A stretch of 64,000 nt of DNA, taken from the IMG/VR virus record IMGVR_UViG_3300029928_000001, positions 114,420 to 178,419 of that record; one strand, written 5' to 3'. Of the stretch, positions 1-64,000 are shown piece by piece (the first letter of the stretch is position 1; every line of letters begins with the position of its first letter). The notes beneath the pieces are model-generated. The model was not told the origin of the DNA and made no database searches. It saw only the letters and a list, made by a program, of their open reading frames with translations. The position numbers were made by a program, and so were the translations under genes. The DNA comes from a virus (lineage: Duplodnaviria; Caudoviricetes).

Positions 1-13
1 ATTAGTCCAAAAG

Positions 14-42
14 AAAAAAGGAGAGATATTTAATCTCTCCTT
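14..42 (-). terminator. Rho-independent terminator after tape measure gene
   Basis: GGAGAGAT/ATCTCTCC stem followed by a T-run on the minus strand, directly after the TAA at 47-49. Confidence 0.8.
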
Positions 43-46
43 ATAA

Positions 47-3000
47 TTATTTGCGGTTTGCGTATTGCGCAGCGCGGTTAATGAGTGTATCGAATGCTTG
101 TTCGATTTCATTATGATTAACTGCGTTAGGGAATTCCGCATGAATTTTAACTTCTTGCGCAAGTGTCGACTTAGAGCTTCCCACATTGGCCGCACTAATA
201 TTCGATGAACCCGCATAAATAGCTTGTAAATCAATCCTTTGAACTACATCACGAAGAACTTCAATACCTGTTAAGAAGTTTTTAGTATCTTCCGCATTAA
301 GAACTAATTCTTTCTAATGGAGCATTGCTAGTTTACCTGAATTACCCCACTCTCCAGTATAGCCGCCAGAAGCAAATGTTTTAATATTTTTTTCAGTATA
401 TTTTACCCCTAAAGAATCAAAGAATTTTTTAGCTTTGTCTTTAGTTTTTGCTGTACTATAATGAAGTTTTCCATTAGAATCATAAATATAATAACCATGT
501 TTATTCATCATATTTTCAGCTGTATTATTATTCCAATTTTTAGTACCTGTAGAATTAGGATTTTTATTTGCATTTTCAATATATTTTTTTAAAGTATCTT
601 CATTTTTGCTATAATGTAATATTCCCTAATTGTCATATCCAGTATAATACTCTTTCTATTCTGCTAGTTGACGTACCCAAGAATTATATTTATCACTCTC
701 TCCTGTTAATCCATGACTTGCCTAATTTTTAATATCATTATTTGAATTTTCTGCTAATCTAATCATTTCAGAAATAGTATTAGTAATTTCTTGACGTAAT
801 TGAGCATAAGCTGTTGCTGCATCAAGTACACTTTTTGACATACTTTCTAAGGCAGGAATAACCTTCTTCGTTGCTTCTTCTTTCAAATTTTCTTGCTCTG
901 TTACTAAATTACTAATTTTATCCTTATAATGATCAGCATCTAATCCTAATTTTTCATATACGGCTGAAGTTTTTGTACTGTAATCTTGCCAAGCGGCATT
1001 TGATCCTGCGATCTATTCATCTGTTGCTTTTTTCCAATCGCTCCCTTTATTGATAATATTATCATATGCATGTACCCAAGCATCATCAACAGCTCTAGAA
1101 TCTGTTTCACCAGCAATCCTAAATAATTTAGAATATGTTTCCATAATTTCGCCATATTCTTTAACAATTCTTGTTTTTTCTACTTCTCGTTTCTCTTTAT
1201 CTCCTGCATATTCTTTGTCAATCTAAGCTAATTTTTCTTGCATTTCTTTTTCAGTCTAAATAATTTTTTGCCCATAATTATTACGAGCTTTTAATGCAAT
1301 ATTATACAAATCATTATTGGCATCATCTAAATCTTGCTGTGCATCTGCGATAGCGTCGCTATTAGCAGTATAAACATATCCATAATTACCTTCACTGTCA
1401 CGAGAAAGCCGAACAACACTCTTAGCATTCTGTGCTTCTTCTAAAGCAATTTGAGCCTATAACTATTTATATTTAGCTTGAGCAATTTCTAATTCTAAAT
1501 TACTTAATTGATTTTTTTCACTCAATTGTTTTACATAATTTTGGTATTCTTTATATTGCTATTTGGCCGCTGCATTATTCGTTTTTTCTAAATCCTATGT
1601 TGCTTTGCGTTGTAATTTAGTTAATTCATATGCTTGATTGACAGGAGTTAAATATTCATCCCAATTAGTCTAAATATTTTTTAAAGAATCTTCTAAGCTA
1701 TCGTATCCTAATCCATTAGTAAATGCATCCTCAAGTTTTTCTTTAAGCTAATCAATTGCATTTTCATATAAAGTATTTAAAGTCGTTAAATAATCTTCTG
1801 CAGAGCTTAACTACTAATCATAAGATTCTTGAACTTTTTCTGTTATCTCATCATAATTTTTTAATAACATTTCATATGTCTTATCATTTGCGATTAAATC
1901 CTAATAAGAACCTTTATATGAAGCAACATAATCATCTAATGCTTTTTTTGCAGTTTTTTGTTGAGCTTCATACATTTCATATGATCTTGTAGCAACTTCA
2001 TAATTACTTTTCGCAGTTTTACTTAAAGCTTCATTAATTGCATTAATTTCATCATATTCTTTATTTTTACCTAATAAATCCATAATCTTTAAATAATGTT
2101 CTAAACTACTAGATACATTATCAATTCGATCAGTATATTTATCAAGCTATTCTTGAACCATATCTAATGTTTCACCATAATAAGCTAACATTTGATCGTC
2201 TAAATCCTTCAAAGATTTAGCACTATCCAACGCGCCATCCGAAACTTCTTTAAGCCCTTCAACAAAATTAGCTTGTGAAATTTTTCCTTGCTCATAAGCT
2301 TTTCTTAAACTACTATATTCATTTTGATAAATTTTTAATTGTTGAGTTGTTTTACTAATTTCATTCTAGGAATTATTCTTATCATATAATAAAGATAAAG
2401 CTTCTGCGCGCTTAAAAACATTATCAGCAATTAAGTCTAATTTTGTCTCTAAAATTTTTAAATCACGTTCATTAATATCTAATTTAACTTCTACTTTATA
2501 ACTTAGTTTATCAAAATAGGTATCTTGTTGATTTCTTAAATTTTCTGCAATTTTTTCCTCTGTTTCAACAATTTCATCGCGGGTTGATTCAAGTTGAGTT
2601 AAACCTTCTGCTAATTTTTCATAAGCTTCTTTAATTTTTTCAACTTTTTTTTGAAGTTTTTCGTCATCAGGATCTTTATTTAATTTTTTAACCCAATTAT
2701 CTGCTCGTTTTTTTGCTGCTGCTAAAATTTCGTTATAATTAATAATATCTCCATCTTTATCTAATTTAACTGAAGAAATTTTACTACCAGTTAACTTATT
2801 AAAACTAGAAATTCGTTTATTTGCTGTTTTTTTATCTTGCTCAAAATATTTCTAAGCTAATTTATTACGTTGCTCTAATTGCTTATTTTCTTTCTCATAA
2901 GCTTTGATACGCTTATTCATTTGCGCAATTTTATTAGTACCATACAAGCGATCTTCTAAACTAGAAATTTTTTCAATCTTTCTTGCGGTATCATCAAGCT

Positions 3001-6000
3001 CATCATCAACTCTATGATAGCGCTTTGTCTTACGATCAACTTTGTCAGTTTTAGATTTTGAGCCACCACTGCTACCAGTTGTGCCACCTTTATTTTTAGA
3101 TGAATCATTATTTGTTAAGCCATTCGGTTTTTCAGAAATAGTCTATATTTGTGGACGGGTATTATCTCCTTTTTTATTCATATTAAAACCCCATGTGGTT
3201 ACTACATCATTAATTATAGTTTTTTCTGTAGGCTCTGTATAAGTTTCTTCCGTCCATCCATCAGATGAACCATATTCACCTTGAACAATTTCATGACGAG
3301 TTCGTGTCCCTGTATATGTCTAAGTAGTTGGCTAATCTGCAGAAACATACGTAGCAGAATACTTCATAGCATCCATAATAGAATCTATCTATGCTTCAGT
3401 GAGACCGGCTGCTATAATCATTTTATTTAATGAAGCAATAAATTCTTCTTCATTTACATCAATCGTACAATCTTTAGAAAAATCCCAAGCATCTAATTTT
3501 TCTTTTAAAGTGTTAAATCCTGTCTATAATTCTTCTGTTAATTCTGGATCTTCTAAATTAGTAGTAATATTAACTAAAATATCTTCATAAGCAGCATCAC
3601 GCAAAGCTTCAATAGCTTTTTCATCACCTTTAGCTGCTTTTTCTAATAACTCCAAATTTTGAGCATTCTTTTTGGCATCAAAAAAATCAGCAGAAATTGC
3701 TGTAGTATCAGTAATATCTAGCACATCACTCAAAGCTTCTCGTAGCCCTTGTAATGCACTATAATATTCTTCTGATTCTTTGGAACTTTTCTTTAATATA
3801 TCAATCCAATTTTCACTATTTTTAGATAAAGTTTCAACACCTTTATTCATACGATAAAGTGCAACAGCATAATCATTTGCAACTTTTTGATTGTCTGCTA
3901 AATTATCTGCAAACTCTGTACTTTCATCAGCAATTTCTTGAATATACTCTGCATAACCAGCCAATTCATCACTTTCAAAATCATAAGTTTCTGCGGCACT
4001 AGTTAAAAAATCTTGCCCAGCTTCAGTTGCCGCTTCGCGCAATTGTTCTTTAAAATCATCTAAATTAGTAACTTCAGATAAATTTGGCATCTCATTTAAA
4101 GCCTATTTTTCTAATTCTCCGATAGAACCTAAATAAGACATTGTATCATTTTGATCACTTACATAATTTTTAGAGTCAAACAAATCACCAACTTTTTTAG
4201 CTTGTGATACAGATAGTTCATGTGCAATTTCTTGAGACTTTTGAGTTAATTCATCAAAAGAACCATAAACATCTTTAATCCATTTTTTCGCATTTTCTTG
4301 TAACTATTTTAATGAAGCAGTTCCATCCTTGCCATATAATTTTTCATAAGCCTCTCTATATGCTTGACGTAAATCGTTTGCTTCGTCAGATTCATCATTT
4401 AATAATTCTAATTCTTGATAATTCAAATCACTAACTGTACTATCTAAAGACCCTAAAGCTTTGATTATTATATCACCTGACTCTTGACGAAGATCTTCAA
4501 AAACATCTACTATAGCCTTAACGGCTTCTCCAATGTCTTCATCTGCACTAGTTAATGTTGATGCTACAGTCTCCCATTTTATTGTTTGACCTTCATCAGA
4601 ACCATCATCATAAGTTAATCCATTATCATCTGTACTTTTTAATTTAGATTCTTCAATGCCTAATAAATTTAAATAATCTTTTGCCGATTCTTCTTGATTA
4701 GCCTAAACTTCTTTTAACGTTTTTTTATAATTTTCACCAATAGTATAAGTTTCTTGCAAAATTGCTTTAACCTATTCTGCATAATCATATTCATCTAATC
4801 CAGTAACTCGAAAAGAAGCAAGCGCAGAAATTTCAGCTTTTGTCTAAGTTTCATACTACTCAACTTTTGCTAAATAAGCAGCAAACTATTTTTTTTCATC
4901 TGCCGTTGGCTCAAGGTCATCTCCAGTAACTAATACAGATGCTGGCAATTCTGAACGCATTTTATCTAATTCAGCCTAACGCTCATTAATATTGCCAATT
5001 AAACTAGCCTACTAAGCCTAATAGACCTATTGATTCGCTTTTGCCTATAAATAATCCTAAATGTTATCTTGCGATAACTATTCTACTAAATCTTTTGTTG
5101 AATCAATCATTGAAGCAATTTCTGGATATTTTTCTAATATTTCCAAAGCAGATGAATTTGCTTCATTTAAAGCTTCTTGCCATTCTTTAGTACCTGCAGT
5201 ACATGCATCAATACGTTCTACAATTGAATTAAAATTTTCAAAAGTATTCTAAATATCGTTAGCAACAGATTTTGTTTCTTCTAAAGTAGAATTAAGTTCT
5301 TCTGCTGATTCTTGTGCCGCTTGTAATTTTCCTTCTGGAGTTGTTGCCTCCCAAGCATCAAATGCTTTTTTTACTAAAACAACAATTCCTACAAGAGCGC
5401 TAATACCTGCAGCTACTACACCTAATCCAATTAATAATGGAGTCATAGAAGCCAATAATCCAGCATTGGCAGCAGTTTGAGCAACAGTTAAATTAATACC
5501 TACAATTTTTGCAGCATTTTCTCCCAATAAAGCAACTTTAGACAATCCACGAATAACTAAATTACTTTCCTCAATTGTCTAACCTGCTTTAATTGCAGCG
5601 TTATAAGTAAGCGCTCCAGTAGCAGCAATTTTTAAAGTTGAAGCAAGCGTACTTATGCCCGTAATCACTTGTGGTAAAGCGATTGGCGCAACTGTTAAAA
5701 AAGTCATAAATTTTTCGCCCAAGGTTGCATCTTCGCTAGCCAATGTCTAAAACATACTAATTAAAGAACTTATTCCAAAAATTATTGAAGAAAGGGCAGT
5801 GCTTAATTGCATAATGGTCTAGCCAGTTGTCCCTAAACTATTATTCGCCTATTCTAATGTTTCTAGTATATGTTCTTCAATTTGTTTTTGTTTATCTGCC
5901 GCCTAATTAACATTTTCTTGTAAATTTCGCTATTGCTGTAATTTTGCAACAATAGCATCATAAACTTGCCCTATTTGACGTTCATTCCAATCAATACCTT

Positions 6001-8239
6001 CATTATTTGCGTATTGCATTGTTTCATTAATTACAGCTGAACGAGCGCTACGATCAATTAATCCACTTTGGGCTTCAAAAAAATCTGCTTGAAATGCCGC
6101 ACTTCGATTTCTTTTCCCAGAAGCTCTTAATCTATTATATACAGAATCACCAAGAGTGTTAGATCCATATCTATCACCAATATCAATTAATGCTTGATTT
6201 AATTCTTGATTATTTTGATTGCCACTATCTCGATATGCCTTAACGGCAGCCATAATTTCTTCTTTTGCTTTTTGGCTATTTTTAATCCTATCTTCAATAT
6301 TTGAAGATGCCATTCTAACCATTCTATCTTCTTCAGTAGTTGTGTTAAAAGTATGGCTATCATAAGCGTGACCCATTAAATTTAAAGACGCATCTTCAGC
6401 ATTTATTTTACTTAAATCAACCTACTTCTATAATTCAATAGTTTGATCTTGCAAAACTTTTAATACTTCTACTTCACTAGCAAGCTCTTTACTTTTTGAC
6501 GCGCCAATGATATCAGATATTTCTGCAATTTTTTGCTATAATTGCACCCTAGTCGCCATGTCTTCTGCCATTTGCTAATCAGTTAAATCAGCCTATGGAT
6601 TATTAGCAATTATATTAGCTTCTTCAACTGCTTTTTGCTATAATTCTAACGCCTATTTTTTTAATGTACCGTCAGCTAATTGAATACGATAAACTAATTC
6701 ATCAACAGATGCACTAATCTAACTGCCAAAGACTTTAAACATTAAAGTAGCTACTAATGGTAATACTGATTTTAAACCACCTATACGTTCAATAAAAGCA
6801 TCTAAGCCAGATAATAAATCTGCTAGACTATTATTTAGCTAAATAAAAAAATCATCGTCTAAAAGATCATTATATATGTCTTCAGCAGCCGCACGTACTC
6901 GCTTACGAGCTGCTTCCCAAGATTCAGCATAGATTTCAGCTTGTTCTTCTAAAGTACCATCAGCATTATAAGCAGTCTCTAAATTTTGTTTCATAAAATC
7001 CCAATTATCAAATAATGCCATAAATTGAGAATATTGACGAACACCAGCTACAACTTGAGCTAATGCTACTTTTTGATCATCAGCAAGTGTCGACCAAGTA
7101 GATCCGATATCATTTAAAATATCGTCCATATCTCTTAAATTGCCTTCAGTGTCTTTAATCTATACGCCTACTTTAGCAAGACCTTTAGAATATTTATTTA
7201 AATCTGTGCCGTCATCTAAAGTATCACCTTGCTGTAATCCTTGAATACGTGAAAATATAGTTTTTAATGCCGTACCAACTACATCTTCAGATTGACGTGT
7301 TCTATCTACAATGGTTGTAATAGCAGAAGTTGCATATTCAAATGATAAACCAATAGTATCAGCAACCGCTGCAAACTTTTCAAGACCACCTGCAATTTCT
7401 TCAGTGCTTGCCGCTGTACCTGCTCCCAATTTAGTCATTACATCGCCAAAATGTTCAGCTGCTTGGGTGCCATCTTTATTAAAGTTATTCCAAACAGCAG
7501 TCATATAAGAAGATACATCATCAACAGCTTCGCCCGTTACGTTTGCCATTTTAATCGTAGCATTTGTACGTTCTTCTACTTCACTATCAGACAAACCCTG
7601 TTGATAGAAAATTAAAGCAGCATCAGCATATTTTTTTGTAGTTGTACTAAGAGCTTGCGCAGCTTGGTTTGCTCGGTCTGCAAATTTATCCATTTCCTCA
7701 GCACTTAAACCACTAACTATTCTAATATCATTTAATGACTTATTTAATCCTTGAGCATAAGAATAAGCGCTTTGAATCGCTGATTGAACTCCGTGTATAG
7801 CGCTTGATGCAATTTGCCATCTTGCTGTATTTTTTAATGTTGTGGCAAACTCATCTAATAAACTTTGCGTCTATTTAATTGGAATTTCTGCTTGCATAAT
7901 AGATTGCGCTAATTGTCCAAATGCTTGTACTCCTGTTGGACCTAACTTTTCTAACTATTGTCTATAATAAGTTAAATCTTTTGCTCCAGACGATAAAGAT
8001 TTACTAAATTTTGATAAATCTAAATTACCAGTGTTTACATTTGTAGCTTGTTCTAAAACAGTTTTTAGCTAACTAGCTGCATTTTTAGCCTAAATTAAAT
8101 CATCAGATAACTAAGTAGCGCCCTTAATATTAGTACCAGTTGATAATTGTTCTAACATTTGCTATAAACTTTGTATCTAACTTTTCGCTTGGGAAGTATT
8201 TGCTGTAAAAGCTAAATTTACATTTAACTATTTTGCCAT
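47..8239 (-). CDS. Tail tape measure protein, ~2730 aa, many in-frame TAG (read as Gln)
   Basis: ORF fragments 314-511, 1901-2083, 3524-4090, 5249-5545, 5930-6376, 6839-7129 and 7160-7693 are all in one frame; the breaks examined are TAG. RBS AAGGAG before ATG GCA AAA TAG TTA; TP901-type TMP core (AAITTIVDRTRQSEDVVGTALKTIFSRI-like); ends TAA. Confidence 0.9.
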
Positions 8240-8280
8240 ACTATCTCCTTTCTCTCACAATATTTTTTACTTTGCAAAAT

Positions 8281-8320
8281 AAAAAATAAGGAGAAAGAGT
8301 ATTGTTACTCTTTCTCCTTA
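8281..8320 (-). terminator. Rho-independent terminator
   Basis: TAAGGAGAAAGAGTA/TACTCTTTCTCCTTA inverted repeat plus T-run on minus strand. Confidence 0.75.
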
Positions 8321-8355
8321 TACTCTCGATATATTTCAAAATTTTATTAAATCAA

Positions 8356-8868
8356 TTATCCCATTTTGGTTAATATATTTTTTAATAAAGTTAAATTTTC
8401 TGGGTTAGCAATTGTATTTTGAAGATTTTCTACATCCAAACTAAGATTACTATAATCAGAACTTATCCCATCTAAAATTCCATAAACCGAATTCTTATAC
8501 TCATAAATACTTCTAATCAATTCACTCACATATCCATGTACTTCTTGATATGCCTTAATTGGTACAATTTGATAAATTTCGCTTACTTTTAAAACATCAT
8601 AAACTTTAAAAATATTCTCCATTTGTTTTTCAGTAATAGAAATATTCGTATAAGCAAAAAATGTTTTTACAGTTAAAAATACATTAATCCTCATTGGATT
8701 ATAATATCCATTTTCATCGACAGAAGAATTTACTATATCTTGCACTAATTCAATTAATTCTTCTATTGGTAAATATTCTTTAACTTCAATAATATTTCCT
8801 TTCCATTCTCTTTCAATTGGTTCAGACTTTTCTTGAAGTTTTAATTTTCCATACGCAACTTTTGCCAT
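8356..8868 (-). CDS. Hypothetical protein upstream of tape measure (possible tail assembly chaperone)
   Basis: 170-aa ORF with AGGAGG RBS; function inferred from position only. Confidence 0.6.
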   Translation of the reverse strand: MAKVAYGKLKLQEKSEPIEREWKGNIIEVKEYLPIEELIELVQDIVNSSVDENGYYNPMRINVFLTVKTFFAYTNISITEKQMENIFKVYDVLKVSEIYQIVPIKAYQEVHGYVSELIRSIYEYKNSVYGILDGISSDYSNLSLDVENLQNTIANPENLTLLKNILTKMG

Positions 8869-8921
8869 TTAATTAGCCTCCTTTTTCTCTATTTAGAGTT
8901 TAACAAAAAATTTTATAATTG

Positions 8922-9944
8922 TCAAATTTTAAGATTTTCTAACAAATTATTAATAACATTATCAATATGTTGATTAATTTGATCTGTTGTATTTTCATCA
9001 CCATTTAAAAATAATTCCTATATTTTTTCTTGAGCCTATTTAACATCAGTACTTTGTTGTATCTTTCTAAAAAAAGATTCTAATTCTTCTAAATAATTAA
9101 TCAAAGTAGTAGCAGACATTAAATTTGCTGAATTTGTTTTTATCTAATTTAGTCCTACGTCTCCACCTTTAAAACCTTTTACATTATCATATTTTAACTA
9201 ATTTAAAAAGTATTCTCTCTAAAATTCTTCTGAAGAAATTGAATTTAACTAAGTGCCATATTTATTTATTGTTGCATCAAAAGCCTAATAAATCCATCCA
9301 CGATTAAATAATTTAAAACTATAGGCACTTCGTCCTCTTTTTCCATTTCCTTCGTTAGGCTACCAAGCGTAAGCTCGTTCTTTTTTGCCATATTTAGATT
9401 CTATTTCTTTGTTAATAATATAATTAGTTTTTGAACGACCAGGATGACGAAATTTATTAATTACATCAAAGTGCTTCTTAAATGCGTCTTCAGCTTTTGT
9501 ATCATGTTTTAATTTATTTAATTTTTCTTTTGAAAGTACTCCAGGTAAACGTAAAGTTGTTTTGTCACGATAAACTAAATTCATTAATTCGCTTTCTGTT
9601 AAAGTATATATTTTTACTTCATTTAATTCACCGCTACGATAATAAATTTTATACTAAATTTCCTAATCTTTACCTAAAAAATATGTTCTAACAGCCATAA
9701 TTAATTCATAAGATTTTTTTAATTCCTCTTCTAATTTTTTATCAATAATAGCATTTTTATTTTTCGTCCTTTTATTAATAGAATAAGTATTAACGCAATA
9801 TTCTAAAGTTTTCTTCTATAAAGCTAAAAGTTTTATTTTATTCTCGACAGTCGCATTAGCCCATTTTATTGTATCAAAAACTACATTATTAGCTACTAAA
9901 TCATATATTTCCTTTTTATCAGACTAATCTATATATTGCTCCAT
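8922..9944 (-). CDS. Hypothetical protein, 340 aa, TAG-recoded
   Basis: ATG GAG CAA TAT ATA GAT TAG...; open to TGA at 8922 when TAG is read through; contains fragment 9360-9584. Confidence 0.75.
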
Positions 9945-9960
9945 AGCTATCACCTATAAT

Positions 9961-9991
9961 AAAAATAAGGGGAGTTCACAAACTCCCCTAT
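9961..9991 (-). terminator. Terminator after tail tube gene
   Basis: AGGGGAGTT/AACTCCCCT stem plus T-run. Confidence 0.75.
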
Positions 9992-9998
9992 AAAGTTA

Positions 9999-10937
9999 TC
10001 ACTTAAACAAATTAGCCTATTCTGCTTCGAACTGTGCTTCGTAAGTTCCGTAATTGTGATAAGTACCAAGTCTTTCTACATCAGCAGTACCTGCTACGTC
10101 AACGATTTGAATAGCAGCTAATACTTTCTTAGTCTTATCAAATCTTGTATAATCTGGGAATGCATCCATAGTAAATGTAAATGTACTTGGATCTCCAGAA
10201 GAAGCAAGAGTAAAGTTAAAGTTAGATTGAATCTTACAGTTTGGAATAATAAATTCTGCCGGTAAATCTACACCATTTGTATCTCTAAATAATGTAGAAG
10301 CTTCTAAGTAATAGTTTCCGCCAAACTTATCCGGAGTAATTTCAATCTGTTGAGCACCAGATTTTCTTTCTACGTAATAATCTACAAGAACTACGCATCC
10401 TTCATAGAATACAGAAAGATCATCCGTAGATTTTAATGTAATAGTTTTTCCATCTTTAGTAGCTGGAATATACGGTTCGGTGACAGGTTCACCGTCAGTA
10501 GTTGCCATTACATAAATAAAATCTTCGCCTTCTTTGAAATAAGGTTCTTCGTCAAGAGTAATAGTAACACCAGTTACCTGGTCACCCACTGTTGCTACTT
10601 CAACAGCATCAGTTTGTTCAGTTGCATGAACTTTAATAGTTTTATTTTCAGAAGCTTCAATTAAACCAGCCCCAGAAAGAATCATGAATCCAGCAGGAGA
10701 AATAAGCGCATCTTCCATCGTGAAAGTTACAGTTCTTTCACCTTCCCATGCTACGAGTCTTGCGTTACCACGTCCGCCTTGCGCGTATACCGTAGTAGCA
10801 GCGCCTTCCATACTGGAGGTCTTTAAAGTGTCAAAATAAATGACAGGTTCATTTTTATAGAAAATCTTATTGCCGACTTTTTGAGCTGCTTTTGCTTTTA
10901 AAACAACGTTGCAAATCTCACGTGCACCGAATTTCAT
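9999..10937 (-). CDS. Major tail (tube) protein
   Basis: 306-aa beta-rich ORF (AQGGRGNARLVAWEGER, SSGDPSTFTFTMDAF) upstream of the tape measure; TAG at 10017-10019 would read through (+QANLFK) to TGA at 9999. Confidence 0.75.
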
Positions 10938-10956
10938 AATTTAGTGTCCTCCTTAA

Positions 10957-11679
10957 TCAATGAATATTTTTCATCCAATTATCCGGTTTATCTTCTGGGC
11001 TACCGCCCGCTAACCGAACTCGAATATCAATATCCCAATTAACATATAATGAATATCTCTCTAATAAATCATAAACCTAATACACAGTAAGCTATTTACA
11101 ATCATTAAGAGATAAATGTAATCCAATAGATAAAGTAGAAAGATACTAAGAAAAAACACTTCCTATAGTTCCACCTTTTTCTGCCGCAACTTTTTGGCGC
11201 CCTTGCATAATCTTATCCGCAATTGCCTTAGCCTAAGCATTTGCTGGATTAAAAGTTGTCTAATCCATTGAACTATTATTTACACAAAAAATGGTTTTTA
11301 TATTTTCTTGAAGAAATTCAAAACTATCTTCATCAACCATAATTGAATTTCCCTCAGAATTAAAAATGATTGATCTTGGAGAAAATATAATTTTATATTG
11401 TGGAAAAACCAACTGAAGTAATGAAAGGACTGCTTCTTTTTTATCAGCCGTCTCTTTCTCATTCATTATTGTCATAAATATCTGAAAGTTTGTTATATCC
11501 AATAAATCATTTTCGCCCGAAGAAATCATATTTTTATTTACTGTTAAAGTCTGTAACGCAATAAAAAAATCTTTCTCTCCTATTAATGCTATTTCTTTCA
11601 TAGTAGGCTAATGCGCAATTAATTGACATTCTTCTATTGGAATATCAGTTCCGCACATTAAAGCTAATCGAATATCCAT
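10957..11679 (-). CDS. Tail/neck-region protein, 240 aa, TAG-recoded
   Basis: ATG at 11679 (TAATG overlap with upstream gene), in frame with fragment 11260-11601, ends WMKNIH-TGA. Confidence 0.75.
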
Positions 11680-12293
11680 TATAACAAATCTTCTAAGTCT
11701 ATATTAGAATTATTAAAAATAGCGTCAAAGTTAGCGTCCATATCTTTTTGGTCTTTTGCATTAGGAGAATTTTTTTGATCATCATCTGCGTGAACTGCAG
11801 AATACATTAATGTAATTCCTGCAAATTCATCATTAAGAATTATCTAAGAAGCACCTAAAAATTCAAGAGTTCCTATACCACTTAAATGCTTATTATTAAA
11901 TAAGGTATCGATCTCAGCGGCGATTTTATAAGGCCGCAACTAAAAATCTCCCAACTCCCATTGATCCATATGACAAATAATATCAAAACTAATAACATTA
12001 TCCCTATAATATGGATTTGTCATATTAGGGGTAAAATTATCAAAAGATATAATAATATAATTTAAAACATCTTTATCTATATATACTTTAGGAATCATTC
12101 TAATATAACGCTCAGAAACTAATTGTGCATCCTATTCTTTAGTAAGATTAGGTTTATTTAAACAATCTTTTGTAGTATAATACAATAATTTTTTTAATCT
12201 ATTATTTTTTAGCATCATATCAATAATCATTCCCATGTCTTTTTCTATAGAAATAAAGCTTGACTTTGGATATTGATAAGTTAATTTATACAT
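11679..12293 (-). CDS. Putative tail completion/terminator protein, 204 aa, TAG-recoded (absent from ORF track)
   Basis: MYKLTYQYPKSSFISIEKDMG...; RBS present; length to TAA at 11679 is a whole number of codons; function from position only. Confidence 0.7.
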
Positions 12294-12312
12294 TCCTTTT
12301 TCTCCTCTATAT

Positions 12313-13422
12313 TTAGAATAATGACTCTACAACAATAGTTTTACTAATAGACTATTCTCCATTAGTAAATATTAAATCAAACTATCCGCTAAAAGTATTA
12401 TTCCATTTAATACGTATTTGCGGTTGCCCTTTATCATTTTTTGAGCACTTATAGACTACTGGTATTTTTTCATCTATCTTCCAGCTCCCATTTTCCATAG
12501 AACCAACAAATACGTAATTATAAACTTGTTTTGGTTGAATAAATCCCTCACCCTTGATTTCTTTACCAGATTCTTCAGGACGTAAAAGTTTACCCGATGG
12601 TACTTTACCATCTACAAGTTCTTTTTCTACATCATCTTTATCTTGATTAATGTAATATTCAACCGCTGTAAATTCAATAATACCTTGCATGCTATATGTG
12701 TCTGTTGCCTCTATTCGCCAGCAAACAGTATTTTCACCATCAGATAATAAAAATTTATTATATCTTTTACACCATTGCAAAGTATCTTTATTTTTTGGAA
12801 TTAACATATTTAAAGAATAATTTGGAACATCTAAACTTATTCCATTCTTTTGAATTGATTCAATTCTAGTTTCTACTGGACCTCGAATTGCCGCATAAGT
12901 ATAACGTTCTTCTCCATCATCATTTAACCAACGAATAATATAAGAACAACGTCTTATATCTCCTCTAAAATATGCTAATTCTGTTAAATCCTATAAATAT
13001 ATTAACCAATAGGTTCCAGTTTGGCACCATTCAAAAACAGTTCCTGGCTCAAAATTATATTCCCAACCTATTGAAATAACTTTATCATCATAATCTTGTT
13101 TAACTTTATTTGGATTAATAAGTGCCCGAGCTGGTGGCTAATCTTTTTCATTGTCCATCAATGGCACATAATCCTATATATATTTTTTAACGAAAGCCCC
13201 CTAATAAGAATATAAGACGGCTCTATCGAGTGTCCTACGCTTATCTTTTATCATTCTCGATTGCTGCGCGGGGCCGCCAGCTGCATACAGATGTTTTGCT
13301 AAAGCATTTACTCCTTGAACTGATGAAGGAGCAATTTTTGGTCTCTACAACTGTCCAGGTTGTATTCCCTAATCTTTTAAAAATTTATCCCAATAAAAAC
13401 CACCAATCTCATGCAAGTCCAT
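12313..13422 (-). CDS. Head-tail joining/neck protein, 369 aa, TAG-recoded
   Basis: AGGAGG RBS, ATG GAC TTG; in frame with 12382-12807; ends TAA at 12313. Confidence 0.7.
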
Positions 13423-13726
13423 TTTTAGCCTCCTAAATTAAACTAATACATTCAAAAACTGTTTTACGATAAATATCAAAATTAGGTTTTACAATTAATA
13501 TTCCTTCTAATTTAGACAACAGCTATAAATAAAGCGGGTTAGAAGAAAAAATTTCATTTAAACCCGCTATATCTATAATTACTGTTCTAAGTTGTTTTTC
13601 CCAATTTTCATTGTTTTCATGCATTGGAATTAATTTCCATAACTAATTTGTTAATCTAGTTATGTCTTTTGTTATAGATTCAATAGGTATGCAAAAATTA
13701 TACTTAGTATAAATTTCCTGTCCCAT
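13409..13726 (-). CDS. Small neck-region protein, 105 aa, TAG-recoded
   Basis: MGQEIYTKYNFCIP...LTNQLWKLIPM... open to TGA at 13409 with 3 TAG. Confidence 0.7.
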
Positions 13727-15569
13727 TACTGAACCAATTCCAAGTTGATTTATAAATACCATTTTCATCTTTTTCTCTACGCTTATATAATCTCTACATA
13801 TGAAGAGATTGTCTATTGCATTCTCCAAGCAATGACTAAAGTTTTGCAAGATGATTAGCTTGACTCGTAAATTTAAAATCCGCAATTTTGTTATCCCATA
13901 GGCTTTTTATCCTATGGTTCTTATACTTGTTATTCGTATAAGTTCGGCATATCTTTTCATCCTTAAGGGATGTTTTAGGCTCGTGGAAAGTATTATCTTA
14001 AATATTATATTTTTCTTTTATTTGTAGAAAATGATTCTTTTTGCGGGCTAAAGCTAAGTAATCATTATCATAAAATAAATTACCAAGAACAATGCTATCT
14101 CTTACATAATATCTAATATCATAAATAGTATGAATACGTGTCTAAGAATGAATTGTTGGCATACTTAATTGATATTTATCATGTAAAAATTTAGCTATTT
14201 CTTTTAAATAGTTAAAACTGGCACAAACAAGATTCATATTTATTTTTTTACCTTGAGGTTCAAAAATTGAACCATCGCCGTCAAAAAAACCTCTAATAAA
14301 ATCAATCATATATTTTTCTGGGAGATTAGGCAATTTATCTAATCTAAATGTTTTATTATTACCTATTCCATATTTTTCAATTTTCTGCCTTAAGGATTTT
14401 GATGTAAAAGATAAAGAAGAACTAGGGAAACCATTATTATCAAATTGTATAATGTTTCCTGTATACTCTATTTCTTGAGCAATTCGTTCAAGAATCTCTT
14501 CATCTTTACGAGCTAAAGTAATAACTACTTTATTTTTTGCTCCACGCGTAATCGGTAAATATCCATCTGCCGCGATAAAACCAAGAATCCAAGCACCATT
14601 ATGACTTTCAAAATTATAATCATCATTTACTTTATATTTTCGCAAATCGGACATCTCTTTTACTTGCGCTGATTCTTTTACATTACGTATATGAATATTA
14701 TTATCTTGTAAAATTGTACGAACTTTATCAAAGCTAAAAGGTAAATTTAACTCTTGTACAATTTTTGATAATCCATAACCTTTATTATATAGACCAATAA
14801 TTTGTTTTTGAGTTTCAATATCAACTTCTTGTTTTTTACGGCCACCTTTTTGTGCTCCGGGATTAGTGCGAATCGGCACATTATTTTCTTTTAAAATTCT
14901 TTTTATTACCGAATCACCAAAAGGTAAATTTAATTCTGTTTTAATCTATTTTCGAGTATATGTTTTGTGAACATATAAATTAATAATTTGTTCTTCCAAT
15001 TCTTTTGGAACTGTTATTTTTGACATTTAAGTTTTCCTTTCTATGCTCTGCGCGTGTCAATAGCTTTTAAACTAAGACTTCCGCTCTGATTCCCATTTCA
15101 GGGTTCCAGTTTTTCCTAAAATTTATTACTTTATTATTACTAACAAAGAGGGCAGGATTATCTACCCCGAGAATTTCATTCGAGTGTTTTCAATAGAAGT
15201 AATCTATCTCTATAACCAACCAGTCATCATTAAAATGGCAAGTATATTTATTTCTTCTGAAGTCAGTTCTACTCCAAAAGTTGATCGTTCCACAAGCACT
15301 TTCGGCGGTAAATTAGGATCAAATTCATCTAATTCATTCCAGATTGTACCAATTACAAAATCATTTTCTTCAACATCATCCTAGTCTATAATATCATATT
15401 TTGTTTCGTAATTATATAAATCTATTTTAGGAAACTCAAAACCAGGAATAGCATCAATCAATAATCTTTGTAAATCTTTCAAAGTATCTTGTGGCGTTAA
15501 TTCCAAATACATATCATCTGTAATTTTTCCGAGAAAGCGATCATATACAGTAGTAAATTTAGTTCCCAC
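13704..15569 (-). CDS. Putative head-tail adaptor, spliced (exons 15164-15569 and 13704-13882), 194 aa
   Basis: Joining GGG T|CG GAT restores MKFSGSDFKFTSQANHLAKL; exon lengths sum to whole codons; position after the capsid genes. Confidence 0.75.
13883..15163 (-). ncRNA. Group I intron in head-tail adaptor gene
   Basis: 5' exon ends in U and intron ends in G; P1 GGGGU/GCCCU; P10 GGAUU/AAUCC; P3 UUUUAGG/CCUAAAA; P7 GAGCAUA/UAUGCC; P8 CAUCC/GGAUG. Confidence 0.85.
13998..15026 (-). CDS. Intron-encoded LAGLIDADG homing endonuclease, 342 aa, 2 in-frame TAG
   Basis: WILGFIAADG and FIRGFFDGDG motifs; duplicated N-terminal HTH-like segments; lies between the P7 5' strand and the P3 3' strand. Confidence 0.85.
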
Positions 15570-15595
15570 CTATTTTCGCCCTCCTATTTTACATA

Positions 15596-16174
15596 TTATT
15601 TTTCAGTATTAACTACTTTATACTTAGGTTTTTCTTCTGTAGTTAATGGCTCAGTTCTGCGACTTGGAGCCGTAGTTGTCTGTACTCTTCTTACAGGAGC
15701 ACTTTCAGGTTCTTTTCCTTCTTTATCTTCAGCTTCTTCCGCTTCTTTATTTCTTAAAGCTACAGCCAAATCAAATCCTGTCTTTTCTTTTAATGCTTCC
15801 GCCTTGCGCATATCTGTCATTGGCAATAATACTGCCATTTCTTTAATCAAATCAATGATACCAATTGGCGCAAAGTCTAAACAATCTAAGAAGGCATCTA
15901 AGCTACCTTTAAGAATTAAATCAACAATCTGTTCTTCACTATAGTCATATTCTGGCTCAGTATGAATCCCCAATTCTTCTCTCAATTCAGCATTTTGAAT
16001 TTGTAAAAAATTAGCCATTAATTCTCTGCCACCAGCTTGATATGTTAATTTATCTAATTCTTCTTTACTAATAATTTTCGTTTCACTTGGCGCAAATTCT
16101 CTTCTAATACCATCTTCTGGAATAGAATAAATAACCATACTTGCACTTCTATTTTTTACACTAAATTTTTCCAA
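15596..16174 (-). CDS. Hypothetical protein downstream of capsid gene
   Basis: 192-aa ORF, TTG start with AAGGAG RBS, no TAG. Confidence 0.7.
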   Translation of the reverse strand: MEKFSVKNRSASMVIYSIPEDGIRREFAPSETKIISKEELDKLTYQAGGRELMANFLQIQNAELREELGIHTEPEYDYSEEQIVDLILKGSLDAFLDCLDFAPIGIIDLIKEMAVLLPMTDMRKAEALKEKTGFDLAVALRNKEAEEAEDKEGKEPESAPVRRVQTTTAPSRRTEPLTTEEKPKYKVVNTEK

Positions 16175-16199
16175 CGTTTATTCTCCTTTATCTCTTAAC

Positions 16200-16236
16200 T
16201 AAAAATAGGGGAGAGGGAAAATTCCCATCTCCCCTC
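16200..16236 (-). terminator. Terminator after major capsid gene
   Basis: AGGGGAGA.GGGAA/TTCCC.TCTCCCCT stem plus T-run. Confidence 0.75.
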
Positions 16237-16265
16237 AGTTATTTATATTAATTTTTCTGAGTGAA

Positions 16266-17366
16266 TTAAACAGACATCTGTCCTGCGTAATTCTTTACCT
16301 TACCCTTGACACCATCAAGGTTCCAAGTATTCATCTTACCTACAAGAGCAGTATCTACATAAGCGCAGATATTATTGGCAAGCATGCAAGTAACTCCAAC
16401 TTTCTTATAAACCATAATGTCTTTAGACCAATCATCATTATCATGATCTTTTACAAGAGTATCACCCTCAAAAGCAATTTTAACTGGTTTATTATCAGCA
16501 CCTTGCGGGATAATCCAAGCATAACCAGGATCAATTACTTTAGTAGTATTAGTTTCATCTTCAAAACCTTGTTCAAGAATAATAACAGTCTTACCCTTGT
16601 AGTTAGCAAGTCTACCAGTTCTCCATAATTCATCCTTCATTGCTTCAGTGTATCTCCATGCTTCCTTCGGAATCATGTTTACAGCAAATTCATAAGTACA
16701 ATAAATAGTAGGAGTGCCATAAGCAGATGCGATTGTGATTAATCTATCAAATGCCTGTTCATCAAAACCATTAGCAGCAACTCTATTTGCTGGCGGCAAT
16801 TGATTTACAGAAGCTTTTAAAGCAGCACCAACTTCTTTAAAGATAAGTTCATCCATACCTTCGAGTAAAATCTGATAAAGTTCAGCCATGTCGATACGAC
16901 TGTCCATGAATTCTTCAAGACCGATCTGAACTCCGCCTCCAATAGCACTCGTACGTACTTCAAAGCTTTCTTCGTTAGCTCCAAGTTTAAATACTTCATA
17001 TCTGCCAGCTAAACCAACTCTAGTAATAAACTGTTTAGCTCTCTTATTAGAAGTAAGTTTTCTTCTAAAAATTGGTTTGTCACCTTGCGCAAATGTTTTT
17101 ACTTCAGCAAACTGTTCATACTACTCTACGACCTTTTTAGGAAGTACTTCAGTAATAGATTGTTCTATTAAAGAGAAAAATTCATTCTTATTTTCTCTAT
17201 ATAATTGCGGAGTACCAACTAACTCCTTAAATTCATTTCTTACTGTGTCATTTAAATCTTCATAACTAAGATTTTTACCACCAAAGCTGTATGCAACAGG
17301 AGAAGCAGGATCAGCTTTCGCAGTTTGATTCATCAAAGCAAGTAAATTAGCTCTATCTAATGCCAT
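16266..17366 (-). CDS. Major capsid protein, 366 aa, single in-frame TAG at codon 82
   Basis: Fragments 17121-17366 and 16266-16907 joined by one TAG with no other stop; size, position after protease/scaffold and own terminator. Confidence 0.85.
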
Positions 17367-17383
17367 TGTCCTATCTCCTTTCC

Positions 17384-18163
17384 TTATGCAATTCTCATAA
17401 TCTTAACGCCTTTTTGATGATCTGGCATAGTATAAACTTTAACTACTTGCCAAGTCATTTTTTCATCTTCGCCTGGCTCTAAAATACCAGTAGCACCAAC
17501 TTTTAATGTATCACCAACGTTAAGTTCAGTAGCAGCAACTGTATTAGTTGTAAAAATGTCGCCAATGTTCGTCTTGAAGACTCTCGGAACCATAGTAGTA
17601 CCTTCTGGCATTTTCTGCGTCTTATATGGTCCTTCAATATGGAACGGATCTTCATTATAATAAATTTCATACATATCAGGAGCGGCAGTTACATCATCAA
17701 ATGGATATTTCTTGCCATTAAGTTCAATTTCAGATTTACCTTCTGCATCTACTCCATTATAATATCTGGACTGTCTATCCCAAACTGTATCGGCAGTATG
17801 AGTAGTACCATCAGCAGCTAAACCATATCCAAATGGACTATAAATTCTAGCCTGATAATTATCTTTTAACATAGCAAATTCACAATCATGTTGCTGAATG
17901 CCATTAATATCTCTATATAATTTAATTTCATTGTAAACAAGCATCCATTCGCCAGCTCCAGTAAAATTAACTACACCAGAAGCATAATCATATTTTACAA
18001 ACTGACCTTGCTCTAATACCTCGATGTCCTTATCAGCAGGTAATTGCGCATAAATTTGGCCAGTTCTTTGAGCGGAAAGATGATTCGGTTCTACTTGACC
18101 ATAACCATATTCTACATAAGATGCTTGGCTTGTAATATTTTTCTTTAAGAAATCACTAAGCAT
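17384..18163 (-). CDS. Virion structural protein (possible head decoration)
   Basis: 259 aa between scaffold and capsid genes; GAGGAGG RBS. Confidence 0.65.
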   Translation of the reverse strand: MLSDFLKKNITSQASYVEYGYGQVEPNHLSAQRTGQIYAQLPADKDIEVLEQGQFVKYDYASGVVNFTGAGEWMLVYNEIKLYRDINGIQQHDCEFAMLKDNYQARIYSPFGYGLAADGTTHTADTVWDRQSRYYNGVDAEGKSEIELNGKKYPFDDVTAAPDMYEIYYNEDPFHIEGPYKTQKMPEGTTMVPRVFKTNIGDIFTTNTVAATELNVGDTLKVGATGILEPGEDEKMTWQVVKVYTMPDHQKGVKIMRIA

Positions 18164-18184
18164 TTTGTATATATCCTCCTCAAA

Positions 18185-19702
18185 TTAATGTCTATTTTTT
18201 GCAGTCTCAAGAACAGCTTGAACCCAAGCTGGAGTAGCTGCATCTGCACCTGTATCTTCAAGATTATAAATTGTAGGTCCTGGAGCAGGTTCTTCTTTGT
18301 GTTCTTCATTATCTAAATTAAAATTAACCTTATTTCGCACACAAATAACAGAAAGCTTTGCTTCAATCTCATCTAATGAATAAGTATTAATATTTTCGAT
18401 AACATCTTTTTTGTCTTCTTCAGAAAGCATAAAGAAAGTATTGTTAATCATATCTTCTTTAGCTTCTTTTTCAACACCTAACTTAAATTCTTTTAAATTG
18501 GTATTTTCAGTGGTTAATGTTTCATTACTTTCTTTTAAACTATTCAAAGTACTTTTTAATTCATTAACCTTACTTTCTAATTCAGAATATTTAGTTTGTA
18601 ATTCAACATATTCTGGAATTTCATCTAAATTATATTGTGCCGGAGTTGGTTCAGGATCGGCAGGAGCCGGTTCACTCTGTTCTGCAATCTTAGCTGCTTT
18701 AAACTCAGACTCAAATTTTTCAACATCTTCAAGCGCAAATTGCGGAGTTGCAGATGGAGTAAAAGTTTTATCTACAGCAACTAATTCTTCTTGTGGTTCA
18801 AAACCAGAAGCTTCAGTTAAACCAAAATTCATTCTTACAAATTTAGAAGTCTTTCTATCTTGAAGAATAGTAAACTTCTGTCCACCTTCTTCATAAATGC
18901 CTTCTACTCTATACTGGGAACACCATTCATCTTCACCAGGATAGTTTGTAATTAAATAACTATGAATTGCAGACCAAAGAGCATCACCAATTTCTACAGC
19001 ATATCTTGTAAACATCTAGTGTGTTCCTCCTTCGTCTTCTAATAAATCCGTTAACTGTTTCATCATTGAGAACAACTGTTCCTTAAAATTGTCATCTAAT
19101 GAAAACTTAACGTCAGTAATTGTAGCACCTTCAAAGCAAGGTTCTACATCTTCTCCTAAAATACAAAGTTTGGAAATAATAGCCTCATTTATAATAAAAA
19201 ACTAAGCACCATCTTTAGCATTTTTTGTCCAAGTGGCATCTAAAGTTTTTTGGTCTAATTCCATAGATTGGTTATTACCTTTATCAATGATACGTTGAGC
19301 TTCTTCATACTGTCCAGTCCATAAATAACCTTCAGTCATAAGATACTCACGTTCATCTTGACCATCATCTAAAAATTTCTAGAACCAAACTTTTGCGTTT
19401 AAATCTACAAAACCATAAGGCTTTGTAGTATCTTTAATTTCAAATTTTCCATTAGAAATATCAATAATGCGGTTATGCTCTTCAAAATCGCCTTCAGCCT
19501 CGTTGTAATATCCTACAATTGGCGACCCCGGTAAGCTATTAGCCATCCCTCGCGCAACATCTTTAGTAATAATACTACCATTGCGATTTGGATCTTCTCC
19601 TACATAACACACTTTAATTTGACACTTTGAAATCAAAGGATTAAGAGGAGTAATATTAATAAATTCAATAGGAGTTTCAAGCTTTACACTCGTATGTTTC
19701 AT
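18185..19702 (-). CDS. Prohead protease-scaffold fusion, 505 aa (3 TAG); nested scaffold starts at 19015
   Basis: 19379-19702 reads through TAGs into 18185-19015 in frame; protease-like NRNGS and QSMEL...LCILGEDVEPCFEGA motifs; coiled-coil acidic C-half with internal GAAGGAGG RBS. Confidence 0.8.
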
Positions 19703-19712
19703 AGTATCCTCC

Positions 19713-21287
19713 TCAACTCATTGATTCTTTATTTTGAATTGTTTTTTCTGACTTTTGGTCATCGGCCTTTTCAGGTCGTCCCGCAGTCTTTTCCTCTGTT
19801 TTATTCTAAGTTTTTGAGGTACTTGATTTTTCATTTTTACCCAAAATATCTGAACTGCTCATTGTATTTGATGACATAGGCGGTATCATAATTTCAGATA
19901 AATTCAAATAATCATTTTCAAAAATAATTGAATTAAGAATAAAACTTTGAGAATGTCCAAGCGCAATTTGAGGTAACATTTTAGAATATCCAATTTGCGT
20001 TTGTTCTTTATATAACTTCGCAATTTCTTTATAATTAAATTGCGTTGTTTCTAACATATTAAATTTAAATGAATATTTTTTATTTCCAGTTAATTGACGA
20101 CTAATTCTATCAAAAAACATTTCAAACTGTTGAAGTAAATTTCTAACAGTTGCTTCATCTGTTAAAATAGATTTTTCCAATGATAAATTACCATCAGTAT
20201 TAAATAAGTTTCTTGAAATACCAAGAGCATTATATACTGTACGTTCAACTTTAGATAAATCATCTTTTGTAGTAGTAGTCGTACTATCTGACATATCAAT
20301 TGATTCAATATCCGCAAATGTAGTTAATACATCAACACCAATAGCACGTTTTAACATTGCCACAGCATTATTGTGTATATCTTTAGCTTCATCCATATCA
20401 AAGATTAAGTCACCATTTTTATCCATTGGTAATTTTTGAACAATAATCTTTAATAATTTCTACATTTGTTTGCGCCGATCGAGATCTTGCGCAGCATCAA
20501 GGTCAATCAACGTAGGCACTGAATTAATAAACGTTGGAATATCACTTCCATTAAAGTTAAATTTAATACAATTGCCCAAAGTTAACATATACCACCCGCC
20601 AATTTCACCTTGAATGTCAGGCGGCAATTTTCCTTTTTTATAAAGGATATAACCTTTTTTAAATTCATCTGGAAATAAATCTAATACTTTTAAACGATAA
20701 TTAACATCTGAAAAAGTATCGAAATATCTCATATTAAATTCTACAGCAGGAACTGTCCCTACGCTGTAGCGCACACGGCAGTATTGAGGCGGCAATTCTT
20801 GTAAACATATACCTGTCTTGGACGGCACTAAATAGCCATAATAACAGCCTTCTACAAGCACCTTCAGGGCAATCTCGCCGCACACTTTTTTAATATAAGA
20901 CGCATCTAAAAATGATAAAGCTTTTGCAAAATCTTTCAAAACTTTTTCTTGTCTTATATCTTGATCAAAAATTTCTGGAACAAGATACCAATCATATCTA
21001 TAAAGAAAAGCAAAGTAATCGCAAACTCTTTGATAAATACCATTAGTTTCATAAAAGAATTTTGAAATAGCTCTTAACTAATCATAATTTCTATTGATTA
21101 AGGCTCTGTATACTGTAGGCTTGTCGACATACCGAACTTTTAAATCACCATAGGTTTTAAATGACCCAAGATTTAAAGTAGCATCTTCTAAAGTTTTTAA
21201 TCCTACTTTAACTTTTTTAAATTCGGCATTATTATTTACCATATCAAAGCCTTTTTCATGAATAAATTCAGTCCTTGACTTTTCCAA
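19713..21287 (-). CDS. Portal protein, 524 aa, TAG-recoded
   Basis: Fragments 21078-21287, 20460-20939 and 19806-20426 in one frame joined by TAG; C-terminal GRPEK tail; between terminase and protease. Confidence 0.8.
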
Positions 21288-21304
21288 ATCATAACCTCCT
21301 TTCT

Positions 21305-21661
21305 TTAGTATCCAGCTTTTTCTAATATATAATCTAAAGAAAGAAGATTTTCATCAGTATAAGGAATTTCAATTAATTTTATATCATGTAAAGCGCAGAA
21401 CCTACGTTTTTTATTATCATTATGCTGCTATTGGTAAAGCGCACGTTTACCACCAAATTTACTACTTGGTTCATAATGTTGTTTACCTTGATATTCAATT
21501 AAAAAATCAAGATTGTCATCATCATCAAAAACAGCAAAATCAAAACGTAACGGTCTACCATTTTCACTATTTAAGCCAGGAAAGATATATTCTTCCTGGA
21601 ACACTAAATCAGCTTCTTCTAAAATCATATGTATCTTCATTTCTCCTCTGGAAGACAGCAT
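21305..21661 (-). CDS. PD-(D/E)XK / DUF559-like endonuclease domain protein, 118 aa
   Basis: SRGE...LRFDFAV...LIEYQGKQHY; reads through one TAG to TAA at 21305. Confidence 0.75.
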
Positions 21662-21680
21662 AATATCTCTCCTTTCTTAA

Positions 21681-24600
21681 TTAGTTCATAAAGCTCCAAT
21701 CAGATGCTTTAAAACGTTTTCTTTTCTTTTTATTGTCTTCTTCTTCTTTAATATAATATAAAGCATATTCTACATAATAAATATATATTATAGACTATAT
21801 CTTAATTAAACTGTAATCAGTTTAACCACCACCGCTTCGCATTAAGGAATTTCACCTTAAAGCTACTCCCTTTCGGGATAGTCGTTGGACTTTCCTTATA
21901 ATAAAACTATAAGGCTTAGCACAGGATTCTTTATAAGGTTTGCTTTAATTCCCCTATAACATTCCCCGTTAGCAAATAAGTAAAAACTTATTCACACCCT
22001 GCTTTTACAGGTTCAATGGTGAAGCGCCTAAAGAACTTAAACATGAATTTACAATAATCAACTTACGCTCAAGAACAGTATCAATCGTAGCATTTTTATA
22101 CATATTCGTAAGTATTCTTAAAACATCTTGTTGTCCACTTAATCTAAATTGATAAGTAATTTTACTTTTTACATTTTGTTCTATACTTACTTTGTCTTTT
22201 TGACATAATTTACGAATATCTTGTAGAAAATATTTATTACCAGTCCAAGAAATAGTATATCTATTATTATTTTTTGACCAAGTGATACAACCATCTCCAT
22301 CAAAAAATCCTCTTAAAAAATCCCAAATATATTCTGAATTAATATTAGGCATACGCAATTCTTCAACATAATTTTTGTTAGAAACGCATCCCCAAGCAAT
22401 TAAATCATCATGTAACTAAGAATCTCTAATCGAAAAATCATACATTATACAAGGTTGACTGAAACGATTATCTGTTACTACTGAAATTTTATTATTATAA
22501 GCTCCTATCGCTTGTTTGAATTTTTCTACATGCTCCTAGTCTTTTAATCCTAAAGCTATGGTATTAGTTTTACTACTAACAGTTCCATCAGCATACATAA
22601 AACCTAACCAATAAGCTTTTTCCGAGCTATCTATATTTGTAAAATAATTAGAGTTTCTTGGATAATTACGGATCTTTTTATTAATTATTTCTACATTCAT
22701 TTTTCGCAATAAGTTTCTAATTGCCTATGGCTAAACATTAAATTCACTAGCTAAACTTTTTAATGTTCGATCTTTATCTACATATTCTTGCTTAATATAC
22801 TGCTTTTGGTCCTCTGACCAAATGATTGCTCCAGTGCCTTGTTTACGAGCAATAGTGTATAAATCCATATTAAATTCTCCTTTTCTTTCTTTGACGCAGA
22901 AAATTTATCTTTTTTTATTCCTTTGTTTGCTTGTTTAAGAATAATATTTAAACCTTCATTTTCTTCCTTTAGATTTAACATTTCTTCTTCTAAGATAGAG
23001 GTTAATGTGAATGGACGCAAATATTCAACTCTTTTTTCAGGAGTCATATTTTGTCCAACCTTAGTTCCTAATAATTTAGCTTTCGCAGTTCGTTCATCTA
23101 TTAAGAACTTTATTTTTCCAGAAGATAATTGTGTTTGACAGTTAGCATGAGCTTCAGTATTGATTGGCGCAGTTGCTTTAATAATATACATTACGTCTTC
23201 TTCACATACTTTGCTCTTATACTTCTTATACTCGCCGTCCTTGTCATTCATAACGCCAAAGTCCGGGTATGTTTCATTTGTATCTGGATTAATTTGCGGT
23301 TTTACCATATAATCAATTAAACCGATGCCTACATTTTTTTATTCCATTTAATTCGCTACATTAAACGCGTTCTCTAATGAACTGCTATATATTACTATAT
23401 AGATTAGACTATATCTTCATTAAAAATGCTTTCCGCTTCCAACTATCAATCGCTTATAGTTGTACTCCCTTTCGGGATAGTCGTTGAACCTTTTAATTAA
23501 AATTTATGTCTTTTGTTAAATATACCCAATTATGTTTATTTTTAATGGCGCCTATAGCGTCTGCGCAAACCCCATATTTTTCTCCAATTTCTTTTTGAGT
23601 ATATTTTTTACTTAATAATAATTCAATAATTTCTTTAACATCTTGTTCGGTAAGCTTACTAGCATTATTCTTTTCGCCTTTTTGATTTTTTAATCCAATT
23701 TTATGAGCATGTATAGTATTTTCTTTGCTAGTTACCCACTCTAAATTTGATAAATTATTATTTTGTTTATTACCATCAATATGATTTACTTGTAAATTTT
23801 CCATATTATCTATTGGATAAAAATTTTCTAAAATTAATCTATGAACAGAATATGTATGTCGTCCGTCTTCAGAAATAAGACGCACTTTTTCATACCCATC
23901 TTTATCTAAATGCTTTGACAAAATTTTATTAGTTTTTTCACTATATATATTTCCATTTTCTAAAGCATAATAATCATATTTTAATTTATATTTAGAATTT
24001 ACAATTAATCTTTTTTCCATAAATTTTTAAACCTCCAAAAAAAGTTTTAATTAACTTGGCTGCTGATTACCCTCAACTTTACTTGGTCGGGCTTCCCAGC
24101 AATTCAAAAAGTTTTAAATGGGCTAGACATATTAACCCATTACCGTCAATTACAATTCTCTTCGCTTTATATTTATAATACAATTTTTTTAACCCTATCG
24201 CCTAATCTTCAAAATGCGTGTCTGTCAATGAATAAATATTGACCAAACTTTTTATTGAAGCACCTTGCGGCTGTGGAGTTACTTTAAATACTTCTACAAC
24301 AGTATTGTCTCCCTTACGGCCTACGTCCACCGAAAGAATGTAATAACTACCCTTACCTGAGCGCCCAGAAGCTTCATACTCAGGTTGTTTTAATATTCTA
24401 TGCTTATCAAATGTTTCAGCACTAAAGAAAGCATTTTCCGCAGACCCAGCCCATTTCGATTCATATTCACGAGCAAATGATGTTTCATTAAATGTACCGT
24501 CCATGCGCAAATCATTAACAAAGTTCTTATCAAGCAAATGAACTAAAACAGGTATTTTATAAGTACCACCTAATACCATTGCTTTTTGCGGTTTAACAAT

Positions 24601-26746
24601 TTGCCATACGAGAATTTGAATCAATTTATCATAAGGGAATGAGTTTTTGTAGCCGGCAGTTGTTCATCAATTTTCTGTATAATACGCTACCATTATACAC
24701 GTCTTTTAAAGACTGCTATATATTCCTATATAGATAAGACTATCTCTTCACCTTCAGCTTTACCTGCTAAGGGCCCTCCGCTTCGGTTCGCTTGAACCTA
24801 CTCCCTTTCGGGATAGTCGTTGAACTTTCTAATAATAATATTATTAGCTTAGCTGCTGATTATCCGTTCTGGACTTTTCAGCAATTCAAAGGGTTTACTG
24901 TTACTAATTTCTTAGTAATGATGCTAACTCTTTTTTTTGTTCAAAAGATAATTTTTGATAATCTAACCAATAATCTTTATAAGAATCATGTTTTAAAATT
25001 GTATATAAACTATTACTACTTCCTATTCGTAATTTTTCTATTAACCAAGTTTTTGGCATAATATTAAATTCTTCATTTACATACATCATAAAAACTTGTT
25101 CTTGAGTAAATTTTCTTTTAGAAGAATAAACAGTTGTATGACACTTTAAATCATAAAAATTACTTGATTCAAGAAAAATATTATATAAATCTTTTTTTTG
25201 TTCATCAGACATTTTTTCATACTCTTCAATAATAATTGTATGATTAACTTTACGTTTAATCCGACTAATAGTTGTTCTAGATACTCCAAACATATCTGCT
25301 AACACTTGACCAGGCTTAGAGCAAAATTCTAATGCAGCACAAATGGAAAAAATATCAGTTTTCGTTAACGTACTTCCACCATTAGAAGGTCCAAAATTTC
25401 CGCCTTCGTTTTGATTATATCCATTATAATAACTATCATATAATTTTATATAATATTGTTCTTTTTCACTAATTTCTTCTACGGTTACCTCTCCCGCATA
25501 AATTTCTTCAAAAGAAAAATTTTCTATACCATATATATTGAATTCTTTCTATAAAAAACTATTATCATGTCTATTGCATCTTAAATCTGTAAAATGTCTA
25601 TTTCTTCTTCTTCTTATATTATTTGTTAATCCAATATATTTTTTATGATTGATTAAATTTTCAATTTTATAAATATAATACATAAAATTCACCTCTCTTC
25701 AATAATATCTAAAAAGAAAGATAAATCAATGTTTCACTTTTGTCCAAAAAATTAACATATAACTGCGACTTGTTTAGTTGCTCCTCAGGGTGGGTGGTTC
25801 CATCCATGCAACGTCGCGACACGTTCATCGTAGGTATAATGACCTGGGAGAGTATATCACCGTCAACACCGACACACTCTTCAACAACTCCAGCGTGACG
25901 ACGCTTACCTCTAGACGTCTCTCTTGCGGCAATATTGTCAAAATATGAGCCATTCTTAAACACATATTTTGCGTAATCTTTACCTTCAAGAGTTACTCCT
26001 TTATTCCAGTTTATTTCTTTTTTGAAGGCCGGTATGAGGTTACATATCTCGTCAACCTTCTCCTTCATAATGCCTGCTGCCTATTCTTTACCTCCTGAGG
26101 TCACGAATAATTTACAACGGGGGTAGAGAACACAACGAATCATCAATATCATCATTGCCAGGAATGATTTGGAATCTTTATATTCTATTAAGCTCGCAAA
26201 ACTTAATACGTTTATTAAAAAACTGCTTACAATTTCTTGTAAGAATAGACTATTTCACACTTTTATAATAAAAAGTTCCTCCTTTTCGGTTTAAGGGAAT
26301 CTCACCCGCCCCATTAACTTGGGCCCTACTCCTATTGCCTCTATTTTTATTCCGAGGAGGCTTCTTTCAGGATAGTCGTTGAAGTTTCTTAAGCTTACGC
26401 TCAAGCTTACCTGCGAATTTCCTTAACTAAATTTTAGTCTTAGGTTCAACGCAATTAAAAGGATTTGTCCAAGATTTTACTCCATTGGCGCCATTCACGC
26501 TCTCGGAAAAACACAATAAACATATTGATGACGCGCCGCCGCGCGCAAAAATACTCGTTGATAAAAATAAAATTTAAAATCTTGCGGATTTCCAGATTCT
26601 AAAAGGAAATCAACAAATTTATCTGGATATTCTCTCCAGAGAGAAATATACTATCGAGCAACTGGAATAATTGCCCGAACACGTTCTTCTGATAAACCAA
26701 TTTTTTTCTTAGAATGAGATAAGTCTAATAAATCTTGGAGTGCCAT
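21681..26746 (-). CDS. terL: Terminase large subunit, 5 exons (26497-26746, 25755-26175, 24135-24664, 22894-23331, 21681-21772), 576 aa
   Basis: Spliced product gives Walker A PRAYSKS, RGKRR...VVEE, YVTTAG, LSVDVGR, DGNGLGIGL and KDKFSALEY; exon total 1731 nt = 577 codons. Confidence 0.9.
21773..22893 (-). ncRNA. Group I intron 4 of terL
   Basis: GCG T|...ATG|TA GAA junction; R CAACGACUA, S AAGAUAUAGUCU; IGS GCGC near the end of the HEG. Confidence 0.85.
22005..22868 (-). CDS. Intron-encoded LAGLIDADG homing endonuclease, 287 aa, TAG-recoded
   Basis: YWLGFMYADG and FLRGFFDGDG motifs; at least 4 in-frame TAG; AAGGAG RBS. Confidence 0.85.
23332..24134 (-). ncRNA. Group I intron 3 of terL
   Basis: P1 AUGGGU/GCCCAU; P AAUUGCUGGGAA, Q AAUCAGCAGC, R GUUCAACGACUA, S AAGAUAUAGUCU; terminal G. 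Confidence 0.9.
23493..24020 (-). CDS. Intron-encoded HNH homing endonuclease
   Basis: VHRL...QVNHIDGNKQNNNLSNLEW motif; located between Q and R; no TAG. Confidence 0.9.
   Translation of the reverse strand: MEKRLIVNSKYKLKYDYYALENGNIYSEKTNKILSKHLDKDGYEKVRLISEDGRHTYSVHRLILENFYPIDNMENLQVNHIDGNKQNNNLSNLEWVTSKENTIHAHKIGLKNQKGEKNNASKLTEQDVKEIIELLLSKKYTQKEIGEKYGVCADAIGAIKNKHNWVYLTKDINFN
24665..25754 (-). ncRNA. Group I intron 2 of terL
   Basis: TAT GT|...GATG|A ACA ACT; P1 AUGU-UAA pairs with UUA-GCAU near the HEG 3' end; P2 UUACUAA-GAAA-UUAGUAA; canonical P/Q/R/S. Confidence 0.85.
24901..25683 (-). CDS. Intron-encoded GIY-YIG homing endonuclease, 260 aa
   Basis: MYYIYKIENLINHKKYIGLT...R motif; internal TAG; ends TAG TAA; in frame with 24904-25305. 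Confidence 0.85.
26176..26496 (-). ncRNA. Group I intron 1 of terL (321 nt, no ORF)
   Basis: GCG T|GAAUGGCGC...AAAG|AT TCC; P1 GCGU/GCGC, P10 GAAU/AUUC; R UUCAACGACUA, S AAUAGUCU. Confidence 0.85.
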
Positions 26747-27957
26747 TAGAATGTCTCATCCTTACTTTCTTTAATTACTTTTAAGATTGCCGCATTAGTA
26801 TCATTTGTTTCATCTTCTAAGAAGTTATTATATTCTTCAAAATCATTATCATTAATCTCTTGATTTTTTATATTATCTAAATCTTCTAGTGTTAATTCTT
26901 CGTCTTCATCTTCATCTTCTTCCTGTTCCTCTTGACGAGTCATTTCTTTTACGGCATTGTCAATTAAATTACCTAAATTCATTTCTTCAGTAACTAAAGA
27001 ATAAGTATAATCTTTTAAATCTTGTAAAGTTTCATCAACTTTATCATTTGGTTTATCAATATAGAAACGAGGAATAAAACCTTCAGATTCACATAAAACC
27101 ACAAGCTCACTAATTGAATCTACAAATTCACCATTTTCTGCTTTGTTCTGCGCAGCAGTGAATTTTCCTGATTTCATCAACGTATCATAGACCTTACTCA
27201 TCTTTTGGAATCCCTCAATATCGCCTAAGTCGATGAGCTGATTCGCCTTCAAGCTAGTCTTACAGATAAGCTTTAAAGTATCAATATGACCTGCTGTTTG
27301 AATATCATAAGATTCGCACATGTCATTATATAATTGCTCAAGTTTTACCCATTCTTCTGGTTTATAAATTCTACCCCATTTTAAACGAAGATAAGTTCTA
27401 TCTTCGTCAGTTAAATCAATATCATCTACAATATCTTGGTCCTGCGGGCTCGGAACCGGCACTTGCGCAGGTTCTGGTCGTGGTGGCGGCACAATAGGAT
27501 TAACAGAATCATTAATTGCTTCGGCAATCTCTTGTGCAGAATAACCACGTTCGGCCATTGCAGTTTTCATACGATTAGCTTCTAATTCTTGAAGGAATTC
27601 ACTATCTTTCCAACGATAGTCTTTCCATTTTTTTAATTTCATTTTTGCTAAATATCTGCCAACAATAGTTGTGCCAGTTACTTTAGAAGGATCTTGTGCG
27701 TAATTACGCATAAGCTTGTTCCACTCATCGGGCACGTACGGCACATCAGCCTCTTTAAGAATCCATTTATATGTGTTAGGGTCCCAATTGTCAACCATCA
27801 TAGTAATACATTGTTTACATTGATGCAATTTACAATCATTATCTCCATATTTTTCTTCATTATTAGAAGAATAAAACTGGGTTCCTTTCATTGTTTTATG
27901 ACAGGTTTCGCAAAAATATTCTTTTTTGTCAGTTTCTGTTTTTGCTAATTTCGCCAA
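26746..27957 (-). CDS. Zn-finger protein upstream of terL (candidate small terminase)
   Basis: CxxC...CxxC N-terminus, acidic tail, TAATG-coupled to terL; function inferred from position. Confidence 0.6.
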   Translation of the reverse strand: MAKLAKTETDKKEYFCETCHKTMKGTQFYSSNNEEKYGDNDCKLHQCKQCITMMVDNWDPNTYKWILKEADVPYVPDEWNKLMRNYAQDPSKVTGTTIVGRYLAKMKLKKWKDYRWKDSEFLQELEANRMKTAMAERGYSAQEIAEAINDSVNPIVPPPRPEPAQVPVPSPQDQDIVDDIDLTDEDRTYLRLKWGRIYKPEEWVKLEQLYNDMCESYDIQTAGHIDTLKLICKTSLKANQLIDLGDIEGFQKMSKVYDTLMKSGKFTAAQNKAENGEFVDSISELVVLCESEGFIPRFYIDKPNDKVDETLQDLKDYTYSLVTEEMNLGNLIDNAVKEMTRQEEQEEDEDEDEELTLEDLDNIKNQEINDNDFEEYNNFLEDETNDTNAAILKVIKESKDETF

Positions 27958-27968
27958 AAATAATCACC

Positions 27969-29018
27969 TCACTTTTTTTTATTACGGCATTTCTTACAGA
28001 TACTATAATATCCATCTTTACTGGTTTTATTTTTGGAAAAATATTTATTATGGGCTAATTTAATTTGCCCACACTTACTACATTTTTTATAACGTCCACG
28101 CGCATAATTAAGATAGTAATTATCAAGCCATTCATCTTCAGCTTGTGATGCAATTAATTTTGGAATTTTATTGCGCCAAAGACTTGATATATATTCTACG
28201 CTATGTGTTTCTCCAAATTCTTTATTTAACAATTCTTGTATTTCTATATTTTGTAATCCATCAATTTTATATTGAACAATTTTTTCATATAATGGATAGT
28301 CCATAAGCGCAGCTGTACTGGTATTATCAAAGTCTTCCATGAGATGCCAAGTATCACTTGGTAATTGGTCCCATGAATCTTGTTTTAATTTAGAATAATT
28401 GCATAAGATAAAAGAGCATACTCTTTTATCTAATAAACTTATTCCAGAAGGAATAGGAAATTCTTTATCATTAAAATCTTCTGTCAAATCGGGCAATTCT
28501 AAATAATGTTTGCCGCGAGTGAGATTCATTATGCCGATCGGTTTGCGATAAGCAGCTTTTATTACATATTGGTCTTTGCGCATCTCTATTAAAGCTCTTT
28601 TTATTATATACGCGTCTTTTCCTTCTGCAACTTTTAATTTTTCTTCCCATAAATGTATTGTTTCACGCAATTGTTTTAAAAAAGGAATTTCATCTATATC
28701 TTTCTTTGTTATTGTCACTTTTGGTCTTAAAATCATATGTTTATTTTCAGTCATCATATTATAAATTGCGTCTTCGCCATTTTCTAGCTAAGAAACAAGA
28801 CCTTCAAACGATGTTTCATTTTTATTAACTGTAATCATACGATTATCAGTTAAAATTTTTCTTTCTCGTTTTTCTTGTTTTTCCATACACATAATGAGAT
28901 AATCTGCTAATATTTCTAAATATTTTTCATTTGGTTCTTCTTCTAATTCATCTAAAATTTTTTTTACTAACTCATTACGCTCTTCTGGAGTCTATAAAGT
29001 ATAGTCTAACTTTATCAC
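27969..29018 (-). CDS. First gene of late operon, 349 aa, HTH-like plus C-terminal Zn finger (possible transcription regulator), TAG at codon 9
   Basis: GTG ATA AAG...TTA TAG with AGGAGG RBS; in frame with 27969-28757; CSKC...CKKC. Confidence 0.7.
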
Positions 29019-29125
29019 TTATAAGCCTCCTTTTTAGTAAATAATAAATTTCGGAACTAGCGTTCCTCCATTTATTATTTACTAAATGTGTGGAACTTTT
29101 TTCCCATATTTATTACCCTATATAT

Positions 29126-29194
29126 AGTATAACAAAATTTTTTTGTTGTGTCAAAGAATTTTTTATTGATTTTTATAAAAATTTTTATTATAAT
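29126..29194. promoter_or_regulatory. Divergent sigma-A-type promoters (late operon on -, prfB on +)
   Basis: Minus: TTGACA-17-TATACT (29154 to 29126); plus: TTGATT-17-TATAAT (29166-29194). Confidence 0.75.
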
Positions 29195-29226
29195 ATATAT
29201 AGAAAAAGAAAAAGAGGTTAAAAAAT

Positions 29227-30279
29227 ATGGACTTTACTAGTTATGGCTTTAGCCAAAAGGAAGAAGAATTAAAATATTTGCGCGAAGAGGTGGCAGACCG
29301 ATGTGCAAGAGGTATATATGACAACGTTGATTTATTGAAGAAGTGTAAGGTACTTGAACATCAACTTTATTATAAAGAGCAAATTGAAGAATGGGAAAAA
29401 GACTTAGCTGTTGTGAATGAGCTTTTGGATGAAGAGCCAGAAGATAAAGGTATGTTAGAAACTAAGTCAAAAGTTGAAAATCGATTGCGAAAATTGCGCG
29501 AGGACCTTGACACTGAGCTGCTTTTAGACGGGGATTATGATAATGACGATGCCGTTGTGTCGATTCACGCGGGCGAAGGCGGCACTGAAGCATGCGATTG
29601 GGCGGAAATGTTGTATAGAATGTATCAACGGTGGGCGCAATCAAATGGTTATGAAATAGAGGTAATTGATGGATTAAATGGTAGCGTTGCAGGTATTAAA
29701 AATATTGAATTTAAAGTTAAAGGTGTTAATGCTTATGGAATGCTACAAGGTGAAATGGGTGTTCATAGATTGGTTAGGGTAAGCCCATTTGATGCTAAAG
29801 GAAGGCGGCATACAAGCTTTGCGGCAGTTGAAGTTTTGCCGGATTTAGATGATGTGGAGCTTGACGCTGTTATGATAAATCCGGAGGATTTAGAACAACA
29901 AACATTTAGAAGCGGTGGAGCTGGTGGGCAATATCAAAATACGACTGAAAGTGGTGTTAGATTAATTCATAAACCTACTGGTTTAATTGCGGAGAGTAGA
30001 GAAGAGCGCAGTCAACATCAGAATAAAGATAAGTGTTTAAAAAGATTGAAAGCAATGTTGGCTAAGAAGGCTATGGACGAAAGACTGAAGGAAATTAAAG
30101 AGCTGAGAGGAGAACAGCTTTTTAATGAATGGGGCAGTCAGATTAGAAGCTATGTTTTTATGCCTTACCAATTGGTTAAAGATGAAAGAACCGGATGTCA
30201 GAGTGGGAATATTAATGCTGTGATGGATGGGGATATAAATAAATTTATGAAAGAATATTTATTATGGAGGAAACAATAA
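29227..30279 (+). CDS. prfB: Peptide chain release factor 2 (phage-encoded)
   Basis: SPF stop-recognition tripeptide (LVRVSPFD), GGQ motif, GGTEACDWAEML, WGSQIRSYV; continuous ORF with no programmed frameshift. Confidence 0.95.
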   Translation: MDFTSYGFSQKEEELKYLREEVADRCARGIYDNVDLLKKCKVLEHQLYYKEQIEEWEKDLAVVNELLDEEPEDKGMLETKSKVENRLRKLREDLDTELLLDGDYDNDDAVVSIHAGEGGTEACDWAEMLYRMYQRWAQSNGYEIEVIDGLNGSVAGIKNIEFKVKGVNAYGMLQGEMGVHRLVRVSPFDAKGRRHTSFAAVEVLPDLDDVELDAVMINPEDLEQQTFRSGGAGGQYQNTTESGVRLIHKPTGLIAESREERSQHQNKDKCLKRLKAMLAKKAMDERLKEIKELRGEQLFNEWGSQIRSYVFMPYQLVKDERTGCQSGNINAVMDGDINKFMKEYLLWRKQ

Positions 30280-30380
30280 TGGGTAGAAGTAAAAGTTTAT
30301 TTAAAAACGTTTGCGGGAGTATGAGTAGAAAGTATAGTAGAAGAGCAGTTAAAAGTGTTTATGATTTCTTGTGGAAGTAA
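30279..30380 (+). CDS. 33-aa basic peptide coupled to prfB
   Basis: TAATG overlap; MGRSKSLFKNVCGSMSRKYSRRAVKSVYDFLWK; terminator follows. Confidence 0.45.
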   Translation: MGRSKSLFKNVCGSMSRKYSRRAVKSVYDFLWK

Positions 30381-30677
30381 GAGGTTTATTATCCCTTACT
30401 TTTTTTGCGATTATAGAATTTGAGAAACATTTGATAGGAGTTTGTCCCAGGTAATAACCTTTTTCTCTTTCCAAAATAATTTTTTCCCGTAATACACGCC
30501 CCCTTTTTCTCTAACGAGAAAAAGTACAAGCTCTATTGTCGCCTTTCAGGCGCCAAGACCCCACGGGTAAAAATAACACCCTCCCACAAACTATAATACT
30601 TGCTCGCGCCGCTTGCAGACGCAAACGGCGTGCCTTCTATTAATTTACATTCTTACCACTTTTTTCCAAGAGAAAGT

Positions 30678-30693
30678 TGGCACGAATCTTGCA
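30678..30693 (+). promoter_or_regulatory. Sigma-54 (-24/-12) consensus box
   Basis: TGGCAC-GAATC-TTGCA. Confidence 0.65.
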
Positions 30694-30809
30694 TAAGGTC
30701 TTCCTGAAATTACCATTGTACTAAATAAAAAACATTGCAAAACCTCTTGACAGACTTGCTCGACTATGCTATACTATAAGTACAGTAAAGGAAAGAACGA
30801 GGTAAAAAA

Positions 30810-31133
30810 ATGTTAGAAAGAATGAAAGACTGGGCTATTATGTTATTAACTGTAAGTATTATCCTTATCATTGCCGTTGTATGCGGTATCATGCAGACCG
30901 CAGACGCTGACACAACGACACGCACAATGGAAGCAACTGCCATTGCCAAAACTTACCATGAACAAGGCGATTACACTTCTATGACCTTCCGCACAAGCGA
31001 TGGCAATGAGTGGACGTATGACTATACAGTATGTCCTATTGGTGCAAAGTGTACTATTACCTTTGATACACAAGGCACAAGCACGGTAGAGGATGACATT
31101 ATTACAAACATCATGTGTGAGTTGGCAGAGTAA
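30810..31133 (+). CDS. Membrane-anchored hypothetical early protein
   Basis: N-terminal hydrophobic helix; own promoter and GAGGT RBS. Confidence 0.7.
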   Translation: MLERMKDWAIMLLTVSIILIIAVVCGIMQTADADTTTRTMEATAIAKTYHEQGDYTSMTFRTSDGNEWTYDYTVCPIGAKCTITFDTQGTSTVEDDIITNIMCELAE

Positions 31134-31221
31134 AAAATCTGCCAACTCTTGAAAAAGCTATTGACAACATCAACATTCTATGTTATACTATAGATACAGC
31201 AAAGGAAAAGAGGTAAACAAA

Positions 31222-31377
31222 ATGAAAAAGTTTTTAAGCAATGCAATTACTACAGTATCTGCTATCTTTGTCGCTTGGTTTGTACTCTCATGGCTTGAGG
31301 TATGTTGCAAGAACACAGCACCAGACCCACAGTATTCACCATTAAACTTATTAGTAATTTTATTAGAAAACGCTTGA
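31222..31377 (+). CDS. Small membrane protein (start corrected to 31222)
   Basis: GAGGT RBS, MKKFLSNAITTVSAIFVAWF. Confidence 0.6.
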   Translation: MKKFLSNAITTVSAIFVAWFVLSWLEVCCKNTAPDPQYSPLNLLVILLENA

Positions 31378-31458
31378 CAAACACATCGATAAACCTATTG
31401 ACAACTTGCCTTGCTTATGGTATACTTTAAATACAGTAAGGAAAGAGAGGTAAACAAA

Positions 31459-31665
31459 ATGAGAACTATTTGTTACAAATTGGACACACCAATTATTTAT
31501 AATAAAGGTACAAAGTACGAAAAACATTTAGATACATTCTTAGATAAATACATTGCTGGAACAGATGAAGAGATTCAAGCAATCATCGACGAAATGAACC
31601 AAAAGGCAAAAGATAGAGTGTATTTTATGGACGAACAGTCGATGTTCGACACTACAGGAAATTAA
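31459..31665 (+). CDS. Hypothetical early protein (start corrected)
   Basis: Promoter and GAGGT RBS before ATG AGA ACT. Confidence 0.65.
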   Translation: MRTICYKLDTPIIYNKGTKYEKHLDTFLDKYIAGTDEEIQAIIDEMNQKAKDRVYFMDEQSMFDTTGN

Positions 31666-31734
31666 AAAAAGATATTGACAAAGTATTAAAAGTATGGTAT
31701 AGTAAAGATACAAAAAAAGAAAGAGGTAAATAAA

Positions 31735-32013
31735 ATGTTGACAAAAGTAACAGTAAAGAAAATGAATAATGAAGTATATATTAACTTAACAGACCATTCA
31801 GACAGTGTATACAAAAATACTCTATGGATTGTAGCAGACTTGGTAAAATTAGGATATAATTTTATAGAAATAATTCCGTATGGAGTTATCAGAGTCAATA
31901 CAAATGATTATAAAGGTGTGACCTTTGGGGTTCAAAAATGGTTAAAAGAAAATGAGATTATTGAAAATATAAAATTAGATACAGAATATACAACATTTAA
32001 TTTATTAGATTAA
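31735..32013 (+). CDS. Hypothetical early protein
   Basis: Own promoter and RBS. Confidence 0.65.
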   Translation: MLTKVTVKKMNNEVYINLTDHSDSVYKNTLWIVADLVKLGYNFIEIIPYGVIRVNTNDYKGVTFGVQKWLKENEIIENIKLDTEYTTFNLLD

Positions 32014-32088
32014 AAAAAACTTATTGACAAATTAAAAAAAGTATGTTATAATAAATTATAATCAAAAAGGAAATGAGGTAAAAGAAAA

Positions 32089-32301
32089 ATGTTAGAAATG
32101 ATTTTATTACTGGTTACGGCTTGCGGTTTGATTATGTGGACGGTACACAAAGACCGCAAGAAAGCAAATTGGTTTTATGTAGTTGACAATTTAAGCATTG
32201 ATGTTTGCCGCAAGTTTTCCGACTTGGCAACAGCTCAAGAGATGTATAACTTGTGTGTGGCAGACGGGCATGAGGTTTATTTAAAGAGATTAAGGGGCTA
32301 A
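32089..32301 (+). CDS. Small membrane-anchored early protein
   Basis: Own promoter and RBS, hydrophobic N-terminus. Confidence 0.65.
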   Translation: MLEMILLLVTACGLIMWTVHKDRKKANWFYVVDNLSIDVCRKFSDLATAQEMYNLCVADGHEVYLKRLRG

Positions 32302-32559
32302 AGCCCCTTAGGTGTGAGGGTAACGGCATTCTATGGCGGTTCAATTCCGTCAACCCTCTGTTTTACCTCTTGTGGACATGGAGCGAGTCCTCAGACGCTC
32401 CTCTCCTTTTAGCAAACACATGTTCATTTTTTATACCTCTTAAAAAGGATTGGAATTTATTTCCAGTCCTTTTTTCTTTGCGCCGGCGGCGCGCCCACGG
32501 TTGCAGGGCGCGTTTTTTTCAGATATTTCCAATGCTACCACTTTTTTACAGTGTAAAGT

Positions 32560-32614
32560 TGGCACGAATCTTGCATGGTCGCTTCCTGAATTTACCATTG
32601 GCACGATTCTTGCA
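32560..32614 (+). promoter_or_regulatory. Two tandem sigma-54 consensus boxes
   Basis: TGGCAC-GAATC-TTGCA (32560) and TGGCAC-GATTC-TTGCA (32599). Confidence 0.65.
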
Positions 32615-32736
32615 AGGTCCTCGGGCTGGCAAGATCTGGAAGAAAAATTTTTTTTATTTTTTTATCGAAAACCCCTTGACAGGTTCGCTGTTCTGTGGTA
32701 TACTTTAGATACAGTAAAGGAAAGAGGTAAACAAAA

Positions 32737-33195
32737 ATGACAAAGACAACATTCTTAAAACATTACAATTCGTTTTCAGCAGCTCATAACTACTTGGTAT
32801 TCTTCTTATATAAGAAAAATCTGTATATGGCAGAATGTGGAAAAATCCAGCCAAGATGGGTAGTAGAAAACTATGAAACATATGGACACACACAGAAATA
32901 CATGATTTCTCTGAAAAACCAACATAAAGAACAGTTAATCCGCAAAGGCGCAAAGCTGTTAATGACAGAATCCGAATTTATGGCAATAGATGTACCAAAC
33001 AGGGGTAGAAAATGTGAAAAGTGGCTACATGAGACTACTAACCAAGACGGCGTATATAAATATGATACAGTACCATTCAATATTGATGGCGATATTACAA
33101 TCAATGGAATTAAATACCAAGTAAAATTCCAAAACGCAAGTCTTGCGAATGTAAGAACGATTGAAAAATTAAAGAAAGAGAGAAGAGGAAAATGA
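32737..33195 (+). CDS. Hypothetical early protein
   Basis: 152 aa, own promoter and RBS. Confidence 0.7.
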   Translation: MTKTTFLKHYNSFSAAHNYLVFFLYKKNLYMAECGKIQPRWVVENYETYGHTQKYMISLKNQHKEQLIRKGAKLLMTESEFMAIDVPNRGRKCEKWLHETTNQDGVYKYDTVPFNIDGDITINGIKYQVKFQNASLANVRTIEKLKKERRGK

Positions 33196-33296
33196 AAAGT
33201 CGGTGGAAAAATTCCACCGACAAAATAAAGAAAAACTATTGACAGAGTGGAAAAAAGATGCTATAATAAAGAAAAGATAAAGAGAGGTAAGAAAAA

Positions 33297-33743
33297 ATGA
33301 AAAAAACAATTTGGTTTGATCTTGACGGTACACTTGTTAATTTATACGGCGTGCAAGACTGGTTGCCTATGATTCAGGCATACGACCCAACACCGTACGC
33401 TGTAGCAAAGCCACTTGTAAGATTCAGTCATTTAGCAAGATTGCTAAATATGCTCCAAGGGCAAGGCTACAATATCGGCATTATCTCTTGGTTAGCAAAG
33501 AATAGCACCGCCGAATATGACGGACTGGTAGCGGAAACCAAAAGAGCATATTTAAGAAAGCACCTGCCGAGCGTACGATTTGATGCAATCAATATTGTGC
33601 CTTATGGAACATTAAAAGATACTTTTAATAATGGTTTTGACTTTCTCTTTGATGATGAAGAACAAAACAGAGAAAATTGGACTGGTGAAGCATATGACGC
33701 AAAAGATTTAATTGCGGTTTTACAAGAAATGGTAAGGGGGTAA
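33297..33743 (+). CDS. HAD-superfamily phosphatase (5'-nucleotidase-like)
   Basis: WFDLDGT motif I, ISW, K, LFDD motif IV. Confidence 0.75.
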   Translation: MKKTIWFDLDGTLVNLYGVQDWLPMIQAYDPTPYAVAKPLVRFSHLARLLNMLQGQGYNIGIISWLAKNSTAEYDGLVAETKRAYLRKHLPSVRFDAINIVPYGTLKDTFNNGFDFLFDDEEQNRENWTGEAYDAKDLIAVLQEMVRG

Positions 33744-33774
33744 GAGTGGATATACATCCACTCTTTTTTATATA

Positions 33775-33790
33775 TGCAAAAATCATGCCA
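33775..33790 (-). promoter_or_regulatory. Sigma-54 consensus box on minus strand
   Basis: TGGCAT-GATTT-TTGCA. Confidence 0.55.
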
Positions 33791-33970
33791 ACTCGACAGC
33801 GGCCGGCCCACGGATGCGGGGGCCGGTTTTCCATTATACCACAACTCTACACACTTTGTCAAGCGAAAATTAATAAAAAAAATAAAAAAACTTTTTTCCT
33901 AAAACCCCTTGACAAACCGGTGTCCTTGTGTTATACTATAACTACAGTAAGGAAAGAAAGAGGTAACAAA

Positions 33971-34111
33971 ATGAAAGTATTCGTAGTATACAATTCGTTA
34001 AATCTTCCAGTTTTAACCACTGAAGACGAGTCCCTTGCAGACTGGACCGCCGCTTTTGAAGGTGGTTACTTTGTCGAGAAATTTGACAAAAATTACCACT
34101 TGACATGGTAA
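33971..34111 (+). CDS. Small hypothetical early protein (start corrected)
   Basis: Promoter 33909 and GAGGT RBS before MKVFVVYN. Confidence 0.6.
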   Translation: MKVFVVYNSLNLPVLTTEDESLADWTAAFEGGYFVEKFDKNYHLTW

Positions 34112-34157
34112 TCATTCTATGTTATAATAAGGTATAAACAAAAAGGAGATTGATAAA

Positions 34158-34901
34158 ATGAAAGAATTATTTATGACCATTGACACAGAAACCACAAACT
34201 CACTTGATGACCCATTGTGCTATGATGTTGGCGGTTGTATCCATGATGAACACGGCAAGGTATACAAGACATTTTCTTATGTAGTGTATGAGATTTTTTT
34301 CCAAGAGTTGGAATTAATGAAAACAAGTTACTTTGCTGAAAAGATTCCGCAGTATTTAGAAGAAATTGAAAACGGCACAAGAGTTGTGGCAAGATTTTCC
34401 ACAATCAAAAAAAGAATTGCTGAAATGTGCAAAAAGTACAATGTTCAAGCCATCATTGCTCACAATGCAAGATTTGATTATAAGTCTTTGTCAACAACAC
34501 AGAGGTTTTTAACTTCTTCCAAGTATAGGTATTTTCTTCCTTATGGTATTCCAGTTTATGATACTCTGAAAATGGCAAGAAATACCATTGTTAAGACAGA
34601 AGAATACAAAGTATTTTGTAAGAAACATGGTTTTGTGGCAAAAAATGGAAATCCAAGAGCAACAGCGGAAGTTCTTTACAGATTCTTAACAAATGATTTA
34701 GACTTTGTGGAAGAGCACACAGGCTTACAAGACACTTTAATTGAAAAGGAAATTTTTGTAAAGTGCTTACAGATTGACCCTAATGTGGAAAAAAATTGCT
34801 TTACACCAAAAATCTATTGTACTTGCGGTTGCCCTTGTTCCATGGCACGCATTAACGGCACTTGCAAGAAAACTGACAATAAATGTAAGTGGGGGTTTTA
34901 G
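34158..34901 (+). CDS. DEDDh 3'-5' exonuclease
   Basis: IDTETT, AHNARFD, EEHTGLQD; ends at TAG. Confidence 0.85.
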   Translation: MKELFMTIDTETTNSLDDPLCYDVGGCIHDEHGKVYKTFSYVVYEIFFQELELMKTSYFAEKIPQYLEEIENGTRVVARFSTIKKRIAEMCKKYNVQAIIAHNARFDYKSLSTTQRFLTSSKYRYFLPYGIPVYDTLKMARNTIVKTEEYKVFCKKHGFVAKNGNPRATAEVLYRFLTNDLDFVEEHTGLQDTLIEKEIFVKCLQIDPNVEKNCFTPKIYCTCGCPCSMARINGTCKKTDNKCKWGF

Positions 34902-34926
34902 CCCCCGCTTAGAAAGGTGGTAAAAA

Positions 34927-35139
34927 ATGGATTTACAAAAAGCGTATGAAATGGTATTTAATGATATGACAGGAAGAGGTTCCAGCTTTTTCCAAGGAAA
35001 TTATGATAGTAAAAATGGCAACAAAGAATTTATGTATGGTATTCTTACAGTAATGGAATTTATTTCCTATGAAGTAGGAGTGGAAGATTTTGACAATGTA
35101 TTTATAAAAAATATGGTAAAAAGTGAAGAAAAGGCTTGA
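34927..35139 (+). CDS. Hypothetical early protein
   Basis: AAGGTGG RBS, 70 aa. Confidence 0.6.
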   Translation: MDLQKAYEMVFNDMTGRGSSFFQGNYDSKNGNKEFMYGILTVMEFISYEVGVEDFDNVFIKNMVKSEEKA

Positions 35140-35544
35140 CATCAAGCCCTTTTTGTGGTATAATGGGTGCCCCGCGCACGGCTGAGGGCGCGGGTTTTTC
35201 ATTATACCACATTTGCACCCATTTTGTCAAGAGAAAAATGCGAAAAAAATAAAAAAACTTTTTTTCCTAAAACCCTTGACAAAATGGGTGTATGGGTGTA
35301 TACTATAAGAGTACTAAGGGTTAAGGCAAACGGCAAGCCTAAGAAAAACTTGAAAAAAGTTAAAAAAGTACTTGACAAATTACTTAACCTGTGGTATACT
35401 TAAAGAGTAGTAAGGGTTAAGGCAACAAAGCCAAAGTTAAAAAAGTTAAAAAAACCTCTTGACAAACTGCCGAATCCATGCTATAATAAGATATAAGATA
35501 AACCAAAGGGGTTGTGACCTACCACAAGAAAGAGAGTTGATACT

Positions 35545-35901
35545 ATGGAAAAGAAAATGACTAAAAAAGAAATGTTCGCCGCTATTATTGCAAAGTATGA
35601 CCTGACCACAGATGAAGTGGAATTCCTCAACCATGAGATTGAACTTTTGGAGAGAAAAGCGGGCAAAGACCGCAAACCAACAGCTAACCAGTTGGTAAAT
35701 GCTGGAATTAAAGAGGAAATTGTTTCCATTCTCACAGGAGCGGAACGCATGACTTGCACAGAGATTGCTAAGGCTCTTCAGCCGTCCCACACAGAGGATA
35801 TCTCCGTGAACAAGGTTTCCGCTCTGATGAAACAGCTTATTGAAGCTGGAAAGGTTGTAAAGACCGTTGAAAAGAGAAAGTCCTATTTCTCTGTAGCTTA
35901 A
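35545..35901 (+). CDS. MEKKMTK-family winged-helix protein, copy 1
   Basis: MTCTEIAK...VSALMKQL...GKVVK wHTH pattern; paralog of 38088 and 59587. Confidence 0.75.
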   Translation: MEKKMTKKEMFAAIIAKYDLTTDEVEFLNHEIELLERKAGKDRKPTANQLVNAGIKEEIVSILTGAERMTCTEIAKALQPSHTEDISVNKVSALMKQLIEAGKVVKTVEKRKSYFSVA

Positions 35902-35957
35902 TTCCAAAGGCGGGGGAATAAATCCCCCGCCAATAAAAAAGAAAGAGGTGGTAAAAA

Positions 35958-36188
35958 ATGCCAATGAATTTTGAAATCAAAGTTGAAAAACAAGACAGTT
36001 TATCCCAAGAAGAAAATAACATTATTCGTGCTTTACAGATTTTACAAGATGTTTGTTCAAGTCATGATAACTGTAGAATTGTTTGCCCATTATGGAGCAT
36101 GGAACTGGAAGAATGTGTAATATCTTATTGCACCAATCCATTAGACATAGACATCAACCCATGCCGAACTTTTAGGGCGGTAAAATAA
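35958..36188 (+). CDS. Small Cys-rich protein
   Basis: RBS GAGGTGG; multiple Cys. Confidence 0.6.
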   Translation: MPMNFEIKVEKQDSLSQEENNIIRALQILQDVCSSHDNCRIVCPLWSMELEECVISYCTNPLDIDINPCRTFRAVK

Positions 36189-36249
36189 TCCGCCTATTGA
36201 CTTTTATAATTTATTATGTTATAATAAATTATAAAGAAAAATAAAGGAG

Positions 36250-36639
36250 TTGATACCTATGGCAAAACCTACCAGAGAACACATTGAAAAGTTGATGAAA
36301 AATCTTGATTTGACGGAAGAAGAAGCACTGGAACTTATTGCCAGTGATGATGAGGTAGACCACATGAAAGCAAGTGCTGTCAATGATGATTTAACAGACG
36401 CCCAAAAGAAAGCAAGCAAGAAAGCCCGTTCAAGTGGTAAGACCACCGTCGGCAAAACTAAAGTAGTTAAAGAGAAAAAGATTGATGATGACAAAGTTTT
36501 CCTTGTAAAAACTTTCCAGTCGCTCTTGGAAAATCTTAACAATACAGAAAATGTAAATGTTGAGAATGAGCAAAAAATTATTACATTTAATTACAATGGA
36601 AGAAAATTCAAGATTGACTTGTCAGCACCAAGAAAGTAA
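36250..36639 (+). CDS. Hypothetical protein, paralog of 38481-38837
   Basis: Shared ASD..D.M....N.DLTD.QKK and NVEN.....F..NG....I.L...RK. Confidence 0.7.
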   Translation: MIPMAKPTREHIEKLMKNLDLTEEEALELIASDDEVDHMKASAVNDDLTDAQKKASKKARSSGKTTVGKTKVVKEKKIDDDKVFLVKTFQSLLENLNNTENVNVENEQKIITFNYNGRKFKIDLSAPRK

Positions 36640-36891
36640 AATTTAGACAGGAATTAAATTCCTGCCTATTTTTTCCATAGTTTTTGGAAAACTCTGTCAG
36701 TCTTGGGAGAAATTTCCAGGCGGCCGCCCGCTCTCGAATGAGGCGGGCAGTTTTCCACATTTTTACAGTATTGGCACAATTTTTCAACCAAAAGAACATG
36801 AAAAAATTTTAAAGAAATTTGCCCGAAACCCCTTGACACGGTACGCAATTCATGTTATAATAAGGTATACCAAGAGGAAAGGAGAAAGAAC

Positions 36892-37107
36892 ATGGAAAAG
36901 GTAATGATTTACACTTTAGAACCTGTTGACGCATTTACATTTAATTACTTTTATGGGGTAGCTACTACCATGAGAGAAAAAGTAAAGAATTTATCTTCTA
37001 TTATTGAAGATGTAAAGTTTAACTATGAAGATGATGAAGAATTAACTGTCTACTGGGCAGACGGCACAAGCACAGATTATTTTATTCAAGAAAAGGAGTT
37101 GATTTAA
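36892..37107 (+). CDS. Hypothetical early protein
   Basis: Own promoter, AAGGAG RBS. Confidence 0.65.
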   Translation: MEKVMIYTLEPVDAFTFNYFYGVATTMREKVKNLSSIIEDVKFNYEDDEELTVYWADGTSTDYFIQEKELI

Positions 37108-37109
37108 TA

Positions 37110-37598
37110 ATGAATAATTTTATTATCTTTTTTACACTTTTAACACTTGCCAATGTTATTATCCAAACGGTAAAATCACTTGTCACCATTAAAGGGGGCA
37201 AGTGGACGGCGGCAACGGTCAACGCAATAACTTTTGCACTTTATACCTATGTTATTTTCTTCACTGCCGTTGAGGGTATTGCCCTTTGGCAAAAGGCTTT
37301 AATCACTGGATTATGTAACTTTGCGGGAGTGCTTGCCGTGAAGTGGCTTGAAGAGAAAACCGCAAAAGACAAACTTTGGATTTATAACTGTACTGCCAAA
37401 GTGGACGGCACAGAAATCAAAAAAATTGCAGAATTGCTTAAGGAAATGAACATTTCATTGACTTATAATGAATTAAAAGATGAATTGTTTACAATGAGTA
37501 TTTACTCATACACACAAAAAGAATCTGAAATGATTAAAAGTGTATTAGAAAATTATGATGTAAAATATTGTGTAATTGAAACAAAGGGGGTAAAATAA
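37110..37598 (+). CDS. Membrane protein, 3 TM helices plus soluble C-domain (DUF5698/DUF2179-like)
   Basis: Three hydrophobic segments followed by a ferredoxin-like-sized C-terminus. Confidence 0.6.
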   Translation: MNNFIIFFTLLTLANVIIQTVKSLVTIKGGKWTAATVNAITFALYTYVIFFTAVEGIALWQKALITGLCNFAGVLAVKWLEEKTAKDKLWIYNCTAKVDGTEIKKIAELLKEMNISLTYNELKDELFTMSIYSYTQKESEMIKSVLENYDVKYCVIETKGVK

Positions 37599-37810
37599 TG
37601 GAAATTAGAGTTGTAAAAAATAATTATAGACCATTTAGAGAAGTAGCGACAGGAGAAGTGTTCTTGTATAACAATGAACACTACATGCGGACAGAGAGTT
37701 ATGGCGGTTGGGGTATCAATGCTGTGAATTTATTCACAGGTGAGTTGATTACCTTAAATCAAGCTGATAGTGTAATTCTTGAAGATAACTGTTATTTAGC
37801 TATTGAATAA
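37598..37810 (+). CDS. Hypothetical protein
   Basis: TAATG-coupled, followed by hairpin. Confidence 0.65.
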   Translation: MEIRVVKNNYRPFREVATGEVFLYNNEHYMRTESYGGWGINAVNLFTGELITLNQADSVILEDNCYLAIE

Positions 37811-38087
37811 ACAAGAGCCTGGATTTTTCCAGGCTTTTCCAGTCTCTCGAGGGCCCTTCCAGAAATTTACAGAAACTTTTTTAGAAAACCTCTTGACAGG
37901 ATAGCCCCATTATGTTATACTATAATTGTTCCAAGGAAGAGAATAAAAAGTGAGCAAATAAGCTCAAAGAAAAAAATAAAAAAAGTTTGAAAAACCCTTG
38001 ACAACAACAACTGAATATGTTATAATAAGGTATAAGTTAAAGAAAGGGTACCGCCACCTAAGAGCGGAGAAAGAGAAGTGGTAAATT

Positions 38088-38450
38088 ATGGAAAAGAAAA
38101 TGACTAAAAAGGAAATGTTTGCACAGATTATCAGAAACTACAATCTGACAACAGAGGAAGTAGACTTCCTTAACCATGAGATTGAATTGTTAGCAAGAAA
38201 AGCTGGCAAGGATAGAAAGCCAACTGCTAATCAGTTAGCTAACCAGTCCTTAAAGGCTGAAATGTTGGCACTTATGGAAGATAACAGACTGTACACTTGT
38301 ACAGAGTTATCCAAGGAGTTACAGAAAACTCATGTTGAGGATATTTCTGTAAATAAGACTTCCGCATTACTTACACAGTTAGTCACAGAGGGTTCTGTAG
38401 AAAAAACTGTAGAGAAAAGAAAGTCTTACTTCTCCAAGGTTTTAGGTTAG
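38088..38450 (+). CDS. MEKKMTK-family winged-helix protein, copy 2 (TAG stop)
   Basis: Closely similar to 35545-35901. Confidence 0.75.
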   Translation: MEKKMTKKEMFAQIIRNYNLTTEEVDFLNHEIELLARKAGKDRKPTANQLANQSLKAEMLALMEDNRLYTCTELSKELQKTHVEDISVNKTSALLTQLVTEGSVEKTVEKRKSYFSKVLG

Positions 38451-38480
38451 GCTCATGCCTAACCTAAAGGGGGCAAGCCT

Positions 38481-38837
38481 ATGACCCAAAAGGAAAAGTT
38501 AATAAAGTTAGGTATGACCGAGTCAGAGGCGGACAATGTTCTTGCCTCTGACCGTCAAATTGATAAAATGACCCGCATGGCTGACATCAATTCAGATTTG
38601 ACTGATGAACAAAAAAAGGTAGTAAAACAATCAAAAAATGTTAAAAATTATACCAAAACGGCAAGAAAACCAAAAGAAAAGGTTGAAAATGCGGAAAAAG
38701 TAGAGATAATTGCGCAAATAGCTGACTGTTTGATGCCTATAGTTGACTGTTTAAGCGTGGAAAATGCCGAAAGGGTGATAAAATTTACAAAAAACGGGCA
38801 AAATTATTCAATTACACTAACAAAACATAGGAAATAG
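38481..38837 (+). CDS. Hypothetical protein, paralog of 36250-36639 (TAG stop)
   Basis: Ends ...HRK-TAG, where the paralog ends ...PRK-TAA; terminator overlaps. Confidence 0.7.
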   Translation: MTQKEKLIKLGMTESEADNVLASDRQIDKMTRMADINSDLTDEQKKVVKQSKNVKNYTKTARKPKEKVENAEKVEIIAQIADCLMPIVDCLSVENAERVIKFTKNGQNYSITLTKHRK

Positions 38838-39033
38838 GGGAGAAATCCTCTATTTTTATTTTGGCTCGCCGCTCACTGAAGCGAGAGGCGAGAGTTTTCA
38901 TTTATGGTATCTCTTACCAATTTTGGCAAATAAAAACTGGAAATTACTTCTATTAAATTTTTTCCTAAAATCTATTGACAATTTGCGCAAGCTATGCTAT
39001 ACTATAGATACAGTAAAGAGAGGAGATAAAAAA

Positions 39034-39225
39034 ATGGATAAAAGATTTTATGAATTAAACAAAGAAGAGATGCAAGAAATGAGAAATACTCTGTGGGATG
39101 CATTCATGGAGCAGTTAAAAGATTGGATTCCTAATTATGAATGGGAAGAACTGGAAGAACTTCCAATGTCTGAACAAGATGAAATTTTAGAGAATTTAAT
39201 GAATAAAGTTAAAAAAGATTTATAA
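39034..39225 (+). CDS. Small acidic early protein (start corrected)
   Basis: Promoter 38975, AGGAG RBS. Confidence 0.65.
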   Translation: MDKRFYELNKEEMQEMRNTLWDAFMEQLKDWIPNYEWEELEELPMSEQDEILENLMNKVKKDL

Positions 39226-39281
39226 AAACCTGTTGACAAAGTATTATACTGTTAGTATAATAAAAAAAGGAGAATAGAAAA

Positions 39282-39488
39282 ATGGATAAAAAATATTATA
39301 ACAAGCCAACGCAAGTAAAATTTTATGATGTAGACAATGATTTGTGGGTAGGCGGTATTGCTTACCATGATGAAATTATTTGCGGATGTTGTGGCGGTAT
39401 TCAAAAAATTAGTGAGCTTAAGGAAGATGAAATTATTGAGTATACTTATTGGGTAAATATTAGTGATGAAATTAAAGGAGACTGGTAG
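39282..39488 (+). CDS. Small early protein (TAG stop inside terminator)
   Basis: Promoter 39233; TGGTAGGC-TGGAAAA-GCCTACCA followed by T-run. Confidence 0.65.
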   Translation: MDKKYYNKPTQVKFYDVDNDLWVGGIAYHDEIICGCCGGIQKISELKEDEIIEYTYWVNISDEIKGDW

Positions 39489-39952
39489 GCTGGAAAAGCC
39501 TACCATTTTTTTTATGTCCATTTGGCGGGTCGCCCTCGGAGGGGGAGACCCGTAATCCCCTCCCTCACCTCATATGGCAATTTTTTCTGGTGAAAGTCGA
39601 CCCCGCATATGCGCCTCTTCATTCCCGAAACTTTGCTACACAAGAGAGGGACCCCCAGCCCTGCGGGCCGAGAATGAATTATCCAAAGGCGCCCCCATAT
39701 GGGCGCCCAGAGAGTGTAAAGCGTTTCTTTATTTGAAAAATTTAAAAAAATATGTTATAATTAAAAAAACGGCATTTTTAAGCCGCGAGACACAAAAAAA
39801 AGTAGGTAATTAACCTACCTTTTATCTATTTGCCACGATTTTGGGCTTTGACAAGCCCAAATGAGAAAATATTCAGCCCATTATTTTTAATGGGAATAGA
39901 CGGCCATCTAGCTTTTCTACGGATAGCAAAGTTAATAAGGAAGTGAGAGCTT

Positions 39953-40639
39953 TTAAAATACACACCTTTCATAAACTGGCACCTTAATCGGCCTTACCCC
40001 ATATGTTAAATAATACTCATTTAATCCGCTCAAGAATCTTTTATTTTTCTCAGCCCCAATGCGCATATACGCTTCTTGCTAAGTAATATTACCCTCTTTT
40101 AATTCTGTCAATAAATCTTCTTCTTCTTTAATATTAATACTAAAATTAAACATTCCTCTTAATGTTTCTACTTCTTCATCACTCATTAATACATACGCAT
40201 TTTTATTCGGATCTAAATAACACCATCTATAATCAGTTTTAGTATAATAGCCCTGTTCAACTAACTCTTTTAAATTAACTCTAGTATAACAGGTAATAGT
40301 AGATAATTTCAAATCTAAAGCCTATATTTCTCCTTCTACTGATATAATTCTTGCTATATTAGATCCTGTCTACCGATTATCTGTTTCAATTGTTTCTTTA
40401 ATTTTGTCTTGAAATAATGTCTTACGTTTTAAATTAGAATATTCTTTATACGGAATAAAATCTCCATACTATTCATGAAATATATAATAAATACTATTGC
40501 CTTTTATTATAATTTCATAGTCATAAAAATATTTAAGATGCTATTCCTATATATTACGTTTATTCCTTAATGTTCCATAAGATATACCTAACTCTTTAGC
40601 TAATTCTTTTGAAGAATATTTTTTTTCTAATTCTATCAT
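39953..40639 (-). CDS. HTH-containing protein, 228 aa, several in-frame TAG (possible replication/regulatory protein)
   Basis: MIELEKKYSSKELAKELGISYGTLRN; AAAGGA RBS; in frame with 40079-40312; ends TAA. Confidence 0.7.
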
Positions 40640-41141
40640 TGCTCTAATCCTTTCTTAATAGTTAACTAGTAGCGTCATTGTAACGAAATTTTTTCGGTCT
40701 GTATATATATAGAGCGCAAAAATTTAGTGACAATGATACAACTGTCATTTATATATAAAAGAAACCAAGAGAGAATTGATAAACATTGCCCAAATTAAAA
40801 AAGTATTCATTTTTATTAAACTAAATAAAATCTCTTAAGTTTGATAAAAATGAATACTTTAGCGGGAACTTGTTCCTGCTGGGAGAAGGGAGAAAGAAAT
40901 TTTGAAATGAAATTTTGGTAGAGTCCTTTTTTGAGATGAAAATTATAGAGTTTCCTTTTAGGGGAACGAAGTTCCCCTAAGGCCAGAAGAGAAAGATATG
41001 ATTGCTATTACTATAACGATTGCAATAAAAACTGCGGGAGGTGGTGGTGGCGCGAGGGGCAGGCAACTCCCACCATTTGTGCAATTAACATACTCCCACC
41101 ATTTATGCGGTTAACACCGCACTATTTTACCCATCCAACCC

Positions 41142-42071
41142 TTAATACTTATACTCACAAACTCTACCCGCTAAATTCCCCTCAGGCTCCAAAAGCGCAA
41201 TAGTAGCAAGTTCCATACTTTTCACATCACGTTCAGTTAAAGTAATATTAGCATTTAACCTTGCTACATCAATCAACCTTACAAATTCAATATCATCCTC
41301 TGGTTTTATCATGCTATAAAATTTTAATTCTTTACTACCCATTTGAATCTTTTCTTTGTGCTCATTCCACCTTAATTCAAAATCTCTCATAGTCATACCC
41401 ACATATAATAAACTACCATTTTTATAAATACCATAAATTCCAAAAGAATCAGCAGCTGATAAATGCTTATACTCTCCTTCAATACCACAACTATATCCTG
41501 CTTTATTCTTAAATCGCCTAAACACATAAGATTTTTTCGTTAAAGCGCTTAATTTATCAACATAACCTTCTTTAATTTTTATATTGCCCTGCCAATCAAC
41601 TTTCATCCACGCATGTTCATTATCTAATATAGTCCAATAAACAGATAAAATATCTTCCCAATTATAATATTCTCCTATATGATTTTCTATCCATTCTCTA
41701 TCTCTAAATTTATCTTTATATAATTCTTTATACTTTTTTGCTAATTCTTTTTCATATTCTTTATCTATTTTATCTTGCTCTTCCTTTTTCTTTTTTCGTT
41801 CAATATCTTCTTTAAATTCAATATACTTATTAGGTTTTAATAAACAAGTATATTCATACCAATTTCTACTTAATTTAAGGCCTTCACAATATTTTTTCTG
41901 AATATATCCAATTTCTTTCTTAGAAATAACAATTGTTTTATTTTGCGCAACTGCATCTTTTAATCCATATTTTTCATCTAAATAACTATATGCTTCTGCT
42001 AGCATTTTCGCTTTTGCCTTACTTAAATTTCTATTTACACCTAAATCATATATTTCTTCTGCTGTATACAT
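41142..42071 (-). CDS. Protein with C-terminal GIY-YIG nuclease domain
   Basis: GIYGIY...LYVGMT...RWNEH...E motif. Confidence 0.7.
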   Translation of the reverse strand: MYTAEEIYDLGVNRNLSKAKAKMLAEAYSYLDEKYGLKDAVAQNKTIVISKKEIGYIQKKYCEGLKLSRNWYEYTCLLKPNKYIEFKEDIERKKKKEEQDKIDKEYEKELAKKYKELYKDKFRDREWIENHIGEYYNWEDILSVYWTILDNEHAWMKVDWQGNIKIKEGYVDKLSALTKKSYVFRRFKNKAGYSCGIEGEYKHLSAADSFGIYGIYKNGSLLYVGMTMRDFELRWNEHKEKIQMGSKELKFYSMIKPEDDIEFVRLIDVARLNANITLTERDVKSMELATIALLEPEGNLAGRVCEYKY

Positions 42072-42082
42072 TTTAATCTCCT

Positions 42083-42631
42083 TTAAAATATAAACTCATC
42101 TCTTTCAGCGACCGGTAGAGTTTTTGCGGCGTCAGCCGTAAAAACTCCCTTTCCGACGTTTTTTACGTCAGTAAAAAACCCGGAAAACGTAACATTATCA
42201 TTGGGGTTTTTCCGGTTATTACGTGTTATATCTTCAACCTTTTTTACGGGTTCTTGCTTTTTCTTACGGAAATACTTTTCTAAAGAACTAACTGAACAAC
42301 CTATTTGCGCAGCTATGTCTTTATAAGTATAACCCTGCGCGCGCAACTCATCAGCTTTATTATAATCAATAGTAGAAGGTCTTCCTCCCTTCGACCCATT
42401 CTCTCGCGCAGCTACATATCTATCTTTAGCACTACTTATAGAAGTAATGGTTTGTTCTAATCCATAAGCCCATACAATATCATCCTCTTCTGGAATAATA
42501 CCATATAGACCATAATTACAAACTGCCTCTAAAAACATATCCGCAGCTTCTAAACTAACTAATTTCTTTAATCTTAAATAATTCTTAAAAGTGCTTTCAT
42601 AAAATACAAAACTTTCAGTATTTAATGCCAT
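42083..42631 (-). CDS. Replication-initiator-like protein (DUF6291-like N-terminus plus HTH)
   Basis: ESFVFYES...YGLYG...RENGSKGGRP followed by TYKDIAAQIGCSVS. Confidence 0.65.
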   Translation of the reverse strand: MALNTESFVFYESTFKNYLRLKKLVSLEAADMFLEAVCNYGLYGIIPEEDDIVWAYGLEQTITSISSAKDRYVAARENGSKGGRPSTIDYNKADELRAQGYTYKDIAAQIGCSVSSLEKYFRKKKQEPVKKVEDITRNNRKNPNDNVTFSGFFTDVKNVGKGVFTADAAKTLPVAERDEFIF

Positions 42632-43041
42632 ATCATTTACCTCCTGACACTAAATCTAAAAAACATTTTTGTATTTCATCACTCCATTCATAAACCCAAC
42701 AAGTAAACTCCGGCTTTTTAGGATTAGGCAGTTGCGCAACTGGCTTAAACCCTCTCTACTACAAGCCTAAATTAATTTTTAACGAATAAATTATTTTGTT
42801 TGTCATTTGATATTTGTCCTCCTCATACCGTAAAAAACCATAATATAGTTTTTACGACTTAATATTATTAACCCGTAATTATTAAATTTTACGGGTTTTT
42901 TCTTACGATAAAGTATTTTATACTCTATTCTTATTATAACAAAAATTTTACGATTTTGCAAATTCATCGTGAAATCTGTCGCCACTCGTTCTTTATTACG
43001 ACTATGTTGTAACAATCCCCCTTTATTTTTTCTTCCGTAGG
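42136..43041. repeat. Cluster of about 14 TTACG/CGTAA short repeats (iteron-like)
   Basis: About 6 copies in the 3' end of 42083-42631 and about 8 in 42829-43041, e.g. TTTTACGGGTT at ~42242 and ~42887. Confidence 0.5.
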
Positions 43042-43051
43042 ATGAAAAAAT

Positions 43052-43080
43052 AAAAAAATAGGGAGCTTTCGCTCCCTAAA
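43052..43080 (-). terminator. Terminator after fibre cassette
   Basis: TAGGGAGC-tttc-GCTCCCTA plus T-run on minus strand. Confidence 0.75.
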
Positions 43081-43082
43081 AA

Positions 43083-44181
43083 TTAACTCATTCTACTTCT
43101 TATTTCATATACTCCACAAAATTTATAACCCAAACTCGAAAAATCTAATTTACCGGTTACTATATTCTAAACTTTATTAGAATCAGTAGACAAAAAAGTA
43201 TTAATATTATTATTAGTCACCTTATAAGTATCACCATTTAATAAAGTTACTATCATATATACATTTCCAGAAATAACCTAATATAACTAGACCTAAACAA
43301 TTGTTAATTCGTCATATATTACCTTTGTAGGTTCTATTAACGATATTGTGACATTAAAACATTCCTAATATGGAAAAACAATAGTATTTACATCCAAAGG
43401 AAATTGCACCATATCTGTCGGTAAAGTATAATAATTGTCTCCTTCTAATTCAATATAATCTAAATCATATGCACTAAAAAATTCTACATCTTGTTCTTTA
43501 AGAGCTTGAATAGCTGCTGAAGAAAAATTTAATTTTTTCTTTTTATATCCTAAGTTTTTATTGAATAAAATGCTTATTCCATTAAACATATGACTAAAAG
43601 CAAATATGTTACTATTATCAATTTCAGCTTTAATTTGCGGTAATGACTAAAGATTCCACTATCCAGTAAATAATCCGGAATATACCTTTGTATTATTTAC
43701 ATTTTTAGATGGTAAAATTAATTCACTTAAATCGACAATATGTGAAAGATTTGTTAGAGATGCTGAAAACAATTCAGCAAAACAATAATCAGGAGGCTCA
43801 AAACTTTCATCATAAGTATAATGAACTAATGCATTTAAATTACCAGAAATTTTTATATCTAAACCAACAGCATTATATCCTTGAAGTGAGGCAACACGTA
43901 CGCGTAAACAACTAGGACCTTCATTAGAAGAATATAAAGTAGTACCATCTACTCCTCGAATATACACATAAGAAGATTCATTTAAAGATATAGCATCACT
44001 ATCATTAATAAAAAGATCTGTCCATTTAATCGTATCTAAACTATACTGCCATTTTCCATCTCCACAAAATCTTCCTTCAATCACTAAAGGTAATCCATCA
44101 ATACTTTCAAACTTTACCCATTGCGGCAAAGCCTGCATGCCCCCCCCCCTCAGTTTGCACACACGTATTTAAATAAGCCAT
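43083..44181 (-). CDS. Putative receptor-binding/adhesin protein, frameshifted at a G10 tract (44140-44149), TAG-recoded
   Basis: ATG GCT TAT TTA at 44181 is out of frame with 43083-44162 unless the tract is G9 or G12; SGNLNAL...YCFAELF BspA-like motif; downstream frame open with TAG readthrough. Confidence 0.6.
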
Positions 44182-44243
44182 ATATTGTTCACTTCGTTTA
44201 CAACACTTCTTCTGGTTGTAAACTACTCTCCTTTCTAAAAAAA

Positions 44244-45380
44244 TTACAAATACATCAATCTACACCCAAGAAACGCATGAGCATTAGACGCATCATAATT
44301 CACATAACAACAGAACAAGCCCGCACTATCACCGCCAGCCCAATTACCGCCCACACTAGCAAAACAACTCGCATTAACACGACCAGAATCAGGCCAGTAA
44401 GTAGTTGATGAACCACCAGTTTGCTTTCCAACAAAGCCTCCACCATTTGTGCCTTGGAGTTGTTTCATGTATCCACTCATATTTGAAGACAAACCAGAAG
44501 AGGTTGAGAAATCATAATCTAATGCTGTTGTCCCAGTTGTAAAGTTTGATGTTTTAGTTAACAAATTATAACTGCTGTCACAATATAATCCACCTAACCA
44601 CTGGAGTAAATTACCCCATGCATCCTCAAGACCAAATAATTTAACTCTGTCTGTACCACTTGAAGTATTACCATAGCACATACCTTTTTTATTTGTTGCA
44701 CCCGTATTCTATTTTGCTGAACCACTTACATAACCTTTACCCAATGCAGCCTGTGAATTAAGATTACCATATTTAAGCAGATATAAACATTGGATATAAG
44801 CCCATTGATAAAAGCCCATAATATCATAGCCTGAACCTCTCTTTTGTGCCGCAGCTATTGCATCTGTTAAACTTATATTCGTCAATGGCGCAGCATTAGA
44901 AATAGATTGCATTTTATTATTAACTTCATCACTTGCTAAATAAGCTCCAAGATATAAGTAATCCTGTACAACGCCATTCTTTGTAAATGCTCTATATTGA
45001 AATTTAGAATTATTTGGTTCATTTGTAATTGAAACAGTAATAACACTACCACTTGTTGTAATATTAACTCCCATCCTAGGAAATTCTATCATAACATCAT
45101 ACCTATCATCACCAGCATCTTCAATATCATTAGTAGTATTATCTCCATCTTCGTTTTCTGTAAAATCGTTTGGTCTCAAATATGTTTTTATCGTACCCTC
45201 ACACATAATACAAGGTTTATATCCAAATATTTCATCCCATTTATCACTGCCCTTAGTCATACCAACCGCATCATCAGCATATGTACAACAAGTGAGCGGA
45301 TTTGAATTTGACTAATCTATTTTAAGTGTCCAAATTTTGTATTTACTTTTTGATTTTATTTTCTATTTAAAATAAGCCAA
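44244..45380 (-). CDS. Tail fibre/receptor-binding protein with FGE-sulfatase/C-type-lectin-like C-terminus, 378 aa
   Basis: TTG GCT TAT TTT start; 44709-45260 and 44244-44681 joined by TAG; GLEDAWGNLLQW, GGNW...AGLF, LGCRL. Confidence 0.75.
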
Positions 45381-45383
45381 TCC

Positions 45384-46424
45384 TTATTCATACCTCCCTC
45401 GTAAAATAACTATACCCGAGCCGCCATTGCCTGCAACGTAAGCATGTGAATAGTTTCTATTAACAAAACCTCCACCGCCACCGCCTCCTGTATTAGCAGC
45501 TGCATGTATTGTCACATTAGATGAATACCCTCCTTGCGCGCCTCCTCCAGCACCACCGGATCCACCGTAACATTCAACATCTGTTTGCCCATACTGGTCT
45601 GTAGAAACGGCTCCATTGCCACCATTACTGCCGCCAGCACCACCTTTAAAATAAACAGTTGTGTAATTACTACCACTATTAGTGGGCGAACCACCGCCTC
45701 CGCCACCTCCATACAAATTACCATCTACTGCAACTTGAGAAGCTCCAGATCCAGTTCCTGCATCATCACCTGCAGCCGCAGAAGTTAAAGCATAACCCCC
45801 ACCACCACCGCCAGACCCACCATTACCTCCAGATCCTTTGCGATTATAATTTGAACGCTATGCACCGCCACCTCCAGCAGCAGTTAAACCAAACCCGGTG
45901 GAAGCAGCACCATTAGCTCCACTATAGCCATCATTAGAAGCAGTGTCTGTAGATGTGCCGCCCTATCCGCCTGCTCCAATAACAATTGGATAAATGGTGT
46001 TATAATTAAGACTCAAATTTAACTATGTAGTAACATAACCACCGCCTCCACCAGATCCTGCGTAGTCTGTATACTTATAGGTACTAGAGCCACCTCCTCC
46101 TCCACCGACTAATGATACATCTAAATACTTCGTTGTCATATTTTTAATTATTAAATCACCAGAAGTTAAAAGACGCAAAATCCATGTAATACGAGGTTTA
46201 TTCTTTGAATCTAACTCCACGTAATAATTAATAGTAGAATTACCAGTATATGTATATTCAATTGGAAGCCCAAGCTTTACTAATTCATATTCACTTCCGC
46301 TATATTCATTTTCATCATCAGATGTTACAAACCCGATAAAATTGCCGGAAGAATCAAATTGTTGCCACGCATACTATTTAGCCCCCCCCGACTAGTCAAC
46401 GGGTGTCATATTAAAATAAGCCAT
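45384..46424 (-). CDS. Glycine-rich tail fibre/adhesin, 346 aa, in-frame G8 tract
   Basis: ATG GCT TAT TTT; VGGGGGG...VIGAGG...GNGGSGIVILR Gly-rich domain; several TAG. Confidence 0.75.
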
Positions 46425-46777
46425 TATTAATCTACCTCCATATAAGAAAAAATTCTCTATTTTTAGAGAATTTTCTTATCTTTATATTATTTATTCACGT
46501 CCAAAACTGCCGATTTGGTTGCCTTGAAGCGCTTCAGGTCAACTGTTTGCGCCTGTCTATTACTACATTCTTTTATTAACAAAGTTTTTCCTTTTTATTT
46601 ATTATATAACTATTATAATATAATTTTTTTAATTTTTCAAGTCTATTCTTCTCTTGGTTGACAAATTTTAAAAAATAATATATAATAATAATACAAAATA
46701 AAAAAGTGAATTGAATTTCCTGCACTTATTGTGAGCGAATTCAATTCGCGAACAATAAGAAAGGAAAATAGTATACT

Positions 46778-47233
46778 ATGAACAGAGACAATTTATATTC
46801 TCTTCTTTTGGACGCAATGGAAGAATATGGAGTAGACGATATTGTAGGAGTATTAAATAATATCCTCGAAGATATCGAAGTAAAAAACGCTAAAGAAGAA
46901 AGAAAAGCAGCTCAAAAGAAAAAAGATGCAGTAGATCTTTATAAACAAATCCTTCTTTTCTGCAACACTTATTATCCAGAAGTAATCACTGATGAAGAAG
47001 CAGATAAACTTGCGCGAATCGCTGAAGAAAATCCAGAGGTGATTATCAATTCTATGAATTACTACGTTTCTCTTCTTAACGAAGAAGAAGAAACTCCAGT
47101 AGCAACAGAGAAAGCTCCTAAATCTACTATTAAAGTAAAGACTAACATTAATGGCAAAGAAGATAACTTTGAGGTTGATGTAGATAAATGGCTTGATACT
47201 CTTACTGACTTCTTTGATAAATATGGGATTTGA
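46778..47233 (+). CDS. Hypothetical protein
   Basis: 151 aa after the TTGACA/TATAAT promoter at ~46658. Confidence 0.7.
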   Translation: MNRDNLYSLLLDAMEEYGVDDIVGVLNNILEDIEVKNAKEERKAAQKKKDAVDLYKQILLFCNTYYPEVITDEEADKLARIAEENPEVIINSMNYYVSLLNEEEETPVATEKAPKSTIKVKTNINGKEDNFEVDVDKWLDTLTDFFDKYGI

Positions 47234-47274
47234 GGACGGGCACTTCAGTGCCCTTACCTCAAGAGGAAACAATA

Positions 47275-47598
47275 ATGAAATGTGATATATGCGGAACGGA
47301 CAACCTTAAGCAGCCTATAGTCGACTCTTCGGGCATCTTCTGTATCAACTGTTTTCAAAAACTGCGCTCATGCGCTGGTTGCGTGCATAATAGATGTGTT
47401 TATCAAGAATGCGCACACCCGCAAAAATGGATTGCGCAGAATATATTCGGTAACCCTACCCCGAATCCAGTTCTTGTTAAAGAGATATGCACAGGTGAGT
47501 CCGGCGGCACCAAATGTATATGTTGTGCTGATGATTTAAAAAGTTGTAATAAACCAAATGGAATATGTAAAAATTATGAAGAGGTATTTGCGCAATGA
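47275..47598 (+). CDS. Cys-rich (multi-Zn-finger) protein
   Basis: Multiple CxxC; GAGGA RBS before 47275. Confidence 0.65.
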   Translation: MKCDICGTDNLKQPIVDSSGIFCINCFQKLRSCAGCVHNRCVYQECAHPQKWIAQNIFGNPTPNPVLVKEICTGESGGTKCICCADDLKSCNKPNGICKNYEEVFAQ

Positions 47599-47981
47599 CA
47601 TACGGAAAAATTGTAGAAAAAGCTTTTACTTATAAAGGTTATCAATGCTATGTAGTCTTCTTACCTATTGGTTGGCGCTGTGGCTACGTAGGTATCTCAA
47701 GCGGCAAAGGTATCAAACCAGCAGAAGAATACAACAATATTCTTTGCCATGGCGGTATCACCTACAACGAAAGTACTTGCCCAATTCCAGGTGTCTCAGT
47801 TTCTGACTTCTGGTGGATCGGATTCGACTGCGCGCATTATGGCGATGGAGTAGATTTAGATAGCTGTGTTAAGTACTATGGGCAATCTCATTTCGTTCTT
47901 CCAATGCCCGGTAATATTAGAACGGAAGAATACTGTGAAAATGAACTAAAATTTATAGTTGATCAATTAGAAGAAGCTTAA
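47595..47981 (+). CDS. Hypothetical phage protein
   Basis: GWRCGYV...HGGITY...WIGFDCAH motif; ATGA overlap. Confidence 0.7.
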   Translation: MTYGKIVEKAFTYKGYQCYVVFLPIGWRCGYVGISSGKGIKPAEEYNNILCHGGITYNESTCPIPGVSVSDFWWIGFDCAHYGDGVDLDSCVKYYGQSHFVLPMPGNIRTEEYCENELKFIVDQLEEA

Positions 47982-48069
47982 TATCAAGCTTCTTTTTTAT
48001 TATTTGAAAAAATATAAAAAATATTATATAATAAATTATAATAAAAAATAATAAAGGAGTTGGTAAATA

Positions 48070-48939
48070 ATGACTTATCTTGTAGCAGATAAATATAAAT
48101 CTTATATTCAAGTCGGCGAACCATATGACAAAAATGGTAAGCAATACATCCGCCTTAAGCGCGCATGTACTAAATGCGGCGGTAGTGGCTATTATGCGAA
48201 TTTTGGCGTCTGTTATAAGTGTAATGGATCTGGTTACAGTTATGATGAAGCTCGCGTTTACACTGAAGCAGAATATGAAGCTTACCTTGCATCCCTTGAG
48301 CGCAAGCGCACCAAGAGAGAAGAAGAAAAAAGAAATCAAGAATTTGAATTATTATCTAACTCTGAAATAAATAAAAAGGAAGTTGCCGAAAAGCTCGGCT
48401 TCAATCCTGAAACACTGATGACTTACATTCCAGTGGGTAATACATACGAAATTAAGGATACCTTAAAATCTTCCGGTTATAAATATCATCCGGCAATTGG
48501 CTGGCACGGTCCAGCCCCCAATGTTAGTTCTGTTAATCATGTTTCGATCTCCTTTGAAAAGCTTTACGAATGGTATCCTTTGACTAAATATGCCGAATTG
48601 CGGCCCGAGGCGGAGGATCTTGTGCAGACAACTGTGCAAGAATCTTTTCCTCCCCTCGGAGAATATGTAGGCGAAGTCGGCAACCGTTTTTATGACTACG
48701 ATGTGCGCCTTGATGAAGCGCGCTTAGTCTGCGACGGCACTTGTAACTTTTATAAATTTACAACAGTTAATGGAAAATCTACTATCATTTGGTTGACCAG
48801 CTCTTATCCAAAAGTAAAAGAAACAAAAAAAGAGCCTGCGGTTGGAAGTATTTATCATCTTACAGCAACCGTTAAATCACATGAGATTAACAATGGTGAA
48901 AAAGTAACTAAAATTAATCGCGCAATTATAAAGGAGTAA
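48070..48939 (+). CDS. Zn-finger (CxxCxGxG) plus OB-fold-like protein
   Basis: CTKCGGSG...CYKCNGSG; C-terminal LTATVKSH...KVTKINR. Confidence 0.65.
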   Translation: MTYLVADKYKSYIQVGEPYDKNGKQYIRLKRACTKCGGSGYYANFGVCYKCNGSGYSYDEARVYTEAEYEAYLASLERKRTKREEEKRNQEFELLSNSEINKKEVAEKLGFNPETLMTYIPVGNTYEIKDTLKSSGYKYHPAIGWHGPAPNVSSVNHVSISFEKLYEWYPLTKYAELRPEAEDLVQTTVQESFPPLGEYVGEVGNRFYDYDVRLDEARLVCDGTCNFYKFTTVNGKSTIIWLTSSYPKVKETKKEPAVGSIYHLTATVKSHEINNGEKVTKINRAIIKE

Positions 48940-49415
48940 TAATATGGAAACAAATTATCAGTGCGCCAACATGAAAGGTCGTTACTTTGCGGGGCACATT
49001 GACGGCAAATCTTACGTGTGAAATAACAGCGCTACATCATGGGCTATTGGAAAAAAGAATATTAAATTATTTTGTACGTCTTGGAGGTATACTAAGTTAT
49101 ACGAGGAGGGTTAAATGGAAATGCGCAAACGATTAGTCAAGATAAGAGTAGGAGAACAGTCTTAAAGCTGCTCTTTTTTATTTGAAAAATTATAAAAAAT
49201 ATTGTATAATATATATAGAAAATAAGAAAAGGAGAAAAATAGATGTTTAAGCCTTATTCTGTTCATAAAGCTTAAAAGTACTTGTTGATATGTTTAATAT
49301 CATTCGTACTTAATATATATAAGCAGAATATCGTGATATTAATACAGATTGGCTTTTTGGCTCAAATGGTCTTGAATATGTAATTATAGTGCATTGGTAA
49401 AAAGGAGTTGGTATT

Positions 49416-52060
49416 ATGAAGTATAAATTTATCCCTGTAGTAAATATTACTGATTTACAAGAAGCAGTGCCAGAAGAAATGATGGAAAGAATTAATGTTC
49501 TTTATGAGAAAAATTATATCGTGCCTTTCTTCGGGCTTATTTATGACCTTGCGGAAGATGTAGCAAATACCATGTTCAAGATTAATATGAGCTATGAATG
49601 TAGATGGTATAATGAACCAATTCAAAATGATTTTATGGAGTTCTTGCGCAAAGCATTTCCAACTTCGGAATATATTATTATTGATGATGCGGCGGGGGTA
49701 TTTTGTTTATGACATGGAAAGATTTAGCGATGCCATCGCAGAAACAAATTAATTATGCTGAATTAATACATCGTGCCGGCGGTCCTGAGCTGCCGGAACA
49801 GATGTCTAAAGGAGCTTACGAAGCCTATATCGGCAGGAGTAAAGGACATCTACATATATACTATGATATATGTCCAGACCCGTATACTTTTACAAGTTAT
49901 TCAGAATTTGATTTATTGTGTGGAGGAGGAATATAATATGAAAACTAATAAATATAATACTTTAGTAATTGCACGAGATAATTATTACACTGAAGATGCT
50001 TACTTACTTGCTATTGGTAAAGCAATAGATATGTTGCAACAGAATGACTATACCATTGAAATTCCTCGCAAAGAATGTAATATCACTATTATTCATTATA
50101 ACTCTGGTGATCCGCAGATGGGTACTCCAATGCCAGTTTGGTTAACTCCAGAAGAAGAGGAGAGTGTAAACTATGAAGATTAAACCTTACCCAATTAAAA
50201 CTGCGCGACAAGATGCAAATAAAAACCTTGTGCCAAATATTGCTGATAGTATTGCCGCGTCTCTTAATCAACGTATTGAGCAAGCTAGTAAAGAAGGTAA
50301 AGATTGGGTAGATTTATCTTATACCATTTGGGACTATGTATGTCTTGAAAATCTTAATAAAATTATGACATTACTTCATGACGCATATACTACAGAAGGT
50401 TATGTAATAACTTTAACTTGTAAACAAAAAAGCGAAGCATGTTATACCATTCAAATTATGTGTGAATGGGGAGAAAGAGAGGAATAATGTATACAGCACA
50501 AGAAGCATATGAAATGTCTACGAGAGCAAGTGATATTGTTCGAGAAATGGAACGTAATAGAGCAGTTGCTTTAGTTGAAGAAAAGATTAAAGAGAGTGTG
50601 AATAATGGCAAATTTTTCTGCTGCGTCTCTACTAAGATGACTGATAGTTTACATACCGATAAACAGAAAGTTTATTTTAAGCAAAGAATTATTCAAACTT
50701 TTACTAAGCAAGGTTATAAAGTAATCTGTATGGATAGTAGCAATGGTTCTGATGATACATTTTTTTATGATTTTATGATTAGTTGGGAAGATGCGAAAAA
50801 TGAGTATAACATTTCTTGAGAAAATTAGAGATTTAACTAAGACTAGTGGAGTTAAGAAACATCAGGACTTGCGTGCGCAGCTTACTCAAGACTTAAAAAA
50901 TCGAATTGAATCTGCGGCTAGAGCAGGCAATGTAACTATGTCATACTGTAACTTTTATGATCATTATCCTGAGCCTGATGGAAAACAAGAAGATTATAAA
51001 GAAGTATTAAAGTATTTTCAACAGGAGGGATTTGTAGCTTCTCTTCTTTTAAAAGAAGAAACATTTATTTATAAAATAGATTGGCGGAGTTAATATGTTT
51101 GGATTAATGATTAGAAAAATTCCTAAGGATATAAAAATACCGAAGTGGGTTGTGCGCTCTGATTACTGGAATACTAAAACTTGGGCAATCGAGCTTGGTA
51201 CAATCGACATAGGACGATGGTGCTACAGTAGTTTATATCATGTATTTAAAGATAACTGTACTCGTACCGAAGGACAAGATTATGAGGAATATTTTTATTT
51301 TGAGAAACCAAGTAAATTATTAAAGCTCACTCAAGTATTCCCTTGGAAAAATGTAGTATGGGCAGCGTATATGTTAAAGAAATATGAATGTGAGGTGTAT
51401 GTATATGAAGCCGATATCTGATTTAGGATATAAAGTAGCTCCATCCTTTATTAATTTTAATCAAGAAAGTGATGTTTATGTAAAGAATAAAAAGCCTTAT
51501 GTAGATATGCGCAATCCGTCTACAGGAACTCTGAGAAGCGTACGTGTATACACTTCACAGGAATGGCAGCGGCAATACGGTAAGAAGGACACGCCCACGG
51601 AAAAACTTGTTACTGATTTAGAAGTTTTAAAAAAGGCAAGAGGATTTAGATGGGGGCCTATTATGCTCATCAGTACAGTAGACGAACGATGGTTAAGTGA
51701 TACGAAAGAATGTAGATATGCTACCGATGTAGGCTGGTATATTGCTAGTGATGAAGATTTACCAGCAGACTATCCAAAAGATTTAAAGAGAGATTTATTG
51801 ACATGGGATAAATTTAAGGAGAAATATTTATGAAAATATTTTTATTTGTTTTAATTGCAATTTTTGGCATTGGTGGGATGTTTTGTCTTGCGTCTTACGA
51901 CAATGCTTCATTACATACTACTTCTAAAAAAATAGATGTAGTGCCGACACCTGATACAGCGGGTCTTTGTCATAAGTGCGCATTGCAGCCTTATTGTTTG
52001 CCGCGAATGCAATGTTGGGAAGCCTATAGAGAAGCTGTAAAGGAGATTTTAGAGCTATGA
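49416..52060 (+). other. Operon of about 9 small coupled hypothetical genes
   Basis: Overlapping ORFs starting at 49416, 49703/49709, 49938, 50173, 50487, 50800, 51095, 51405 and 51830, with no in-frame TAG. Confidence 0.65.
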
Positions 52061-52261
52061 ATGCGGATCAAAAACTAATCTTAAGTATGTTAAATGATAC
52101 CTATAATATGATCTTAGACCAGAAAAAAAATGTAATAGCAGGTGAAGAATATTATAATGCGGTTATTCATTTCTTAGGTCTTGCGCGAGAGCGTTATGAA
52201 ACTTACTGCGAAATGCAAAATATTTGATTTTTTAAAAAAATTTTGTTATAATATATATGTA

Positions 52262-52585
52262 AAAAGTCACAGGAGACACTTTACACACATTATATAGTTG
52301 GTTCGCATTCAGACCATTGATACACAAATATGAGTGGGGTTGTATCTTCCCGTTATAAGATTCAATGAATAGAACATTTTAACTTCTATCAGTTTTAAGT
52401 GTTTTTAATTGTTATTAAAAGCCACAGGCTCTTCGGCGTAGCCTTGAGAGGGCATTGTATCAATAAGTCCCTTAACCCGTTATTATATACTTCAGTGGGA
52501 GTCTAAATTTCTTAGACTCCTTGGCGCAATTTCAGTTCTCTTTTTATATAAGCACTTTACTTCATTTTGTAAAGTGCTATTTTAT
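52262..52585 (+). ncRNA. Candidate structured non-coding RNA
   Basis: Promoter at ~52224-52251, no ORF of note, several stems, ends in terminator-like TAAGCACTTTAC...GTAAAGTGCTA plus T-run. Confidence 0.35.
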
Positions 52586-52653
52586 TTTTTATAAAAAATT
52601 TGTTATAATATTTATAGAAAATGAAAAAAGAAAATAAATTGGAGGTTGATATT

Positions 52654-52995
52654 ATGAATAGAGAACATGCTTATGCACGTACTTTAGAAGGCATTGAAAG
52701 ATGCGTTCATAGTATTCTTGAATCTATTGAAATTCAAATTGAATATAAAGCCAAGAAAGGCGCAACACACATCATCGGAACTTTTGATTTAAATGATGGA
52801 GTGGGCATTTCAGCAATTAACGATTGGTCTATTGCTAATGAGGTAGGCAAAAAAATAATACAAAACCTTAAAGAGTGTCGATTTGATGCTGATTATATTG
52901 TTATTCAAGGTGCTGAAAATACTCAAATAAAAGTCCAAATTTATTGGGGTGAAGATACTAAAGGTGATTATGTGCCATTAGATGATAAGTGGTAA
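52654..52995 (+). CDS. Hypothetical protein (family of 50173/50487/50800)
   Basis: GGAGG RBS; IEYKAKKG...IYW pattern. Confidence 0.6.
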   Translation: MNREHAYARTLEGIERCVHSILESIEIQIEYKAKKGATHIIGTFDLNDGVGISAINDWSIANEVGKKIIQNLKECRFDADYIVIQGAENTQIKVQIYWGEDTKGDYVPLDDKW

Positions 52996-53005
52996 GGAGG
53001 AAAAA

Positions 53006-53254
53006 ATGAAATTATATAGATATTCTGTTATTTACTATGATAAATATTGCGAAAAATATGAGGAAGACCATGGTTTAACTTTTGGAGAAACTATGACTGA
53101 TGTTATTGAAAATTTAAATAAAGATTATGGTGAATGCTTTGAAGGTATTAAAGTCGAAAATTGTTATATTGAGGGAGATAAAACTATTTCTTTTAGAGAA
53201 GCTAAAGATGCTTTAAAAAATTTTACTCCGCTTAATCCAGCGAATTATGAATAA
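53006..53254 (+). CDS. Hypothetical protein
   Basis: AAGGAGG RBS. Confidence 0.6.
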   Translation: MKLYRYSVIYYDKYCEKYEEDHGLTFGETMTDVIENLNKDYGECFEGIKVENCYIEGDKTISFREAKDALKNFTPLNPANYE

Positions 53255-53553
53255 AAAAGTTTGGATTGATGATATTCGTCCGATGCCGCCTGAATATAAT
53301 ATATGGTTTATGTCAACTAATGCGGCTATTGATTTTATTAGAGAACATAAAAATGAAATTAGAGAAATTTCTTTTGATCATGACGCATAACCTAGGTGGA
53401 GATTATATTAAAATTTTAGACTGGATGGAAGAATATGAAGAAATTATGGATAGTAAATTTACTTTTACTATTAAACTTCATACTATGAATCTGGTAGCTA
53501 AAAATAATATGATAAGAATTATTAAACGGAGAGGATGGAAATATGAGTTTTGA
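53247..53553 (+). pseudogene. Frameshifted cyclic-phosphate-processing receiver-like domain
   Basis: Frame 1 MNKKVWIDDIRP...ISFDHDA-TAA (53388); frame 2 continues LGGDYIKILDWME...LHTMN. Confidence 0.6.
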
Positions 53554-53731
53554 AGAAGCTTGTTTGTATTGCGCAACAGTATTTGGTAGTTCATTTTCTT
53601 ATGGAGGAGATGAAGGAGATTTTTTTATCTGCCCTGAATGTGGCGAACCAGTGCTCCATGACGATTATAATGATGGAGATTTTTCAGAATGTCCAATTTG
53701 CGGATTTAATTTTACGGAGGGCGAAGAATAA
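53543..53731 (+). CDS. Small Zn-ribbon protein
   Basis: CPECG...CPICG. Confidence 0.65.
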   Translation: MSFEEACLYCATVFGSSFSYGGDEGDFFICPECGEPVLHDDYNDGDFSECPICGFNFTEGEE

Positions 53732-53742
53732 AGGAGAGAAAT

Positions 53743-54705
53743 ATGAATTACTTATGTCAATATAAAAATGGTGCAACAATTACAATTTTTGCCCCTTATG
53801 ATTGTGGCAATCGGTGCCCATTCTGTATAAATAAGAAAGATTATCTTTTAGACAAAAGCTACGATTTAGAAAAAGTATGTTATTCTTTATTTAAAATTCA
53901 TGATATCACTCCCTCTTGTGATATTGTAATCACAGGTGGAGAACCGTTTGCGGATTTAGATAAATTACAGACTCTTGTGCAAGCTGTAGTAATGCTGAAC
54001 CAAGAGAATAAGAATAATAATATACCAGTTCATAAACTTTTCATTAATACAACTTTGCCAGGAAACATAGATGATGTTGTATATTTTATTACTCAATTTA
54101 AAGATACTATTACAGGACTTAATGTTTCTCGTCATGTGCGCCCATATGTTGCAGAATGCCCGGACAGCATCTTTGAGGAGCTTGAAGGCATTGTCCCAGT
54201 GCGCATTAACACAGTTCTCGCGCAACATTTAGAAGCATATGATTATATGCAAAAAGTTTATGATCGCTATAGGAAATATGGAGCAATTAAAAATTTTCAA
54301 GTAAGAGAAGATTATACTACTGTTGATAGTATGAATTTATATTCATACTCATCTATTATGAAAGATTTCTTATTTGGTAATTTCGGCATTGGAGATAGTG
54401 AAGTAGACACCTTCTTCCGCAAAAACCTTATCTTCGGCAATGACTTCCGTTGGAATTTAAAAATTACTGATAAGATTTTTTACCATAAGACTTTACCATA
54501 TTCAACTATTTATTGTGGTAGTACCAACAAAGAAATTAATGATATTATTATCAATCCTCGTGGAAAGATTTTAGATGATTGGAATGACTATGGTAGAGAG
54601 CTTGATTTAAATCTATACGCAAAAAGAATTTTAAGACCTGTCAATAAAAAATAGGTCTTAATAATTCCTACTGTATTAGATAAATCGGTTAAAGTTATAT
54701 TATAA
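53743..54705 (+). CDS. Radical SAM protein (TAG at 54652 probably read through to TAA 54703-54705)
   Basis: CGNRCPFC (CX3CX2C), ITGGEP; terminator directly follows the TAA. Confidence 0.8.
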
Positions 54706-54785
54706 AGGAGACTATAAAGTCTCCTTTTATTTTTTATAAAATTTATGATATAATATATTGTAAAGAAAAATAAAGGAGAAAAATA

Positions 54786-55722
54786 ATGGCATGGCAATTA
54801 TTTAGATATGAACATGATATAGCTTATTATATATACTGTGATAAATGTGGACAAATGTTTCCTGCGAAAGTCAGTCGAGATATGCCGAATCGAGTCGTTT
54901 GGCAAACTCCAGATGAAGATATGCTTTACCCCTATTGTCCTTCTTGTGGAACACGCAATGGCCAAGTTTTCGCTAATAAAAATTATTATGAACTATATGA
55001 TTTTGAAGGGAACCTTTTAAAAGAAAAGGTCAGAGTTCCTGAAGTGTAATTTTATTTTTATAAAAAATTATGTTATAATATATTATAAAGATAAGAAAGG
55101 AGGAAGAATAATGGATACAGTAAGAATTGTTGAGATTAATGTAGAAAATAAGCCAATTTGGATTACTAGTTTAGGTACATATATAGACAATCGGAATGAT
55201 TTTATCGAAACTTTATGTCATGCTCATGGCGAATTTGATTTAAAGTATGTTGATTGGAATGAAGATTGGAAAACATTGTTTGAGAATGGTTGCACTAGAG
55301 AAGCAGCGTTTGAAACTATTTGGAAACAAGCAAAGAAAAGGAGCTAATATGAAGTATATTAACTGTCCAGTCTGCAAGAAGCAGTTGTTACAATTTTACT
55401 GTGCGAACGTGATGCTAGACGATATTGCGGCAAATATAACTAAACCCGCAGATAGATATGAATTTTGGTGTGATGACTGTGATATTGAAATAGATGTTAC
55501 AGTTCCAAGAGAACCAAAAGTAAGAGTAATTAAGTAATAGGAGGTGATACTATGTTAAGACCTGGAGACGTGATTCAATGTGATTACTGTCATGAGTGGC
55601 TCGAAGTTGAAAAACAAGACTTAGACGTGGCATTTGGATCATACGGAGATGCTATTTATATTACTTGCCCTTGTTGCGGCAAGATGGCGAAGATTGTTGG
55701 TATAGCAAATATTTGGAGGTAA
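54786..55722 (+). other. Four small genes, three with Zn-ribbon motifs (54786, 55111, 55349, 55552)
   Basis: CxxC pairs, RBSs, two promoters. Confidence 0.6.
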
Positions 55723-55725
55723 TTA

Positions 55726-57378
55726 ATGATTAATTTAATTGATAGAATTCCAAAAGATGAATTAAAAATGATTGATGATTATCGTTTAAACGATAAAGAA
55801 GTTAAGAAAGCTAGAGAAAGATACGGCGATTCTGGACTTGCACCAATCGAATATATTTTAAAAGAATGGAATTTTCAAAAACAAAAATTATATACGCTTT
55901 TGGGTAATCAGTTAATTTTTACTAAGGATATTTGCATTGAAAAAGACAAAACAATCATGGAAGCACAGATGAAAGAAATGGTTAATCAGAGTGCTTTTAA
56001 AGAAAATATTCTTAATTTAAGTAGAGTTAATAAAGAACATTGCTTAATGGAAGTTGCATCAACATATCCTTGGGAAAGTGTTTTTTCTGTTCTTGATTGG
56101 CTTTTTTATCCAAATGAATTAATTGAAAATAAAATTACAGGTAGATCAGATTCTCCTGCCAAAATTACTTTTAAAGAAAGTGGTCATAATATTCAAATTT
56201 CTAATGGAACTAAACCTCTTAGAGCTTTAAAGAAAATTGCTGAAGAATGTCACGTTGATGGCTTTGAAGAGTTTCGTTTAATGCATTCGCGTATTCTTAA
56301 TGATAAAAAATTAAAAGGGCAGCTATGTTTGTCTATTCACCCATTAGACTATATGACTATGAGTGATAATAATTGCGCCTGGACGTCATGCATGAGCTGG
56401 CGTGAACATATTGGTGCGTACCGGGCGGGAACGGTTGAGATGATGAATTCTCCGGTTGTCGTTGAAGCATATCTCAAATCGACTACAGATATGGAAATGC
56501 CTGAAGGCGGCACTTGGTCAAATAAGAAATGGAGAGAGTTGTTTATTATTAACGAAGAATGCATCTTAGGAATTAAAGGTTATCCTTATTGGTCTAAAGC
56601 ATTAGAAGACATTTGTATGAATCTTTTAAGAGAATTAGCTGAAAAGAATTTAGGCTGGACCTATAAAGATGCAATTGAGTTTTGCGCGCCAGATAGTGAT
56701 GGTGTCGAAATTTGTACTAATACAATGTATAATGATGTATATGATAATCATTCACTTATGCTTAAAACAACAGATTTAATTAATGATCTTTATATTAATT
56801 ATTCTGGCGATAAAAGATGTATGTATAGTGGTGAATATTACGAATGGGATGAAGAAGAAGAAGAAAATAATGGTTCTTTAATCGTTTGTCCTCAATATAC
56901 TCCTTATATTAAGTGTGAGTGTTGTGATATTTATGTTTTTTACGATGAAGCGTATGACGTTAATGCCCATAATTTTTGTCGGGGTTGCTATGATACTTTC
57001 AATAAAGATTTATTTATGCAAGAGTCATTACTTCCAGAGGATGAAAATAAAACTTATCATCAGTATATGATAAAATATGATAATAATTACTCTTATTCAT
57101 ATATTGTTTATGTAAAAGATGAAGATGTAGAAGAAAATAAATTTGTCAAAAATATTGAAGATATTAAGACAATCACTATTGAATGCCGTTGGTGGACTGA
57201 TGAATATTTAACTATTAATTATGAAGAACTGACATCGCAAGCCCAGAAGCTGTTTATAAAAAAGATAGAAAGCAATATTGGTGATATGGGTTTGCTTAAA
57301 GAAAATGATACCTATGATAGAAAATTCTATGTGCAGGATTTAACAGTTCCTTATCATCTTTTTGTAAGCCACTATTGA
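55726..57378 (+). CDS. Large hypothetical protein, paralog 1
   Basis: LSIHPLDYMTMSDNNCAWTSCMSW...YRAGTVEMMNS...IKGYPY; C-terminal Cys pairs. Confidence 0.75.
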   Translation: MINLIDRIPKDELKMIDDYRLNDKEVKKARERYGDSGLAPIEYILKEWNFQKQKLYTLLGNQLIFTKDICIEKDKTIMEAQMKEMVNQSAFKENILNLSRVNKEHCLMEVASTYPWESVFSVLDWLFYPNELIENKITGRSDSPAKITFKESGHNIQISNGTKPLRALKKIAEECHVDGFEEFRLMHSRILNDKKLKGQLCLSIHPLDYMTMSDNNCAWTSCMSWREHIGAYRAGTVEMMNSPVVVEAYLKSTTDMEMPEGGTWSNKKWRELFIINEECILGIKGYPYWSKALEDICMNLLRELAEKNLGWTYKDAIEFCAPDSDGVEICTNTMYNDVYDNHSLMLKTTDLINDLYINYSGDKRCMYSGEYYEWDEEEEENNGSLIVCPQYTPYIKCECCDIYVFYDEAYDVNAHNFCRGCYDTFNKDLFMQESLLPEDENKTYHQYMIKYDNNYSYSYIVYVKDEDVEENKFVKNIEDIKTITIECRWWTDEYLTINYEELTSQAQKLFIKKIESNIGDMGLLKENDTYDRKFYVQDLTVPYHLFVSHY

Positions 57379-57438
57379 TTTTTTATAAAAATTATTATAT
57401 AATATTTATAGAAAATAAGAAAAGAGGAAATGAAATAA

Positions 57439-59502
57439 ATGAATAAAAACTTATATGAACTGCTTTCTGAGAATGAAAAAACGATAATAAAAAACTATAT
57501 ATTAGAATATGCTACTGGTTACAGAGAAACTGCGCCATTAGATAAACTTCTACAGTTTTGGACAGCGGAAAAAGTAGATTTGTATAAGATGTTAGACAAT
57601 AATTTATCTATTCATAAATCTGTTGTAGCTGAGAAGGAAAGAGAACAGCTTGAAACTGAAGTAATGAGTAAGCTTCAGTCTAGAAGAGAAAATGGAGAAC
57701 CTACTTTTTATGAAAATTATTTAGCATGGTTAAGATATAATTTTCCTAGACTTGACTCAGAATCTTGGACCAATAATGATGTTGATTTAAAAGGCGTTTT
57801 CCAGAGCCAAGAAGATTATCGAGCTATGTGGAATTTAATTGAAAATCAGGAAGCGCTTATTGATAATCGTTATGAAGGAAGAAGAATTACAATTCATACT
57901 CCTAGTGATCATGATTACACTTTCTGCTCTGGTACTAAACTTTTAAAGATTTTTAAGAAATTGTCTGATGAATTTAATATTGTAGGATTTGAAAGATTTC
58001 GTTTAAAGCATTCTCAGATTTGTAATGAAAAGACAATTAGAGGAGATATGTATCTTACAATTCATCCTTTAGATTTTATGACCATGAGTGATAATAACTG
58101 CGGTTGGCATTCATGTATGTCTTGGGTGGAAGAAGGAGATTATCGTAGAGGAACTCTAGAAATGATGAATTCTCCTATGGTAATTGAAGCTTATTTGCGT
58201 TCAACGATAGACATGGATATGCCTGGAGGTAGCGAATGGAGCAATAAGCGTTGGAGACAATTATTTATTGTCACTAAAGATTGTATTGTTGCTATTAAAG
58301 GTTATCCTTATTGGAATAGAGGTCTTGAAAAAATTGCGCTTGAATGGATTAAAGAATTAGCTGAAAAAAATTTAGGTTGGCAGTATCAGAATGTTTTATA
58401 TACATATGACAATCCTAGTGAAAATGTTATGTATTTTAATGAAGCGCAAAATCAATGGATTAGTACAGATTATAAGATTTGTTTTGAAACAGTGGCTATG
58501 TATAATGATCTTTATTCAGAACATAAGATGTTTTTAAGTAAAGATTATCCAGAAGATGAAGAAAAGATGTTTGAATATTCTGGTATAGCTAATTGTATGA
58601 TTTGTGGCGAAGCCAAAGAATTTTATGATTTTGAGAATGAATCAGAATTAGCTTGCGATACTTGTTTACCACATATTTATTGCTCAAATTGCGGCAGCGA
58701 AATTACTGATGATCCATGGATCATTGATGGAGCTGAATTTTGTCAATGGTGTGTAGCTGATTTGCCGGTTTGCTCTGGCTGTGAAGAACCACATCTTGAA
58801 GAGAATATAACGGAATTATATTTGGGCAATAAGGAAACTGGTGAAGTGTATGAACATTACAGAGATTTCTGCAATGATTGCATGAAAAGCGGATTTTATT
58901 TTCCAGAAAGTGCTTGTTTTGAAGTTTATCAAAAACGTGCTTATTGGTTTGGAGATGATTATAAGACAGTATTTGTTGTTGATATTAATCAATTGACAAA
59001 AGATGGTAAGATTGTTTTTGATCTTGATGAAGATACGGAGTTATATGAAGTTGGTTGGGAATATAAATATAATGGTTACAGATATAATTATATGGGACGA
59101 AAACAAGTAATTTTAAATGTTGATAATCCTGTATATGATTTAGACCATTTATACATTAAAGTAAAGATTAAAGGGGATTTAGAACATCCTAACGTAAAAA
59201 CAATTGAATGTTCTGAAAATATTAATTTTTCTTTCACAGATTATGAAGGAAAATCAACTGAAGAACTTTGTTATGAATTACTTCAAATGATTTACCCTGA
59301 TGCGTCAGAAGAAGAATTAAGAGCATTTAAACGGTTTGAAATTCAGTTTGTGCAGATGACTAAAGCGACGCCATCACTTAGTAATGATGAATACGTTTAT
59401 ATGTTAGATGGTAATGATTTTACATATGAAGTACAGAAGAATGACATGTTTCATTATGTGGACGAATTAGGAAGAGTATTAACCAAGGTGGTTAATTTCT
59501 AA
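57439..59502 (+). CDS. Large hypothetical protein, paralog 2 with multiple Zn ribbons
   Basis: LTIHPLDFMTMSDNNCGWHSCMSW...YRRGTLEMMNS...IKGYPY. Confidence 0.75.
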   Translation: MNKNLYELLSENEKTIIKNYILEYATGYRETAPLDKLLQFWTAEKVDLYKMLDNNLSIHKSVVAEKEREQLETEVMSKLQSRRENGEPTFYENYLAWLRYNFPRLDSESWTNNDVDLKGVFQSQEDYRAMWNLIENQEALIDNRYEGRRITIHTPSDHDYTFCSGTKLLKIFKKLSDEFNIVGFERFRLKHSQICNEKTIRGDMYLTIHPLDFMTMSDNNCGWHSCMSWVEEGDYRRGTLEMMNSPMVIEAYLRSTIDMDMPGGSEWSNKRWRQLFIVTKDCIVAIKGYPYWNRGLEKIALEWIKELAEKNLGWQYQNVLYTYDNPSENVMYFNEAQNQWISTDYKICFETVAMYNDLYSEHKMFLSKDYPEDEEKMFEYSGIANCMICGEAKEFYDFENESELACDTCLPHIYCSNCGSEITDDPWIIDGAEFCQWCVADLPVCSGCEEPHLEENITELYLGNKETGEVYEHYRDFCNDCMKSGFYFPESACFEVYQKRAYWFGDDYKTVFVVDINQLTKDGKIVFDLDEDTELYEVGWEYKYNGYRYNYMGRKQVILNVDNPVYDLDHLYIKVKIKGDLEHPNVKTIECSENINFSFTDYEGKSTEELCYELLQMIYPDASEEELRAFKRFEIQFVQMTKATPSLSNDEYVYMLDGNDFTYEVQKNDMFHYVDELGRVLTKVVNF

Positions 59503-59586
59503 TTTGAAAAATTTAAAAAATAATAGTATAATAATTATAGAAAATAAATAAATAATAAATGAATTTTAGAAAGGAAACGAAAAACT

Positions 59587-59967
59587 ATGGAAAAGAAAAT
59601 GACTAAAGTAGAAATGTTTGAAATGATTAAGGGTTTTGCAGAAGCAACTGATGAAGTTAAGGCTTTCTGTGACAAAGAAATTGCGGCACTCCAGAGAAAG
59701 ACTGAAAAGGCTAAAGAAAAGAGAGCCGAAAAAAGAGCTGAAGGTGATGCTCTCGGTGAAGTAGTTAAGCAGGTACTGACTACGGATCTGCAGACTCTGG
59801 CAGATATTGCAGCTCAGATTGTTGATGAAAATGGTGAAGCTATGTCGAGTCATAAAATTGCATATCGTTTAAGAGTTCTCGTAGAAGAAGGTTATGCAAG
59901 AAAAGAGGAAATCACTGTAGATGCAGATGGTAAGCGCTTGAAAAAGATGGCTTATGCATTAGCTTAA
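59587..59967 (+). CDS. MEKKMTK-family winged-helix protein, copy 3
   Basis: MEKKMTKVEMF...TLADIAAQI...IAYRLRVLVEEG. Confidence 0.7.
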   Translation: MEKKMTKVEMFEMIKGFAEATDEVKAFCDKEIAALQRKTEKAKEKRAEKRAEGDALGEVVKQVLTTDLQTLADIAAQIVDENGEAMSSHKIAYRLRVLVEEGYARKEEITVDADGKRLKKMAYALA

Positions 59968-60148
59968 AAGGAGAGACTTCGGTCTCTCTTTTTTTTATTT
60001 TATGGAAAAATTTGCTTGCGCGGTACACGACTGCGCATATCGAAAAACCAAAATAAAAATAAGGCTACCTATTTTTTTGAATCAAAATTTTCTATTTGAC
60101 TAATTTCAAAAATTTTAGTATAATTAAATAAAGAAATGAGGTGGAGTA

Positions 60149-60931
60149 ATGAAATATAGTGCTAATGGACGACAACCTCTCAGCGTTTTACGCAAAGTAG
60201 ATGAAATCCGATTAGATTATAATGATATAGATAAAATATATGATTTTTTTATTGATTTTGAAGAAGAACCAAAAGACTATATAGTAAAAATATATGCGAC
60301 TGATGAAGTTGATTGGACAAAACTTTATAATATTAATGAAGCTAGCAAAGGGCATTTAACTTTAGCAACTGAAATTCTTGATCAGGCTAATTTATGTCAT
60401 TCTATAGGAGCTAAATGGTATTGGGGCTATCCTATTACAAGTTACTGGGAATTAAATAGTGTAATGCGCTATGAACCTTCTCAATTATTATTAGGAGCGC
60501 CTTTATACTTTGATTTGCCAGAAGTAAAGAAAAAAAGTGCAGGCGTGCCAATTCGGCTTGTAGCTGATTTATGCGATGACCCATTGATGCCGCATGAGAA
60601 TGGTGTTTGTGGACCATATGTGCGTCCTGAAGATATATCGGTATATGAAAAATATATAGATACTTTAGAATTTGCGCGTTATGGAAAAGAATATTTAAAG
60701 CGTGAAGAATCATTAATTGATATTTATCAATCAGGTCATTGGCCAGGTAATTTAAATCTCTTATTATTAAATTTAGGCGAGCATGTTGACAATCGCGCAA
60801 TTCCAGAACAATTTGGTGAAGCGAGAGTTCAATGCCGACAGGCGTGTATGCGCAATTCGCATTGTAGACTTTGTAAAACATTGATTAAGTTTTCGCAAGT
60901 GCTTGATAAAAATAAGCCGCAGATAAAGTAA
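60149..60931 (+). CDS. U32-peptidase-like / Fe-S TIM-barrel protein
   Basis: YVRPEDI motif and C-terminal CRQAC...CRLC cluster; family assignment tentative. Confidence 0.45.
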   Translation: MKYSANGRQPLSVLRKVDEIRLDYNDIDKIYDFFIDFEEEPKDYIVKIYATDEVDWTKLYNINEASKGHLTLATEILDQANLCHSIGAKWYWGYPITSYWELNSVMRYEPSQLLLGAPLYFDLPEVKKKSAGVPIRLVADLCDDPLMPHENGVCGPYVRPEDISVYEKYIDTLEFARYGKEYLKREESLIDIYQSGHWPGNLNLLLLNLGEHVDNRAIPEQFGEARVQCRQACMRNSHCRLCKTLIKFSQVLDKNKPQIK

Positions 60932-61006
60932 AAACTTCTCTTATTTTATTTTTCTTAATTTATATGTTATAATATATTATAAGATAAATAATAAGGAGAT
61001 GATTAA

Positions 61007-61993
61007 TTGAAACAATTTACTAAAAGTGATGCAGGATTAATAGAAAGTTTAGTATCATTATCTCAAGATGAACTCCATAATGCAATGGCTAAGTATTTGC
61101 GCCAACAATATCCAAAAGTAACAAATACAAAAGATTATATAATTGCATGGGGTACTATCCCTGTAGCATTGGTTGCGCATATGGACACAGTTTTCTTACA
61201 TAATCAACATAATGGAGTTTATTATGATCGAGAGAAAGGTGTTATGTGGAAACCTAATGGTGCTGGTTTTGACGATCGCGCGGGAATATTTGGAATTTTA
61301 AAGATTCTTCAAGCAGGATATAAGCCTACAGTTATTTTCACTCGTGATGAAGAAGTGGGTGGTCTCGGTGCTGAACAGCTCGTGACCCAGATTCCGCAGG
61401 CTTTAGTGCCGATTAAGTATTTCATTGAGCTAGATCGACAAGGCAGTAACGATTGTGTTTTTTATAACTGCGGCAACGATGAATTTATTAAGTATGTTGA
61501 GTCTTTTGGTTTTTGCGAAGAGTGGGGAAGCTTTTCAGATATTAGTGTAATTTGCCCAGAGTGGCGAATTGCCGGTGTTAATTTATCTATTGGTTATTAT
61601 GATGAACATACAGTACAGGAAACTTTACACGTATCTCAAACATTAGCTACAATAGAAAAAGTAAAAAGAATGCTTGATGCGGCACAGGATGCTCCATTTT
61701 TTAACTATATTTATAGAAAATTTAGCGTTGAAGACTATTATTTTAATAAATATGGTATTAGAATTACGATACCAGAACCAATGGAAGTAGTTTGCGCCAA
61801 TTGTGGCACGATTATGAGTGAGTATAACAGTATTCCAGTATTAAGCGCTGATGGAGGTACTAAATATTACTGCGGCGAATGTTTGCCAGGTAATGTAGAA
61901 TTTTGCATGGACTGCGGCGAAGCGTTTGAAATTAGTGAAGATAATAATTTATATTGTCCAATATGTTGGGCAAAACATATTAAAAGAAAATAA
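61007..61993 (+). CDS. M20/M28-type zinc metallopeptidase with C-terminal Zn ribbons
   Basis: AHMDTV, GFDDRAG, DEEVGG, ELDR, YDEHT ligands. Confidence 0.8.
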   Translation: MKQFTKSDAGLIESLVSLSQDELHNAMAKYLRQQYPKVTNTKDYIIAWGTIPVALVAHMDTVFLHNQHNGVYYDREKGVMWKPNGAGFDDRAGIFGILKILQAGYKPTVIFTRDEEVGGLGAEQLVTQIPQALVPIKYFIELDRQGSNDCVFYNCGNDEFIKYVESFGFCEEWGSFSDISVICPEWRIAGVNLSIGYYDEHTVQETLHVSQTLATIEKVKRMLDAAQDAPFFNYIYRKFSVEDYYFNKYGIRITIPEPMEVVCANCGTIMSEYNSIPVLSADGGTKYYCGECLPGNVEFCMDCGEAFEISEDNNLYCPICWAKHIKRK

Positions 61994-62023
61994 ATATTTT
62001 TTTATATATAAGGAGAATAAGTT

Positions 62024-62326
62024 ATGGCAGCAAAAGGTAGTATTGCAAAAGAAAATATTGCGAATAAGCTTAAAGAAGTTTTTGGTAGTGACTTCGTCGG
62101 AGAATACGAGAAGAAGTGGTATGTATGGGCTGATGACGGCGGGCAGAAAGTACAGATTGCGATTGCAATGACTTGTCCAAAGAATCCCGTAGGCGCTGTC
62201 GGCACAGGTGGAGCTTTTGATTTTGAAGGTGCGCCAACTCTCGGACCTAGTGGTTTTGATCCAGCAGAAATCACACCAGAAGAAGAAGAAAAAGTTCAAG
62301 ATTTAATGAAAAAGTTAGGTTTTTAA
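62024..62326 (+). CDS. Hypothetical protein
   Basis: AAGGAG RBS, 100 aa. Confidence 0.7.
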   Translation: MAAKGSIAKENIANKLKEVFGSDFVGEYEKKWYVWADDGGQKVQIAIAMTCPKNPVGAVGTGGAFDFEGAPTLGPSGFDPAEITPEEEEKVQDLMKKLGF

Positions 62327-62383
62327 GTCTAACTTTTTTGATTTTTGTGAAAAATGTGATATAATAAAAAAAAGGAGATTTAA

Positions 62384-64000
62384 ATGTCATACGAAGATAA
62401 GAAAACTCGTAAATTTCGTCGGGCAGGAAAAACAAAATAGGAATTATTAGATTTATTTTATTAGACGGCATATCGTACAGAACGAGCTGGAAAATTAGAA
62501 GATGGATGTTTTGTTGATTTAATGGTATGTTCACATTGTAATTTAAATTGCGCGGGATGCGATCATTATGCTGCTTTATAGGAACCCTTTTTTATTAACG
62601 TAGAAACTTTAGAAGATTAGTTAGTAAAATTAAAAAATACTTTGCCTCAAATAAAAATTCTTAGTCTTTGGGGTGGGGAAGCATTATTACATCCTTAGAT
62701 TTTAGAAATATGTAAAATTACTAAAAAGATTTTTCCTGACATTGATATTGTAATTGGTTCTAATGGAATTTTAATTGATACTTTATCTGAGGAATGTTTA
62801 AATTATTTATCAAATAATAATATAGGGTTTTAGATTTCACGATATGTGTTTGATGGACAAACAATTTATACTGGAGAAGAAAAATTAAAAGAAAAAAATA
62901 TTAATTATTTTTTTACAGAACATCGAAATTTTTTCTCGGCAATGACAGCTAATCCAGCAGGAACTGAAGATGAAAATTAGTGGTATACTTGTACTAGATG
63001 TAATATGCCTATGTTTACTTATAAAGATTATAAATTATATAAATGTGCTTTTGGTTGCTGTAGTACAGATGCCTTTCAGTCTTTAAATATATCTATCCCG
63101 GAAATAGAAAATATTGATTATTTAAATTTAAAAAATCAAGTATATTCTCAAGAGGAAATATTTGATTTTGTATTTAAGCCGAGCAATAAGTGTAAATATT
63201 GTCGAGAGAATTATTTAAATAATGGTTTTGTTCATCCTATTGAGAAAGAAAATAGCATGGGTCAATTTTTATTTGACTATGAAGAACATTTTTTATATAA
63301 TTTTAAAGAATATTTGAACTTTATGTTTAATGATTCCTGTATGCGTTATATGAAAAAGTATCAAAATAATATAGACCAATGGGATACAATTTTTAATCCT
63401 ATTTTAGATAATAATATAAAAAATAGATATTATAATTGTACTTATGACGCTTGGATAGAAATAAATAAATACAATTATAAAGATAATTTAAAGTTATTAA
63501 TTAATTTAATCACAAATAATAAAGACACATGTTTTTATATTGTTTTAAATGATTTACCTATCTCGATTCAAAAGTATTATTATGAAGAAATTTGGGATAA
63601 TTATAATTATGACGTTAATTTTGTAATATTAAAAACTAATTATGATTATTCATTAAAAGATATTTTTTCTTTTATTTATAATAATAGTTATAGTGCTAAT
63701 ATAATTTTATGTAATGATTTAAAAAATTTTAATAAAGAAAAAAGTTGTAAAAGACAAGAAATATTACCAATAAATTCTTTGGAAAGTATAAATTTATTTT
63801 TTACATATTATTTACATAATAATGCTATATATCCAAATATTATTTTAGAAGAAAATGATATTTTATAGAAAATTTATTTTGATTATTTAAAAATTATTAA
63901 TCAACCAAATTTTAATGAAAAACTATATAATGATTATATTAATAATAATAATTATACTAATGAATTATATTTGAGCTTTAAGATTGTTTTATTAGCAAAA
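62384..64000 (+). CDS. Radical SAM protein, TAG-recoded, runs off the window end
   Basis: MSYEDKK...CNLNCAGC, LWGGEALLHP; several in-frame TAG; in frame with 63005-63868 and open to 64000. Confidence 0.8.

Follow-up and report, generated by a model that had tools for sequence, protein, structure and literature searches.

Poly-G tracts behind a short common leader: candidate contingency loci in putative receptor-binding genes of a TAG-recoded gut phage

Three neighbouring genes (here A, B and C) in the genome of a large, TAG-recoded gut phage open with almost the same few residues and continue into unrelated bodies, and in two of them, A and C, a homopolymer of G lies just behind this short leader. 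The lengths of these tracts differ between assemblies, full-length in-frame forms of both genes are on record, and the same design is present in other phages. The reading that we favour, to which we would give a probability of roughly 55%, sees the tracts as contingency loci that would switch accessory receptor-binding genes by slipped-strand mispairing; it draws on tract lengths compared between assemblies.

Three genes in a recoded late region

The window analysed here is the final 64 kb of a 178-kb genome that belongs to a long-tailed phage (its tape measure protein has 2,730 aa) with ribosome-binding sites of the Firmicutes type. In the late genes of this phage TAG is a sense codon, because reading through it raises the coverage by ORFs of at least 150 codons from 30.3 to 45.1 kb and because the genome carries both a tRNA with a CTA anticodon (genome positions 9907-9978) and an RF2-like gene. 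Once TAG is read as sense (translated as Q by convention), A, B and C appear as three neighbouring ORFs on the minus strand, with five in-frame TAG codons in A, three in B and seven in the body of C. A preliminary description of this DNA had claimed three adjacent genes with a common MAY(F/L) start and unrelated bodies, and this is indeed what they are: A begins MAYFN and C MAYLN, B begins AYFK behind a TTG start codon, and BLASTP of the bodies gave a best E of 0.6 between A and B and no match at E<=10 between either of these and C. The 10-mer TGGCTTATTT has four copies in the window, three of them at the starts of these genes.

The cassette would constitute a single promoter-to-terminator unit for three accessory receptor-binding heads, each with a fold unrelated to the others. 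A sigma-70-like promoter on the minus strand (TTGAAA-17-TATAAT, 46612..46640), predicted purely from an 11/12 consensus match, lies about 190 nt upstream of A. Directly before the ribosome-binding site of A, the MFE fold of 46420-46615 places in the leader RNA an AT-rich hairpin followed by U-rich sequence (46446..46476, minus strand), and immediately 3' of C there is a hairpin with a T run that resembles an intrinsic terminator (43059..43078, minus strand). Back to back with the candidate promoter of A, the plus strand has a 12/12 promoter match for the gene at 46778. Among 50,697 phage records blastn found nothing similar to the cassette, and in IMG/VR there was no match to peptide patterns of C and of B or to a further pattern around the C tract.

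Gene A (45384..46424, minus strand; ATG start, 346 aa with TAG as Q; MAYFNMTPVDQSGGAKQ) is a glycine-rich protein of the fibre or adhesin type, in which the leader MAYFN is followed by a TNF-like beta-sandwich and then by a glycine-rich domain. The earlier label of "Gly-rich" is borne out by Pfam PF21722 (Gly_rich_2), which scores 67.1 bits over residues 98-342, above its curated cut-off of 24.3. The AF2 model of A (pLDDT 85.7, pTM 0.84; pLDDT 52 for the first 10 residues) has no helix, residues 1-50 being short strands or coil at pLDDT 51-77, and its best Foldseek match is the tail tip of Bxb1 (9d93_Qa, E 3.4e-6), followed by the Pam3 fibre (7ypx_A, E 3.4e-4) and then by ALK/LTK glycine-rich domains. 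The Gly_rich_2 domain and the predicted fibre and tail-tip folds together suggest that A is a receptor-binding head. Since A and B lie in one frame, a fusion of the two by read-through of the TAA was considered; it was rejected because homologs of A finish at the same ...GIVI(L/I)RGRY motif.

Gene B (44244..45380, minus strand; 378 aa, TTG start, beginning (M)AYFKQKIKS with one TAG at codon 6) has no homopolymer and is of the tail or receptor-binding type. It matches phrog_5302, "tail protein", at 2.7e-61 from residue 8 onwards, and tblastn matched it to 24 records of phages. Three of these were inspected: the matching region there is part of a longer protein, whose gene follows baseplate/BppU genes in the Bacillus and Clostridioides phages and tail genes in Butyrivibrio phage Idris. 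A tail-protein PHROG, together with homologs at the positions of receptor-binding proteins, points to B as a second receptor-binding head. The homolog in phage Idris adjoins a reverse transcriptase. The possibility that B is the variable protein, with a C-type lectin fold, of a diversity-generating retroelement was rejected for want of a template repeat, a blastn search of the last 317 nt of B against the genome returning B itself and nothing else.

The body ORF of gene C occupies 43083..44162 of the minus strand, and the whole gene with its leader 43083-44181. Counted from an internal ATG at 44138, the body has 351 aa (43083..44138) and starts with a beta-domain that is also present in proteins bearing BspA-type LRRs. 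A phmmer search with it against 1.84 billion representatives gave 45 matches, covering residues ~15-215, and in four of the 15 remote homologs that were scanned this shared domain is followed by LRR_5. Neither C nor P0001, an in-frame database protein described below, has a Pfam family at E<=0.1, LRR_5 included, and C has no PHROG family either; the earlier epithet "BspA-like" therefore fits those remote homologs and does not extend to leucine-rich repeats in C itself. The AF2 model of C is only partly confident (pLDDT 57) and had no Foldseek match at E<=0.001. Searching the PDB by sequence with A, B and C yielded nothing convincing, the best match being 5vf4 for B at E 0.038. We consider that all three proteins are probably parts of the virion that bind receptors.

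G tracts, reading frames and length differences

The G tracts of this genome are non-random. The only G/C runs of at least seven in the window are the G8 of A (46382-46389) and the G10 of C (44140-44149), both on the minus strand and both within codons 11-15 of their genes. By length, the genome contains 36 G/C runs of five, one of six, none of seven, three of eight and one of ten; the four runs of at least eight compare with an average of 0.355 per shuffle when the genome was block-shuffled 200 times, although at least one shuffle reached four. Each of the four is a G run in the coding strand and lies no further than codon 41 into a gene of the cassette or of the main fibre block. The two outside the cassette, at genome positions 79430-79437 and 79699-79706, are G8 tracts in the 5' parts of main-fibre-block genes, and one of them, in a gene starting MDIIK, is out of frame and would need G9. 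In two homologs of the MDIIK gene (P0003 and P0004) a leader homologous to this one is in frame. The sole near-identical database entry is a 190-aa internal-start form (11 members, 9 contigs), and no in-frame form of the tract in this lineage was seen among the database entries.

In gene A the tract covers codons 12-15 (TCG GGG GGG GCT), is in frame and encodes the Gly-Gly of ...QSGGAK.... The protein has 87 glycines, yet GGG GGG is confined to the leader: the six poly-Gly stretches of the body use mixed codons, and the longest run of G among them is five. In gene C the leader ORF (44107..44181, minus strand) starts at ATG 44181 with MAYLNTCVQTEGGG..., and the G10 between leader and body shifts it off the frame of the body and into a TGA at 44107-44109 after 24 codons; G9 or G12 would join the two. 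In this respect the sequence agrees with the preliminary description, which had read G8 as in frame and G10 as out of frame with an early stop.

The tract of C has the in-frame length G9 in L003 (99.1% identical to this genome) and L004 (99.7%), metagenome contigs that are independent of each other and come from different assemblies, both with a coverage of only ~3x according to their names. In L003 it is the sole indel in 1,407 aligned nt; in L004, whose similarity to this genome ends below window position 43017, there are two indels in 1,186 nt, this one and another in an intergenic A run. The leader is likewise fused in frame to the body in the database protein P0001 (365 aa, 99% identical, starting MAYLNTCVQTEGGGM), which represents a cluster of 30 member sequences. 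The tract region of A is shorter by 1 nt in L003, where the frame is broken, through a substitution and a deletion and not through a clean change of length; in P0005, a protein from a 178,304-bp contig, A is in frame with an identical leader. The state of the present genome is thus A on and C off, and that of L003 is C on and A apparently off. The slipped-strand phase variation proposed earlier gains comparative support from these lengths (G10 here against G9 in L003, L004 and P0001 for C; 1 nt less in L003 for A): tract length does vary across relatives, and it toggles the frame of an otherwise near-identical C, the change in A including a substitution.

Each of the presumed heads opens with a leader of just a few residues, of the type M-(A)-[I/Y]-[F/L]-[N/K], which in A and C runs into a Gly-Gly(-Gly) linker encoded as a G homopolymer. 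If the tracts are contingency loci, one G gained or lost in replication would then join leader and body or separate them, so that progeny populations would carry different subsets of heads. The differences in length probably come from high-rate replication slippage. Gene B, which carries the leader and has no tract, counts against the contingency-locus reading.

An alternative is that the tract of C was wrongly assembled or sequenced, its true length being G9 as in the relatives, with the gene intact and the G runs no more than glycine codons. Several platforms tend to err at G homopolymers of 9-10, and all three of the other observations of C (L003, L004 and P0001) are in frame. We nevertheless judge such an error unlikely, because two of the four G tracts break the frame, and in opposite directions (one G too many in C, one too few in the MDIIK gene), and because 19 of the 34 A/T runs of at least eight cross ORFs of at least 150 codons that remain open, which speaks for the accuracy of the assembly at homopolymers. 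A similar mixture of in-frame and out-of-frame tracts (three and six, see below) is also present in contigs of other datasets, and error would leave unexplained why GGG GGG in A should be restricted to the leader of a protein whose body avoids G runs.

It is also conceivable that C has a fixed start at ATG 44138, with its Shine-Dalgarno sequence provided by the G run (GAGGGG...), and that the MAYL mini-ORF is either a relic or a regulatory ORF upstream of the gene, with the MDIIK gene likewise using an internal ATG. This seems very unlikely to us in view of the leader being in frame with the body of C in L003, L004 and P0001, and identical and in frame for A in P0005; moreover, the MDIIK-type leader is conserved as protein in P0003 and P0004, and 36 of the 120 Gly_rich_2 homologs of A have a leader of this kind. 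Three observations do fit an internal start: GAGG stands 8 nt upstream of ATG 44138; the body of the MDIIK gene is recorded solely in its 190-aa internal-start form, on 9 contigs; and the MAYL ATG has a weak Shine-Dalgarno sequence nearby, the good one (AAAGGAG) being 40 nt upstream and behind a 9-bp hairpin (GTTTACAAC...GTTGTAAAC; 44196..44223, minus strand) that separates it from the ATG. Given this GAGG, the "off" state of C as a contingency locus may still yield a leaderless protein.

The leader and its tract in other phages

The leaders of A, B and C are identical at 4-5 residues, and those of A and C are similar over ~25; among the remote homologs of C a leader of this kind is absent (0 of 44). 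In IMG/VR, the pattern MIFN followed by G8 or longer has 15 matches at 13 loci. Nine matches, five of them from one dataset, have a strong ribosome-binding site; three of the nine are in frame and six are out, and for each of these six another frame holds an ORF of 67-102 codons. Three loci (L009, L015 and L017) align over 494-544 nt at 100% identity, the sole difference being the run itself (G9, G10 and G9, respectively). An M-I-F-N-type leader with a run of G8-G10 is hence present in unrelated phages of IMG/VR, and the leader also occurs on unrelated small proteins; the small proteins of the MIFN arrays have no Pfam or PHROG family. A control with runs of C after the leader gave five loci, of which L021 and perhaps L023 are gene-like, so that C runs in this position do exist and are rarer than G runs. 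The pattern MAY(L/F)N followed by G7 or longer gave 10 IMG/VR loci, which form one family without ribosome-binding sites and with frames of 17-25 codons, and which we judged to be unrelated.

The preponderance of out-of-frame tracts in assemblies (six of the nine MIFN genes, two of the four tracts in this genome, and the MDIIK gene on 9 contigs) would be odd for genes that are needed, and raises the possibility of programmed slippage: the RNA polymerase of phage or host, or the ribosome, would slip on the G run and make a fixed mixture of products from each template, any differences in DNA length being secondary. However, the DNA does differ in length between otherwise identical sequences, which slippage at the level of RNA does not require, and transcriptional slippage uses, to our knowledge, runs of A or T. 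We therefore find this explanation, like a fixed internal start, improbable, and retain replication slippage at contingency loci as the preferred reading.

What the leader itself might do is a separate matter. The preliminary description had supposed a common anchor peptide for interchangeable modules, and the leader could indeed be a docking tag by which the heads are attached to the tail, a plausible but tentative idea against which the odds, in our estimation, lie somewhat. A Pfam search of 17 tail and fibre proteins revealed no branching, docking or T4gp10-like domain, although a divergent one could escape such a search; the matches were limited to LRR_5, DUF6273, ALK_LTK_GRD and a weak one to a T7 tail fibre. 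A still broader proposal, and a rather doubtful one, is that many uncultured phages with ribosome-binding sites of the Gram-positive type share a plug-in system, in which a universal docking tag, M-(A)-[I/Y]-[F/L/I]-N, would mount unrelated heads, and small proteins of 80-130 aa encoded in tandem arrays, at one site of the tail. The Gly linker would in that case be deliberately poly-G and each burst would carry combinatorial subsets of heads, and cassettes would be swapped by recombination at the conserved junction, made up of the end of the upstream gene, the ribosome-binding site and the leader.

Relation to known systems of host-range variation

Host range is a central unknown of gut phages, both for the ecology of the microbiome and for phage therapy. 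Inversion of the Mu G segment and diversity-generating retroelements are other means of diversifying host recognition at the level of the population. Both are named as routes of fibre variation in PMC12823448; in the present phage the switch would instead be a frameshift, and we found neither an invertase with a catalytic domain nor a template repeat for B. DNA inversion was rejected as a candidate: in the neighbouring gene at 42086-42739 the similarity to an invertase family is confined to the C-terminal HTH, with no catalytic domain found.

With regard to the mounting of heads, the anchor-branch arrangement of Klebsiella phages KP32 and K11 offers a possible parallel: according to PMC13579863, their second receptor-binding protein lacks an anchor domain and docks through an N-terminal peptide of ~35 aa on a T4gp10-like domain, and the heads are freely exchanged. 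The start that A, B and C have in common, MAY(F/L)(N/K), is far shorter than the peptide of KP32, and Pfam found no T4gp10-like domain in the 17 tail and fibre proteins. The model of A resembles by Foldseek the glycine-rich fibre tips exemplified by Pam3 gp24, Salmonella phage S16 gp38 (PMC9608196) and chain Q of the Bxb1 tail tip (PDB 9d93). Pam3 gp24 docks via an N-terminal alpha-helical bundle, as outlined in the same source (PMC9608196), whereas A has no such bundle, its N-terminal part consisting of just the leader and a small region of beta structure predicted with lower confidence. If the leader is a docking tag, it would be a compact handle for mounting new binding heads on a phage tail, and how heads without anchor domains are mounted would become a testable question.

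As to the tracts, homopolymer slippage with reversible frameshifts has been reported for T2, T4 and other coliphages and read as bet-hedging (Gomez, Barrick, Waters; bioRxiv 10.1101/2025.10.21.683753), and that study gives repeats of at least six as under-represented (0.77x) in the tail fibres of the BASEL coliphages; in our phage, on the contrary, the four long G runs are divided between the accessory cassette and the main fibre block. The nearest precedent is provided by the receptor-binding genes of Campylobacter Fletchervirus phages, in which changes in the length of poly-G tracts of 7-11 give rise to subpopulations that differ in receptor use (Sorensen et al. 2021, Cell Rep 35:109214, as summarised in bioRxiv 10.1101/2025.10.21.683753; also cited in PMC10877375 and PMC12823448). 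The two have in common G homopolymers in receptor-binding-type phage genes, here of 8-10 G and of lengths that differ between assemblies. The present case concerns a phage of 178 kb that is TAG-recoded and has ribosome-binding sites of the Firmicutes type, and not a Campylobacter myovirus; its tracts are fixed right behind a conserved short leader, where they encode a Gly linker, and several unrelated heads share one cassette. Should the tracts switch, many "frameshifted" fibre genes in metagenome assemblies would be explained, and annotators should neither discard such genes nor silently repair them. The poly-G contingency design is known from the Fletchervirus phages and is new for this lineage; if it operates here, bet-hedging in receptor binding would extend from the phages of Campylobacter to a stop-codon-recoded phage of the gut and to several uncultured phages.

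The three-gene cassette and its G tracts

Genes A, B and C are adjacent minus-strand genes of receptor-binding type that are read with TAG as sense and have similar short leader peptides. Gene A (45384-46424; 346 aa) starts at an ATG with the N-terminus MAYFNMTPVDQSGGAKQ, and gene B (44244-45380; 378 aa) starts at a TTG with (M)AYFKQKIKS. This TTG is the sole possible start of gene B, since the frame opens directly past the gene A TAA and the tail-protein profile matches already from residue 8. Only TAA GGA (45381-45386) parts the two genes, ahead of B's TTG and in the same reading frame; the shared frame is probably a coincidence, because homologs of gene A terminate at the same motif. The body of gene C (43083-44162, minus strand) is open under TAG=Q; its leader, from the minus-strand ATG at 44181, reads MAYLNTCVQTEGGG, exits the body frame and meets a TGA after 24 codons. 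The DNA word TGGCTTATTT is common to all three starts, with one further copy only in the window. The G8 tract in the leader of gene A (46382-46389) is in frame and the G10 tract of gene C (44140-44149) is out of frame, so that joining leader and body needs G9 or G12. The open reading frames, the tract positions and BLASTP, by which the three bodies are unrelated, all agree with the preliminary description of the cassette.

These two tracts are the only G/C runs of at least 7 in the window. The whole genome has 36 G/C runs of length 5, one of 6, none of 7, three of 8 and one of 10, a distribution with a gap where a random tail is expected. The four runs of at least 8 compare with a mean of 0.355 in 200 block shuffles, at least one of which also reached 4. 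Gene A has 87 glycines, and its six poly-Gly stretches use mixed GGT/GGA/GGC with no G run above 5; the GGG GGG spelling is confined to the Gly-Gly of the leader. The quality of the assembly was controlled with A/T runs of at least 8: of 34 in the genome, 19 sit inside ORFs of at least 150 codons that are left open through them, two of these in the tape-measure gene; in contrast, the frame is broken at two of the four G tracts.

Two G8 tracts lie outside the window, at genome 79430-79437 and 79699-79706 (L005:3431-3438 and L005:3700-3707, an excerpt of the same genome), on the coding strand in the 5' part of two main-fibre-block genes and within their first 41 codons. One is in frame (a 90-aa protein, ...FGGGD...), and the other, which needs G9, stands between the leader MDIIKTNDKQ...VIEGG and an open frame of 211 codons (190 aa counted from an internal ATG). 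Two homologs (P0003 and P0004; 221 aa, 72-73% identical) carry a matching MDIIK-type leader in frame as protein, which argues that the long form is ancestral. Among database entries, the internal-start form of 190 aa (11 members, 9 contigs, the largest 182,544 bp) is the only near-identical one, which counts against switching at the MDIIK tract.

Tract length between samples and in other phages

A search with the gene C body gave one protein cluster, P0001 (365 aa, 99% identical, 30 member sequences), whose N-terminus MAYLNTCVQTEGGGMQALPQ is the G9 form, and a pattern search of metagenome contigs gave L003 and L004, which come from different assemblies and both have G9. L003 is 99.1% identical to 44025-45431, the gene C tract being the sole indel in that span; L004 is 99.7% identical to 43017-44202, with two indels, the gene C tract and an intergenic A run. 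The gene A tract region of L003 is 1 nt shorter (a substitution and a deletion); there the leader hits a stop and the body goes on in another frame. Tract states compared between these assemblies, with coverage of about 3x for L003 and L004 going by their names, thus give A on and C off in this record, and C on and A apparently off in L003. A tract-length difference between assemblies, as expected of a phase-variable gene, is seen at gene C.

In P0005, a homolog of gene A from a 178,304-bp contig, the first 63 residues of gene A are identical and in frame and are followed by a divergent Gly-rich part; L003 also has this allele. The Gly-rich middle of gene A (45432-46089) is unalignable as DNA with L003:1407-1983, and the flanks are 96-99% identical. 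Judging by this pattern, the middle appears to be a replaced or fast-evolving receptor-binding part.

Scanning IMG/VR for MIFN followed by G8 or longer within 30 nt produced 15 matches at 13 loci. A strong AAGGAGG-type ribosome-binding site (RBS) precedes nine matches in 7 loci; three of these are in frame and six out of frame, each of the latter with a 67-102-codon ORF in another frame. The equivalent scan with C runs found five loci, one or two of them gene-like (L021, perhaps L023). At the positive MIFN loci, between three and five small genes (80-130 aa) stand in tandem and begin MIFN, MAIFN, MMIFN, MIYN, MIAN or MIMN. These arrays come after genes for collagen-like or other fibres, and in most of the loci holin-like genes follow them; the array proteins matched no Pfam or PHROG family. 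Such arrays were seen in contigs L006, L009, L010, L011, L015, L017 and L018, many of them with poly-G runs that are in frame in some cases and out of frame in others, and the L009, L011 and L018 loci show conservation of a C-terminal tail (...LLAWLQxNAVKQ). L009, L015 and L017 are 100% identical across 494-544 aligned nt, differing solely in the run (G9, G10 and G9), and L011 and L018 are 56-58% identical to them overall, yet a junction of about 150 nt (the upstream gene's tail, the RBS and the leader with its run) is conserved; all five contigs belong to a single dataset, so that the comparison carries limited weight. Ten further contigs (L029-L038) have ATGGCCTATTTGAACCTCACCGTG and then a run of G8 or G9; they lack an RBS, and their frames span just 17-25 codons; their shared sequence is apparently a conserved element with a variable G run.

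The leader peptide and the proteins that carry it

The leader, M-(M)-(A)-[IY]-[FIAVYML]-[NK], starts 36 of the 120 listed homologs of gene A (for example MIFN, MIIN, MIAN and MAIVN), GG occurs within the first 20 residues in 63 of the same 120, and the consensus of a 62-sequence alignment opens MIxNxxxGG; none of 44 remote homologs of gene C has such a leader. Its spread among homologs indicates a widespread leader type placed on unrelated bodies. The earlier proposal of a common anchor peptide on interchangeable modules, combined with slipped-strand phase variation, is supported in part: the tract lengths in different assemblies speak for phase variation, and a common anchor is plausible.

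The label "Gly-rich" for gene A holds, with a Pfam Gly_rich_2 match of 67.1 bits (cut-off 24.3). Its AF2 model (pLDDT 85.7; short strands or coil at 51-77 in the first 50 residues) matches the Bxb1 tail tip (9d93_Qa, E 3.4e-6), the fibre of cyanophage Pam3 (7ypx_A, E 3.4e-4) and ALK/LTK glycine-rich domains; the model contains the first two domains of the Pam3 fibre, but not its helical domain. Gene B matches phrog_5302 "tail protein" (2.7e-61) and, by tblastn, 24 phage records, within a longer protein in all three records inspected. Directly ahead of the matching protein stands a baseplate protein in a Bacillus phage and, in a Clostridioides phage, a BppU baseplate protein. In Butyrivibrio phage Idris (MN882554.2) the match follows tail genes, with a putative reverse transcriptase gene about 400 nt downstream, and there the B-type domain may be the target of a diversity-generating retroelement; no template repeat for gene B was found in this genome. 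Residues ~15-215 of gene C match a domain with 45 representatives among 1.84 billion proteins, and its structure model has only partial confidence. The label "BspA-like" applies to it only indirectly, as BspA-type leucine-rich repeats (LRRs) stand behind the domain in 4 of the 15 remote matches scanned, but gene C itself has no Pfam match. The profile, fold and homolog matches indicate that all three are head-type domains without the usual N-terminal anchor domains.

Genome context, proposed mechanism and precedents

The window is the final 64 kb of a 178,419-bp record. Reading TAG as sense raises the stretch covered by open frames of at least 150 codons from 30.3 kb to 45.1 kb, and reading TGA as sense brings no comparable gain in the window. 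One of nine clustered tRNA genes (genome 9907-9978, outside the window) has a CTA anticodon and is likely an amber suppressor; an RF2-like gene is also encoded. By PHROG matches, the minus-strand late module includes a 2,730-aa tape measure as well as a portal, terminase pieces and a sigma factor, and it carries on outside the window as a large region of tail-tip and fibre genes (genome 76-114 kb). At 22008-26155 of the window, terminase-like pieces alternate with three endonuclease genes (one of an "endonuclease" family, the others of HNH and GIY-YIG homing types), a layout that suggests mobile elements have split a terminase gene. The fibre-type protein set is unusually large; a 2,496-aa tail protein (L027:3-7490; genome 90003-97490) has a C-terminal BspA-type LRR match near threshold (25.9 bits against a cut-off of 27.7).

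The cassette has a sigma-70-like promoter (46640-46612, minus strand, 11/12 consensus matches), a terminator-like hairpin in the leader RNA (46446-46476, minus strand) and a terminator (43078-43059, minus strand). Back-to-back near-consensus promoters of this type (46612-46686; 11/12 and 12/12) lie between the cassette and plus-strand genes. Promoter and hairpin together could possibly provide antitermination control of a late unit, and through the TAG codons in the cassette its translation would be bound to the late phase, which depends on a suppressor. Similarity to L004 stops at 43017, just beyond the gene C terminator, and the next 1.5 kb of that contig matches nothing in this genome, pointing to a mosaic boundary. 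Slippage at the G runs would yield progeny with differing sets of heads. An out-of-frame gene C might still be made leaderless from the ATG at 44138, 8 nt past a GAGG; if the leader is a mounting tag, such a product would stay unmounted.

The literature searched, mostly without subscription journals, describes neither an MIFN-type leader nor poly-G switching in phages that are recoded or live in the gut. According to PMC13579863, the Klebsiella phages KP32 and K11 have a second receptor-binding protein with a short N-terminal docking peptide; no T4gp10-like domain, the docking site of that type, was found in the scanned tail and fibre proteins of this genome. Gomez et al. (bioRxiv 10.1101/2025.10.21.683753) document contingency loci in T2 and T4, report homopolymers to be under-represented in coliphage tail fibres, and, citing earlier work, discuss poly-G tracts of 7-11 in the receptor-binding proteins of Campylobacter Fletchervirus phages, the last being the direct precedent for the present tracts. 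The class of mechanism is already known, and the new elements are the fixed placement of leader plus Gly linker, the multi-head cassette and the lineage.
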